This document shows, piece by piece, positions 1 to 64,000 of a stretch of 64,000 nt of DNA (positions are counted from its first letter, which is position 1; each line of letters opens with the position of its first letter). The translations under genes and the position numbers were made by a program. The stretch is from Octopus vulgaris (Eukaryota), in the NCBI GenBank assembly GCA_951406725.2, contig OX597815.1, positions 20,026,001-20,090,000 on the forward strand, written 5' to 3'. Under the pieces are notes generated by a model. The model searched no databases. It saw nothing but the letters and a program-made list of their open reading frames with translations, and had not been told where the DNA came from.

Positions 1-292
1 TATTTCTTTACTACCCACAAGGGGCTAAACACAGAAGGGACAAACAAGGACAGACAAATGGATTAAGTCGATTAAATCGACCCCAGTGCGTAGCTGGTAC
101 TTAATTTATCAACCCCGAAAGGATGAAAGGCAAAGTCGACCTCGGCGGAATTTGAACTCAGAACGTAGCGGCAGACGAAATACCTATTTCTTTACTACCT
201 ACAAGGGGCTAAACATAGAGTGGACAAACAGGGACAGACATAGGTATTAAGTCGCTGTGCATTTCACCCGGCGTTCTAACGTTTCTGCCAGG
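1..292 (-). mobile_element. SINE family A (tRNA-derived), tandem partial units, truncated by window edge
   Basis: Reverse complement matches the family seen whole at 58270-58499 (B-box GAGTTCAAATTCC; core GTCGACTTTGCCTTTCATCCTTTCGGGGT; tail TTTAGCCCCTTGTGGGTAGTAAAGAAATA). Confidence 0.85.
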
Positions 293-2759
293 CCTTGTGC
301 CTAGAGTAGAAAAGAATTTTAACAGTGGCTGCTGCTATTTTGACATCAGTAACCTAACAGTAATGTTAACAAAGATGACGACAGTGTTAGTGATAAGGGT
401 AGTGTTAATAGTGATAACAGTAATCTTAACAGTGTTGACATATTTGATTAACAGTGATAATAACGAAGAAACTCAGAATATATGAGAAATCACCAAAGAA
501 AAGTTATTGTTCTATAATTATATTTTCTAAGTTTCTCCCTAATATAGAGAGGTTATTTTGGCATTGTTATTTGGATAGAGCTGCATGGAAATGGCGGAAA
601 TTGGATATATTTCAAAATGTTAGCCTAATTTTAGGGAAAATTGGCTCAACTAGACTAACGCCAGATCTATTGGCAACGTTAGTCAAACTAAATTCAGGCG
701 TTGTTTTGACCTCAGCTGAAATTTATATTTTGTGCATATTTTGTCTCGTTTATGCGATGCTAGTAAATAACCAGAGTGTAATTTGTCTAAAATGTAATAA
801 GAATCCAGGGCTGACGTCATATAAGTTATGAGAGATGTTGATAGCAAAATTTACATTAACTGATTCTAATCTAAAATGGCAGCTTTGTTTAAAGGAAATT
901 TCCATCATGGTAGAGTAATGATAGTATTTAAAAGATACATATTCTGTTAAATTCAGTTTATGTTTTATATTAGGATACAATATTAGGTATCAAAAATGTC
1001 CATTGTATATCTTACAGTCTGGTCGCTTATATTGCCATATCATTGATTCTTCAATTTAACCCTTTTTCTAAAACTGTTCCGAGCCATGCAACATATCGTC
1101 CTGCCTACACTCGCCATGTTCTTTATAGGTTTTCTATAGGTCTCTTTATAGGTTCTTTTTTCTAGTACCAGATTGCTTAAAGGTATATTGTTATGGTTTT
1201 GTAAAAGAAGAATGATATATCCTCAAATTTCACGTTGTGTCTCCTTACATTTTAAGTTCAAATCCCACCAAGTTCTACCTTGCCTTTCATCTCTCCTAGG
1301 TCAATAAAACTTTGGTACCAATCTTATACTTACTCTGATTTAATCAATTATACTCCTCTCGACATGATCCGAATGTTTACTACAGAATAGGCTCACCCTT
1401 CACTCAACCCTCTTCCATTTTTCTTAAAGAATGGAACACAGCAGGTAGTTTCCCGCAACATCATCACATCTACTGTAAAAAAAAAATCGACCTCAGTACG
1501 CAACTGTTACTTCATTTATCGACTCCGGATCGATGAAAAGCAGAGTTGGTGTCAATTGAGTTTGAATTCAGAACCCAAAGAGTAGGAAATGGTATTGCAA
1601 GGAAATTTTCCAACGCCCTAACGACCGAGAACTCAGAATTAGTAGTTTAAAGTAATTTTGCTAAGAATTCGTTAAGCAGTACTGTGTTACTACGTCACTA
1701 AATCTGTTTGGATAGTATTTTAATACAATAGTGCTTATTTAATTCTTAATATATCGAATATTTTCTAGAAACGTATGGCACATTATTAATATAGAATATA
1801 TAAGCAATTAGTCACAACAGGTGAAGGAATGACAGGATTCACCTTATATACATAGATACAGCTGTCTAGTTAAGAAACTCACTTCGTATTCATATAGTTC
1901 CGAAGGCGATCTCATTATGGTTGACACTAGAGTCTTTTCCTATTGTCCCAGGACAACCTATGTTGTCTATACGGAAGTCCATCAGACGGACTGTACCTGT
2001 TCTTAAGTGATATGCCTAATCCTCCTTTCATCCATTTCAATATCACTGCCAGCCCCTTGAATGACTTTAGCAGAGCCTATTCTGTAGTAAGCATTCGGAT
2101 AATGTCGAGGTCGGAAAATATACCATCCTCCTTTTCACAAAACCGTAAGAATATACTTTTAAACAATCTTATACCTGAATTAATTTATCCAATTTTAAGT
2201 TTAATTCCAGATCTTATAAACTTTAGAACAATGTTAACACCTAATTTTATTGCTCTTCTAAGTTTGAGACCTTGAGTCTAAATATTAAGTCAATAGTTGT
2301 ACATATGGGCAGAAAATGTGCGGCGGGAATAAAATAGCGCCTCAAAGCAAATTTCATGTTGTGTCTCTTTACATTTTAAGTTCAAATCCCACCAAGTTCG
2401 ACCTCGCCTTTCATCTCTCCTAGGTCAATAAAAATTTGGTACCAATCTTATACTTACACTGATTTAATCAATTATACTCCTCTAACATATGTGATCAACG
2501 TAAGAGATCAATATTTAGAAAGCTGTGGTGGTTGTGATAGAAGGAAAGATAAGTTCTCGAAGAAGGTCGAGCAGACGAGCAGGTTTCGATTAATATAGCT
2601 GGATGATAAATTAATGTCTTCCTTTGTAATTCCTTTAGTTATTTTAACTAGGTAAAAAAAAAACAATATTTTAAATTGTAAATTATTAATAGAGGTTCTT
2701 GCAAGTGAAATAATTTAATTTAATTTTGTACTTGATGGTAATTTCTCGAGTCCGAGAAA

Positions 2760-3012
2760 GATAATTCCGCGACTTCTTGTTGAATAATCTGCATGGATGA
2801 TTTGTTTTGTAGTGATGAACACGTTTGTACAATGCGTTGGCTTAATGTCGAATCGTCATTGCCTGTACACGTTAGGTGTTGAAATGATCGCAGAACAACG
2901 AAAAATGGAGTGCTTTACTCAAGAACCCAGCATACCACTCAGTCCGGGAATTGAAACCATGAGCGTGTGATCATGGGTGCAACACTCTAACTACTAGGCC
3001 ACGCACCTTCAC
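2760..3012 (-). mobile_element. SINE family D (tRNA-derived, degenerate)
   Basis: Minus-strand head GGTGCGTGGCCTAGTAGTTAGAGTGTTGCAC...GGTTTCAATTCCCG; body shared with 11170-11415 and head shared with 46150-46278. Confidence 0.6.
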
Positions 3013-3400
3013 AAGTGAAATAATACATAAATGATAATGGATCTCCGTCGGTTTTGACTATGAACGTTCCAACTGTTAGACCATCGAAACTGATTACTCA
3101 TTTAACAAAGTACTTATATCCTTATTCTACGTTTGCGAGTGCCTTAATGTAATCCCTTAGGATAAATTAGCGTAGCACAATATGTCATAAAGCTGGGCCT
3201 TTTGACTACATGTACAACCCGTATAAAGCAAAACATCGATAATTTATAGGCTGCGAAGTCTCATGACTCAAAGAGCCTAAAGTTTCATGACAAAGCACTT
3301 GCCAAACTTTACAAATGATTTGACATAAAACTCCAGGACTTTCAGTTACTTACATAGCTCAATAACAAATAGATTACACACACACAAGTACATACGTAGG

Positions 3401-3469
<69 letters not shown>

Positions 3470-3841
3470 AAAGAGAGGTAGGTTTTCCTTTAGTTGTATA
3501 ACATAAGTTACAACGTCTTGATTTAATTTTCTCCAATAGTCAATTCTTTTAAACTTCTTTTAACTTCCGTTCAGCCAGACATTTGTCTTATCCATCAATT
3601 AAGATCTTGTAACATTTAGCGAATCAAAGAGACAATAATTACTCATTTTAAGAAAGACAAAACTGAATACTGCTCGTTGTACAGAAACAAAAATGTGCTC
3701 AATACAAATTTATGATAGAAATGGTAAGAGTCGTGTGTGAATGCATATATACATATATATATATATAAATGCGACCGCATGTGTATTGTTGGCGATTTTT
3801 TTCCTCCGTCTTCCCTTCTTTGGATATTTCCTTTTCCTATG

Positions 3842-3874
3842 TTTCTGACGAAGAGCTCCGCTCGAAACGTTAGA
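3842..3874 (+). ncRNA. Minimal type I hammerhead ribozyme motif in a solo PLE terminal-repeat fragment (about 3770-3965)
   Basis: ttt CTGACGA a gagc-tcc-gctc GAAAC GTT aga; canonical core, 4-bp stem II, palindromic stem III, weak stem I. Confidence 0.7.
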
Positions 3875-3988
3875 GTTCTCCTTCTTTCCTTTCCTTTCCT
3901 GAGCGTCCAATAACACTATACTTGTTCCACGTCCTCGCGGTGTTGTGTTTTCATGTTTGGATTAACTATATATATGTATGTATATATG

Positions 3989-4021
<33 letters not shown>

Positions 4022-4023
4022 AT

Positions 4024-4060
<37 letters not shown>

Positions 4061-4256
4061 GAGTGAGATCTATATGTATGTATATATGTATGTATGTATG
4101 ATTGTAAATTAATGCAACGTATCCAAAATTGATGTAAGTTCGAACTATAGTTTCACTCAGTCGATCCTTTGCGTAATCGCATGCATCAAACCCGACCGAA
4201 CTAAACTGTGGATCATGTTTGTGTGATTTCTGTGATTATTTCATACACACACACAC

Positions 4257-4376
<120 letters not shown>

Positions 4377-6385
4377 ACATATATATATATATATATGTTG
4401 TGTGTATGTATGTGTATGTACATTAAACTTTTACAAGAGTGGTGAAAGGGACTTCGTAGTCTCTTTCACCACTCTGCTAATCTGGGATGAAGCGCAACTT
4501 TACCTCAGTGCGATTTGACCTCAGAGCACGAAAGCCAGGACGATTACCACGTCCCCTTTGTGTCTTAAAGCAAGCACCTTAGCTCTGACAATGCAGCCCT
4601 CGTTCCCAAGTGTCTTAGCTCTGACAAAGCAGCTGTCATTCTAGGCGGTGAAGAACTATTGAACGCCAATCCCATCGCTAGCACGTCAGTTGCGATGCAA
4701 TTCCTATTTTTCTCTATCTCTACGATCTTACTAAACCCTATTGAGTCTACTCTAAATGCCCTTTATAAGGCAAACCACCATTTGTTGTTTTGTTGTCGAT
4801 AATTTCCTCCGTCAATGCTCGTTGAGATAATTCGCTAATCCGATCTATGAGAGCTTGGCTCGCCGTAAACAACGCGTTCAGCTTACTGTAAAACTACGAA
4901 CCTATCTAGATCGACCATACAAGAAACAAATTGGTGGTTTGTGTAGTCGACGATTTTAGAATGAGGACAACTCATGCTATCCCAATCTACTAGCCTTCAC
5001 AATACTCTATCTAGATATGATCTGGGTAGATTGATACTGTTTGTGCCTATCTACAGTGGCACATTTAGGAAATCCAGTCCATACCTACACTGAGTAAGGC
5101 CATGTTGAGCAGAAGCAGGAAGTTGAGAAAGGATCACTAATCTTATTCCTATGGAGGGATAGGTATTTTGCCTCCCCAGCAGAATTTGGAGATTTCCACA
5201 AGCAGTTCTAAAACTACGCGCCTTCACTAGACAGTTAAGGTGAGACAGTGTCACGTGACAACTTGCTGGGACTGCCTGCTGGAGCTTGGCGGCAGGTATT
5301 TAAGGGGAAAAATTTGACAAGTAAGTCAGTCACCGGCTGACACTCGCTGACGACACATTGAAGAGGCCAGGGAACAGAAGAAAGAAGTAGAGGACATGCA
5401 CCCAACACCAGAGCTGAAGGCACCTCCGAAAGGTGGGGGGCGCCACGTCAAAATGGTTGAGGAGTAGGGGCCGAAACGGGACGTGGTTCCTCCTGATGAT
5501 GCCTTGAGCTAACTGGATCCTATAAAGGAGCTGCTGTGGTAGCAGACCACGAAACACGGTTGTAATTCCTCCATTCCATTCCTTCCTTATAGTCTCTTCT
5601 TTATATAGATTTCCCCTGAAGCCATCCATTCCTTTGAGACATTTATTTTTTACGATACTCTAAACGTGTTGTGGTATCTGGATGATTTTTATGTAATGGA
5701 GTGCTACTAGTTAATGTAATGCGTGTATGATGATTGCATGTTAGTGCATGTGGTCCATTAGTTCTTCATTAGTTTATGATCGTGTAGTTAATTAAACTTT
5801 TCGATCCTGTTAGAGTGTGTGATTTGACTATTGTTGTGCCTTGGTTCGTGCTTGTACTGATGACGTTTGTGATAGAAGTGGAGGTGGTAATGGAGATTAT
5901 GGTGTTGATAGTAAGGGTATCGTTGGGGTGGAATTGGTGCATTATTATTCGGAAGTATCTCCCTCATTTGTACGTACCTGCCTGTTTTTTTTTTTGTGTT
6001 CATGTGTTTTTGTTTCTTCTTTTATATTGATAGCTTTTAGCCATTTGGATTCCTCACCGTCCCCTTTGCCACAAGGCAAATACACCTAACGGTCCCAAAC
6101 TGGGAAATACATGTCCTAGGAGTCATTGTGCTTTTGTTTGTTGTTATTTGAGGGTTTTCAGTTGCTGTCGCTGTTGGCTATGTGATGGCTCCCGAGGATG
6201 GCATTTGTTTTGTAGTTGTTGTTTCAATTCTTGGTGTTGTTGTTGTTGCTACTGGTACTGCTTCTAGTCGGGTAGGTGTTGAAGTTGTTTCTGTTGAGGT
6301 CTCTACTGTTGTTGCTAGTGTTGAAGTTGTGATATTGGCAGTAGAGGAGGCCTTCCGATACCTTTCCTGTTGTTGCTGCTGCTGC

Positions 6386-6766
6386 TTGTTTGTTTATTTG
6401 TTTGTTTGTTGAGCGATGCGGTTTCGTCCCTGTGGGAGAAGTCCGCAACGTGGTCCTTTTGCTATTCGTAAGACCCACAGAAGAGAAAGCAGGTCAACCC
6501 CCGACACCGAGAGCATCGACGGGTGGATGATTGCGCATCCAGGCTCAGCGGTTGCGTAGGAAGTTGGGGATAAGAAACAGGAAGAAAGGGTGAGAGAAAG
6601 TTGGAGCGAAAGAGTACAACAGGGGTTGCCACCACCCCCTGCCGGAGCCTCGTGGAGCTTTAGGTGTTTTCGCTCAATAAATACACACAACACCTGGCCT
6701 GGGAATCGAAACTGCGATCCTTCGACCGCGAGTCCGCTGCCCTAACCATTGGGCCATTGCATCTCC
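6386..6766 (-). mobile_element. SINE family C (tRNA-Arg-like head), tail variant ending in (CAAA)n
   Basis: Head GCAATGGCCCAATGGTTAGGGCAGCGGACTCGCGGTCGAAGGATCGCAGTTTCGATTCC (TCG anticodon); 5' half matches 56179-56490. Confidence 0.8.
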
Positions 6767-6992
6767 TGTTGTTGCTATTGGTACTGCTTCTAGTCGGGTA
6801 GGTGTTGAAGTTGCTGAGTTGTTTCTGTTGAGATCTCTACTGTTGTTTGCTGGCGTTGAAGTTGTGATGCTGGCCGTAGAGGAGGCCTTCCTATATCTTT
6901 CCTGTTGCTGTTGCTGTTGTTGTTGTTGTAGTTGTAGTTGTTGTTGCTGTTGTCGTTGTTGTTGTTGTAGTTGTTGTTACTGCTGCTGCTGC

Positions 6993-7025
<33 letters not shown>

Positions 7026-7039
7026 CGTCGTTGTCGGAG

Positions 7040-7205
7040 GCAGAAAGCCATGACCCTATGAGTGTTTCCACAGTTGTAGCATTGAGACTTTCTACCTTCC
7101 ACAACCATCTACAGTTGCTGCTCTCTTGGAACGTTAATTAGGTCAAGGATTTTGTCTTGTCTGTCTTCACATGAATCAAAATCTCCAGCCCTATCCCAAT
7201 CCAGT
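7040..7205 (-). pseudogene. LINE ORF1/gag-like relic with zinc-knuckle-like motif followed by poly-Q
   Basis: Minus frame reads KILDLINVPREQQL*MVVEGRKSQCYNCGNTHRVMAFC then (CAA)n; 14-residue CCHC-like span with shifted His. Confidence 0.5.
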
Positions 7206-7419
7206 TTTTTAATCTCTTTTTTTTTTTTTATCAGCTGGCTAAGTCCTTCCAAAACCAAACATTTCCCCGCCCACTATACAAACGATAATTGAAATTTACA
7301 GATGTAAAGAACTTTGTGAACCCACGTCATGGTGTTTTGCTCACCATGAAACATTACTTCTATCATTCACAATAAACATTTTTAGTGTTACTGTCTTCAC
7401 CCACCGTTCATATTGGTGA

Positions 7420-8022
7420 ATATATAGACAAGTGCCTGTCCAACAATGATTGCATCATCCATACTCTCAACAATGCGCCCTTAAATATGGTTTCTGACTA
7501 CAAATATCTTGGGTCATACATATCATCATCTGGAAAAGATTTTCTAACTAGAAAGGGTATGGCCTGGTCAGCCTGTAATGACATGCATAAGATCTGGTCA
7601 TCAAATCTAAGTAGAGACTTCAAACTTGAAATCTTCAAAGCCACAGTCGAACCAATTCTACTATATGGCTCAGAAACCTGGACGTTATCAAAGAAGCTTG
7701 AGAGGCGGTTGGATGGAACCTACACTCGCCTCCTTATGAGAGCTCAAAATCTCTCGTGGAAGCGCCATCCAACCAAAATGTAAATATATGGGAAACTACC
7801 ACCTGTGTCATCTCTTGTGAAAGGTAGGAGAGTCCAGTTTGCTGGACATTGTTGCAGAGCTGAAAAAGAGGTAATTTCTACTCTTCTCCTCTGGAAGCCA
7901 TTTACTCGCAATACCAGAGGGCTCACACTCTCCTACCCTGATGTAATCTCCAGGGATACAGGCATCCAGCAACAGGACCTCCGTAATGCCATGATGGACC
8001 GTGAAGTTTGGCGATGATGATT
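7420..8022 (+). mobile_element. 5'-truncated RTE-clade LINE, RT C-terminal region with one in-frame stop
   Basis: YKYLGS...ILLYGSETWTL...RLDGTYTRLL...SW*...RRVQFAGHC...AMMDREVWR across ORFs 7385-7783 and 7805-8017 (same frame); ends in GATGATGAT. Confidence 0.85.
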
Positions 8023-8923
8023 GGTGTCATCACCGTTATTATTGCTAACATCATTGCTAACATTCCTAGTTTTCAGAGTTCATTAGCCTCTTTATTATAT
8101 TAGACACCATTTCAGTATTTCGTAATAATAACCTTATAGTCACTAAGAATGATTTTGCGGAGTTTTTAGGATGAATTTGAAATCGGGCGCAAAGAACCGG
8201 AGCAGTATCCACGAATCATATAGTGCGGTGCTCTAATAATTCCGTTAATACACCGCTACGAACAAGTACTTTATTTATGAACTCCGAAAGGATGAATATC
8301 AAAGTTAACCAAGGCGGGATTTGAACTCATACCGCAGACTCATTATATTCGAAGCTCTAATGTCTCTGACAAATCGCAGCCTTCAAAATATTAAAATGTA
8401 AATTATACTTCCAATCAAAAGAATCATTATCAGACTATACAAACGACAATTAAAATTAAGACAATTCATTGAAAATTGCGTAATTTATTAATAATCAGTA
8501 TACACGGCAGTTGAACCTGTTCTCTTGCAAAGTTAATGATCGTGGAATCTGTAGATGCTGTACTGAATATATTAATTCAATTAAGAAATTTGGCTTCCGT
8601 ACATGCTCAAACCTCATCCCTGACTTTGGGTGATTAATTAAAAAGTTCCAGTAATGAGAAGATTAGACAAATGAACGATCTTTTGTTTGTATTGGTTATC
8701 TGCCAATAAAATTCGACTTATAGTTTGTTGGCTTCCGCTCAAAGACAAACTCCTCAAGAGGATACATGGTCTTAAATTAAGTTGAAATTTACTTTGAAAA
8801 TAGATTGTTTGTCAGAAATAATCTGTAGAGTAACACGTCTGCTAAGAATCTTTGTCGTTCTCTTTCTGCTTGTTTGTATGGCTCTCTCTCTCTCTCCCTC
8901 TCTGCCCTCTACACCTCACTCTC

Positions 8924-9030
<107 letters not shown>

Positions 9031-9758
9031 TACCGTTTGTCTCTTCTAACATGTAGCTAACGATCGCTAATATCTCTTTCACAACACTTTCTCTCTCTCA
9101 CAGCACTTTCTCTCTCTCACAAACTTTTCTTTCACTCTCTCTCTCTCTCTCATACACACAAACTCTTCTTTCTCTCTCTCTCTCTCACAAACTCTTCTTC
9201 CTCTCTCTTTCTCTCTCTCTCTCTCTCACAAACTCTTCTTCCTCTCTCTTTCTCTCACACAACTCTTCTTTCTCTTTCTCTCTCTTTCCCTCTCTTTTCA
9301 TGTCTATTTTGTTTACTCCTTCTGTATTTACTCTCTCTCTCTCTCTCTCTGTTTCTCTCTCACCCTCTTTCTCTTTCTCTCTCCCCTCTCTCTTTCTCTC
9401 TCACAATGTGTGTCTTTCTGTCTCTCCTCGCTCTCTAAATATCTCTCTCACTTTCTCTCTTACTTTCTTTCAAACGGATCAATAGACATACTCTAGTAAT
9501 CAAACAACTGTGTTCGGTCCCATAAGCAGAATCTGCTATATGTCAGTATTGCACAAACATTTGTTTTTTCAATCGTATACCAAAATCGAGACAGGTCACC
9601 AAAATTGCTATCTACCCATATTATACGCCCGTTCTCTGTTTCTTCTACTGCTGCTACAACGGTTACTGCCCACCTGTACAATCAACGTACGTACTACCTA
9701 CGTGCTAGAAGAATCACAGAGACCCGCTCTCTCTCTCTCTCTTTCTCTCTGTATTTAT

Positions 9759-9795
<37 letters not shown>

Positions 9796-9810
9796 ACGTT
9801 AGATAGATAT

Positions 9811-9893
<83 letters not shown>

Positions 9894-10340
9894 TACATAT
9901 GCCACACAACCTCCCTAAACAAGACACTGTTATTTAAACGTTATCCAAAGCCTAATACGATTGCGTATGAAATAAAGCAGCTAATGTCAACATAAGTAAT
10001 CATCATAAACCATGGATCCCAAAACACTGTCAACATTACGAGAATGAAGGACAACTGAGAATAACGAGATCCCAATACATAAAAATTCAAAACCAGCGTA
10101 TCAAATATTCGTGCCCATCATCAGCTGTAAAACGGATATCATAATGTTTTCGACACTTGGACAGTAACATTCGATCCGGCGATGTCAACACCGTTAAAAG
10201 CATAAACGCTGCCTGGGAATCAATTGAAATCAGCAAGAGCGAAATATTAGAGTAGTATTTCCATTATGCCAACACTTGCTTATAACTATAAACAACATTG
10301 CACATACATAAATGTATATCTGCATGTACTTATATATATA

Positions 10341-10371
<31 letters not shown>

Positions 10372-10515
10372 ATATATGTGTGTGATATATATATATATAT
10401 ATATATTAATAGTAATGGTATGACAACAAAAGAATGAATGAGATCTTGATATTATGTAAATAGAGGAGTTTATCTGCAATATGATGTGACAGTTATTCGG
10501 ACATCACAATATAAG

Positions 10516-10662
10516 TCCGAGTTTCGGATGTCGGGGCGGAAATCTGCTCCGGCATCTCGTCAGTTATTAAGACAAACAAAACTGCATTTCTGTTTGTCTT
10601 AATAACTGACGAGATGCCGAAGCAGATTTCTGCCCCGACATCCCAAACTCGGAGTTTTATTA
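10516..10662. repeat. About 63-bp-arm fold-back containing two opposed hammerhead-like motifs (PLE-type inverted terminal repeat)
   Basis: 10516-10578 is the near-perfect reverse complement of 10591-10653; CTGACGA gatg...catc (C/G)AAAC on each arm. Confidence 0.8.
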
Positions 10663-10697
10663 TGGCAACCGTATAATTGTCGCATATTATATTACAT

Positions 10698-10789
<92 letters not shown>

Positions 10790-10888
10790 GTAGGAGGGGT
10801 ATTCTATTCTGTTACCTGTTTCAGTTATTTGACTGTTGCCATGCTGTAGCACTACCTTCAAGGGTTTTTAGTGAAACAAATCGACCCC

Positions 10889-10957
10889 ATGGCGTAGTGG
10901 TTAAGAGCGCGCGTTACTAACCCCAAAATTCCGATTTCGATTCCAAGCAGTGACCTA

Positions 10958-11024
<67 letters not shown>

Positions 11025-11172
11025 GCGAAAAATACCTTAGGAATGAGAGCCCAGGTTCGAAATTTCCCCCAAGACACCTGAAGAAGGCTGGAGGATAAAT
11101 CAGCCGAAACGTTGTGTTAACAGCAAACAAGATGAGGACAATTATCCGTCAAATGTAAATAATGTAAATAAT
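10889..11172 (+). mobile_element. tRNA-headed SINE-like element with internal (AAT)n and a 3' hammerhead ribozyme
   Basis: A-box TGGCGTAGTGG 10890-10900; B-box-like ATTTCGATTCC 10934-10944; (AAT)n 10958-11020; HHR 11074-11117; tail (AATGTAAAT)2. Confidence 0.7.
11074..11117 (+). ncRNA. Type I hammerhead ribozyme (canonical core)
   Basis: acac CTGAAGA a ggctg-gaggataaat-cagcc GAAAC GTT gtgt: perfect stem I (acac/gtgt), 5-bp stem II, palindromic stem III, GUU cleavage triplet. Confidence 0.85.
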
Positions 11173-11469
11173 GAACCATGCAGAGGATTTGTTTATAGTG
11201 ATCAAATATTTGTATACACATAAGCTCACCCCTCCATCAGATCTACATTACCTGCACAGGTGCAACGGCTGCCACATGTCAGATGTCGAAATGATCGCAG
11301 AGCAGGGTGAAATGAAGTGCTTTACTCAAGGAAACAAACCAACGCCTTGTCTGGGAATCGAACCCACGATCTCGCAATCGTGAGTACGACACTCTAACCA
11401 CTAAGCTATGTGTCTAAGCACTAAGCCATACACACACACGCACACACACTCACACACACATATATATTC

Positions 11470-11682
11470 CTTTATTCTTTTGTTTCAGTCATTTGACTGC
11501 GGCCATGCTGGAGCACCACCTTTAGTCGAAGAAATTGACTCCAGGACTTATTCTTTGAAAGCTTAATACTTATTCTATCGGTCTCTTTTGCCGAACCGCT
11601 TGGTGACGGGGCGTAAACACACCAACATCAGGTGTCAAGCGATGATGGGGGACAAACACTGACACAAACAACAAACACATAC

Positions 11683-11750
<68 letters not shown>

Positions 11751-11872
11751 ATATATATATATATCTATATACGACGATCTTCTTTCAGTTTCCGTCTACG
11801 AAATCTACTCACAGTGGGACTGATCCCGGTACCGTCTTTTTGAGAAGCAAACTTCTTACAACACTCCTGCGC
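11470..11872 (-). mobile_element. SINE family B (CORE-like), internally deleted copy
   Basis: Matches family B head and tail; internal (TA)n. Confidence 0.75.
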
Positions 11873-11951
11873 CTATATATATACATATATATATAAGAAA
11901 TTAAAAAAGGAAAATACGTACACTTTACATAGTTTTAATATAATTTTTAAT

Positions 11952-11986
11952 ATATCGACCGGTTTCGCTATCACTATTCATGATAT
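11952..11986 (-). ncRNA. Minimal hammerhead motif, A3:U8 core variant (left inverted repeat)
   Basis: Minus strand atatc ATGAATA gt-gata-gc GAAAC cg GTC gatat. Confidence 0.6.
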
Positions 11987-13176
11987 TATGTTTTACTTAT
12001 TTGAATATGTATTTTCTGAAGAAGACAATTCTAGACATCCTACTGAAACCCTTGCTGAAATACGTCAAAAGTTTCATTAGAGATGGTTTAAACATACTAG
12101 AATACCTACCAAAAACAATTAATGAAGAGGCAATATTGGTTACCCTCGATGTTATCAATCTTTACACCAACATCCCCCATGACTATGGAATAAAAGCAAT
12201 TAAATTCTTGTTGGAAAAGTACCCTGAATCACTCCCGGAACGCATAACTCAGATCTTTATTATTGAATCTTTAAAATTTATACTTCAGAATAATTATATC
12301 CTATTTGATAACCCAAACTATCGTCAGAACTGCGGAATCGCGATGCAAACGAAAGCAGCACCTGCTCTTGCGAACATAATAATGGGTTATTTTGAATTGA
12401 CCTTATATGAAGTATCACTTCAGAAATATGGTTACCCATTTTATCTCTACATAAGAGAAAATTGGAAAAGATACCTGGATGACTGTTTTATCATTTGGAA
12501 GGAGAACATCGACAAACTTTTGGATTTCAAATCAACACTAAATAAATAATAACATTCAATTCACAATGGAATATAACAAAGGACAACTCCATTTTTAGAC
12601 ATGATAAAAAAAAGTCAACAATCAAATCAGAACTGACATCTATTATAAACCAACTGATTCAAAACAATATCTCCTCTTTAACTCATGCCACCCGAATCTC
12701 ATCAAAATAAATATTCCTTACAATTTGGCAAAAAGGATTTGCACAAAAGTGTCTGATAGAACAACTCGGGATCTTCGTCTTCAAGACCTCAAAACAACGC
12801 TTACTGAAAGACAATATCCACCCTCACTTATCGACGAAGGAATTAAGCGTGCCAAACAATTAGACATAAAAACACTAAGAACAACAAAACATAACACCAC
12901 ACCTCATCTCAGAACATTACTATTTATATCAACACACAACCCCAGAAACAGTGAGGCATTCAACACTATTCTGCAAAATCTTCCTTTACTAACTAGAGAT
13001 TCAAAAATGAACAACATCCTGAAAACACACAAACTCATCAAAGAATAACAATAATAACGATATCCAATTACCTCCCCTTATTTTTCTACTTGTGAAATCA
13101 TTCACTTGTAAATATCATCACTCACAACATGGACAAAATTTCTTAAGAAAATACATATTCAAGTAAGTAAACCATA

Positions 13177-13211
13177 ATATCATGAATAGCGATAGCGAAA
13201 CCGGTCGATAT
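13177..13211 (+). ncRNA. Minimal hammerhead motif, A3:U8 core variant (right terminal repeat)
   Basis: atatc ATGAATA gc-gata-gc GAAAC cg GTC gatat; perfect 5-bp stem I, palindromic ACCGGT stem III, GUC triplet. Confidence 0.65.
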
Positions 13212-13611
13212 ATTAAAAATTATATTAAACCTATGTAAAGTGTATGTATTTTCCTTTTTTAATTTCTTATATATATTACAAATCACCACGTGGGGGTCAT
13301 CGTAATTCCTCCTTTCTGTTACTACTTATATATATATATATGTGTGTATGTGTGTGTGTGTGTGTGTGTGTGTCTGTGTCTCTGTGTGTGTGTCTGTGTA
13401 TATGTGTGTATATATATATATGTATATATGTATATATGTATGTACGTATGTATGTATTTATATTATAATAATGATATAATTATGACAAGGGATTGGCATT
13501 ATACCTCTTCTCTCGCTGAAAATAGACGCCAAATGACGCCAACACAACTTTATATATGTCAGTGTGTGTGTGTATGTGTGTGTGTGTATGTGTGTGTGTG
13601 TATGTGTGTGT

Positions 13612-13937
13612 GTACAAAGTGGACCAAAATTAGTTCCCCAACTTTATGTGTCCCAATTATATGCGTCTATTATTTCTGTAGTTTCTTGATGCATGCTGTT
13701 ATTATTTCATTATGTCAGTGATTATTTCAATATGTCATTGATTATTCGACATATGTCAAATTTTCAGACAGAATGTTGGCAGAAACCAGAGATTCCAGAT
13801 TTTTTGATCGACTCATTTTCTCTGATGAAGCGACCTTCCATGTTTCTGGTCATAACTGCTTCTATTATTTAGATGACCCTGGAGTGGTTTGGGAAAAGCA
13901 CATCAATTCACCTTCTCTTGTCATTTGGGCGGTGATG
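13612..13937 (+). mobile_element. Tc1/mariner-superfamily relic (left end plus DDE fragment)
   Basis: TA+CAAAGTGGACCAAAA terminus; ORF 13773: LIFSDEATFHVSGH...P...HINSPSLVIWA. Confidence 0.65.
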
Positions 13938-14090
13938 CATACATCTATACCTAGATATATGTATGTGTGTGTGTGTGTGTGTGTGTGCGTATACAAACAT
14001 ATATACACTCACATGCACGCATACACATTCAAGATATACACTTCTAGGTAATAATATATACATACAAGTGACAATATATGCATATATGTA

Positions 14091-14298
14091 AGGCGGTGAG
14101 CTGTTAGTACGTCGGACGAAATGCTTAGCGGTATTTCGTCTGTCTTTACGTTCTGAGTTCCAATTCCGCCGAAGTTAACTTTGCCTTTCATCCTTTCGGG
14201 GTCGATAAATTAAGTACCAGTTGCGTAGTGACGTCGATCTAATCGTCTGGCCCTACTCTTTAAAAATTTCGGGCCTTGTGCATAGAGTAGAAAAGAAT
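14091..14298 (+). mobile_element. SINE family A, tail-2 variant
   Basis: Family A head and core, ending TTTCGGGCCTTGTGCATAGAGTAGAAAAGAAT. Confidence 0.8.
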
Positions 14299-14559
14299 AT
14301 AAATTATATAATCAAACTGCATTGTCAAATCTTCAGAGAAGAGTGACATTCATTCGTAACGTTACTGGATTAGTGACAATGTTGCCGTCATACGTGTGTG
14401 GGGGCGGGTGTGGGAGTGTGTGTACTAAGGAAAGGAAGAGCACTCGACATATAAAATGATGGTTTAAATATTTGCATTACCAATTTGACTGAGACTTGCC
14501 TGAGTAAAAGCTTCAAAGACACAAAATTCATCTGATCAGCGTATTTTGTGTGCGTACAC

Positions 14560-14636
<77 letters not shown>

Positions 14637-14779
14637 CGTACGTGCGTGCGTGCGTGCGTGCGTGTGTGTGTGTTAATAGGATCCACTTCAACCGAGTTAT
14701 ATTTAGAAGCTGGATTGTCAGAACCAGCATAAGAATCTCTAAATTATCCTCGGAGCAAAGATATTTCTGAGAGAGCTAA

Positions 14780-15830
14780 ATCCCACTACAACTAAGCGTT
14801 ACCGAAATCAATCTCGAAGACATCCAGAATTGATTGGGTGCAGTTAGATGTATGGCAAATGCCAAAACGTTGTTTACATGGAGTTTTGCTTTATAATGTG
14901 CGGGGCACTTGTCTAAAATAAGCACAACTTTACAGTTGAGGGTTTAGAACAACAGACTTACAATGAGCTCTTAAAATAATTTCCAAATCAATACAATGCA
15001 ATGTCTTTGTTATCCAAACTCTTATGTTGACAGGATATTTTCACAAGGCGGCGAGCTGGCAGAAACGTTAACACGCCGGGCGAAATGTTTAGCGGTATTT
15101 CGTCTGCCGCTGTGTTCTGAGTTCAAATTCCGCCGAGGTCGACTTTGCCTTTCATCCTCTCGGGTTCGATAAATTAAGTACCAGTTACGCACTAGGGTTG
15201 ATGTAATCGACTTAATCCGTTTGTCTGTCCTTGTTTGTCCCCTCTGTGTTTAACCCCTTGTGGGTAGTAAATAAATAGGTATTTCGTCTGCCGCTACGTT
15301 CTGAGTTCAAATTCCGCCGAGGTCGACTTTGCCTTTCATCCTTTCGGGATCGATAAATTAAGTACCAGTTACGCACGGGTTCGATAAATTAAGTACCAGT
15401 TATGCACTAGGGTTGATGTAATCGACTTAATCCGTTTGTCTGTCCTTGTTTGTCCTCTCTGTGTTTAGCCCCTTGTAGGTAGTAAAGAAATAGGATATTT
15501 TCACAGGTAACTGAGCCATATTTTCAAATGCCCGAATCATGAATCCTTATCGATGGCCAGCAACTTGTGCCTCTGTGTTCTTTTGGTATTAGAACAATCC
15601 TGCACAGGGACATCATATTTGACGCTTCATAGCCTTTTAATTGTGAGCGTTCTTCGTGACGTACATTTCCAAATCACTGCTGTCTCAGCCTCATTGTAAA
15701 CCTACTCAAGACTTAAAATTTCATCTTTTCTATATGATTCTACTGTGCAAACTCTTCGACAAATTTAGCAGCTGCTTCCTTGTCTACAGAACGTTTTTCA
15801 CCACACATTGTAGGACTAATTGATTATGAA
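14780..15830 (-). mobile_element. Degenerate Tigger/pogo DDE transposase relic, interrupted by a SINE A array
   Basis: Minus-strand peptides CGEKRSVDKEAAAKFVEEF, VYNEAETAVIWKCTSRRTL, HKLLAIDK, KVVLILDKCPAH. Confidence 0.7.
15047..15491 (+). mobile_element. SINE A tandem array (about 2 units plus short internal duplication) with 14-bp TSD
   Basis: TSD AGGATATTTTCACA at 15032-15045 and 15492-15505. Confidence 0.9.
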
Positions 15831-16347
15831 TTTTTTTGCCGAGTTCCTTCCATATCTTCAGACAACTCAACACCTTCATTTATACGTATTAGAATTTCAT
15901 TAGAATATGATCTAATTTTAAACTTTTTCCATCTTTTACTGTTTTCCTTTTATACATCTGTTTATTTGAATTACTGTTGGCAAAAGAAAAGAATTATATG
16001 TTTCTTAATGTAATAAACTGTGAAAAAGCCCATACTGCATAATTCACACAGACGTTTTGCAGACATACTGCTGGCAAGTTTTTAAAAAAATTCAACCTAA
16101 TCTTTAATGAACTATGTCTGATATTTACGCTTTACAAAACGAGATGCATTTTCTTTATTCGTTAGAACTATGGCTGGGACTGAAAGGGAACTGGTTATAA
16201 TATTAAAGAACAAAAACAAATCGAAATACCTTGCCTGTACTTGTGAGTAATGTCGGTATGTGTTTATGTATCAAACTTTAGCAGCAGATTGATTCGGCCA
16301 CTCGGGAAATTTTAGATTAGAAGTAGGTCGGCTGAAATTTGTGCCGA

Positions 16348-16422
16348 ATTAGTGATGGAACAGGATTAGTGGTTACTAGATTAGTGATGGAACAAGATTA
16401 GTGATTACTAGATTAGTGATGG
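16348..16422. repeat. 32-bp tandem repeat, about 2.3 copies
   Basis: ATTAGTGATGGAACA(G/A)GATTAGTG(G/A)TTACTAG repeated. Confidence 0.8.
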
Positions 16423-17091
16423 ACAACCCGAACATGTATAGTCTAGTCCGGGTTACACCATGTCTGCAAAAAATAATTGCAAATGGATTGCGTATGATCA
16501 TAGATTTAATCATTCGGGATAAATTTGGAGTTGCGTGGTACAAAAAAACAAAAATAAGAATAACACTTTGAGAAATGTACTCCATGGTATACAAAAAACG
16601 AGGTGGTCACGTCTGAAAAGCTTTTGATCATTTTTCTCAAAGTCGCATCATCATCATCATCATCAACAACAACAACTAAAAAGAAATCGTTGGAGACGTA
16701 ATTTACCAAACATAGCAGAATAGACAGAGATGGGAAGTTAAGAGTCTGAAATATTTCTCCTTAAGTACTAATAATTACTCTCATCATAGAAATTTAGAAT
16801 GATATTCACTGAAAGCTATTTCTAACAATATCTTCAAAATAAATGTCGATTTTGTGTCGCTATTCTTAGTAAAGAATCTGATAAAGAGTTCATGTGTTTC
16901 GTATTCTGTCATTGCTTCTACATAGTATTCTTAAGCAGCATGCTTAACCCCTTACCTCTTGGAAGCTACGTACAGTTTAATAGGTGATGAGTACATCTTA
17001 CTGCAGTAAATACTCGGAGTACTACACTGTATAATTTACCAGCACTTTGTCATCTCTCAAGCATTAAGTTAGATTTTAAGTAATGAACAGA

Positions 17092-17345
17092 ATTCTGTTG
17101 TGTCTGGGGAGAATCATTTTCTTTTTGTGCTTTATAATGTAACACACTCACCAGTAAAATTTCCACTTTTTTCTTATTTTTATTTTCCTAAAATTTTCGT
17201 TGCGTCTTGCAACCTTTTCAATAGTTTCACATTATAAGGCACAAAAAGAAAATGACTCTCCCCAGACACAACAGAATATACTTCAACACACGAACTCATA
17301 TAAAGAATCTTGTAAACCAAATCCCAAAACGAAATGAAAAGAATG
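17092..17345. mobile_element. PLE-type terminal-repeat relic with 49-bp inverted arms; a rearranged second copy lies at 57321-57514
   Basis: 17092-17140 is the reverse complement of 17229-17277; the same segments recur at 57321-57514. Confidence 0.7.
17188..17224 (-). ncRNA. Minimal hammerhead motif, U3:A8 core variant
   Basis: Minus strand cta TTGAAAA g gttgc-aagac-gcaac GAAA a TTT tag. Confidence 0.55.
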
Positions 17346-17457
17346 TTATTGCCAAATGGATTATTTTAAGATTTCTATAGATGCTTCCTGTGTTACTCCT
17401 GAAACCATCTTTAACTCGGGTAGCAAGAGGGGAGATGACTCGATTCATTGAAAATCT

Positions 17458-17626
17458 GTGTGTGGTAAATTCAAGAGTGTGGTAAACCCGGGTGTGCGAT
17501 AAACTGAGGTATATGATAAACCCAGGTATGTAGCAAATTTAAGTGTGTGATAAGCTCACGGGTGTGATAAACTCAGGTATGTGATAAACTCATGTATGTG
17601 GTAAATTCAGGTGTGTAGTAAACTTA
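17458..17626. repeat. 17-bp minisatellite, about 10 diverged units
   Basis: Consensus close to GTGTGTGATAAACTCAG. Confidence 0.8.
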
Positions 17627-17867
17627 AAGGAACGACACAAATAAAGCATTGTGTGAGTAATCTAATACATGGAGGGGAGGAGGCCTCTATGCAGTCTTTC
17701 TGGTTTCAAGAATTAGCACCCAAATTCCCTTCGATTCCATCCTCCAGTCTGTCTTAAGTAAAAAAAAAATACCATACTGAGAAATGTAGTCCTATAAAAA
17801 GACGGGATGGTTACGACTGGCATACCTTGGATCAAAGGTCTGCTTAGTTTGAGCTGATCTACTATTA

Positions 17868-18070
17868 TTTTTTTCTACTCTAGGCACACGGCCCGACATT
17901 GTGGGGGAGGGGGCCAGTCGAACCCTGTACGCAACTGATACCTAATTTATCGACCCCGAAAGGATGAAAAGCAAAGTCGACCTAGGCGGAATTTGAACTC
18001 AGAACGTAAAGATAGACGAAATACAGCTAAGCATTTAGCCCGGTGTGCTAATGTTTCTACCAACTCGCCT
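17868..18070 (-). mobile_element. SINE family A, tail-2 variant
   Basis: Reverse complement of family A head, core and tail 2. Confidence 0.75.
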
Positions 18071-18560
18071 TACTAAACTACTATCATTACTACAACTACT
18101 ACTGCTGTTACCGCTACTATTAATACTAGCATCACCACTACCACCACCTCTACCACTAACATTGCTCCTATGTCATCACCACTGCTACTACTATTATAGC
18201 CACCACCAATATTACTATTATTAGTACCACTACCATCATTAACATCACCTGTACCACCACCACCACTGATACTACAGCTACTATCGCCACCACCACCACC
18301 ATCATCATCACCGCACCACCACGACGATAACATAAAATATCAGTCAAATCCTTTCCCCAAAATTTGAGTCCTTGCGCCTATGTTAGAAATCAATATTTTG
18401 TTACGTCTTTTGATAATCGGTGTTCAAATATTGATGGTATCGATTAGATAAATATGTATTAATTTGTTGTTCTTTAGCCCCAGGCCAATCATAATCGAGC
18501 AGAGGACTTATGATCAGAAGGGTTAATAGGGAATGTAACTATTTTCTTGATTTCAATATC

Positions 18561-18790
18561 CTATTTCTTTACTACCCACAAGGGGCTAAACACAGAGGGG
18601 ACAAACAAGGACAGACAAACGAATTAAATCGATTATATCGACCCCAATGAGTAACTGGTACTTAATTTATTGACCCCGGTGGGATGAAAGGCAAAGTCGA
18701 CCTCGGCGGAATTTGAACTCAGAACATAACGGCAGACGAAATACCGCTAAGCATCTCGCCCGGCGTGCTAACGATTCTACCAGCTCGCCC
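18561..18790 (-). mobile_element. SINE family A, tail-1 monomer
   Basis: Nearly full-length; short flanking duplication CAATATCC. Confidence 0.85.
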
Positions 18791-20073
18791 AATATCCAAT
18801 TTGTGTAAAATACACGCAGCACTCGATGACCGGAAAAGTATTAGGAGAATAAGGTTGCAGATTTGTTTGGAAGTTGGGGAAGATAAAAGATAAAATCTTA
18901 CCTCTTGCCAGACGTGAAGTAGCTAATACTATATTATCTCCCCTTTTAAAGATACCGGGGAGAGGTTACACGGAGACTTGGATTCTATTTCTTACGTAAC
19001 AAGCAGCCAAGTAGAGACTTCGTTATTGGTTCATATACCAGTTCTAATTTCGAATCACTCATTTATATCTTTTCGTTAAAACTTTCAGGTTTAAATCAAA
19101 AGCTTGGTATTGTCCGAGATCGTTATGGTGTCGAAACGAAATGCCTAGCGGTACTTAGTTACACCTTTTACGGCATGGATTCAAATCCCACCAAGACCCA
19201 GATCTGCTTTTCAATCTTACAAGGGTCGATGAAATAAAACAGCAGTCAAGTACTGGTTCGATATAATCGATTACATCTTTGCGTTTATGTTAGAAATTAA
19301 TATTTGCTAACAATATTATCTGATTAACGAAAATATAATCCATCTAAACTGGATTTGAACTTCGAACTAAAATGCATCCGGCTTGATACTGCAAACTACC
19401 TATTAGACGTACGAAATATGAAATTAATGTGGTTGCTCAACTTGTTAAGAAAAGCAGCTAAATTTCCCGAAAATTACATCTTATCGCTTGAAATAGGAAA
19501 GGACATATCAGTAAATCGACTGAATCCTCTTCCAAAACTTCTTGCCTACAGGAGGTTATCTACATGGTCGCTCAGTCTCCAAGAAATACCAACCAAATCT
19601 CCCTTAAATTACAACTACATTCTGTAAAAAAAGTTACATTGACTTGCGTTGTCCAAGATACAATAGGCGCAAGAATTGCTGTGTGATTAAGATGTTCACT
19701 TGGCAAGCGGACGACCTCGTACCATCAGCACTCAGAAAAACTCACTTTATTCCTTACTACTCTCGTCACTCCATGTTCTGGCCTAAGCACTGCGTCCAAT
19801 CCTTCCTCATTAAAATGTTGTCTCTAGAATTCCTTCCCTGTCAGTGGTTACTTCTAAAAATGAAACACAAAACAATTATAGGAGAGCATAGCTGCATGTC
19901 TTTGGCCAATGGTATATACCCTCACAGATGACCTGGAACTAATCACCAAAAATTAATCTAGTTGGATATATTCTTTTATCTCCCCCAACTTCCAAGCCAA
20001 TCTTCAACCTTATTCTCCTAATACTTTTCCGGTCATCGGGTTCTGCGTATATTTTTAACACAAATTGAATATT

Positions 20074-20495
20074 GGGCGAGCTGGCAGAATCGTTAGCACG
20101 CCGAGCGAGATGTTTAGCGGTATTTCGTCTGCCGTTACGTTCTGAGTTCAAATTCCGCTGAGGTTAACTTTGCCTTTCATCCTTTCGGGGTCGATAAATT
20201 AAGTACCAATTATGCACTGGGGTCGATGTAATCGACTTAATCCGTTTGTCTGTCCTTGTTTTTCCCCTCTGTGTTTAGCTCCTTGTAGGTAATAAAGAAA
20301 TAAGAAACGTTAGCACGCCAGCCGAAATGCTTAGCGGTATTCCATCTGTCTTTACGTTCTGAGTTCAAATTCTGCCGAGGTCAACTTTGCCTTTTGGGGT
20401 CGATAAATTAAGTGCCAGTTGCGTAATGGAGTCCATCTAATCGACTGGCCCACACCTCCAAACTTTCGGTTCTTGTACGTAGAGTAGAAAAGAAT
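20074..20495 (+). mobile_element. SINE A tail-1 unit fused to a tail-2 unit; more degenerate copies follow to about 20940
   Basis: Junction AAAGAAATA-AGAAACGTTAG at about 20302. Confidence 0.8.
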
Positions 20496-22716
20496 ATTTG
20501 GACCACTAATGGTGGCGAGCTAGCAGAATCGTTAGCACACGAAGCAAAATGCTTGGCGGCATTTTGTCCGTCTTTACGTTATGAGCTCAAAGGTCAAATT
20601 AGCATTTAATCCTTTCGAAGTCGATAAAAGAAGTATCAGTCGGTAGAAGTGTTGATGAAATCGAATTACTCCCTCCCTCAAAATTGTTCGTTTGTGCCAA
20701 AATTTGAAACCAATAGGCGAAGAGCTGGCAGAATCGTTAGAGCCTCGTAAAAAAACGTTCTGTGATATTTCTACTGATTCTCATTCATTACGTTCAGAGT
20801 TCAGATTCCACTGTGGTAGACTTTTCTTTTCATCCTTTAAGAGGTTGATAAAACTAAGTACCAGTCAAGTACTGGGTTCGATGTAATCGTTTTGGCTCCT
20901 TACTTCAAAATTGCTAGCCGTGTATCAAAATCAGAAAATATTTAGACTATTAACTCATTTTAGTTATTCTCTTTAGCTCAATTTAATATTTATAATTATT
21001 TCAGCTTTTAAATTGCATCCTAAATATTTAGAGGCTGTTAGGTTTATTTTACTCTAAATCCAAAGGATGCATGATGTTATTATCGATGGTTACATGAAAA
21101 CCATTACCAACATACTCCAACCAACCTTTGACTTACGGGCGTGCTGCCACTTCTCCGAGGAACTGGATGGTTTTGTGTCACCTACACTCAGATACGTGTC
21201 TCCAATCCTTTTAGTGCCCCATATCGTATCCATCACCCATATATTCCTTGTAATTCCTCCCCGAGCTCTTTTCTCCTCTAAAAATCCAACCCGGTCATTG
21301 TGTTTTCTGCAGCCAGCCACTTGTAACTTTTCGAGTGGAACATTAATCACTTTGATTCCAGTTATCTCAGATGGTCTATAAAAGCCATAGGAACAGCTCC
21401 TTCCACTAAAATGACCAATTAGCCATAAGATAAAATACATTAAATACTGAATCGTTGCTGTTGCTATTGTTAATTTTTATGTTGGTTAATGCGGGGATTT
21501 TCCAGTTGCTGTTGATAATCTTGTTTATCTTCTTTCTGTTTAATCACCAGTTAAACTTGATCCAACAAACTTTTGATGAACGCCGTTCTAACCGTGAGTA
21601 AGCCATCTTTATAAATATATGCAGTACGATCTCCGATAAGTCATACAATAAGTTGTCTTCTACCAGAAACTACCAGAGTATGAGAACACGAAATAGTGTT
21701 GAAACCCATCATATATAAATCTATATAGATAATTATCAAATCGATAGTGTAACACATGTTCCTCCATATAAATAATTTCAATAAGTTTCGTCTTTGTCGT
21801 GCGGCAAAATATAACATCCTATTACAGTATTTTGCAATTTTGAACGAAAGAACTGGTGAATTGTTTGTGACACAACTATCAATATTTATTGAGCAAACTC
21901 AAGCTATCAACATTCAGAAATAATCAACTTTCCGTATTTTGGAGTTGCTATATGTTAAAAGATGATTGGATATTAAAAAGTACCAAGTTATTTGTCAACA
22001 CTAAACCCTCATTAAAAACAGTTTTCTAACAGTCTCCTTTACAGATATGCTTGTATGAACCCAAATAATAACAACCCCCCTCCTCAAACAGGAAAGACTG
22101 TCCCCATATTCCTTTTGCCATTCTCTGACCTTTTTTGTGTTTTTTTGCCTAATCCATACTTAATTTCATTATAAGCTTATATAGGCATTACCTAGTGGGG
22201 CGGCAAGTTTAAGGGCTACACACACTCTAGCAACGCCACTGTCCTCCACAATCTGTTTTAACCACGAAGACATGTCTAAAACATATACATTGTGCTTCAG
22301 AAAACAATTCAAATTTTGAACGAAGTATGCAAGTTAAAAAACACGTATTAATAGTATCAAATTATAGGGAAGAATAAAAGGTGCGTAAGAAGGAGACACA
22401 GAAGTCAATATTTGATATTATTCTATAAAAATAAAAAAGCCTAACGGAACGAGAATTGCCATATCATTTTGCTCATTTCATAAACTAAAGGATGTATATT
22501 CTTTTATTGGCTTACACATAAATTTATTGCAACCATGTTTTATATATAAAGAGAGTATTTTCAATAAGCAAAATAACTTATCTATCTAAAAAGAACAAAA
22601 ACGTGGTTTCTAATTACGAAGAACAGACTTTTAATTTCGTTACTCGAGGAACTGATGTGCATGCTTGGATATGTGTGCGTGTATATGCATGTATGTGTGT
22701 ACATGCATATTTATAG

Positions 22717-22839
<123 letters not shown>

Positions 22840-22959
22840 ATCTAGAATCCAAAATCCATAAATTAAAAAAAAAGAGACACTCGTTTTTAATATCATAGTC
22901 CAATACACTGGGTATATAAAATGTTTATAGTATATAGTATTATACAGCCATCTCGGCCG

Positions 22960-23031
22960 TTCTCACCAATAGGTTTCGCACACAAATTAGGTAATTAAAT
23001 GATTACCTGTAACTGCACTCGTCAGAATGAG
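22960..23031 (-). ncRNA. Degenerate hammerhead-like motif
   Basis: Minus strand CTGACGA gtgca...tgtgc GAAAC ctattg GTG; non-permissive G17 and poor stem I. Confidence 0.35.
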
Positions 23032-23207
23032 TGGTGTGGAAAAGAGAACCGTTGACATGCTTCTCATCCCAGCCACTCTGACAGCTGCAGTCTAAAGTAA
23101 CCACCTAATTACCGAATTCGTGTGGTAAGATTGTCTGAAATGGATCGATAACATTGTATTTTGTATAGATTAAATTACATGCATACATGCATACATGCAT
23201 ATATATA

Positions 23208-24510
23208 CTAGCAGAATTGCCCGGCGATGCTCGGGGCTGAATTGCTTGAAAGTACTGTTAATGATTGCACTGAATTATGATGATTATTCAGGCAAATATT
23301 GACATAAGTTTACGGTGGGAGATAAGGACTTAACGATTAAACGTGTGCCATTGCATTGTTTTGGGGGAACCAAATTTCTAATGAGCATTATAGGGGCACC
23401 AACTTTAAGTTTGAGAATGTGTGGTGGTAGTCCGGAAGGCTCAAAGGAATTGAGTACCTCTATTGGATAGTTGATGACGTCCTCTGGGTCAGGAGTTGTA
23501 TCGATAGACTTATATACATAGACATCCCCAGGAATGAGTTTTAGCATTTCATCATTAATATGGTGAACAGTTTTATTCCTCGGGGCCAGAATAGCCCTTT
23601 GGCCAATCCAATCCATATTCTGATAATTAGCTTGTAGATCTGGGAACACTGCATCTCTGAGATAGATTAAAAGGCGTTTTAACAATGGTACAAATGGAAT
23701 CGATGGCAATATTACCATTTTCATCCCCTGGTATTTTGCCTTCGCCAAGTGCAAGGAGGGTGTGAGAAAATGCTGCTGATGTGATATTACGTCGCATATG
23801 AGCACGCATATTGGTGTGAAGTTTGAGAGTCTTCACCAGTGGACACAATGTGGATGACTTAAGACACGCACTTACTGCATCAGTTCTAGTCCCTTTGGAA
23901 ATAACGGGAAGTGTTTGTCGGAAGTCCCCTGAAAGAAGAAGTGTTATGCCTCCCATGGGAGCTGAAGAGTGTTTGATGTCTCTGAGAGATCTATCTAGTG
24001 CCTTAAGAGCACCTCTGTGGGCCATCGTGCATTCATCCCAAACGATAAGCTTGCATCGTCTGAAGACTTCTGCCTGATCGGAGCTGTTACTGATGTTGCG
24101 AGTTGGTTTCTCAGTCTTCGCTAAGTCAAGCGGAAGCTTGAAAGTGGAGTGAGCAGTCCTGCCGCCTGGCAACAAAGTAGCCGCAATTCCAGATGATTCC
24201 ACAGCTAGGGCAATGCCTTGTGTTCGCCTAATCTCAGCCAATATTAATTTGTTGAGAAAAGTTTTCCCAGTGCCCCCAGGAGCGTCCAGGAAAAATATCC
24301 CCACAGCTTTGGCCCGGACTGAATTAACAACGGAGTTGTAAGCGAACTTCTGTTCTGGAAGGAGCTTTGGCTCATTGTCGGCTATGTACTCGGCAAGCTC
24401 TTCAACATTAAAACATGTCTCACGCAGCAAATGTGAAGACAGAGTGTTTGTGCCTTCCCGGTTTGTTGAAGGTAGGCCATAGACCGGCAAGGCACTACCG
24501 CCCATATCAT
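23208..24510 (-). mobile_element. Helitron fragment: PIF1-family helicase region (one frameshift) plus intact 3' terminus
   Basis: ORFs 23627-24505 and 23284-23805: APGGTGKT, SSGIAATLLPGGRTAHS, WDECTM, GDFRQTLPV, AILAPRN, CNGTRL; 3' hairpin CCCGAGCATCGCCGGG plus CTAG at 23208-23211. Confidence 0.92.
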
Positions 24511-26454
24511 GTACAGTATCTTCGAACGTAGTTTGTTACCACACAGCCACACCTGCCCCTATGTATGTGTGTGTGTGTGTGTATGTGTAGATATATTATG
24601 CATGTATATATGTGTATATATATGTGTACATATTACATGTACATCTATATATATACATCTACACATAAAATACAAAATAGAAAGTTATATCTTGATATCG
24701 CTAGTGATAACAATACTCAAAATATATAACAGACTGGAATTGTAGGCCCGTCTCTTGCAATTTCGATCAATTGGATCTTGTCCTCCCTCTTGTATAGAAG
24801 TGTACGGCTGCAGCGAAATTCATTTTTGGACTTTCTTCTATCGAAGGCATTTTAACAAAAATGCTTCCGTAAAGACGGTGAAAATATTGTCAATTTCCCC
24901 AAATAGGGACACAATTCAATTTTAAAACAATAACCAAAGCCCCTTCTCCGAAAGGGGGAGGGTTACGGTTTACAATTATTTAACAAATGCAACACAACAA
25001 CGTTTCCCTGACGAGGAACCAACAAACGTAATTACAATAGTCAAACAGTAATAATAATAACAACTAACCTTTTTAATGTATCCCCATTTATGTGAAACCA
25101 CTTATTCAAGTTCAAGTCATTGATGCAATTTTATACGAATTGCTAATACACACACACATAATAAGGGTGAAAAATTGAATATTAATTTGATTAATATGAA
25201 TTGAAAACCAGTGGTTTAGCATATAAGACCATAGCGGATCTTCTTCTAGCAAAAAGGATGACCAGTATTAATTGCTCATCCCTTTTATATAAATACTTTC
25301 ACTTTAATTGTTGCACACTTGCAAAGAGAAAGGAGGAGAAAGTGTAGTGGTAATGGTTGGAATGAAACACTTGAAATGAAAGAGGGAAATCGTAAAATAT
25401 CGAATTTTCTCGAATTTTTGCTTAATTGGGAGTGAAATTGAAAAAACTTTACATGCCATGACCCAATGGAATATACTTGTAAAAATGATAGGTAAATTCC
25501 AATTGAAGAAATTCTATATTGTACAGAGAAAATCTGCCTTTTATCATAAGAGATAAGAGATAAGAGATATATATGAATAAGGGTATCTGAGAGACACCAC
25601 CATGCTGAAATAGCAGTCAAACCCTGACTCCAGAAACCACCTAAAATGTTCATATCGCACCATGAGATAAGACAGAGAGACAAAATAAACTAGCAAATCG
25701 ATATTAATGGATAATTCAAGATCCTGGATTTCTAGCTTTGCTTCAAATAAGCTCTGCTTTCGTCAGTTGAATATATCACATTAGCACATAAATACAAATA
25801 TATATATACAGAACACACGTTATGCTTTTAATGGAAGGAGCTTCCTCCCTTTCTCTGGTCCCGTAACCAGTCGCAAATTCTCTCTCCGTTCTCTATCTTT
25901 TAGGATATCTTCTAAGCGTTACCCACTATTCTTGTCTTCTTGGCCCTAAGGCCGTATTTTACTCGTCTGTTCGTCCTTGTATCTTGAGTGTACAACCGGA
26001 CGGGAGACAAAAATCCAAAAGTGGGCAACTGAATTTAGGAGGGGAAGGGAAAGTCTTGAAGAGGACCCAATGTCTGGACGTCCCAAATCACACTCTGTGT
26101 TATTTTGATTTGTTTTATTTACTCTCGGCCCTGAATTCTCTGCAAGAAAAATTTTTTGCGGGCACCGCCAACATGGGAAATCCTCAGTCTTATCATTAAG
26201 GGTGCGAAAACTGAGTATTACCTATTGGTTGATAACTGATGAACAATTAGGGACCTTTTGTGATTGTCTCCCGTCTGGTTGCAGACTCAATACACGTTAT
26301 GTCATTTATTTATTTACCATACATTTTTCTTTATATATATAATATATACGTGTGTGTGTGTGTATGGGTATGTGTGTATGGGTGTGTGTGTATGTATGTA
26401 TGTATGTATGTATGTATATATGTATGCATGTACGTATGTATGTATCTATGTATT

Positions 26455-26640
26455 CCATAGGAACAAGAACGACTGTGTGGTAAGAAGCTTGTTTCTCAAC
26501 CACATGGTTCCGGGTTCAGTCCAACTGCGTGGCATCTTAGGCAAGTGTCTTCTACTATAGTCTCGAGACGACCAAAGCCTTGTGGGTGGATTTGGTAGAC
26601 GGAAGCTGAAAGAAGATATATATGTATGTATGTATGTATG

Positions 26641-26671
<31 letters not shown>

Positions 26672-26925
26672 ATATGTATGTATGTATGTATGTATATATG
26701 TATGTATGTATGTATTTGTATGTCTGTTTGTTCCCCCACCACCATCGCTTGACAACCGATGTTGGCGTGTTTACGTCCCCATAACTTAGCGGTTAGGCAA
26801 AAGAAACCGATAGAATAAGTGCTAGGCTTACATAGAATAAGTCCAGGGGTCTATTTGCTCGACTAAAGGCGGTGTTCCAGCTTGGCCGCTGTCAACTGAC
26901 TGAAACATGTAAAAGAAATAAAAGC
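26455..26925 (+). mobile_element. SINE family B (CORE-like) with internal (TATG)n
   Basis: Head TGTGTGGTAAGAAGC...GGGTTCAGTCC; CORE-like CTTAGGCAAGTGTCTT; family B tail. Confidence 0.85.
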
Positions 26926-26940
26926 AATATATATAAAAGA

Positions 26941-27425
26941 CAGTGTTGCTGGGGTGACTAGTACGTAGGGTTTTGTCCAGCTTTGCTTTGAGCACATCTT
27001 TTTATCAAAAAGCCTTCCATTCAAGGGAGACATGAGCTTCCCCGGAGAAAGAAAAATGTCGATTGGCTACGGTGCAAAGGGCGATGGAAAGATCCATGCT
27101 AGTTATATCATTGCAAGAGTATTTCCAGAATAAGGTCATTTGAGAACAGAGTGGAGTGGATGAAATGATCGCAGAAAACCGAATGGACAAGCTCCGCTGG
27201 GCCGGTCATGTTTTAAGGCTCACCGGGAATAGGTGAACCTGTGCAGGTGATGAGTGGTATTCAAGAGATCGAAAAAGACACTCGGCGGTGGTGATTTAGT
27301 AAAACTATTTGAGCCAAGGTGGATAAGAATGGCACAATCAAGAAAGAACTGGAAGCACATTGTGGCCAACGGTGTATGACAACATCCGATATTCTGGTCG
27401 ATACAGGTAATACAGGTGATACAGG

Positions 27426-27428
<3 letters not shown>
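26941..27428 (+). mobile_element. RTE-clade LINE 3' fragment with (ATACAGGTR)3 tail
   Basis: Peptides RLATVQRAMERSML and KLRWAGHVLR; 9-bp tandem tail at about 27401-27428. Confidence 0.7.
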
Positions 27429-27478
<50 letters not shown>

Positions 27479-28254
27479 TACACACAAACACACGCGCATA
27501 TGAAAGAGACATTCAATTTAAATTTCCTTTATTTCTATCATTCTTTTATTCTATTTTTGCATTAATTTCCTTTAACAGCCTCTTTTAGGCACTATTTTCC
27601 TAGTCGTCTTCCTGTTACCATATTGTATCAATTTATAGTCTCTTTATGATCTCGGGTTATTAATCTTACTACCTTTATCATTTACTCTAAACTGGTTATC
27701 TCAGTATATATTGAACAGCTATTTTTTCTTTCTGTTTCATTAATTGGCGAATCTCCAATCTGTCAATATCCACCCCCTTTGTATTACTTAGGACTATCTC
27801 CAATCTACTAATATTTCAAAATCTATTAGTAAACTTCAATACACTGTTCCGGTTATGTGTGACAGCCCTAAACCAGGTAGTATGGTATCAGATTTCATTC
27901 CTTTTCATAGTCAGGCTTACTATTCCTTGATTCTTGTTGCTACCACTATTCACGTTTCCTGTTTTACCTGGATAGTACTGGTCAGACACTTGCTTAAAAT
28001 AGATGATCTAGTTTTCAAATAATACCGTCTTAATCAAATTCCTTTCTTTTGGCAGTCAATTCATTATGCCTCTGCGGAAGGTATACGAGGGTGATTGTTT
28101 TTTTTGTTTTTTATCAGTCGATCGACCATGGAATGATCGATTAATACGATTGAACTATGGAATTAAATCCCTCCAATACTTATCCGAAACATTGGTAAAC
28201 ATTCAATAAATGTATTCATCTATTATTTGTGTGTATTTTATATATATATATATA

Positions 28255-28520
28255 TATGGCCATCTACAACAGGCACATCAAGACCCTGAAACGAGTCTAA
28301 CGTCATCTGCACTCCATCTTGCATATAAAATGGCGGGATCGCATACCTGATGTATAGTTTCTGCACTAATGTAGTTAGTGTTAAGACCCTCATAGCTTCA
28401 TAGCAACTGCTAGTATGATGAAGGGTCGTAGGCTCATAAATGCAGTTTTCATTGCGGGACTATGACGGGGCAGGGGGACCCATTGTAGACAAAGATTGCG
28501 ATACAGAGATATGCTGAAGA
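28255..28520 (+). mobile_element. RTE/BovB-like LINE degenerate fragment
   Basis: RHIKTL..RHLHSILHIKWRDRIPD and RQRLRYRDMLK peptides. Confidence 0.55.
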
Positions 28521-28750
28521 GCCATGTGAATAAGTCCAGTATTTCCCCCAGATACCTTGGAGGAGAAGTACATGCGGCGCGATGAATGGTACCGATCACT
28601 GAAACTCATAATTCCAGCAATTGAGAAGAAACAACAGAGAGAATAAGAAATAGCACATGAGAGCCATCACTTCTCCGTTGCGTCAAGCAATGTCATCGCT
28701 GCTGCAAACAGAACAGCGAACGTTGACCGACGACAGACAACCGATGACGA

Positions 28751-28800
<50 letters not shown>

Positions 28801-28819
28801 TATGTATGTATGTATGTAT

Positions 28820-29657
28820 ATGTAAAAAAAAATATAAACTGGGACTGGAACGCAAAACATTTAGAAGACGATACAAAAAACACGGACGGGACATTCGAAG
28901 CCTTCAATCTTCAGTCAAGAACCGGATCATCTTCGCAATTTCGGCTGATTAATCTTGAGATTGCTTCGATCTGGCCAGTCCCAAAGGAAAATCTAAGCCA
29001 AGCGCATTAGATTCCTTGGAAGAAAGCCTCGAATGTATACAAAACAAGGACGGAAAACAGGACGATGTTACACGAATAAAAATACAAAAATACGAAAAAA
29101 CAATAATGATAACACGAATAAGAATACAAAAATACGTAAAAACAATAATGATAATAATAATAACAACAAAAACAAGACATCACAGACAAGCGTCTTTTCG
29201 ACAGGACGAGTAAATTTTTTGAGCTGGCGTTAGAAAAAAGCCTTAGGGCTAGAGAGAGAAAAAAAATTTGTGTCTTGCCGTAACGGCTGCTGACCACGAA
29301 GAGGCTAGCAATCGGTCGGCTAGTCACGTGTGAGAAGAGAGAAGAAAAGAGGGACAGATGAAGAGAGAAAGAAGGGGAACAAGGAACAAAGGAGGAGGAG
29401 AAGAGAGAGAGAGAAAGAGACGGTCAAAAAGGAGTGCAAAGTGTGAAAGGCAGAGAAATGTAGGAGAGGGGGGAGAGAGACAGTGTTATAGAGTCATACC
29501 AAGATAAGAATATGTACTTACACATTAGACCAAAAAGGGTACGGACGTCGCTATATATATGTATATGTAAAAAAATACAAACTGGGACAGGAACGCAAAA
29601 CATTTAGAAGACGATACAAAAAACACGGACGGGACATTCGAAGCCTTCAATCTTCAG

Positions 29658-29660
<3 letters not shown>
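28820..29660. mobile_element. Non-autonomous element bounded by about 98-bp direct repeats, in (TA)n
   Basis: 28820-28917 repeats at 29563-29660 (TATGTAAAAAAA...GCCTTCAATCTTCAGTCA). Confidence 0.65.
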
Positions 29661-29696
<36 letters not shown>

Positions 29697-30299
29697 TAAA
29701 AACGGTAAGATAAAAGAAAGAAAGAGATCTCAATATTATGTAAATAGAGGAAATTTATGCATATATGGGTACAAGACGTCATAAAACGTGCACAACATGA
29801 AATACGAAGACAAACTTTTGTATGCTACACAACTAAAGAAACAAATGGAAAACAAGACAAGTAACATAAAGAACGACCCTTCATCAGTTCTCGGCTGTTT
29901 ATCTTCTCTACATTGCGAGCAATTCACGACAACATGTGCCTTCGAGAAAACAGTTGGTCCCGAGAACCAAAATAAAATTTGAAATTTGTGGAGGGTCAAA
30001 GTTGGTAACAATAACAGGACAGTGAAAACAAACAGTGAGGGCCGCTAGGCCATACGAGGTAAAGTGGCGAACGCTGGAGGAACAATCTTTGACAAGAGAA
30101 AAATAGGAGAGGAGACAGACAAGAATATGCCTGGTCTGTGACAAAGACCGAAAGAAAAGATGATCAAGTGGGGAAAAGAAAGATAGACGATGGTCACGTG
30201 TGAGCAACTAGAGAGTAAAGGAGAAAAAGGGAAAGAGAGAGGGGGACAGATAGAAAACGGTGAAGGGGAGAAAAATATATATATGTATATATATAGGAA

Positions 30300-31330
30300 A
30301 GGAAAAAATAATAGTAATAAGGCAGAACGCTAAACTGAAATCAAATTTTAATATAAATGGGTGTAAGAAAGATTAAAAAGGATTTCAAACTGGCTTTCAT
30401 TGCATGGCAAATTTTCAAGATAAGAAAGGGGAATAAATAATGTTTTTTTTTCAAAAAAATAATAAATATGTACAAAAATAAATAAATAAATAGTGGCTGT
30501 GTGGTAAGTAGCTTGCTAACCAACCACATAGATACGGGTTCATCCCACTGCGTGGCACCTTGGGCAAGTGTCTTCTACTATAGCCTCGGGCCGACCAATA
30601 CCTTGTGAGTAGATTTGGTAGACGGAAACTGAAAGAAGCCTGTCGTATATATGTATATATATATATATATTATGTGTGTGTGTGTGTGTGTGTCTGTGTT
30701 TGTCTCCCTAGCATTGCTTGACAACCGATGCTGGTGTGTCTACGTCCCCGTCACTTAGCGGTTCGGCAAAAGAGAGACCGATAGAATAAGTACTGGGCTT
30801 ACAAAGAATAAGTCCCGGGGTCGATTTGCCCGACTAAAGGCTGTGCTCCAGCATGGCCGCAGTCAAATGACTGAAACAAGTAAAAGAGAAAAGAGAAAGA
30901 GTAATACATTATAGTGTCTTTAAGCTTTTAAAGTTCTATAGTATTCCATGGAAAAACTTGTTTGAAGGATTAGGATGCATGTGTTTCAGTGTAGTATTTT
31001 GTTCGAGAAGGTTGGGTGTTTATGTGTCAAACAGGAAATGGGGTAGGAGCTATTCAGTTCATGTGAATAAAGGGAGACAATTCTGTGGGATTTATACTCT
31101 TTAATTGGGGTGCTGGATTTTTTTGTCAATAAGATGCTTATGTCTGTTCTTAGAAATACAAGTAACAAATATATATATTAGGTAGGCTAGAGTTTGTGGA
31201 GTTTAAGAAGCGTTTGGAACTTTTCAATAACAAGATTCTCTTTGCTGATTCTTTCTTGTGGAGAGATTCTGTCTTTACATTGATATGAAACGAATATAAG
31301 AAATTTGGGATTTTTATTTCTAGCGCAAGA
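30300..31330 (-). mobile_element. Probable PLE 3' relic, interrupted by SINE B
   Basis: Minus-strand ISKNRHKHLI resembles the SKCRH-type PLE C-terminus; HHR-like motif at 30382-30423 lies downstream on the same strand. Confidence 0.35.
30492..30902 (+). mobile_element. SINE family B (CORE-like)
   Basis: GTGGCTGTGTGGTAAG...CACCTTGGGCAAGTGTCTT...GACTGAAACAAGTAAAAGAG. Confidence 0.9.
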
Positions 31331-31331
31331 G

Positions 31332-31424
<93 letters not shown>

Positions 31425-31567
31425 TAGAAGGTTTGGAGATGATGTACAGGTATTTTATATTAGAAGAAATGAGATACTCAGAAATTCGGATGGTTTTATA
31501 TTTACAGATATTTATTTGTATATTACATGTTTTTATACATCATATATCATATATCTATATATATATA

Positions 31568-33861
31568 TCAGGCTGACCAAAAAGTAAACAACGTTTTGAA
31601 ACATGAAATTCATCACAATATATTTCAACAATGCGGAAATTTTATTCATCAAAGTACCATTACAATCAATACATTTTGCCAACGAGTTAGAAGTTTGTTT
31701 ATTCCGGTAACATAAAAATCTGGAGTTTTGACACTTATGAACTCTTTGACTGAACTTTCAGCATCGGTTTGATTTTTAACTTCTCTCGCAAGAAACCATC
31801 AAGGTGCTTGAAAAAGTGGTAGTCGGTAGAAGAAAGGTCTGGAAAATAAGCTGGTTGGGGAAGAACTTCGTAGCCAAGTTCCCTCAACTTCTGGAGCGTC
31901 ATTAGTGAAACGTGTGGTCGAGCATTGTCATGAAGAATGATTGACCCTCTTCTGTTGACCAGTCTGGGACGGAGGAGTAACAGTTTTTCGTTCATTTTGG
32001 CAATTTCATGGCAATATGTTTCTGCAGTAATAGTTTTTTTTCAATTTTTAAGAAATTATAGTGGATGAGTCAAGCAGTACACCACCAAATAGTCACCATC
32101 ACCTTGTTTTTGAAGAGCTTGGGTTTAGGGAAGGTTTTCGGTGCTTCATTTTGGTCCAACACTACGAAGAACTTTCTTTTTTGCACAGAATCCACTTTTC
32201 ATTGCAAGTTACGATACAGTTGGAAAATGGTTCGGTCTGGTTACAGGGAAGAAGCAACGAGCAAATTTCATGTCTGCGCATTTTCTGATTTTCATTCAAA
32301 TCGTGTGGTACCAACGATTCTCCAATCGCATGCCAATGGTTGCAGGCAGTTTTCTGGCTAACTTGAAGTTCTTTTACCAGTTCTCAAGTAGTTTTACGTG
32401 GATCTTTCTCAATGATGGTCTTTAATTGACCGTCATCGGTGACAGATGGGTGACCACTACGCACTTGGTCTTCAACGCTCAACTCTCTACTGCGAAATCG
32501 TTTAAACCATTTTCGAGCTGATCACTAACTGTTCATTTCCTCATCAAACGTTTCCTTGATACTGCGAACAATTTCAGCTGCTTTACCTCCTTTTTTGAAG
32601 TTGAATAGTAAAATTGCTCGAATATCGCGCTTTGACAGTTCTGTTTCAGATTATTGTAACAACGATTTCTTTATTGCTCACAGGGGGCTAAATATAGAGG
32701 GACAGTACAAAGATGGACAAAAACACAAAAGTGGGGGTGGGGAATAAAACGAATGAAAAGGATGGTATGAAAAATGAATGGATGAAATGAAGGCCACTCG
32801 AACCCCACAATCCAAGTAACCTAATTGAAACTTTTAAACAATTAATCACTTAATAATCACTTAATATGTTCACGTTAAATTCTTTTAAAAGTTCATGATA
32901 GCTTAACGTTGATTGCATCCAGCTGTATTGCAGCAAGCAGCCAAACGACATCTACCTCCGGGGGAATCTCTACCACCCTTACCTTGGAAGCTCGTCTTCC
33001 AAGGCAAGTAGGTAGAAATATTACCTCATCCGTTTTCAGGGAGGCTACCGAATGTTGCCTGGCCTTCTTCTCGGATGCAAATCGCACATCCACAGCTGCG
33101 TATTTCCTCCCGCTGGCAAAGTAGGTGACATCCTGCTAGATGGGTCTTAATACCTTTTCTACATGTAGTTTTGTCACTATCTTTATTCTCTTTACATCCA
33201 AACTATATGTTCTATATATTATTGTCTTTTTTTTAGTGTCCTTTGTAACTTTGTAACTTCACAAGGAGGGGTCACTTTTACTTTGTACCCCTCCCTTCGT
33301 AGGATTTCCCTGTACTTGTTTAACTCCACATTGTTAAAACAAATATCTTCTCTTGTTTCACCAGCCGTAGCTGCACAATTCATTATTTTCCACCTTCAAT
33401 TTTTCCATCTTCTGGTCTGCTGTATCTAAACTTCTCAGTAATTCTTCTTCAGACGTCGTTATGTCTGGTGAATTCAAATCTTCATACATCATGAAGACAC
33501 AAGTAATGCACTCCCCCCTTCAAACAAGAGGTACAGCATTAACAAGACTGCCGTAAGGCAGCAAAAACAAGTGTCTCAAGACACAACAATTAATTACAAA
33601 TAGAATTCCAATTCAGCAATCTTTCACTTACCTCTCGAACGACGCACAAACAAAATTCATGACCAACTCGGTTACAGATGATTGTAACAACGGTGAAAAA
33701 ACATCTATGTCAATTTATTCATGCATTTGGGCAAATCTAATGTCAGTATTATCAGGCAATTTCAAGAAAAAACAAATGTTTAAAAGAATTCAAAACTCTG
33801 CAAAAAATACGGTATAAATTCTTCATGGTTAAAAGCGTTGCTTACTTTTTACTCAGTCTGA
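31568..33861 (-). mobile_element. Full-length decayed mariner transposon carrying a 1-kb insertion
   Basis: TIRs TCAGGCTGACCAAAAAGTAAACAACG and CGTTGCTTACTTTTTACTCAGTCTGA, TA-flanked; peptides SKRDIRAILLFNFKKG, LHDNARPH, PAYFPDLSSTDYHFF (YSPDL-type motif). Confidence 0.9.
32665..33674 (-). mobile_element. Internally deleted LINE: 5'UTR plus ORF1 N-terminal part joined to a 3' tail shared with SINE A
   Basis: 18-bp TSD CAGAT(T/G)ATTGTAACAACG at 32647-32664 and 33675-33692; ORF1-like TIIYRTYSL...VRFASEKKA...LPTCLGRRASKVRVVEIPPEVDVVWL; tail TTTAGCCCCCTGTGAGCAATAAAGAAAT. Confidence 0.75.
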
Positions 33862-34067
33862 TATATATATATATATATATATATAAATACATATATATAT
33901 ATATATATATAGGTTATGAGAGGTAATGGTGTCAGTAAGACCCAAAGGTGTCAGGTAATGCTAAGTAAGCTCCAGGTTCGGTGATTATGCTAATAAGGAG
34001 TCCAATGTAGGCCATATATGAGCGTGTGTATATATAATTTTTTTTTCAGAATGAAATAAAAACACCA

Positions 34068-34093
34068 AATAAAATATCTTTTAGTCCATCATA

Positions 34094-34124
<31 letters not shown>

Positions 34125-34439
34125 GTATAAATTCTTTTCAGGTGTGAAGATTTTAGAACATTTATAAATAGAAGGCTTTACAGCTGTTTCCAGGATATTT
34201 ATTATATCCCTTCATCGGAGACGGTATGAGAAAATGGTTAAGCAATAGTAATTTAGTTATCTAAATTAACCATTTTCTCACACCGTCTCCGATGAAGGGA
34301 TATAATAAAAATCCTGGAAACAGCTGTAAAGCCTTCTATTTATAAATGTTCTAAAATCTTCACACCTGAAAAAAATTTATACATATATATATATATATAC
34401 ATACACACACACATATGATGGACTAAAAGATATTTTATT
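34068..34439. repeat. About 370-bp near-perfect palindrome (174-bp arms) of PLE-type terminal repeat with a hammerhead on each arm
   Basis: 34068-34241 is the reverse complement of 34266-34439; 24-bp spacer. Confidence 0.9.
34285..34332 (+). ncRNA. Hammerhead motif, U4C core variant
   Basis: gtct CCGATGA aggga...tcct g GAAAC agct GTA aagc; mirrored on the left arm; same family at 47517-47568. Confidence 0.5.
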
Positions 34440-34892
34440 AAAGTAATTTTATTGCAAAGAAATATTTAGTGCCCTCTATATATGTATCTGTGCGCATGTG
34501 TGTGTATGTGAGCACATGTATTGTGCACATGTGCGTTTCTGCGCAAGTAGAGATATACGTTTATGCTTTAGATATCCCCTCGCTGTAAACAAAAGTACCG
34601 GACTTAATTAATTAATAGTGGGGATCACTACGGATGTCTAAAAATAGCTTGAAGGTAGTACTCTAATGTGGCTGCACTCCAATGAGTAAAACCATAAATG
34701 AATAAAACCTAGATCTGGTAAAAGTTGAGTTGGTCATGCCTGGAATCCATTTGAATCAAAGGTCTTGTTTTAATTTTGGACATCCTTTTCTTGCCTTCCT
34801 CGACAATTTCTGTCATTAATACAAACGCCATTTATTTTCAATCCGATGTTAAATTGAATTGTTTAAACAATATAAAATATACAGATCTAATT

Positions 34893-34927
<35 letters not shown>

Positions 34928-34935
34928 TGTGTGTG

Positions 34936-34966
<31 letters not shown>

Positions 34967-35001
34967 TATGTATATATATATATATATATATGTATTATAT
35001 G

Positions 35002-35032
<31 letters not shown>

Positions 35033-35232
35033 ATATATATATATATATAAATATATGTATATATATATATATATTTTAGTAGGTGAATGAATTATCCTAT
35101 GTTTATCGTCAGCATGGAAAATTCGTTTAACCGAAACCTGGGTAGCAAATTCACGTCAGAAAACACGGTTGAAGCGACCTGTCAAGGGTAGAAACTCCGG
35201 GTTCATGTGTAGAAATTTGTGTGTTGTATATG

Positions 35233-35993
35233 AATAAATGAAAGAATGGAGTCGAACGAAGATGTTAACAAAATTCCTTTACTTTCGACACATGTTTCGA
35301 AGATACCATATTTTCATTCTAAAGGAATAAAGGGTGCATTATGCAATCTTCTCATATGGAAATGTGTGGGTGTGTGCTTGTGTTAATGAGTGCGTGTGTT
35401 TGTGTGTGTGTATGTGTGTGTGTATAACTGCATTTGTGTCTGTGTGTGTGATTGTGTGTGTGAGAGAGAGACAGACGTTAAAGATAGATAGTAGGAAGGG
35501 AAGATATAAAGGAATAATAGGTAGGGAACAAGTGGAGAGGGAAGGATACGTTGATTGAAAGAATGTTCGAAGGCTTAAGAAAGAATTTCTCTATAGCAGT
35601 GAGTGGACGTGAAGCTAATTGTTCAAACCACAGTGACTGTCGTTAACACACGCACTCATTAACACAAGCACACACCCACACATTTCCATACATACAGCAA
35701 ACATACTGTTCCCTACCTATTATTACTTTATCCCTTCTCTTCCTCCTACTATCTATTTTTGACGTCAATTCTTCTAACGGATTTTTTTTAAAAAACACTC
35801 ATTATCGCTTTGTTTACCATGTAGGCAATCATCGAAATTTTTGTCTTGTTGTCGAGAGAGGCTCCCTTTCTTTCCTGATGAGAAGATTGCATAATGCACC
35901 CTTTATTCCTTTGGAATGAAAATATGCTGTCTTCGAAACATGTGTCGAGAGTAAAGGAATTTTGTTAACATTTTCGTTCGACTCCATTCTTTC

Positions 35994-36000
<7 letters not shown>
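35233..36000. mobile_element. PLE-type element with 123-bp inverted arms and internally shuffled inverted segments
   Basis: 35233-35355 pairs with 35878-36000; 35355-35400 with 35645-35690; 35474-35530 with 35707-35766. Confidence 0.8.
35870..35951 (+). ncRNA. Type I hammerhead ribozyme, canonical core, large structured loop II
   Basis: ctttc CTGATGA gaaga-[43 nt]-tcttc GAAAC atgt GTC gagag. Confidence 0.85.
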
Positions 36001-36055
<55 letters not shown>

Positions 36056-36056
36056 G

Positions 36057-36089
<33 letters not shown>

Positions 36090-36098
36090 TTGTATGTA

Positions 36099-36153
<55 letters not shown>

Positions 36154-36884
36154 AATCTAGCACCTAACACAGAACATGTAGAAAGCGGAGGTGGTGAGAG
36201 AGCTGAACGAACACGGGGAACAGAGAAGGGGGAGAGGAGAGAGATGTAAGGAGAAGGAAGAAGGGGAAAGGAGGAGATGAAAAGAGAAAAGCTAGTAGAA
36301 AGGAGAGAGAAGGGAGTGAGAGAGAGAGAATGATGGAGAGGAAAGAGGGGAAGCAGAGAAATGGGTCGCAAAATGAGGGATGGGTGTTCAGTAAAAATGA
36401 AGAGAGAAGTGCAAGTATATTAAAAAAGAGTTATATGATGGAGAGAGAGAGTAAGAGTGTATGTATGGAAGAGAATTAAAAGAAGATAAATGTGTATGTG
36501 TGTATGTGCGTGTGCGTGTATGTGCGAATGTACGTTTGTGGGTGAGATTGAGAGAGAGAGAGAAAAAAATTATGAAAGAAGGTGAGAGAAGAGTGTTGTG
36601 CAAAAATATATGAATGAGGGACAAAGATAGACATGTGAGTGTTTATGTGAGAGTGAGTGTATATAAATGTATTGCTTGTGTGAGTGTGTTTGTGTGAGTG
36701 TGAGTGTGTTTGTGTGTGTGTGAGAGGGAAATAGAGAGAGAGGCAGAGAGAAGCAGAGAGGGAGGGAGAGAGTAAAATAGGAATGAGAGGTTAAGTAAAC
36801 ATGAAAGATGAAAGAGTGGAAAAGGTAAAAGGAAGAAGAAAGACTAAGATGAGGAAGCGTGTGTGTGTGTGCGTGTGTGCGCGC

Positions 36885-36919
<35 letters not shown>

Positions 36920-37116
36920 CTGCGAGTATGTGTCTGTTAGTGTTTCTGTGAAAGAGCGTGCTTGTGAAAGAATAAAAGAAACAAGGGGAGGAGGGACAGA
37001 GAGATATAGAGAAGAGCCGGAGTGATAGAAAGAAAGCGGGAAAGCTTGTACGTGAGCGACAGAGATTGAGAAAGAGTAACAACGAGGGAGATAGAAGCAG
37101 AGAGAGAGAAAGAGAA

Positions 37117-37166
<50 letters not shown>

Positions 37167-37691
37167 GTGAAAGTGAAACTGAAAGCAGGTTGTTATTAGA
37201 AATTTCAATGGGTTCCAGAAAAGAGTATATGATTTATTGCTATGTGAAGTACACTATTGATTCTCTCAACAGTTCATCTTACAAACTATATTTAGCTGTC
37301 CTAAAAACAACTTTTTGTCTTCAACTCAGTTTCCTTAAATTTATCTCCTGCAATTTCCATTTATTTTTCTGAGTTAATCACAAACCATTTCTTTTTTTTT
37401 TTTTTTTTTTTTTAAATTGCATTATGGCACATATCACGTTGTACAGTACTGCATTTTGCTGCTGGTGTTGTGGTTCGGGGGTGTTGGGGTGTTGGGTGGT
37501 GTTTGTTGTTCTTTTTATACTATATTTTATATATCAAATAAGTTTTTTTTTACGTGGAGCTTTTTTTTTTTTCAAGTCCACACTGAAATATAGGTAGAAT
37601 ATTTGTGTGTATACGTGTGTGTGTGTGCTTGCCAGCGTGTGTGCGTATAATGTATCTATGTACGTATATGTATCTATGTACGTATAATGTG

Positions 37692-37724
<33 letters not shown>

Positions 37725-37770
37725 ATATATATACATATATATATACATATATACATATATATACACATAC

Positions 37771-37846
<76 letters not shown>

Positions 37847-38255
37847 TATGTGTATGTATAAGTGTATGTATGTGTATATGGATGCATGTCTATGTATACA
37901 GATATGTATGTATATATACACTTATATATACAAATATATGTAAACGAATATTTATATACAGATGTGTATATACATATTAAGCATGCATGAATGAATGAAC
38001 GAATAATTTAAATGAATGAATGAATTACACTAAATTTATATGTCAACATACATTGAGGGAGCTCAATTTAGATAACGAGTGAAATATGTACTTATAATGA
38101 GTCCGGTAGGGTTTTTTCTTATGCAGCCGTTTTACATATAACCAGTGGCAGCATGCAGATGAGTAATTGTGCCATACTCATTGTGTGTGTGTGTGGAGGT
38201 TCATGCACGCACGTGTTTCATATCATATCAGGTTATGTAAGCGTCTAAATCTTCC

Positions 38256-38812
38256 TGGCAGAATCGTTAGCACGCTAGGCGAAATGCTTAGCGTATTACG
38301 TCTGCCGCTACGTTCTGTGTTCAAATTCCGCCGAGGTCGACTTTGCCTTTCATCCTTTCGGGGTCGATTAAATAAGTACCAGTTACGCCCTGGGGTCGTT
38401 ATAATCGACTTAATCCCTTTGTCTGTCCTTGTTTGTCCCCTCTGTGTTTAGCCCCTTGTCGGTAGTAAAGAAACGGGTATTTCGTCTGTCTTTACGTTCT
38501 GAGTTCAAATTCCGCCGAGGTCGACTTTGTCTTTCATCCTTTCGGGGTCGATTAAATAAGTACCAGTCACGCACTGGGGTCGATATAATCGACTTAATCT
38601 GTTTGTCTGTCCTTGTTTGTCCTCTCTGTGTTTAGCCCCTTGTGGGTAGTAAAGAAATAGAAATAGGTATTTCGTCTGTCTTTACGTTCTGAGTTCAAAT
38701 TCCGCCGAGGTCGACTTTGTCTTTCGTCATTTTGGGGTCGGTAAATTAAGTACCAGTCTAATCGACTGGTCCCCTCCCCAAAAATTTCGGGTCGTGTGCC
38801 TAGTTTAAAAAA
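38256..38812 (+). mobile_element. SINE A tandem array (two tail-1 units plus one tail-2 unit)
   Basis: About 180-bp units restart at GGTATTTCGTCTG. Confidence 0.88.
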
Positions 38813-39154
38813 GCGTCCAAATCTTCAAGTGATTCTATTGGTTAGTACAAGCTAGGCGATGCTTTCGTTATGTATCCAACGTGATAAGGCAAACTGTACG
38901 TTGGCGTCAGGTAGTGAGCATACTGTAGGACTTGAAATTTAAGTGACGACAGTTGTTACATGAAGCTAAAGTATCCACTTAACCTGAGCTGCCCAAATAT
39001 CTTCCTCTCTTGGTCATTTTAAAATTCATTATAAATTCTCCCTTGTCTGACTGAGTATATATGAGGATGTGGACGTATTCCTAACGCCTCAACTAAATGC
39101 ATTGAGTGTTATTTTCCCTCGTTTATTAGCCTGCAAGTGCGTATGTAACAATGA

Positions 39155-39194
<40 letters not shown>

Positions 39195-39699
39195 AAAGAA
39201 TATCGTGAAATTGACGCAGCGAGCGAAATATCCAACGTTTCGAACAGTGACCTTCGTCTGAGAAAAACTAATAGAAGTGAAATTAAAGAAAGGCATTTGG
39301 TTTTTAAGTCCTCTGTTTTTAAATCGGTTGCAGCTGAAGAGGAACGCAAGAGAAAGTCAACATCATAGTATACAGGAAGTAGGAGGAGGGACTTGGTGAC
39401 AGGGGTAGAAGAAAAGAGAAAGATAAAAGCGGGCAAAGGACAAGGTGATGTGAAGGGAAACATTGACGTAAGAGGAGAGCTGAAAGATTAGATAGGGATT
39501 ACCTAGTTGAGAGGATGTGAGGGAGTAGAAGGAAAAGCGTTTGTTTAAAGTCATCGGTAACATGGTCCCACGTTCGAATATGAAGCATTGTTCTTTCCGT
39601 TTCCTTGAGTGTGTAGAGTTCACGGTGTGCGGACACTGACAAAAGAGTAATGAAATGGACAGCTATGCTGTAGTGTTGATGTGGGTGGTGTCACATATA

Positions 39700-40118
39700 T
39701 TATTTCTTTATTGTCCACAAGGGGCTAAACACAGAGAGGACAAACAAGGACAGACATACGGATTAAGTCGATTACATCGACCCCAGTGCGTAACTGGTAC
39801 TAAATTTATAGACCCCGAAAGGATGAAAGGCAAAGTCGACCTTGGCGGAATTTGAACTCAGAACGTAGCGGCAGACGAAATACCTATTTCTTTACTACCC
39901 ACAAGGGGCTAAACACAGAGAGGACAAACAAGAACAGACAAAGGGATTAAGTCGATTACATCGACCCCGGTGCGTAACTGGTACTAAATTTATCGACCCC
40001 GAAAGGATGAAAGGCAAAGTCGACCTCGGCGGAATTTGAACTCAGAACGTAACGGCAGACGAAATACCCCTAAGTATTTCGCCCGGCGTGCTAACGATAC
40101 TGCCTGCTCGCTGCCTTT
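39700..40118 (-). mobile_element. SINE A dimer with TSD
   Basis: Flanking GTGGTGTCACATATAT on both sides. Confidence 0.88.
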
Positions 40119-40886
40119 ACGTGGTGTCACATATATGCGTGTGTATGTGTGTGCACTGTGTGTACGTGTGTGCGTAAATATGTTGTATATATGTGCGTCT
40201 CTGCATGTGTGTGTATATGTAGACATACAGTATATATGCATATATGTACGTATGTGCATGTAAATATATACACGTATATGTGTGTGTGTCGGAATTTATA
40301 GATATGCATGGTCTTCTCTTCTGGATGAAGGTGACATATTGTTGCCAGTTTATAAAGGACTTGGACCAGGTCCGGGTTAAGGCCAACTTATACCCAAGGG
40401 ATAGCTCAACAAAGGGTACTTTCGAAACTTCCATAGTTACTCAATCTGAAATATCAGATTAAACGTTCAGCTTTCTTCCAGGCTACCCTTGGACTACACC
40501 CGACAATTCTATTAAATATAACGTGCTTTTTTTTTTCTTTTTTTGATCTTATGTCTTTAATAGTATATAGCATTAAGCTATATATACAATAACTAGAGTC
40601 ACAAGAAATTAGAAATTTTTATAAGTTTTTTATTTGGCCAAAAATTTTTATAATTTGCCATTTGCACCATACTGAATACAGCACTGGAAAAATTTGAAGC
40701 TCCCCGTCTTGTTATTTTATCAACCCCAAACACACGTGTAGATTATTTAAGGTAAGACCAAGCCTGGTAAGGCGAGTGAGATTATTGTTAAAATTACTGT
40801 CAGAATTGAAATTTTGAAATTTGAATGCTTGAACCTTAGCGTTTTACTTCAGAAATCAATCTTGACTTTTTGACTTTATCTGTTTA

Positions 40887-41278
40887 CTAGCAGTAGCGCC
40901 CGGTGTTGCTTGGGTTTGTTTCGTCCCTTTAGAATTAGAATTTTTGAAAAGTAAACATTTTGCATTATGTAGCTTGTTATTCTCTTTATGTGAACATTTT
41001 TCTGGATGAAATACACCGAAAAATGGCGACACAGCAGTCAAAAAATCGTAAAAAATAGGAATTTTCATAGGAAAAAAGTACCTTTTTGATGTAAATAATA
41101 TTTGGTGTTAAGATGGTTCGATTTGAATTTTATCTTCTACGGAATGAAGAGCAAGCCTTCTTCTATCATACTCTCAATTTTGGTCAACTTGCGCCGCAGG
41201 GTCTCGGAGGAGATAGTGTTAGTTGATGGCTACCAAACCTGCCTTACACAGACAACTTCAGCTTTATATAGAGAGAGA
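40887..41278 (-). mobile_element. Non-autonomous Helitron
   Basis: 5' TC, 3' hairpin plus CTAG, inserted between A and T; same family as 41501-41888 and 43498-43891. Confidence 0.85.
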
Positions 41279-41500
41279 TTTTAGCAAGGTACTGTACTTA
41301 CATCATTAATCATCACTTCTGTAAGGATTTCTGCATGGGATATATATGTAATTTATCAATTATTTTTTATCTAGTTTTGCTTGATCTTGTGTAAATTCTA
41401 TAAACTTCATGATTCCAACTTTCCATTCGATTCATCATGCACAAACAAGTAAAAATTGCAATATACTACATCACCAGGAGACTACAACAAATTAGAGAAA

Positions 41501-41888
41501 TCTCTCTATATATAAAGCTGCAGTTGTCTGTGTATGGCAGGTCTGGTAGCCTTCAACTAACACTATCTCCTCCAAGACCCTGTGGCACAAGTTGACCAAA
41601 ATTGAGAGTATGATAGAAGAAGGCTTGCTCTTCCTTCCGTAGAAGAAAAAATTCAAATCGGACCATGTTAACACCAAAAATTATTTACATCAAAAAGGTG
41701 CTTTTTATGAAAATCCCTATTTATTACGATTTTTTGACTGCTGTGTCGCCATTTTTCGGTGTATTTCAACCAGAAAAATGTTCACTTAAAGAGAATAACA
41801 AGCTACATAATGCAAACTTTTTACTTTTCAAAATTTCCGATTTTAAAGGGTCGAAACAAACCCGAGCAACGCCGGGCGACACTGCAAG
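41501..41888 (+). mobile_element. Non-autonomous Helitron
   Basis: A|TCTCTCTATATATAAAGCTG ... CCCGAGCAACGCCGGG ... CAAG|T. Confidence 0.85.
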
Positions 41889-42247
41889 TCATAAATAAAA
41901 ATTAGAAAAATGAGAACATAATTAGCACACCAGGCAAAATGCTTAGCAGCGTTTCTCCCGCTTTTACGTTCTGAGTTCAAATACCACCGAGGTCGACTTT
42001 GTCTTTTATACTTTCGGGATCAATAAAATAAGCACCAGTTACGCATTGGGGTCGATGTAATCAACTAGCTCCTTTCCTCAAAAATTTCGGGCTTTGTGTT
42101 TATAGTAGAAAGAATATATATGACTAACACAGCTTTTTCGTCACTTTGGCGTAATTCTAAGTGTTCTGGAACAGGGCTAAAATATAGATGTCGTTTATTG
42201 TGACTTCAGTAAAGCTTTGTGTGTGTTTGTGTGTTTGTGTATATATC

Positions 42248-42653
42248 TCTTTTACTCTTTTAGTCTTTTACTTGTTTCAGTCATTTTACTGCGGCCATGC
42301 TGGAGCACCGCTTTTAGCCGAGCAATTCGACCCCGGGACTTATTCTTTGTAAACCCAGTATTTATTCTATCGGTCTCTTTTGCCGAACCGCTAAGTGACG
42401 GGGACGTAAACACACCAGCATCGGTTGTCAAGCAATGCTAGGGGGACAAACACATACACACACCCTCACACATATATATATATACATATATACGACAGGC
42501 TTCTTTCAGTTTCCGTCTACCAAATCCACTCACAAGGCATTGGTCGGCCCGGGGCTATAGCAGAAGACACTTGCCCAAGATGCCACGCAGTGGGACTGAA
42601 CCCGGAACCATGTGGTTGGTTAGCAAGCTACTTACCACACAGCCACTCCTGCG
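42248..42653 (-). mobile_element. SINE family B (CORE-like), full length
   Basis: Reverse complement of family B consensus. Confidence 0.9.
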
Positions 42654-42816
42654 TGTGATTATGTACATGTGTTTACATAAACGCTACACCCATTCCTTCC
42701 AAGCACTACTGTAAACAGCGGAAGGGAGTTGGAACATTTAAACTAAGTGCACACATACACAACAGGGTCCAAGGTCAATCTGTGCCAAGCGGCTTTACTC
42801 TGCGTGCTTTAGTTTC

Positions 42817-42830
42817 GTTACTATGGCAAC
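42817..42830. promoter_or_regulatory. RFX X-box motif within a candidate cis-regulatory cluster
   Basis: GTTACTATGGCAAC fits GTYNCY-AT-RGNAAC; apparently non-repetitive context. Confidence 0.35.
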
Positions 42831-43130
42831 AGTCCTGATACTTATTGATCAGAATAAGTAGTGTATAAATAGGGTTATAATCCAAGCTGTGTCTTTGAGA
42901 AACACATCTGCATATTCTAGTACTCTAAAATTGTATGTAGATGTTATAATTGTGTGAGGCATTCATAAGAGTGGCAAAACACTGGAATGTAGTTTTACCA
43001 TAACAGGATATTGGGAAAAATTGTTGTTATTATTTATTCATTATTACACGAGTTTCATTTGCTAATAGGATTTGCAAAATTGTACATGTCGGGGAAACAT
43101 AAAACATATCTCCTATTAGAAATTCATACG

Positions 43131-43188
<58 letters not shown>

Positions 43189-43497
43189 TGTGTATGTGTG
43201 TGTGAACATTTTAATATCTCTCATTTTAACTTGAGGAGGGATATCTAGTGATAAGTTATGTTTCTCATACTTTTTTCCGTCAACTTTTCTCTGCTGGAAA
43301 GAAACCATTATCTTGCAGCCGTCTTGTACTAACTTTCCTATAGTTTGGGATGGTCATGATAGAATTGAAAGTAAATTCGCATTTTTTCTTTTCATTTTTA
43401 CATGGGCCAAGCCCGGAAGAGAACTTTGGATCTGCTCATCAGCTAAACTAATACTTAAGTCATTCATCCATCTTCCCCTTATTGAATATATCTATAA

Positions 43498-43891
43498 CTA
43501 GCAGTATTGCCCGGCGTTGCTCGGGTTTGTTTCGACGCTTTAGAATTGTAATTTTTGAAAAGTAAAAGTTTTGCATTATGTAGCTTGTTATTCTCTTTAA
43601 GTGAACATTTTTCTGGTTGAAATACACCGAAAATGGCGACACAACAGTAAAAAAATCGTAAAAAATAGGGATGGGATTTTCATAGAAAAAAAGCACCTTT
43701 TTATGTAAATAATTTTTGGTCTTAACATGGTCCAATTTGAATTTTATCTTCTATGGAATGAAGAGCAACCTTCTTCTATCATACTCTCAATTTTGATCAA
43801 CTTGCGCCGCAGGGTCTCGGAGGAGATAGTTTTAGTTGAAGGCTACCAAACCTGCCACACACAGACAACTTCAGCTTTATATGTATAGAGA
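43498..43891 (-). mobile_element. Non-autonomous Helitron
   Basis: CTAG at 43498-43501, hairpin CCCGGCGTTGCTCGGG, TC 5' end. Confidence 0.85.
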
Positions 43892-46457
43892 TTTGGTGGT
43901 CTGTGTTATTAAGAGTGAACTATCTTATGCTGTTTGTTGCTAAATGTAACAGAAATACTGTGTCACCCTCGCTTCAGAGTTCCATGGTTATCGTTATCGT
44001 CGTCGTCGTTGTTACTTCTGTTGTTTTACTCAGGATCAGCTGTGATCGGGCAGACACATGATTTCGAGAGTTCCAACCGTAGGCATCCTATCTGTCATTA
44101 AGATATACAGGACTACATTATGCAATGAATCCTTTTAAAACTATGAGATCTTATTTAAGAGAAAGTTCCTCTTGAAAGTCGAGCAATCACATCTTGGGAT
44201 ATAATTTTAAACCTTGATTAACTTCCCTGCTAAATAATACTTTAAAATAGCTTATAATTTATTTGCGTATCACTTCAAATAAATGACATCTGTTAAGGTT
44301 AAAGCTACCGTCACCTGTACATGGGAAAAGCTATAGATATCTTTTCCATATCTTCCGGGATTCCGACTTAGAAGAATTGACAAAATAATTTTAAATCGGT
44401 ATTTCCAAACTGAAGGTATCATGTTATATAATTTATATTACAGATTATTGTGTTATTCCCGAGATAAAAAATAAAATTTTTACTATTTTGCAACGTAAGA
44501 TATCGTGAAACTGAATAGGTGTAAATATAAACGAAAGTGAAAAAGAAAAAAGAATATTTTCTAAGAGCAAATATTTTTCTTGTTCAAATGTGAACGCTAT
44601 CAATTTTAGAACAAAATAAGCAAAACATATAATATAACCAAATGTTAGTTAAAATGCTTTGTCAAATCTCAAAACAGAGAGAGCATTACGAGAAGTGTTG
44701 GTTTAAATTCTGTGACATAGAACTCTATCTATTAAATAAAACATTGCAACATGTCAGTGGCAAGATTATTTTTCTTCCAGGAGTACGGTCAGGTAGGAAA
44801 CTGAATCTTAAATAACAGCCTGCCTCTCATTCTCTCTCTCACCCTCACCCTTCTGTTTCTCTCTTTTTCTTTCTATCTTTCTCTCTCCCTCTCTCTCTCT
44901 CTCTTTCTTTTGCTTTCTCTATGTGTAGTTACTGTATAATATAGAAGGAAGCTCATGTAATAGAATTTAACAAAAGAATATTTGTAAGCTATTCCATTAA
45001 CACTCTAATGTGACGTACCACAACAACTTCCTACAAAGCTACCATTCACACAGGAACTAAAATTCAAATTTCACAAACTTTCCTAAGTCCTTTATATTTC
45101 AAATATGATTCTTTTTTTTTTTTTTAATTGCTGTAATTGTATATTTCCATCTGTTTTTCGCATGAATCGAAATCTGGCATATTAGATTTCAGACTAACGC
45201 AAAGTTGCATCGATGAACATGCAGTGAGCTAGCTTTTAACATTTTATTGTAATGGTGTAATGATATGTCGTTGATTTTGTTACACTACCGTCCTTGAACT
45301 ATGGCCCCCGAGTTTCCATTAATTTTTCCAATTTTATAAATTTATCTGATTTCAGGATATTCATATGCTACTTTATCAGTACCTCGTCTAACTTATTGTT
45401 CTCAACTAACACATTATTTTCATATCTTTCATTCTTTTACAAACTAGTTGTATCTCGCACCTTCATTCTGACACGTTTGTTCACAAGACTTAATGATATT
45501 CACGGCAGAAAACTATATCAAATACGACACATCTAATCTTTTCTTTAGCAGAGCACACGTTTTCCACTCTCTCCACTTCAACCAGTTTAACTAAGTAGTA
45601 AAGCTCGAAAATATTAATTACACAAAACTAATTTCATTTATCTCCTTCACGCAACAGCATTTTTGTGCAAAATGGTGAAAAATAATTGACTTATCCTTAA
45701 TACATTACTGCTATTTATCGATTTGAATGGCAGAATACACCCCTTCTAGGAAGTATTATGCCTTTCTCAGCAACAGGAGATTCCAAGTTAAGATACAATA
45801 AATAATCCAGTCTGCTATTATATGCTAGTTTCACTTTAACATTAAACTGTTACATATTGCAATGAGGACGTTAACTTAAAGCGGGGAATCTACTTAATTA
45901 GTGAGTAAGGAAATTTTAATTAATTAAAATTACAGTTGTGGTGAAAAGTTAAACAATCATAAGCTTAATGATTATTTCTGGTTTAAAACAAATATACAGA
46001 GGGGGCAACTCACGAATTTAAATTGATCCAGTTTAGTCAAAGTTAGAATGTGGTGGAAGTGACTTTGGTCTTTGGTAGTAAGATAGCAACTCCAGACAGG
46101 TTTCAGTTTTATTAAAGCAAATCAGCGAAGCAGTCAACCCGGTACTGCAAGTGTCCTGGAGTAACGTGAAATAAAGAGTTTTACTCTAAAACACTACACA
46201 TCGCTCGGTCCAGGAATTGAAACTGCAATCTTACGATTATAATTGCAGCAACCTAACCACAAAGCCACGCGCCTCCAGACAGAAGAAAGTGCACTGTAAG
46301 AAAGTGATTAATTGATAAAAAGAAATAATAATTATAATCCTTGATTCCTCATTCTCTCTCTTCCTCTCTCTTCTCTCTTCCTCTCCTTCTTTCTCTCTGT
46401 TCTCATTTATTCCACTCCTCCTCTTCCACTCTCTATCTTCCTCTCTCTCCCTCCCCT

Positions 46458-46507
<50 letters not shown>

Positions 46508-46544
46508 GTATTCATTGAGAGTGTAAACTATATTTAGATTGTTA

Positions 46545-46960
46545 TGAGAAGCCAGTTGTCTTCTACGGAGTAGAAATTTGGACAATGTACGAACAATGGA
46601 GAAGATAGATGACTTCGAGATGGAGATTTTTCGCAAACTTGGAAGAATATGTTGGAAAAACAGGCTAAAAAAACGCTGCAGTACTAGAGAACCCGAAAAT
46701 CCAAACTCACCTATTGTCGAGAATCGACTCCATAAAGCTCTTCTCTTTTAGGCATACAAGGTACCACGTGACATTGTCCTTGACCATTTTGACAGGAAAT
46801 GTGGAAGGGAAGAGGGCAAGAGACTGTCAAAGACGTTTGTGGACTGACGACATCAAATAATGGACTGGAAATGAGATCCCTAACTGATTGGAAGTGTGCA
46901 GCATAATACAGAGGAAGCTGAAGAATCTTGGCAAAACGACTTGTGGACAGAAAGGCACTA
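46545..46960 (+). mobile_element. RTE-clade LINE 3' fragment
   Basis: KIDDFEMEIFRKLGRICWK and ILTGNVEGKRARDCQRRLWTDDIK*WTG. Confidence 0.75.
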
Positions 46961-47439
46961 GCTCGATGTCTAAGAAATCTATTGTACAGGTAAGTGTGCT
47001 AAATCTACGATGGAGAGAGATGACGAGAGAGTGGGAGGGGAAAGAGAAAGAGAGACATAGTTAAACACGCGTATAGCTATATTCATATAACTATGCCCCT
47101 ATACACAGGTACGTGTACAAGGAGAGTTCTTTAGGTGTTTGAACCCTTGCATTTTTTTGTTCTTCGTGTCAAATGTATCCTTTTAATCAAAATTCAAAAA
47201 ATATATCTTAATACGAAACAAATTTCAAGCACCTATTTCTCAGATACTAGTTGCAGCATTTCTAAATCAATATATAAAATGTGCAACTCACTGCAGTCGC
47301 CGAAGTACAAAAACTAACGTTTATATTTTAAAATTAATAAATAATGTATTAAACAAGATATTATAACCTCTCCAACTTTAATACGGAATTTATTTTTAAA
47401 ATCAACATTATTTTCATTAAAAGTGAATAAAAATACTTT

Positions 47440-47887
47440 TATATAAGAATTTTTTACGTAATAAGATAAAAAAAAAACCAAGGCTGTGTAGATATTAGAG
47501 CATTTATAGATGGAAGGTCTTACAGCTGTTTCTAGGGTATTTATTAATTATATCCCTTCATCGGAGACGGTGTGAGAGGATAGTTAAGATATAGTTAGTT
47601 TAGATGTGATACAAAATAGAGAGTGAGGTGGAGGAAAGAAAATAGATGCAAGATATGTATGGGCATTGAAGATGTAAATCCAATTCTTAAGCATAATGGT
47701 ATACATGCTATATTCCAATATCCTATGAGTAAAGTCCAAAAGTCCAACAGAGTTTAAAATGAGTCCTTCCAAATATAGAGTTTATAAGCAATGTAAGATT
47801 CCCTTGTCCAGTAGATTTTTAAACTTGGTCATTCCCATCTACACAGCCTTGGTTTTTTTATCTTATTACGCAAAAAATTCTTATATA
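47440..47887 (-). mobile_element. PLE-type element with about 52-bp inverted ends containing a U4C hammerhead (47517-47568, minus strand)
   Basis: 47440-47493 pairs with 47837-47887; minus strand gtct CCGATGA aggg...ccct a GAAAC agct GTA agac. Confidence 0.7.
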
Positions 47888-48210
47888 CACACGCTGACAT
47901 AGAATCAACGTTGAACCCTTTATTCGCAATATTACCGAATCTGGAACTTAACTATGGTCTGTCTATAGCACTTATTCAGCATTACCAGACATCTTTGGGT
48001 CTCAATGACACCATTATCTCTTATAAAAATACTTTTAATAATGCTTTTCTGCAATTATCGTAATTTATTATGATAATTCCTTCTGCCTTTATATACCTAC
48101 ACACACACACCCACCATATGCCTGATTTTTGTATCTGCTTTACAAATCGTTATTAGATGAGGGATTAGAAATAAGCAGGTGTTTTGCCTAAGTCTTTTAT
48201 GAACAAAATA

Positions 48211-48612
48211 GGCGTAGGAGTGGCTGTGTGGCAAGTAGTTTGTTTACCATACACATGGTTCAGTCCTACGGCGTGTCACCTTGGGCTAGTGTCTTCTACT
48301 ATAGCTTCGGGTCGACCCAAACCTTGTGAGTGGAATTGGTAGACGGAAACTGAAAGAATCCTGTCGTATATATGTAGATATATATGTATGTGTGTGTATG
48401 CTTGTGTGTCTATGTGTGTCCCTCCAACATCGCTTGTCAACATATGCTGGTGTGTTTACGCCCCCGTAACTTAGGGGTTCGGTAAAAGAAACCGATAGAA
48501 TAAGTACTAGGTTTAAAAATAATAAGTCCTGGGGTAGATTTGCTCGACTAAAAGCGGTGCTCCATCATGGCCACAGTCAAATGACTGAAACAAGTAAAAG
48601 AGCAAAAGAGTA
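48211..48612 (+). mobile_element. SINE family B (CORE-like)
   Basis: GGCGTAGGAGTGGCTGTGTGG head through AAGTAAAAGAG tail. Confidence 0.88.
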
Positions 48613-48889
48613 AAAAATAAACCAGAATTTGAAATGCATGTAATATAGGTTGTTTAAAGAGATCTATATTTATAATGGCAAAAGTATCAACGCTCATCAC
48701 CAAAATATAAAAATATGTATAAAAATATATCACCCGGTAAAAAATAGGGTTTTTTTCCTCTGGTATTGTCAATACCTCAATAGGGACAAATAAACCAGTA
48801 AGTAGTAAGTTACTCATGAATAAAAGGGAACGGTTTTTCTACAAGCACAAAGAAAAGAATATTCCTTATCTTGAGTGATCTGTAGAACA

Positions 48890-49880
48890 CGTTTGTATGA
48901 ACAGCTTCGATTGTCGATTATTGCTGTGAAAGCAAATAAATCAGAAAATAACACAGAGATCTGTAGGAACAAATTATTGATATCAGGTACGTGCAGCGCA
49001 AAAAAGCATGCATCGTCAGAAGTACAGGAAACATCTAGTCAGACGGAATAAGTCTAAGTTCTTTGGAAAAATCTTTTGCAGCAGCAAAGAAACAAAAACA
49101 TGTGGCAAAGAATGCAAGAAAATATTGAAATAAATAAACAATAGATGCTACAACTTTATATTCAGCTCAACGAGGACTAGCGAGCGTTAAGTGGAGAGAA
49201 TGAAAGCCAAACAAGTTTAGACAAGAAAAAAATTTCTTGAATTCGTCGAACCGTTTGACAAAAATGAGTGTTATCAAGACACATCTAGAATGCTCTATAG
49301 AGTATCTAGTCTGAAAAAAGAGAGACCACAGGTGTCAATGCTCTCAAACAGTTTTTCAAAAGACATAATAAAATCGTTGGCCACTTATGTAAGAAAATCA
49401 ATATTAAATGAAATAAAGGCAACAACAATATAATCATTTCTTATGGATGAAACTACAGATGTTTTCTACATTCAACAAGCTATTATGTGCTTACGTTATG
49501 TGTCTGATAATAAAATCAAAGAGTGTGTCATTGAAGTGTGTGATTTAGAGTTTACAATTTGTGAAGATCCGGAGGAAATTATCTTCTTTTTGGAAAGAAA
49601 TTGTATACAAATGACACATGTTTACAATGGAACTACGTTAAATTGTAAAAAGGCTTCCATCGAGAATTCTTCTTTATAGTGTAAAAGTTTTTTTTTATGC
49701 TCCCTGCTATGCATACTTTTTGAACCTTGCATTTGTGTAAAGTGCAAAATGAGGCTGTTATTGTTTCACTATTAATATGGTACAAAAGCTACACAATTTT
49801 ATTTCCATATCAAGTTTTATTCGTGCAAACGACCTAAAGTCGAGTGCTCAGCAACTGAAAAATCTCTCTGACACCAGAGT
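48890..49880 (+). mobile_element. hAT transposase relic (ZMYM1/DUF4371-like)
   Basis: SILNEIK...SFLMDETTDV..QQAIMCLRYV; YAPCYAYFLNL; LKNLSDTR. Confidence 0.75.
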
Positions 49881-49984
49881 CACAGAGAATCCTCTCGGAG
49901 AAGCTTAAAGATAATGATTACCACTCAAGTACAGTATGTGAAATAAAAGCATCAAATCCAGCAGGTGAACACGCAGCAATACTG

Positions 49985-50880
49985 TTACACAGTCGAGAAG
50001 TTCTTTGATATTATCGTAATTTTCTTTCATTTGTATGGAGTGTGCAAGAAGCAAAGAAGTATATTTATTTCCATTGTGGAGCAATACTGCTTTGAGACTT
50101 CGTGTTGAGCTATCTATGAACAGTCGACCTTCTGCAGAATCATGCTTGAGTCCAATAGCAGTAAACAAACCAATCACATCTTTACAATAACACAGATCAA
50201 TAATATTTTCATAGTAAATTTCAAATTCTTCAAAGCGTTTCTAGTACACATATGTTTTGCGGTCTTCCCCCAATAGATTCCATTCCTTCAACCTTGATGA
50301 AAGAAGTTCAGCTCCTGACTTAGTATGACCCAGATTCCTGATTAAATCATCTTGCTCACTCTGATTTGGAAAGTGAGGCTCCGAAGTCGTTCTTGGTACG
50401 AAAGCTTCCTTCATTTCTTGGCTGCTACTACTTGTTGACTCTTCAGATGAAATATTTTCTGGTGGTAGTGGTACTCGTAAACTGTCATCATGAGGGACAG
50501 GTGCTCTGGATGGTGGTATATTTGGATACTGAAGAGCTTATCTTCCTTTCACTTTTCTGTACTTTGTCACATCGATCATACAAAAGTAACAGTCATCGTG
50601 ATGGTTCTTTGGCTCTCTCCATACTCTTGGAATGGCAAAAGGCATTGACCTTCCTGTACCTCTTAACCATCCTTCTATAATAGATCGACAGCTTCCACAT
50701 ATCCCATGTGGGGCCCATGGTTTGTCCTGGTCACCCATGGGCATTCCGAAATAGAGTATGTACGCTATCCACAATTTGGTACCTTTCACGACCTTATGTA
50801 ATTCCTGCTTTTTTTCCAATATAATAACCACACACATAGCAAAATGTATCTGGAGAATTTTAACATCCTGAAAGTAGCAG
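49985..50880 (-). mobile_element. DNA transposase relic, probably Chapaev3 (CMC superfamily)
   Basis: DTFCYVCG, YFGMPMGDQDKPWAPHGICGSC, PRVWREPKNHHDDCYFC, AELLSSRLKEWNLL, RLFIDSSTRSLKAVLLHNGN; family name is from memory of these motifs. Confidence 0.7.
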
Positions 50881-51680
50881 AACTTAGTAATTAGTCTGAA
50901 AGAGAAAATTAGACATACATTTAGTAGCGGAACATTATAACAATACTGAATATATAATAACATTGAAAGTCGACATATTTGTTTAACTGTTGATGATACA
51001 CAAAAAATAATTTCATTTTTGGAATCAGCAGAAAAAAATGGATTGATAAACAATAAAAAAAAAATACAATAAACAAATTTTTTTTTTTTTGAAAATTGTT
51101 ACGTTGTGTAATCTCTGTTCTCATTCTACTGAACACCAAAAAGACATTTCTGTTCATAATCAAGAAATGATAAGAATGTTCAAGTATATGGCCAAGAGGA
51201 AAATGCTATGATGAGTATTTGAAAATTATTAGCTACCTCATTTTTCAGCATGCGTTTCACTGTAAATCATGAAAGATAATGTCTACTTTTGTATTTTCGG
51301 ATAAGGGTGAATATTTTTGCATCGCTCTTTAACAGTTGTGGCAATAGGAAATAGTCAAGAATAGATTTCTATGAATCTTTAATTTATTGTTTCATATCAT
51401 TCTACATTTATATGTTTATTCAGCAGAATACTATTTCTGATGTGATGAACAAGATTAAAATATCAAAATAATTAATATTGTATAACAGTTGTAAATAAAT
51501 TCGAATATTTCGATATCTTTTGAGAATCTTGCAATAAGAAACACATTTTTACAAATATTTGTATTTTTCTTTAATCATATTCAAAATTTTGCACATTGAA
51601 TTTATCACATCTTAACATTTTTCTTTGTTATTTTACACTCACATAGATACACACACACACATTTACATATATATGAAATA

Positions 51681-52364
51681 CTAGCAGTAATACCCGTCGT
51701 TCAACGGATAATTACTTTTACTCTTTCTCAGGAGTCACATTCATTCAAAGTATTATTATATATATAATAGATTTCTCAACGGAGATTTCAGGGGAGAGTT
51801 TCAGGGAGTCGCTGGCGATGTATCGTGATGATCAAAAATCCGGCCGGCTAAAATTTGGTTAAAGTGATTCAAACTGCAGACTCAACGCAAAATGGTCACG
51901 TTTAATTCAAAGCGTTAAAAATGTTATGAAAACAATTGGTATGTGTATACAAAGTCCAAACGATTAATACGAAAAAGCCCTCCAGGCTACATCCCGAAAA
52001 TTCATTTCTTAGACGAATTTCTACAATGTTTACGGCGATTCGTTTTTATATCTTGATTTATTATTTTTCATGCAATTTATGCATGCTTGCACGCGTGGTG
52101 AACACAGTTCACGTCAAACAGCTGACTGAGTAAAGTTCACTATCCAATGCATGGGATAAGGCCTAAACAAACACATTATCGATTTTTGCACTTACGAGAT
52201 GAATTTCGGAACAGAAATAGCGCAGTTCAATTTTCATTCGCCTAAACTTTAAGTGACCCATTTTTGGTGGTTCTACGATTTGTTGGCTAGGAGGAGATGT
52301 GCCGGGAAGTTAAACACACAGACACACACACAGACACACAAGTTCAGTTTGATATATATATAGA
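51681..52364 (-). mobile_element. Non-autonomous Helitron-like element (second family)
   Basis: CTAG plus hairpin CCGTCGTTCAACGG at the left end; ...CACAAGTTCAGTTTGATATATATATAGA|T at the right end resembles the other Helitron 5' ends. Confidence 0.6.
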
Positions 52365-52421
52365 TATATGTATATGTTTATATGTATAAATGTCAGATAT
52401 GTAGGTAGGTAGGTAGGTAGG

Positions 52422-52518
<97 letters not shown>

Positions 52519-53045
52519 TAATTTATTGAGATTTTAAAGCAGGTTTAAGAACAGGGGAATATTTACTGATGTGGTGACTCACCAGTGAGAGTAGGGTCAA
52601 ATTATTGCAAAATTGATGTCAACTGAAACTTTAACTTTCTCTTAACGGCTCACTCAACAATAGAATATGTATATGTATATGTGTGTGCATACATACATTT
52701 ATGTACATATGTATGTATGCTCTCTTCTATCTTTAATTATTTGAAGGACGGAGCGGTTCCTAACCAAGATAGAAAAGCTTCATCGTTAGAATCAGCAGTT
52801 GCTCAAAAACAGCCCTTGTTGTTCTATATGTCGCTGGCGGGGAGATGACTTGCTGAAACAAACCTCTAGCGGTCGAGCGCTCATCATTGACAAAACAAAG
52901 GAAGGTCAAAGTCACGTGATCTGGTGGTCTCAGCGCCGGGGATCTATCACCATGGTAGCGATATAAACAAGAATACATTTTGCACCATAATCCCCTGAAA
53001 TTGCTTGCCTTGTGGCTAAATCAGAAAAGAATATGAACAAATTAA

Positions 53046-53258
53046 GCGTAGGAGTGGCTGTGTGGTAAGTAGCTTGCTTACCAACCACATGATTCCTGGT
53101 TCAGTCCCACTGTGTGACACCTTGGGCAAGTGTCTTCTACTATAGCCGCAGGCCGACCAAAGCCTTGTGAGTGGATTTGGTAGACGGAAATTGAAAGAAG
53201 CCCGTCGTATATATGTATATATATATGTGTGTGTGTGCGTGCGCGCGTGCGCGCGCGC

Positions 53259-53300
<42 letters not shown>

Positions 53301-53519
53301 TTGCGTGTCTGTGTTTGTCTCCCCAACATCGCTTGACAACCGATGCTGGTGTGTTTACGTCCCCGTAACTTAGCGGTTCGGCAAAAGAGACCAATAGAAT
53401 AAGTACTAGGCTTCCAAAGAATAAGTCCTGGGGTCGATTTGCTTGACTAAAGGGGGTGCTCCAGCATGGCCACAGTCAAATGACTGAAACCAGTAAAAGA
53501 GTAAAAGAGTAAAAGGGTA
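53046..53519 (+). mobile_element. SINE family B (CORE-like), full length
   Basis: Head, CORE-like segment, internal (TG)/(CG) microsatellite, (GAGTAAAA)n tail. Confidence 0.9.
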
Positions 53520-53539
53520 AATTCAAATGGGAGATTTTT

Positions 53540-54960
53540 ACTATTCTAATACAACTCCTGTACTTTACAACATTTACGGACTAACTTTATTCCAAGGCTC
53601 CAAACAATTGCTTGATATGTTTGTGCAATTTACTGCGACGCCTGACAATGACAATGCAGCTTGTAAAATGATACATACGGGTATAGTATTTTGAAAAATA
53701 TTTTAAATCTCACATTTTCCAAAATAATGAGCCTCTTTGCTATCATTTTCTGCGTCTGTTCACCATCCAATCTTCAGTATCTTCTGCATACGTTTTCTTT
53801 TGGTGAAGATTCTGTGCAATACAATTACTTCTAAAGACTGATATGGTTCTATTCATTCCACAAATTCTCGATATTTCATCAGCAAGATTCTTCAAATGAA
53901 ATTGTCACTGCTTTCTGTTTTAATTTAACTTTATACTCTGGAAATCATAACATTTCTTTCTTTATAATTGTATTGTTTAATCATAGATTCATTGGTGTAG
54001 ATTATTTTCTATTGTATTCCTCTACACTGATGTTCTATGAACAGTTTCCATTGTTCTCTGGAATTCCAAGAATCCATATGATTCAGCAGAGCTGCGACAT
54101 CCTACTAGTGTCGAAGGTGTTATATATGTATCAAAAATTTAGTTAAAGTTTTACTGTTCCACTTTCAAGAATTATATATTCAAAATGCTCGTATTTTATA
54201 TAGATTTGGGGCATTATTGGTGATAATGAATCTACAGCTGTCATTTCCACTTGATGTATAACTTGTTTTTGATATGGAAATTTGCCATTCTTATGCACAA
54301 TGTCAGAATTTTCTTTCTGCTATTTGTTGGTATATTTGTCCTTTTTTTGATGACTTTGGTTTTCTTCCAGTCTGGCTCTGACAAGTGACACAGCTTCGTC
54401 AGTTGGAACTATAACAAATAACCTGAATACATCAATACTAATCATTTGGCAGAACATAATGGCCATGTATTTGATTAGCTGTATGTTACGAGCTGAACTT
54501 TCAGACAGGAGGAAGTTCTATCTACGAAAGAAGAAACATTAACCAACAAACTGCTCAGAGCATGACATACTGACGTGGCTGTCGGTAAGACAGGGCTTCC
54601 TTAATATAACTGACAGTTTGAGTTCAATACTTGCGGTAATTTATATACAAGAGCCGTTATTTACGATTATTCTGTGCAATGCATCAGAAACATAGCCATT
54701 GTCTGTAGATAATATTATGAATTTTGGTATAGTTGTGAAGATCTTTCTGACATTCTTTTTCCTCTTGTAGATGGTTAGTTTAGGAATCTTTGAATTTTTC
54801 AATATTCGAATTCTAAACTGTAACTCATCTATTTCAACTATTGTAATTTTCTTTGTTGGCTCATTAATTAGAGGTATATAAGTGTTCAATTTGACGACAG
54901 TAACAAACTTTATCCCTCTATTCAGCACAAATTCTTCCAGTTCAGATACATAGAGTAGAT
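53540..54960 (-). mobile_element. Highly degenerate Penelope-like RT relic
   Basis: Minus-strand peptides GSPVLPTA..VCHALSSL, IDVFRLFVIVPTDEAVSLVRARLEE, FPYQKQVIHQVEMTAVDSLSPIMPQIYIKYEHFE in RT motif order. Confidence 0.6.
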
Positions 54961-55367
54961 TACTCTTTTACTCTTTTACTTGTTTCAGTCATTTGACTGC
55001 GGCCATGCTGGAGCACCGCCTTTAATCGAGCAACTCCACCCCGGGACTTATTCTTTTGTAAGCCTAGTACTTATTCTATCGGTCTGTTTTGCCGAACCGT
55101 TAAGTAACGGGGACATAAACACACCAGCATCGGTTGTCAAGCAATGCTAGGGGGACAAACACAGACACACAAACACACCACACGCATATATATATATATA
55201 CATATATACGACGGGCTTCTTTCAGTTTCCGTCTACCAAATCCACTCACAAGGCTTTGGTCGGCCCGAGGCTATAGTAGAAGACACTTGCCCAAGGTGCC
55301 ACGCAGTGGGACTGAACCCAGAGCCATGTGGTTGGTAAACAAGCTACTTACCACACAGCCACTCCTG
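54961..55367 (-). mobile_element. SINE family B (CORE-like), full length
   Basis: Reverse complement of family B consensus. Confidence 0.9.
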
Positions 55368-55594
55368 ATTGATAGCAGATTTTATTCTCTTCTATATTCT
55401 CACCACATGATGCCTTTTTGCTTCCGAGGAGTCTCATCGAATTTTCTAATGCATGCATCAGCTTTAACTTCAACAAATGGGATTGAAGGGAGCATTCTCA
55501 TGGAAGTAAAATTTAACATACACACATACACACATACATGTATGTGTGTGCGTGTGTGGCTGTGTGTATATCATTAGCTTTCGCTCTGTATCTC

Positions 55595-55667
<73 letters not shown>

Positions 55668-55829
55668 TTTCTACTTGTCTTTCACTCCTTCCCATGTCAT
55701 CTGCTTCTGCTTCTTTCTATAGTCCTTTCCTCTCGTAAGCTTCGGAAATTGCGCGTCTGTAAATTTAATATACCTATTTCTTTACTACCCACAAGGGGCT
55801 ACACTACCCACAAGAGGCTAAATTTAATA

Positions 55830-58250
55830 TACCTGTTATTCTTACAATTTCGTACTGGATAATTCCAGACATACCACGTAAGTCATCAACGACTTTCAGT
55901 TGTTCTGACCCAAAGGCTTTTCGCCCCTTTTTCTCTAAATTCAACTATTCCTTCTATCGCACACCAAACTCACCCAGTCACAATCAGCTACTTGACTACA
56001 TTGAAGATACTTATTTCACTCACCTCTCTCTGAAGTCATTCTTCTTGGGGGCTTCAAAGTACACAAAGACCTCTCGCTCTCGCACTCCACCAACACCGAT
56101 GTAACTGGTGTAGAGACCGAATCGTTTGCTACCGTTAACTGTTAGCACCAGTTAATATCCACTCATACTTGTATCTCTTGTGGAGGCACATGGCCTAGTG
56201 GTTAGAGCAGCGGACTCGCGGTCGAAGGATCGCGGGTTCGAATCTCAGACCGGGCGATATGTGTGCTTTTGAGCGAAACACCTAAGCTCCACGCGGCTCC
56301 GGCAGAAGGTAATGGCGAACTTCTGCTGACTCTTTCGCCACAACTTTCTCTCACTCTTTTCTCTGCATATTGCAGCTCACCTGCGACAGACTGGCGTCCC
56401 GTCCAGGTGGGGAACCTATACTCCAAGAACCGGGAAACTGGCCCTTATGAGCCAGGCGTGGCTCGAGAAGGAATAAAATAATAAATAAAAATACTTGTAT
56501 CTCTGACAAATAACCTTAATATATTCCTCACCTTGAAACATAACCGTTACCTATATATTTCAGTTTCGTGTAATTACTGACCAATAACGCAACATACTAT
56601 ACGTTGTCCAACAGCAAATCTCGACTCGAGTTCTCCGGCATTACAACTCAACTGGTCGGTGCCACGCTGGCTTTAGATCCACAATCCAAGATAGCCAATT
56701 TTTCTCACCCTTGATCTATCTCAGGCGACTAAGTTGGTGATTGAAGCCATCTTCGTAGTCAAAGCTCATGCGGCGAAAATCTTTCAGTTGATTTGCATAC
56801 AATAGCACAAGCAAAAAGCACCCCTTTAATTCCTCTTGAAAGTCACCCAAAATACAAGGTATCTACTCATCGCAACATCTACAGGTAGAACTTCTCTCGC
56901 TCTCACTCCTTCTCTCTTTCCCCTCTCTTTTACTCTCTGACTCTCTCTTTCTCTCTCTCTCTCACTCATAGATACACACACTTCCCCACTTTCTCTGTTC
57001 CTTTCCATACATCTATCTCAATCTTTGGAAGCATGCTACGATGTGTTCAGTTTCTAAAAGCATTAAATATTGTTTAATCCTGCCAGCCACCAATCTAGCG
57101 CTTTCATTCCAACATCTCAAAAACAATTGAAACAATTGTCAATAAAACACTTGCATCACCTTCATTAAATATCAGTATGGTTTCAGTAAAACCATATGTA
57201 ACCTACGTAGCAGATATTATAAACGGGGCAAATTTAGCTATTTCTGCTTAGACTGGAGACGTACTCTCTTGCGATATTCATCAATGATAGCAAGTACCTG
57301 AGAATTTTGCTGAAAGCAATGTTATTGCACTTCGTTTTTGGATTTGGTTTGCAAGATTCTTTATATTTATATGAGTTCGTGTGTTGAAGAATATTCTGTT
57401 GTGTCTGGTTGCAAGACGCAACGAAAATTTTAGGAAAATAAAAATAAGAAAAAAGTGGAAATTTTACCGGTGAGTGAGTTACATTATAAGGCACAAAAAC
57501 AGACACAACAGAATGTCATGGCAGACATTCGTAAAGCTTTCGACAGTGTCTGTCACAAGAACTTCCGAGGATTGAAGTCACTCGCTTATCTCCTTCACAA
57601 TATAACTCAAAGGCGTCTTGTTAAACTGCATCATTGAAAGTTTTGATGACGAAGCTGTCTCCAACCCACACTCTATTAACCCTGATATACCCTAAATTTC
57701 CGTAATGACACCTATATTTCCCATTTGTGAATTAATAACTTACTTGCTGATACTTCTGACAAGCCTAACAACTTCTCAATAGGTGCCATCCACACACAGC
57801 TTAAACATCTCAAGCCATACGTACATTGACACCATGAACAGAGAGTCCTTGAGATCATCTTTTACATGGGAAACAGGTTTCAACAGCCCGAGCTCTTTTC
57901 CATATCAAGGAAACTTATACGTCACACCTTCTTGTCATACACATCACCCAATATTGCACTCAAAATACCATACCTCACAATCTTCGATTACCTCTTATGG
58001 TAACTCCACATATAACTTTCTCAAATTTTCACCACACAGACTATGATTCTTCTCTAGGTACATGAAATGATTCAGTACTGATCAATTATAATTATTTACA
58101 AAGTTCAAATATAACCGACATGCGAGTTGTCATCATATTTATGAGATTCTACTTCTTTGTCAGCCACAAGCATCCAAGATGAACCCAAATAAAATCTAAT
58201 TGATTTATTGGCAGGATCCAGTCTTCAACATGTTATAACCTTTTAGCTCA
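55830..58250 (+). mobile_element. Degenerate CR1/Jockey-group LINE (APE and RT remnants) interrupted by SINE C and a PLE relic
   Basis: YRTPNS, ILLGGFKVH (GDFNVH-like), ADIRKAFDSVCH, INPDIP*ISVMTP. Confidence 0.55.
56179..56490 (+). mobile_element. SINE family C (tRNA-Arg-like head, V-domain-like segment) with 14-bp TSD
   Basis: TGGCCTAGTGG A-box, GGTTCGAATC B-box, CCTGCGACAGACTGGCGTCCCGTCCAGG; TSD ATACTTGTATCTCT at 56165-56178 and 56491-56504. Confidence 0.92.
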
Positions 58251-58269
58251 CAGGTATGAGGTCCTTCAA

Positions 58270-58499
58270 GGCGGCGAGCTGGCAGAATCGTTAGCACGCC
58301 GGGCGAAATGCTTAGCGGTATTTCGTCTGTCGTTACGTTGTGAGTTCAAATTCCGCCGAGGTCGACTTTGCCTTTCATCCTTTCGAGGTCGATAAATTAA
58401 GTACCAGTTACGCACTGGGGTCGATGTAATCGACTTAATACCTATGTCTGTCCTTGTTTGTCCCCTCTATGTTTAGCCCCTTGTGTGTAATAAAGAAAT
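58270..58499 (+). mobile_element. SINE family A, complete tail-1 monomer with TSD
   Basis: TSD AGGTATGAGGTC(C/A)TTC at 58252-58267 and 58500-58515. Confidence 0.92.
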
Positions 58500-58845
58500 A
58501 GGTATGAGGTCATTCTCTCTGTGTATTATATCGCCACTACAAATATTTCTGCTCGCTTGAAATCGCTAACTGTATACTATCTCTTCTCCTCCCAGGGACA
58601 ATCGTCCCCACCTATCGCTTGTATCTCTTCCCCCTGTGTCCCTTAATAAGTTCAACCTCCCAGATCTCTCAATAAACATTTCATCTAATCTTTTTTCTCA
58701 GTGATATCGAAAACTTAATAGAACCTCCTCTAACAGACACACAAATACAGGTTCAAGATGAACATCGACCACACCAATTTCTCTAATACTGAATGTCTTG
58801 AGAACGTCATGGGCACTCTCTTTTCTTCTCTGCAGATGCGCACAC

Positions 58846-58881
<36 letters not shown>

Positions 58882-58972
58882 ACACACACACACTCACACA
58901 TACACACACACACACATACTCACACACACACACATACACACACATACACACACACACGCACGCACACACACA

Positions 58973-59036
<64 letters not shown>

Positions 59037-59159
59037 CCTTTTGTCATTGAAAGACCTCACATGATTTTAACAAGACATAGTATTTACTGCAAAGCAGTAT
59101 ATGTGTATGCATGTGTATGTTTATATATATATATGTGTGTGTGTGTATGTGTGTATGAA

Positions 59160-59202
<43 letters not shown>

Positions 59203-60844
59203 CACAGACAGAGAGAAAGAGAGAGACAGAGAGAAAGAGAAAGAGAGAGGGAGGGAGAGAGAGTTGTTGTCGAGACACCGGTGATCGAAGATTAAAAAAG
59301 AAAATTTTCAGCCTAACCTCTGTAATCTTCCAGTACAACACTACTGGCACAACAGTAACAATACTTTTCATGTTTTGTGGCAATTCACACGTGTATAATT
59401 TCAAATTCGCTTCATATTTACAGCAAAGCTGCGTGCTCAACATTTAAAATACGGTGATGAATAGGGTACTTGTCTGTCTCTTTCTTAACTAATTTTTAAA
59501 TCTCCTTACCACTTCTGGCAATGGCAGATAAGTGAATAAAATATCACAAAATTCTGATTTATTGTTCACTTAAGCTTATTGTTATTATTTGTTAATCTGA
59601 TTTATCAAACGGTACTGAATATAATAACTGGATGGCAGTTTTATATTTGTTATATATATTCACTTATTATTATTTGAATTCAGCCGTTAATTGCGAATGG
59701 TATGAATTCTAATGAATAGTGGTGTGTCAAAATTAGTAGGTTTTGCTCCAACTAACAGTTGAAAGTTTGATAGCTGAGCTTTTGTGTAAACAAGCAGTTC
59801 ACATCTCCAAGCTACAAGCGGAAGCCATTCACACACAGTGTTCTCCATTCGTTCCACTTCTCTAGTTATATATTTTCTTTCATTTTCCTCTTCTTCATTC
59901 TCAGCACAATATTTCTAATTCAGTGCTGGTCATGTTGTAATGAAGCCAGCGGAAGTGACCAACTGGTAAAACTCTCACAGAACACTTCGTTAGTAAACAA
60001 ACAGCAACTATGTTTGGTCTGTTGCCAAAGAAATTATAGATCGAAGCTGTTATTCTTTTGTTAAATGTATCTATTCTTAGACCTATTACCCTTTAAGCCA
60101 GCTTTATTATATTGGTGAATATTGACCCCTTTCCCAGTGCGAATGATTTACTCCTACTTTTTTTCTTCTTTTTAACTTTGTCGTTCTGTTTTCTCATTTA
60201 TGTTATACCTTATTAAAGAACTTTCTTCAATCGTTTTTCATACGTCATTTTTCTATACTTCATCCGCCATTCCTTCGCTATTTTCTCGTCTGTAATTTCT
60301 ATCATTTCATGTATAGAAACTGTCCTTTCAACCATTCAACAGCTCTTTTCTTTCATTCGTTCTCATTCAATTTTCATATATTCATTTCTTTCTTTCTCCT
60401 TATTCCTTCTTTCGTTCTAGTCATCTTTCCTTGATTTTTATCTCAACTCATTCTTTACCTCTACCTTAATCGTAACCCCACCTCAATAATTTTTCATAAA
60501 TAAATCATTTTCGTTCGCCTTGTCAATTCTTCTTTAACTTGTTCTCTCAACTTATTCCTTTGTTCCTTATTTCTTTTCATCTAATTAATATAATTTAACG
60601 CGCTGAACGTGTCTATTCATTCACTTGTTACACAGGTTCAGTTTTCATTTACTTACACCACAATACACTTTCACATGTTTACTCGTTCTATCCAAAACTA
60701 AATATTATTGGCCGCCCGACCCCCCCCCCCCCCGCCCAATCCAACCCCTCCTCTCTCTCTCTTCCATTTGTTTTACTTATTGTTTTCTGCTGGGTTTTAT
60801 TACTTGGCAACTCTCCCTTGCAATAAACGTACAAAATGTCGATG

Positions 60845-61343
60845 CCATTCGAGGGGGTTCCCAATTGTGGTCGCAAATACTCCCACGAATAATCTCTGGT
60901 ATCAGAATCTCATGTTCATCTTATATATACGTATGTGTATGTGTGCGTGTGTCCGTGTGTATGTATGTATGTATGTGTGTGTATGTATGTATGTATGTAT
61001 GTATGTATGTATGTATGTATGTATGTATGTACATATATGTGGAAGATAGTGTAATTCGGCAGGAGGACTTAAACGACATGCAAAGTTACCCCATTCGAGG
61101 AGGTTCCCAATTGTGGTCGCAAATGCTCCCACGAATAATCTCTGGTAACGGAATCTCATGTTCATGTATATACGTGCGTATGTATGTGTGTCCGTGTGTA
61201 TGTATGTATGTATGTGTGTGTGTATGTATGTATGTATGTATGTATGTATGTATGTATGTATGTATGTATGTATGTATGTATGTACATATATGTGGAAGAT
61301 AGTGTAATTCGGCAGGAGGACTTAAACGACATGCAAAGGTACC
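60845..61343. repeat. About 246-bp tandem duplication containing (GTAT)n
   Basis: Units start with CCATTCGAGG at 60845 and 61091. Confidence 0.9.
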
Positions 61344-61514
61344 TGAAGCTCAGTTACAACTACAGCCGGCTGTTGCCGGTAAAAGTTTTAGTTGCCAATT
61401 CTGTACAAGACATTGTAGATCTTTAATTGGGCTAAAAAGTCACATTCGATCACAGCACCAATAACAGTTAAGCTTCGTGCAATGGCCATACTCGATAACG
61501 AGGGGGCAGCCATA
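61283..61514 (+). mobile_element. RTE/BovB-like LINE 3' end with C2H2-type fingers
   Basis: HICGR*CNSAGGLKRHAK...FSCQFCTRHCRSLIGLKSHIRSQHQ*, then GGCCATACTCGATAACGAGGGGGCAGCCA tail. Confidence 0.65.
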
Positions 61515-61669
61515 ACATATATGCACTGCCAATTTTAATCTATGTCTTTATGCACAGGAAAAATGGGAATGAAATTAGTGGTCGTTAGAGAACCACAAAT
61601 AAAAAAGTACATCTTCTGTGATATTATACTGTTATTAATAAGAATTAATGCTCTCCGTAATATTGGTTT

Positions 61670-62797
61670 CAAGTCTTGTCACAAGGCCAACAATTTCGTG
61701 GGAGGAGGTAAGTCAACCAGTACTTACTTTATCGACCCCAAAAGGATGAAAGGCAATGTCAACCTCAGAATTTGAACTCAGAACGTAAAGACAGGCGAAA
61801 TGCTGCTAAGCATTTTGTCTGGCGTTCTAACGATTCTTATTTTTTTATTGCCCACAAGGGGCTAAACATAGAGGAGACAAACAAGGACAGACAAACGGAT
61901 TAATTCGATTACATCGACCCCAGTGCGTAACTGGTACTTATTTAATCAACCCCAAAAGGATGAAAGGCAAAGTCGACCTCGATTGAAACTGAACTCAGAA
62001 CGTAGCGGCAGACGAAATACCAATTTCTTTACTACCCACAAGGAGCTAAACACAGAGAGGACAAACAAGGACAGATAAACGGATTAAGTCGATTATATCG
62101 ACCTCAGTGTGTAACTGGTACTTATTTAATCGACCCCGAAAGGATGAAAGGCAAAGTCGACCTCGACTGAAACTGAACTCAGAACGTAGCGGCAGACGAA
62201 ATACCAATTTCTTTACTACCCACAAGGAGCTAAACACAGAGAGGACAAACAAGGACAGATAAACGGATTAAGTCGATTATATCGACCTCAGTGTATAACT
62301 GGTACTTATTTAATCGACCCCGAAAGGATGAAAGGCAAAGTCGACCTCGACTGAAACTGAACTTAGAACGTGGCGGCAGACAAAATACCTATTTCTTTAC
62401 TACCCACAAGGGGCTAAGCACAGAGGGGACAAACAAGGACAGACCTAGGTATTAAGTCGATTATATCGACCTCAGTGCGTAACTGGTACTTATTTAATCG
62501 ACCCTGAAAGGATGAAAGGCAAAGTCGACCGCGGCGGAATTTGAACTCAGAACGTAGCGGCAGACGAAATACCTATTTCTTTACTGCCCACAAGGAGCTA
62601 AACACAGAGAGGACAAACAAGGACAGACAAACAGATTAAGTCGATTACATCGACCTCAGTGCGTAACTAGTACTTAATTTAATCGACCCCGAAAGGATGA
62701 AAAGCAAAGTCGACCTCGGCGGAATTTGAACTCAGCAGACGAAATACCGGTGTGCATTTCACTCGGCGTGCTAACGATTCTGCCAACTCGCCGCCTT
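61670..62797 (-). mobile_element. SINE A tandem array: five tail-1 units of about 180 bp joined to an older degenerate unit
   Basis: Repeated ATTTCTTTACTACCCACAAGG...GCAGACGAAATACC units; one complete head at about 62797. Confidence 0.92.
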
Positions 62798-64000
62798 AAT
62801 GATACTTAATATTACGGTACTTTCACTAAGTTGGCTCTACATCTATGTTAATTCAATTTAAATCTAGACTACCCACGTTCTAAAGTTACTCATAGTTATT
62901 AACTCTCAACCATGGTCCGCACCCACGGTTGCCCCATATCTGCAGTCATCACTTCTCAACTTAGATTTTAACAGTTTCAGCAAAGTAGTTGGCCTACGAA
63001 TGCCCCACACTCCTACTTCTGCTCTTTACCGCCTGTTATTTACTGATCAACTGCCACAACTAGCTCAATATGATATTAGATAGAAGGAAAGAGTGGAAAA
63101 ACAGAGAAAGAGAGAAACGCAGAGAGAAAAATAGACAGGCAGAGCCCTGTGTATATGATCATGTATGCAAAACACGGCGTCATTATACAGCGCAATGGCA
63201 ATTTTTCAACTCCAATTTAGTTTTGTAGAAGAAATAATTTGGCCAACTCGGATAAAATACTTCTTAAAGAATTGTTATATAGAAACAAACTATTTAGATA
63301 AGAAAAACATATTTAAAGCACTTTTATTTCTAATTCTGTGTATGACAACCTTTCATCTTCGTTTTCGCCTTTCTTGCGTTTATTTATTTATGGTTATTAC
63401 TTTGGTGGCAAAGTAGAGAACTAGGTGAAGAGATAAAGCGTCGATTATGCTCTTTATGTTCTGGGTTCAAATCCAAGTGATGTCACCTTTGTCATTCATC
63501 CCTCTGACGTCCATAAAATAAAATATCTGTCAAATACTGAGATCGAAGGTATCGACTAACACCCACCCTCTCGAAACAGCTGGTTTTGGACCTAAATTGG
63601 AAGGCTTTCATACAAGTGGCGAGTAAGCAGTAACGTTAGAGCGTCGGAGAAATACCTCCCTGTATTTTTTTCCGGCACATTGGTTAGTGAGTTCAAATCC
63701 CATCGAAAGCAATTTTGCTTTTCATCACACCGGGTTGAATAAACAAGATACTGGAGACAATGGTGGCGACTAACCCTTCCACTCAAAATCAATGGGCCTT
63801 TTACCTATATCTAAAACCACCATTATTATTATTTTTCTGATCGCCGGTTGTAGCTGAGCTAAACAAACATTGTAGTAAGAAAGAACATCCTCTCAATGCC
63901 AGCTAGACATATCTATGGAAGGTTAGATACTTCATTTTCATCCTCAATGAACACTCTAAATTTTTGATAGAGGAATAAAACAAAGACGATGCTAGTTTAC

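What the first reader, a model, noticed from the sequence alone, without database searches (positions are those of the whole stretch)
11952..13211. Penelope terminal repeats encode a hammerhead with a natural A3:U8 core
Seen: both inverted repeats read atatc AUGAAUA g(c/u)-gaua-gc GAAAC cg GUC gauau. Relative to CUGANGA only positions 3 and 8 differ, and they remain complementary. Established: C3 and G8 form a Watson-Crick pair in the active hammerhead fold. Inference: compensatory change under selection for activity, giving an ultra-minimal 35-nt variant physically linked to a recognisable PLE RT.
Basis: partly seen in the sequence, partly recalled or inferred. Interest (0 to 1): 0.8.

Follow-up and report, generated by a model that had tools for sequence, protein, structure and literature searches.

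The report
Penelope hammerheads with flipped A-U core
A family of Penelope-like jumping genes carries, in hundreds of genomic copies, a tiny RNA motif shaped like a hammerhead self-cutting RNA in which a core base pair that is normally C-G is A-U (and U-A in sister families); it likely still cuts when two copies pair up, but cutting is untested, and the broken copy in this window is probably a silent fossil.

Summary
Observation confirmed. Both 137-bp inverted arms hold the 35-nt motif (13177-13211 +, 11952-11986 -). A3:U8 is the family state, not decay: 299 exact copies, no C3:G8 copy in that context. Of 1,280 matches to a pattern left open at positions 3 and 8, 781 are A:U and 440 U:A. The host is an RT + GIY-YIG Penelope-like element with a Neptune/Nematis-type linker; this copy is frameshifted and lacks the endonuclease. 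Across related families, stem I covaries, stem III stays palindromic, and the 3:8 pair flips between A:U and U:A at least twice. Closest outside relatives have C3:G8, and one distant element also has A3:U8. The right-arm homodimer folds as a double hammerhead. Caveats: the left arm is an inverted duplicate that would sequester the motif here; minimal Penelope hammerheads, U3-A8 cores and 2-bp stem II are published; a mutational scan found non-G:C swaps poorly active. I found no natural A3:U8 in the readable papers, but the most relevant survey (Lünse 2017) was not held. The scan earlier noted U3-A8 and G3-C8 variants in other genomes, none A3-U8 among the 8 notes shown. Verdict: new variant of a known kind.

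The parts
13177..13211 (+). Minimal type I hammerhead motif, A3:U8 core, 2-bp stem II, palindromic stem III; predicted cut between 13206 and 13207
   Evidence: homodimer MFE is the double-hammerhead fold, -15.3 kcal/mol
11952..11986 (-). Second copy of the motif in the inverted duplicate; its C-to-U change in stem II is predicted to favour a competing hairpin over the core
11887..12030 (-). Inverted, truncated duplicate of the element's 3' end, joined to the 5' truncation point; ends in a TA run and lacks the tail
12029..13042 (+). 5'-truncated, frameshifted PLE ORF remnant (RT core, thumb and part of the linker; aa 136-475 of family copy L154, 91% DNA identity)
13041..13043 (+). Deletion junction: about 620 nt missing against family copies (Cys linker, GIY-YIG domain, start of 3' UTR)
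   Evidence: contigs of three runs leave the window sequence at 13042 (table 7)
13043..13276 (+). 3' UTR / pseudo-LTR of the element, containing the hammerhead
13277..13326 (+). Optional 3' tail, present in 16 of 30 sampled family copies, followed by (TA)n

Best explanation
The motif is the 3' pseudo-LTR hammerhead of a Penelope-like retrotransposon family whose core pair is A3:U8; in the active element it likely cut its own RNA as a strand-swapped dimer, probably with help from the element's protein, while the copy in this window is likely an inactive fossil. Shown: sequence, family state, host element, and covariation across families. Predicted: two motifs pair through the self-complementary ACCGGU to make a 6-bp stem III and intermolecular stems I, leaving both cores free, with the cut after GUC (13206/13207). 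Inferred from known hammerhead chemistry: the 3:8 pair only has to place the ribose of nucleotide 8, so any Watson-Crick pair can serve at some cost in rate. Inferred route: C:G to U:A, possibly through U-G, then U:A to A:U or back at least twice. Inferred role: trimming the element's RNA out of tandem or read-through transcripts.
For: Family state: 299 exact copies; only 3 matches with another base at 3 (none C3:G8) and 5 with another base at 8. Open pattern: 781 A:U + 440 U:A of 1,280, 59 other. U:A carriers are related PLEs at 55-69% protein identity. Trees put A:U family A with U:A families D and G (SH-aLRT 100) apart from A:U family B; one A:U clade is rejected, p-AU 0.003. In 133 outside loci a scan blind to 3:8 gave 17 distinct motifs, 17 of 17 Watson-Crick: 12 C:G, 3 U:A, 1 A:U, 1 G:C, with 0.1 hit per shuffle round. 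L211 and L224 have the same ultra-minimal layout with C3:G8. In 21 chosen motifs all 6 stem I pairs change on both sides, and G10.1-C11.1, A15.1-U16.1, U4, G5, A6, A9, G12, A13, A14 are invariant. Stem III palindromes are 6, 8 and 10 nt long. Full-length relatives carry two same-strand motifs (L141, L143, L145, L347, L211). Dimer need and low solo activity of PLE hammerheads: PMC4209133; protein-assisted cleavage: PMC11167929.
Against: No cleavage or expression data. A comprehensive double-mutant scan of one type III hammerhead found only the G:C swap rescued; all other double mutants there had low activity (PMC9901934). In the anole PLE, hammerhead mutants did not affect insertion in vitro and no reads ended at the cut site. 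Copy counts are not independent events: the 1,221 concordant copies come from two lineages. Discordant states exist: U3-G8 in L103 and L110, A3-C8 in two family-B copies (L181, L189), U inserted in GAAA in some B copies, and U-U next to the core in a family-C subgroup. Only 11 of 22 representative motifs fold as a double hammerhead at MFE, with no shuffle control. No full-length family-A copy with two same-strand motifs around an ORF was seen. The AU test used LG+G4 and a group named after a first tree was seen.
Confidence: 0.65

Rival explanations
1. The fold is kept for a non-catalytic job (RNA dimerisation, or a binding site for the element's protein during reverse transcription); the A:U and U:A cores cut too slowly to matter.
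For: Low activity of non-G:C swaps; hammerhead cleavage not needed for insertion in vitro; no C3:G8 motif among the 52 tree rows of this genome's clade; drifting cores in family B and C subgroups.
Against: G5, G12, A13, A14 and a non-G position 17 are kept in all 21 aligned motifs, and the 3:8 pair is a contact of the active fold (PMC3884650), so pairing there points to catalysis.
Confidence: 0.2
2. The motif cuts as a monomer, with the protein or an unseen tertiary contact holding the 2-bp stem III.
For: PAc hammerhead cleavage needs the protein; monomer topology can be drawn with A15.1-U16.1 and C-G around a 2-nt loop.
Against: Stem III stays palindromic at four different sequences; monomer MFE misfolds the core; loop II varies freely between subfamilies.
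Confidence: 0.08
3. A3:U8 is a neutral relic: two AT-biased changes in one master copy that were then amplified.
For: Copies inherit the state; the genome and the 3' UTR are AT-rich; family A is older (flank identity 90% against 97% for U:A family D).
Against: At least two A:U/U:A flips in this genome, an independent A3:U8 in L243, 17 of 17 Watson-Crick states outside, and two-sided stem I changes among A:U subfamilies.
Confidence: 0.07

Closest known systems
Minimal hammerheads of metazoan Penelope-like elements (Cervera and De la Pena 2014, PMC4209133; main text parts 1-2 of 4 and supplement parts 1-2 of 3 read)
   Same: Type I topology, place in the pLTR, palindromic or minimal stem III, presumed dimer activity, G10.1-C11.1; an opposite-strand second copy at the 5' end is described (Fig. 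S4A legend); a U3-A8 core is reported in Schistosoma mansoni PLEs.
   Different: A3:U8: none of the 56 aligned representatives begins with A3. Stem II is 2 bp rather than mostly 4-8, and there is no bulged base after A9.
Natural core variants in Perreault et al. 2011 (PMC3088659; section 8 and passages read)
   Same: Natural 3:8 covariation (U3-A8), 2-bp stems II, weak stems III, and a U13a insertion like that in some family-B copies.
   Different: A3-U8 is not mentioned in the section read; supplements not read.
PAc (Poseidon) hammerhead of Anolis (PMC11167929; passages read)
   Same: PLE pLTR hammerhead; the 3:8 pair was tested by single and double mutants; tail and AT-rich targets.
   Different: Canonical C3:G8, another PLE clade, and activity was measured.
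Small PLE-associated hammerheads that cleave as dimers (Lünse, Weinberg, Breaker 2017; not held, seen only as a citation in PMC6765202)
   Same: By title and by the review's passage: short stem III, PLE-linked, dimer cleavage.
   Different: Unknown. It may already contain A3-U8 rows; I could not check.
Neptune/Nematis-type EN+ PLEs (Craig et al. 2021, PMC8557442; passages read)
   Same: RT then C-terminal GIY-YIG, CX2-5CxxC linker, inverted 5'-truncated copy, optional tail, microsatellite targets, 3' hammerhead.
   Different: Canonical hammerheads are stated for these clades; the clade was not fixed here against reference sequences.

Membership tests
Hammerhead ribozyme (type I) | Core U4 G5 A6, A9, G12 A13 A14, A15.1-U16.1, H17 with three stems | tested here: met
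Hammerhead ribozyme (type I) | Watson-Crick pair between positions 3 and 8 | tested here: met
   A:U here; covaries with U:A and C:G
Hammerhead ribozyme (type I) | Site-specific self-cleavage | not testable with these tools
   needs an assay; only contigs were available
Canonical hammerhead descriptor / Rfam models | Literal CUGANGA and a match to an Rfam hammerhead model | tested here: not met
   AUGAAUA; no Rfam hammerhead hit at E<=10. Filed as a variant, not as a canonical member.
Extended (tertiary-stabilised) hammerheads | Conserved loop II / stem I bulge contact | tested here: inconclusive
   loop II varies among subfamilies and no conserved partner was seen; no 3D test
PLE minimal hammerheads | Located in the pLTR / 3' end of a PLE | tested here: met
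   about 250-330 nt behind the GIY-YIG end in most family-A copies
PLE minimal hammerheads | Palindromic short stem III allowing a dimer | tested here: met
   ACCGGU; homodimer MFE is a double hammerhead
PLE minimal hammerheads | Two same-strand copies in a full-length or tandem element | tested here: inconclusive
   seen in families C and D and in L211; not seen in the family-A loci fetched
EN+ Penelope-like element | RT followed by C-terminal GIY-YIG | tested here: met
   family copy L154: RVT_1 E 1e-6 (just under the curated cut-off), GIY-YIG E 2e-6 (over it); deleted in the window copy
EN+ Penelope-like element | 5' truncation with inverted duplicate, optional tail, microsatellite target | tested here: met
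   described
Neptune/Nematis clades | CX2-5CxxC linker between RT and EN | tested here: met
   C-x4-C-x2-C in family copies
Neptune/Nematis clades | RT phylogeny against named reference elements | not tested
   no named reference PLE proteins were in hand

The most novel reading that the evidence does not exclude
The first natural, lineage-wide A3:U8 hammerhead: a whole Penelope clade has given up C3:G8 and flips this catalytic pair between U:A and A:U, running a deliberately weak 35-nt ribozyme that cuts only when two RNAs and the element's own protein meet. With C:G, U:A, A:U and one G:C case, all four Watson-Crick states occur in PLE hammerheads, giving a natural series for how a core pair crosses a fitness valley.
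Probability: 0.35. Interest if true: 0.62.

Novelty: new variant of a known kind. Interest (0 to 1): 0.42.

Why it matters
It widens the known natural core of the best-studied ribozyme to a pair that one complete mutational scan scored as poorly active. It shows that CUGANGA-based and Rfam searches miss over a thousand motifs in one genome. And it supplies matched natural variants (C:G, U-G, U:A, A:U on nearly the same 35-nt scaffold) to test what PLE hammerheads are for, which is still open. It does not change the class of element or the chemistry.

Tried and rejected
Rfam: no hammerhead match. Expression: no RNA holder listed, and all runs were contigs, so no cut ends could be seen; contigs of three runs under other organism codes cover the motif and list no difference at 13182 or 13187, but the table is cut and a missing row proves nothing. 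Decay from CUGANGA: rejected. The two arms as a cis dimer: rejected, they are on opposite strands and predicted to form a duplex. In 60 loci checked, the 5 distinct close motif pairs were all inverted. Two same-strand family-A pairs (L344, L345) had no full ORF between them. Dispersed C3:G8 motifs as an in-genome outgroup: no PLE protein hit in any of the 33 loci tested. The first IQ-TREE run timed out and the careful mixture tree did not finish, so the quick tree is cited. Literature searches for A3U8, A3-U8, C3A, G8U, AUGA, octopus and cephalopod with hammerhead gave no paper reporting a natural A3-U8; two-letter terms cannot be searched and figures are not held. Not held: Lünse 2017, Przybilski and Hammann 2007, Nelson and Uhlenbeck 2008a and b, Martick and Scott 2006, and one further review id; one search returned an unrelated paper. 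One supplementary file of PMC4209133 could not be searched, and supplements of PMC3088659, PMC8557442 and PMC9901934 were not read; they may bear on novelty and on the measured A:U activity.

Full report
Observation. The window holds two inverted arms, 11887-12023 and 13140-13276, 137 nt and 96% complementary. The predicted cut on the + strand lies between 13206 and 13207. A scan that does not constrain positions 3 and 8 finds these two motifs and one canonical motif at 11077 in the 64 kb, against 3 hits in 50 shuffled windows. Rfam does not see them.

Host element. Between the arms lies a broken ORF: 12029-13042 matches family copy L154 at 91% DNA identity (aa 136-475 of its 635-aa frame), with a frame change near 12540-12610 and about 620 nt deleted at 13042. 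Family copies show what is missing: a C-x4-C-x2-C linker and a GIY-YIG domain. L154 matches Pfam RVT_1 and GIY-YIG. The named nearest proteins include bivalve ones at 45-46% identity. The left arm is an inverted duplicate of the 3' end at the truncation point, without the roughly 50-nt tail that the right arm and 16 of 30 sampled copies have; both ends abut TA runs. This is the arrangement described for EN+ PLEs (PMC8557442 passages; PMC4209133 Fig. S4A legend). The linker points to the Neptune/Nematis type; I did not test the clade against reference sequences.

Is A3:U8 the family state? Yes. The 31-nt motif has 299 exact matches in G000, control 0. In the same context 3 matches have another base at position 3 (two G, one U, all with U8) and 5 have another base at 8. 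A looser pattern, open at 3, 7 and 8, gives 1,280 matches: 781 A3:U8, 440 U3:A8, 59 other by subtraction; none of the first 100 listed is C3:G8. These counts are copies, not events.

Is the change compensatory? The U3:A8 carriers are related PLEs. Reading the motif behind each endonuclease gave: family A (window) and family B with A3:U8; families C, D and E with U3:A8; family G with U3:A8 in 2 of 3 decayed copies; and a U3-G8 subgroup of C (L103, L110). Three trees agree that A groups with U:A family D (and G where included) and not with B (SH-aLRT 100 in the last two). A single A:U clade is rejected at p-AU 0.003 (12 rows against 9, LG+G4, group named after the first tree). So the pair flipped between A:U and U:A at least twice; the direction is not fixed. 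For the tree I dropped 9 rows that were duplicates or whose motif call was doubtful, and rows under 100 aligned residues. Outside this genome, 133 loci with related RTs gave 17 distinct motifs in a scan blind to 3:8, and all 17 are Watson-Crick: 12 C:G, 3 U:A, 1 A:U, 1 G:C (0.1 hit per shuffle round). The nearest ones (L211, L224, L214, L219) are C3:G8, and L211 and L224 share the 2-bp stem II and ACCGGU layout, so the small size is older than the A:U pair. L243, a PLE at 32% identity, has A3:U8 about 80 nt behind its stop and is sister to U3:A8 L240; it is a single contig. In 21 motifs that I chose as subfamily representatives (leaving out D, G, the U-G and A-C cases and long variants), all six stem I pairs change on both sides, 86.5% of stem I cells pair, and the covariation score is 0.62 against 0.18 in shuffles and at most 0.13 in slid controls; relatedness and my choice of rows inflate this. 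Stem III occurs as palindromes of 6, 8 and 10 nt.

Mechanism. The homodimer MFE of the right-arm motif is exactly the double hammerhead: 6-bp stem III, intermolecular stems I, both cores unpaired, 8 kcal/mol better than two monomers, whose MFE misfolds the core. Of 22 representative motifs 11 fold this way; no shuffle control was run. Full-length relatives have same-strand motifs at both ends (L141, L143, L145, L347, L211), which would supply the partner; I saw none for family A among the loci fetched. Published PLE hammerheads are inactive as monomers and weak as dimers, and one needs its protein. The C3-G8 pair is a feature of the active fold (PMC3884650 passages); that the 2'-OH of nucleotide 8 matters for catalysis is in the abstract listing of PMC11300833; that base identity is therefore secondary is my inference. 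At this locus the motif is likely silent: on either strand its complement is transcribed first and the predicted fold buries it in the long duplex, and the left copy's C-to-U change favours a competing hairpin. Family A is older than U:A family D (flank identity 90%, n=28, against 97%, n=14), and D still has open 753-782-aa frames.

Against. Nothing here shows cleavage or transcription. In the all-double-mutant scan of PMC9901934 only the G:C swap rescued this pair (passages), so A3:U8 may be slow. Hammerhead mutants did not impair PLE insertion in vitro. Some subgroups carry imperfect cores: A3-C8 in L181 and L189, a U inserted in GAAA in L171, L182 and L186, an extra A in family D, and U-U next to the core in part of family C.

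Comparison and novelty. It works like a PLE minimal hammerhead and meets every structural test except the literal CUGANGA. Natural U3-A8 is known, as are 2-bp stems II. None of the 56 motifs aligned in PMC4209133 Fig. S3 has A3, and nine searches of the held library found no natural A3-U8. The large 2017 survey of small PLE hammerheads and the 2007-2008 mutant studies were not held, so priority is uncertain. Earlier notes of this scan list U3-A8 and G3-C8 variants elsewhere, none A3-U8 among 8 shown, and no look-alike stretch.

Verdict. Real, family-wide and under apparent selection for pairing; a new variant of a known kind; interest 0.42.

Noticed in passing
window 11071-11115 (+): A canonical C3:G8 minimal hammerhead 850 bp from the finding; its family has 2,487 pattern matches genome-wide, control 0. 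The host element was not identified.
   Followed up: partly
L141-L146, L159, L160 (G000): Young PLE family D with open 753-782-aa frames, U3:A8 core, an extra A in GAAA and a GUU triplet; an upstream frame of about 367 aa has no Pfam match at cut-off.
   Followed up: partly
L171, L181, L182, L186, L189: Family-B subgroups with a U inserted in GAAA, a 10-nt stem III palindrome, and A3-C8 in two copies.
   Followed up: partly
L103, L110: U3-G8 wobble subgroup of family C, a possible intermediate state.
   Followed up: partly
L031-L048; L053-L079: Tandem 359-360-bp retrozyme-like arrays with C3:G8 hammerheads, and related long-stem motifs with U3:A8.
   Followed up: no
L191-L210, L046, L049, L050: Dispersed C3:G8 motifs that all differ from each other, with no PLE protein hit nearby; stem I is often poor, so they are probably old relics.
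   Followed up: partly
L264:111-157: G3:C8 hammerhead-like motif upstream of a distant PLE RT in a metagenome contig; weak stem I.
   Followed up: no
window 31196-31333 (-): Short GIY-YIG C-terminal fragment of another PLE, its 3' UTR cut off before any hammerhead.
   Followed up: partly
window 10479-10690: 106-bp palindrome with no spacer, 84% complementary.
   Followed up: no
L291-L343: PLE-type RT genes sit on contigs of several prokaryotic genome bins, probably host DNA.
   Followed up: no
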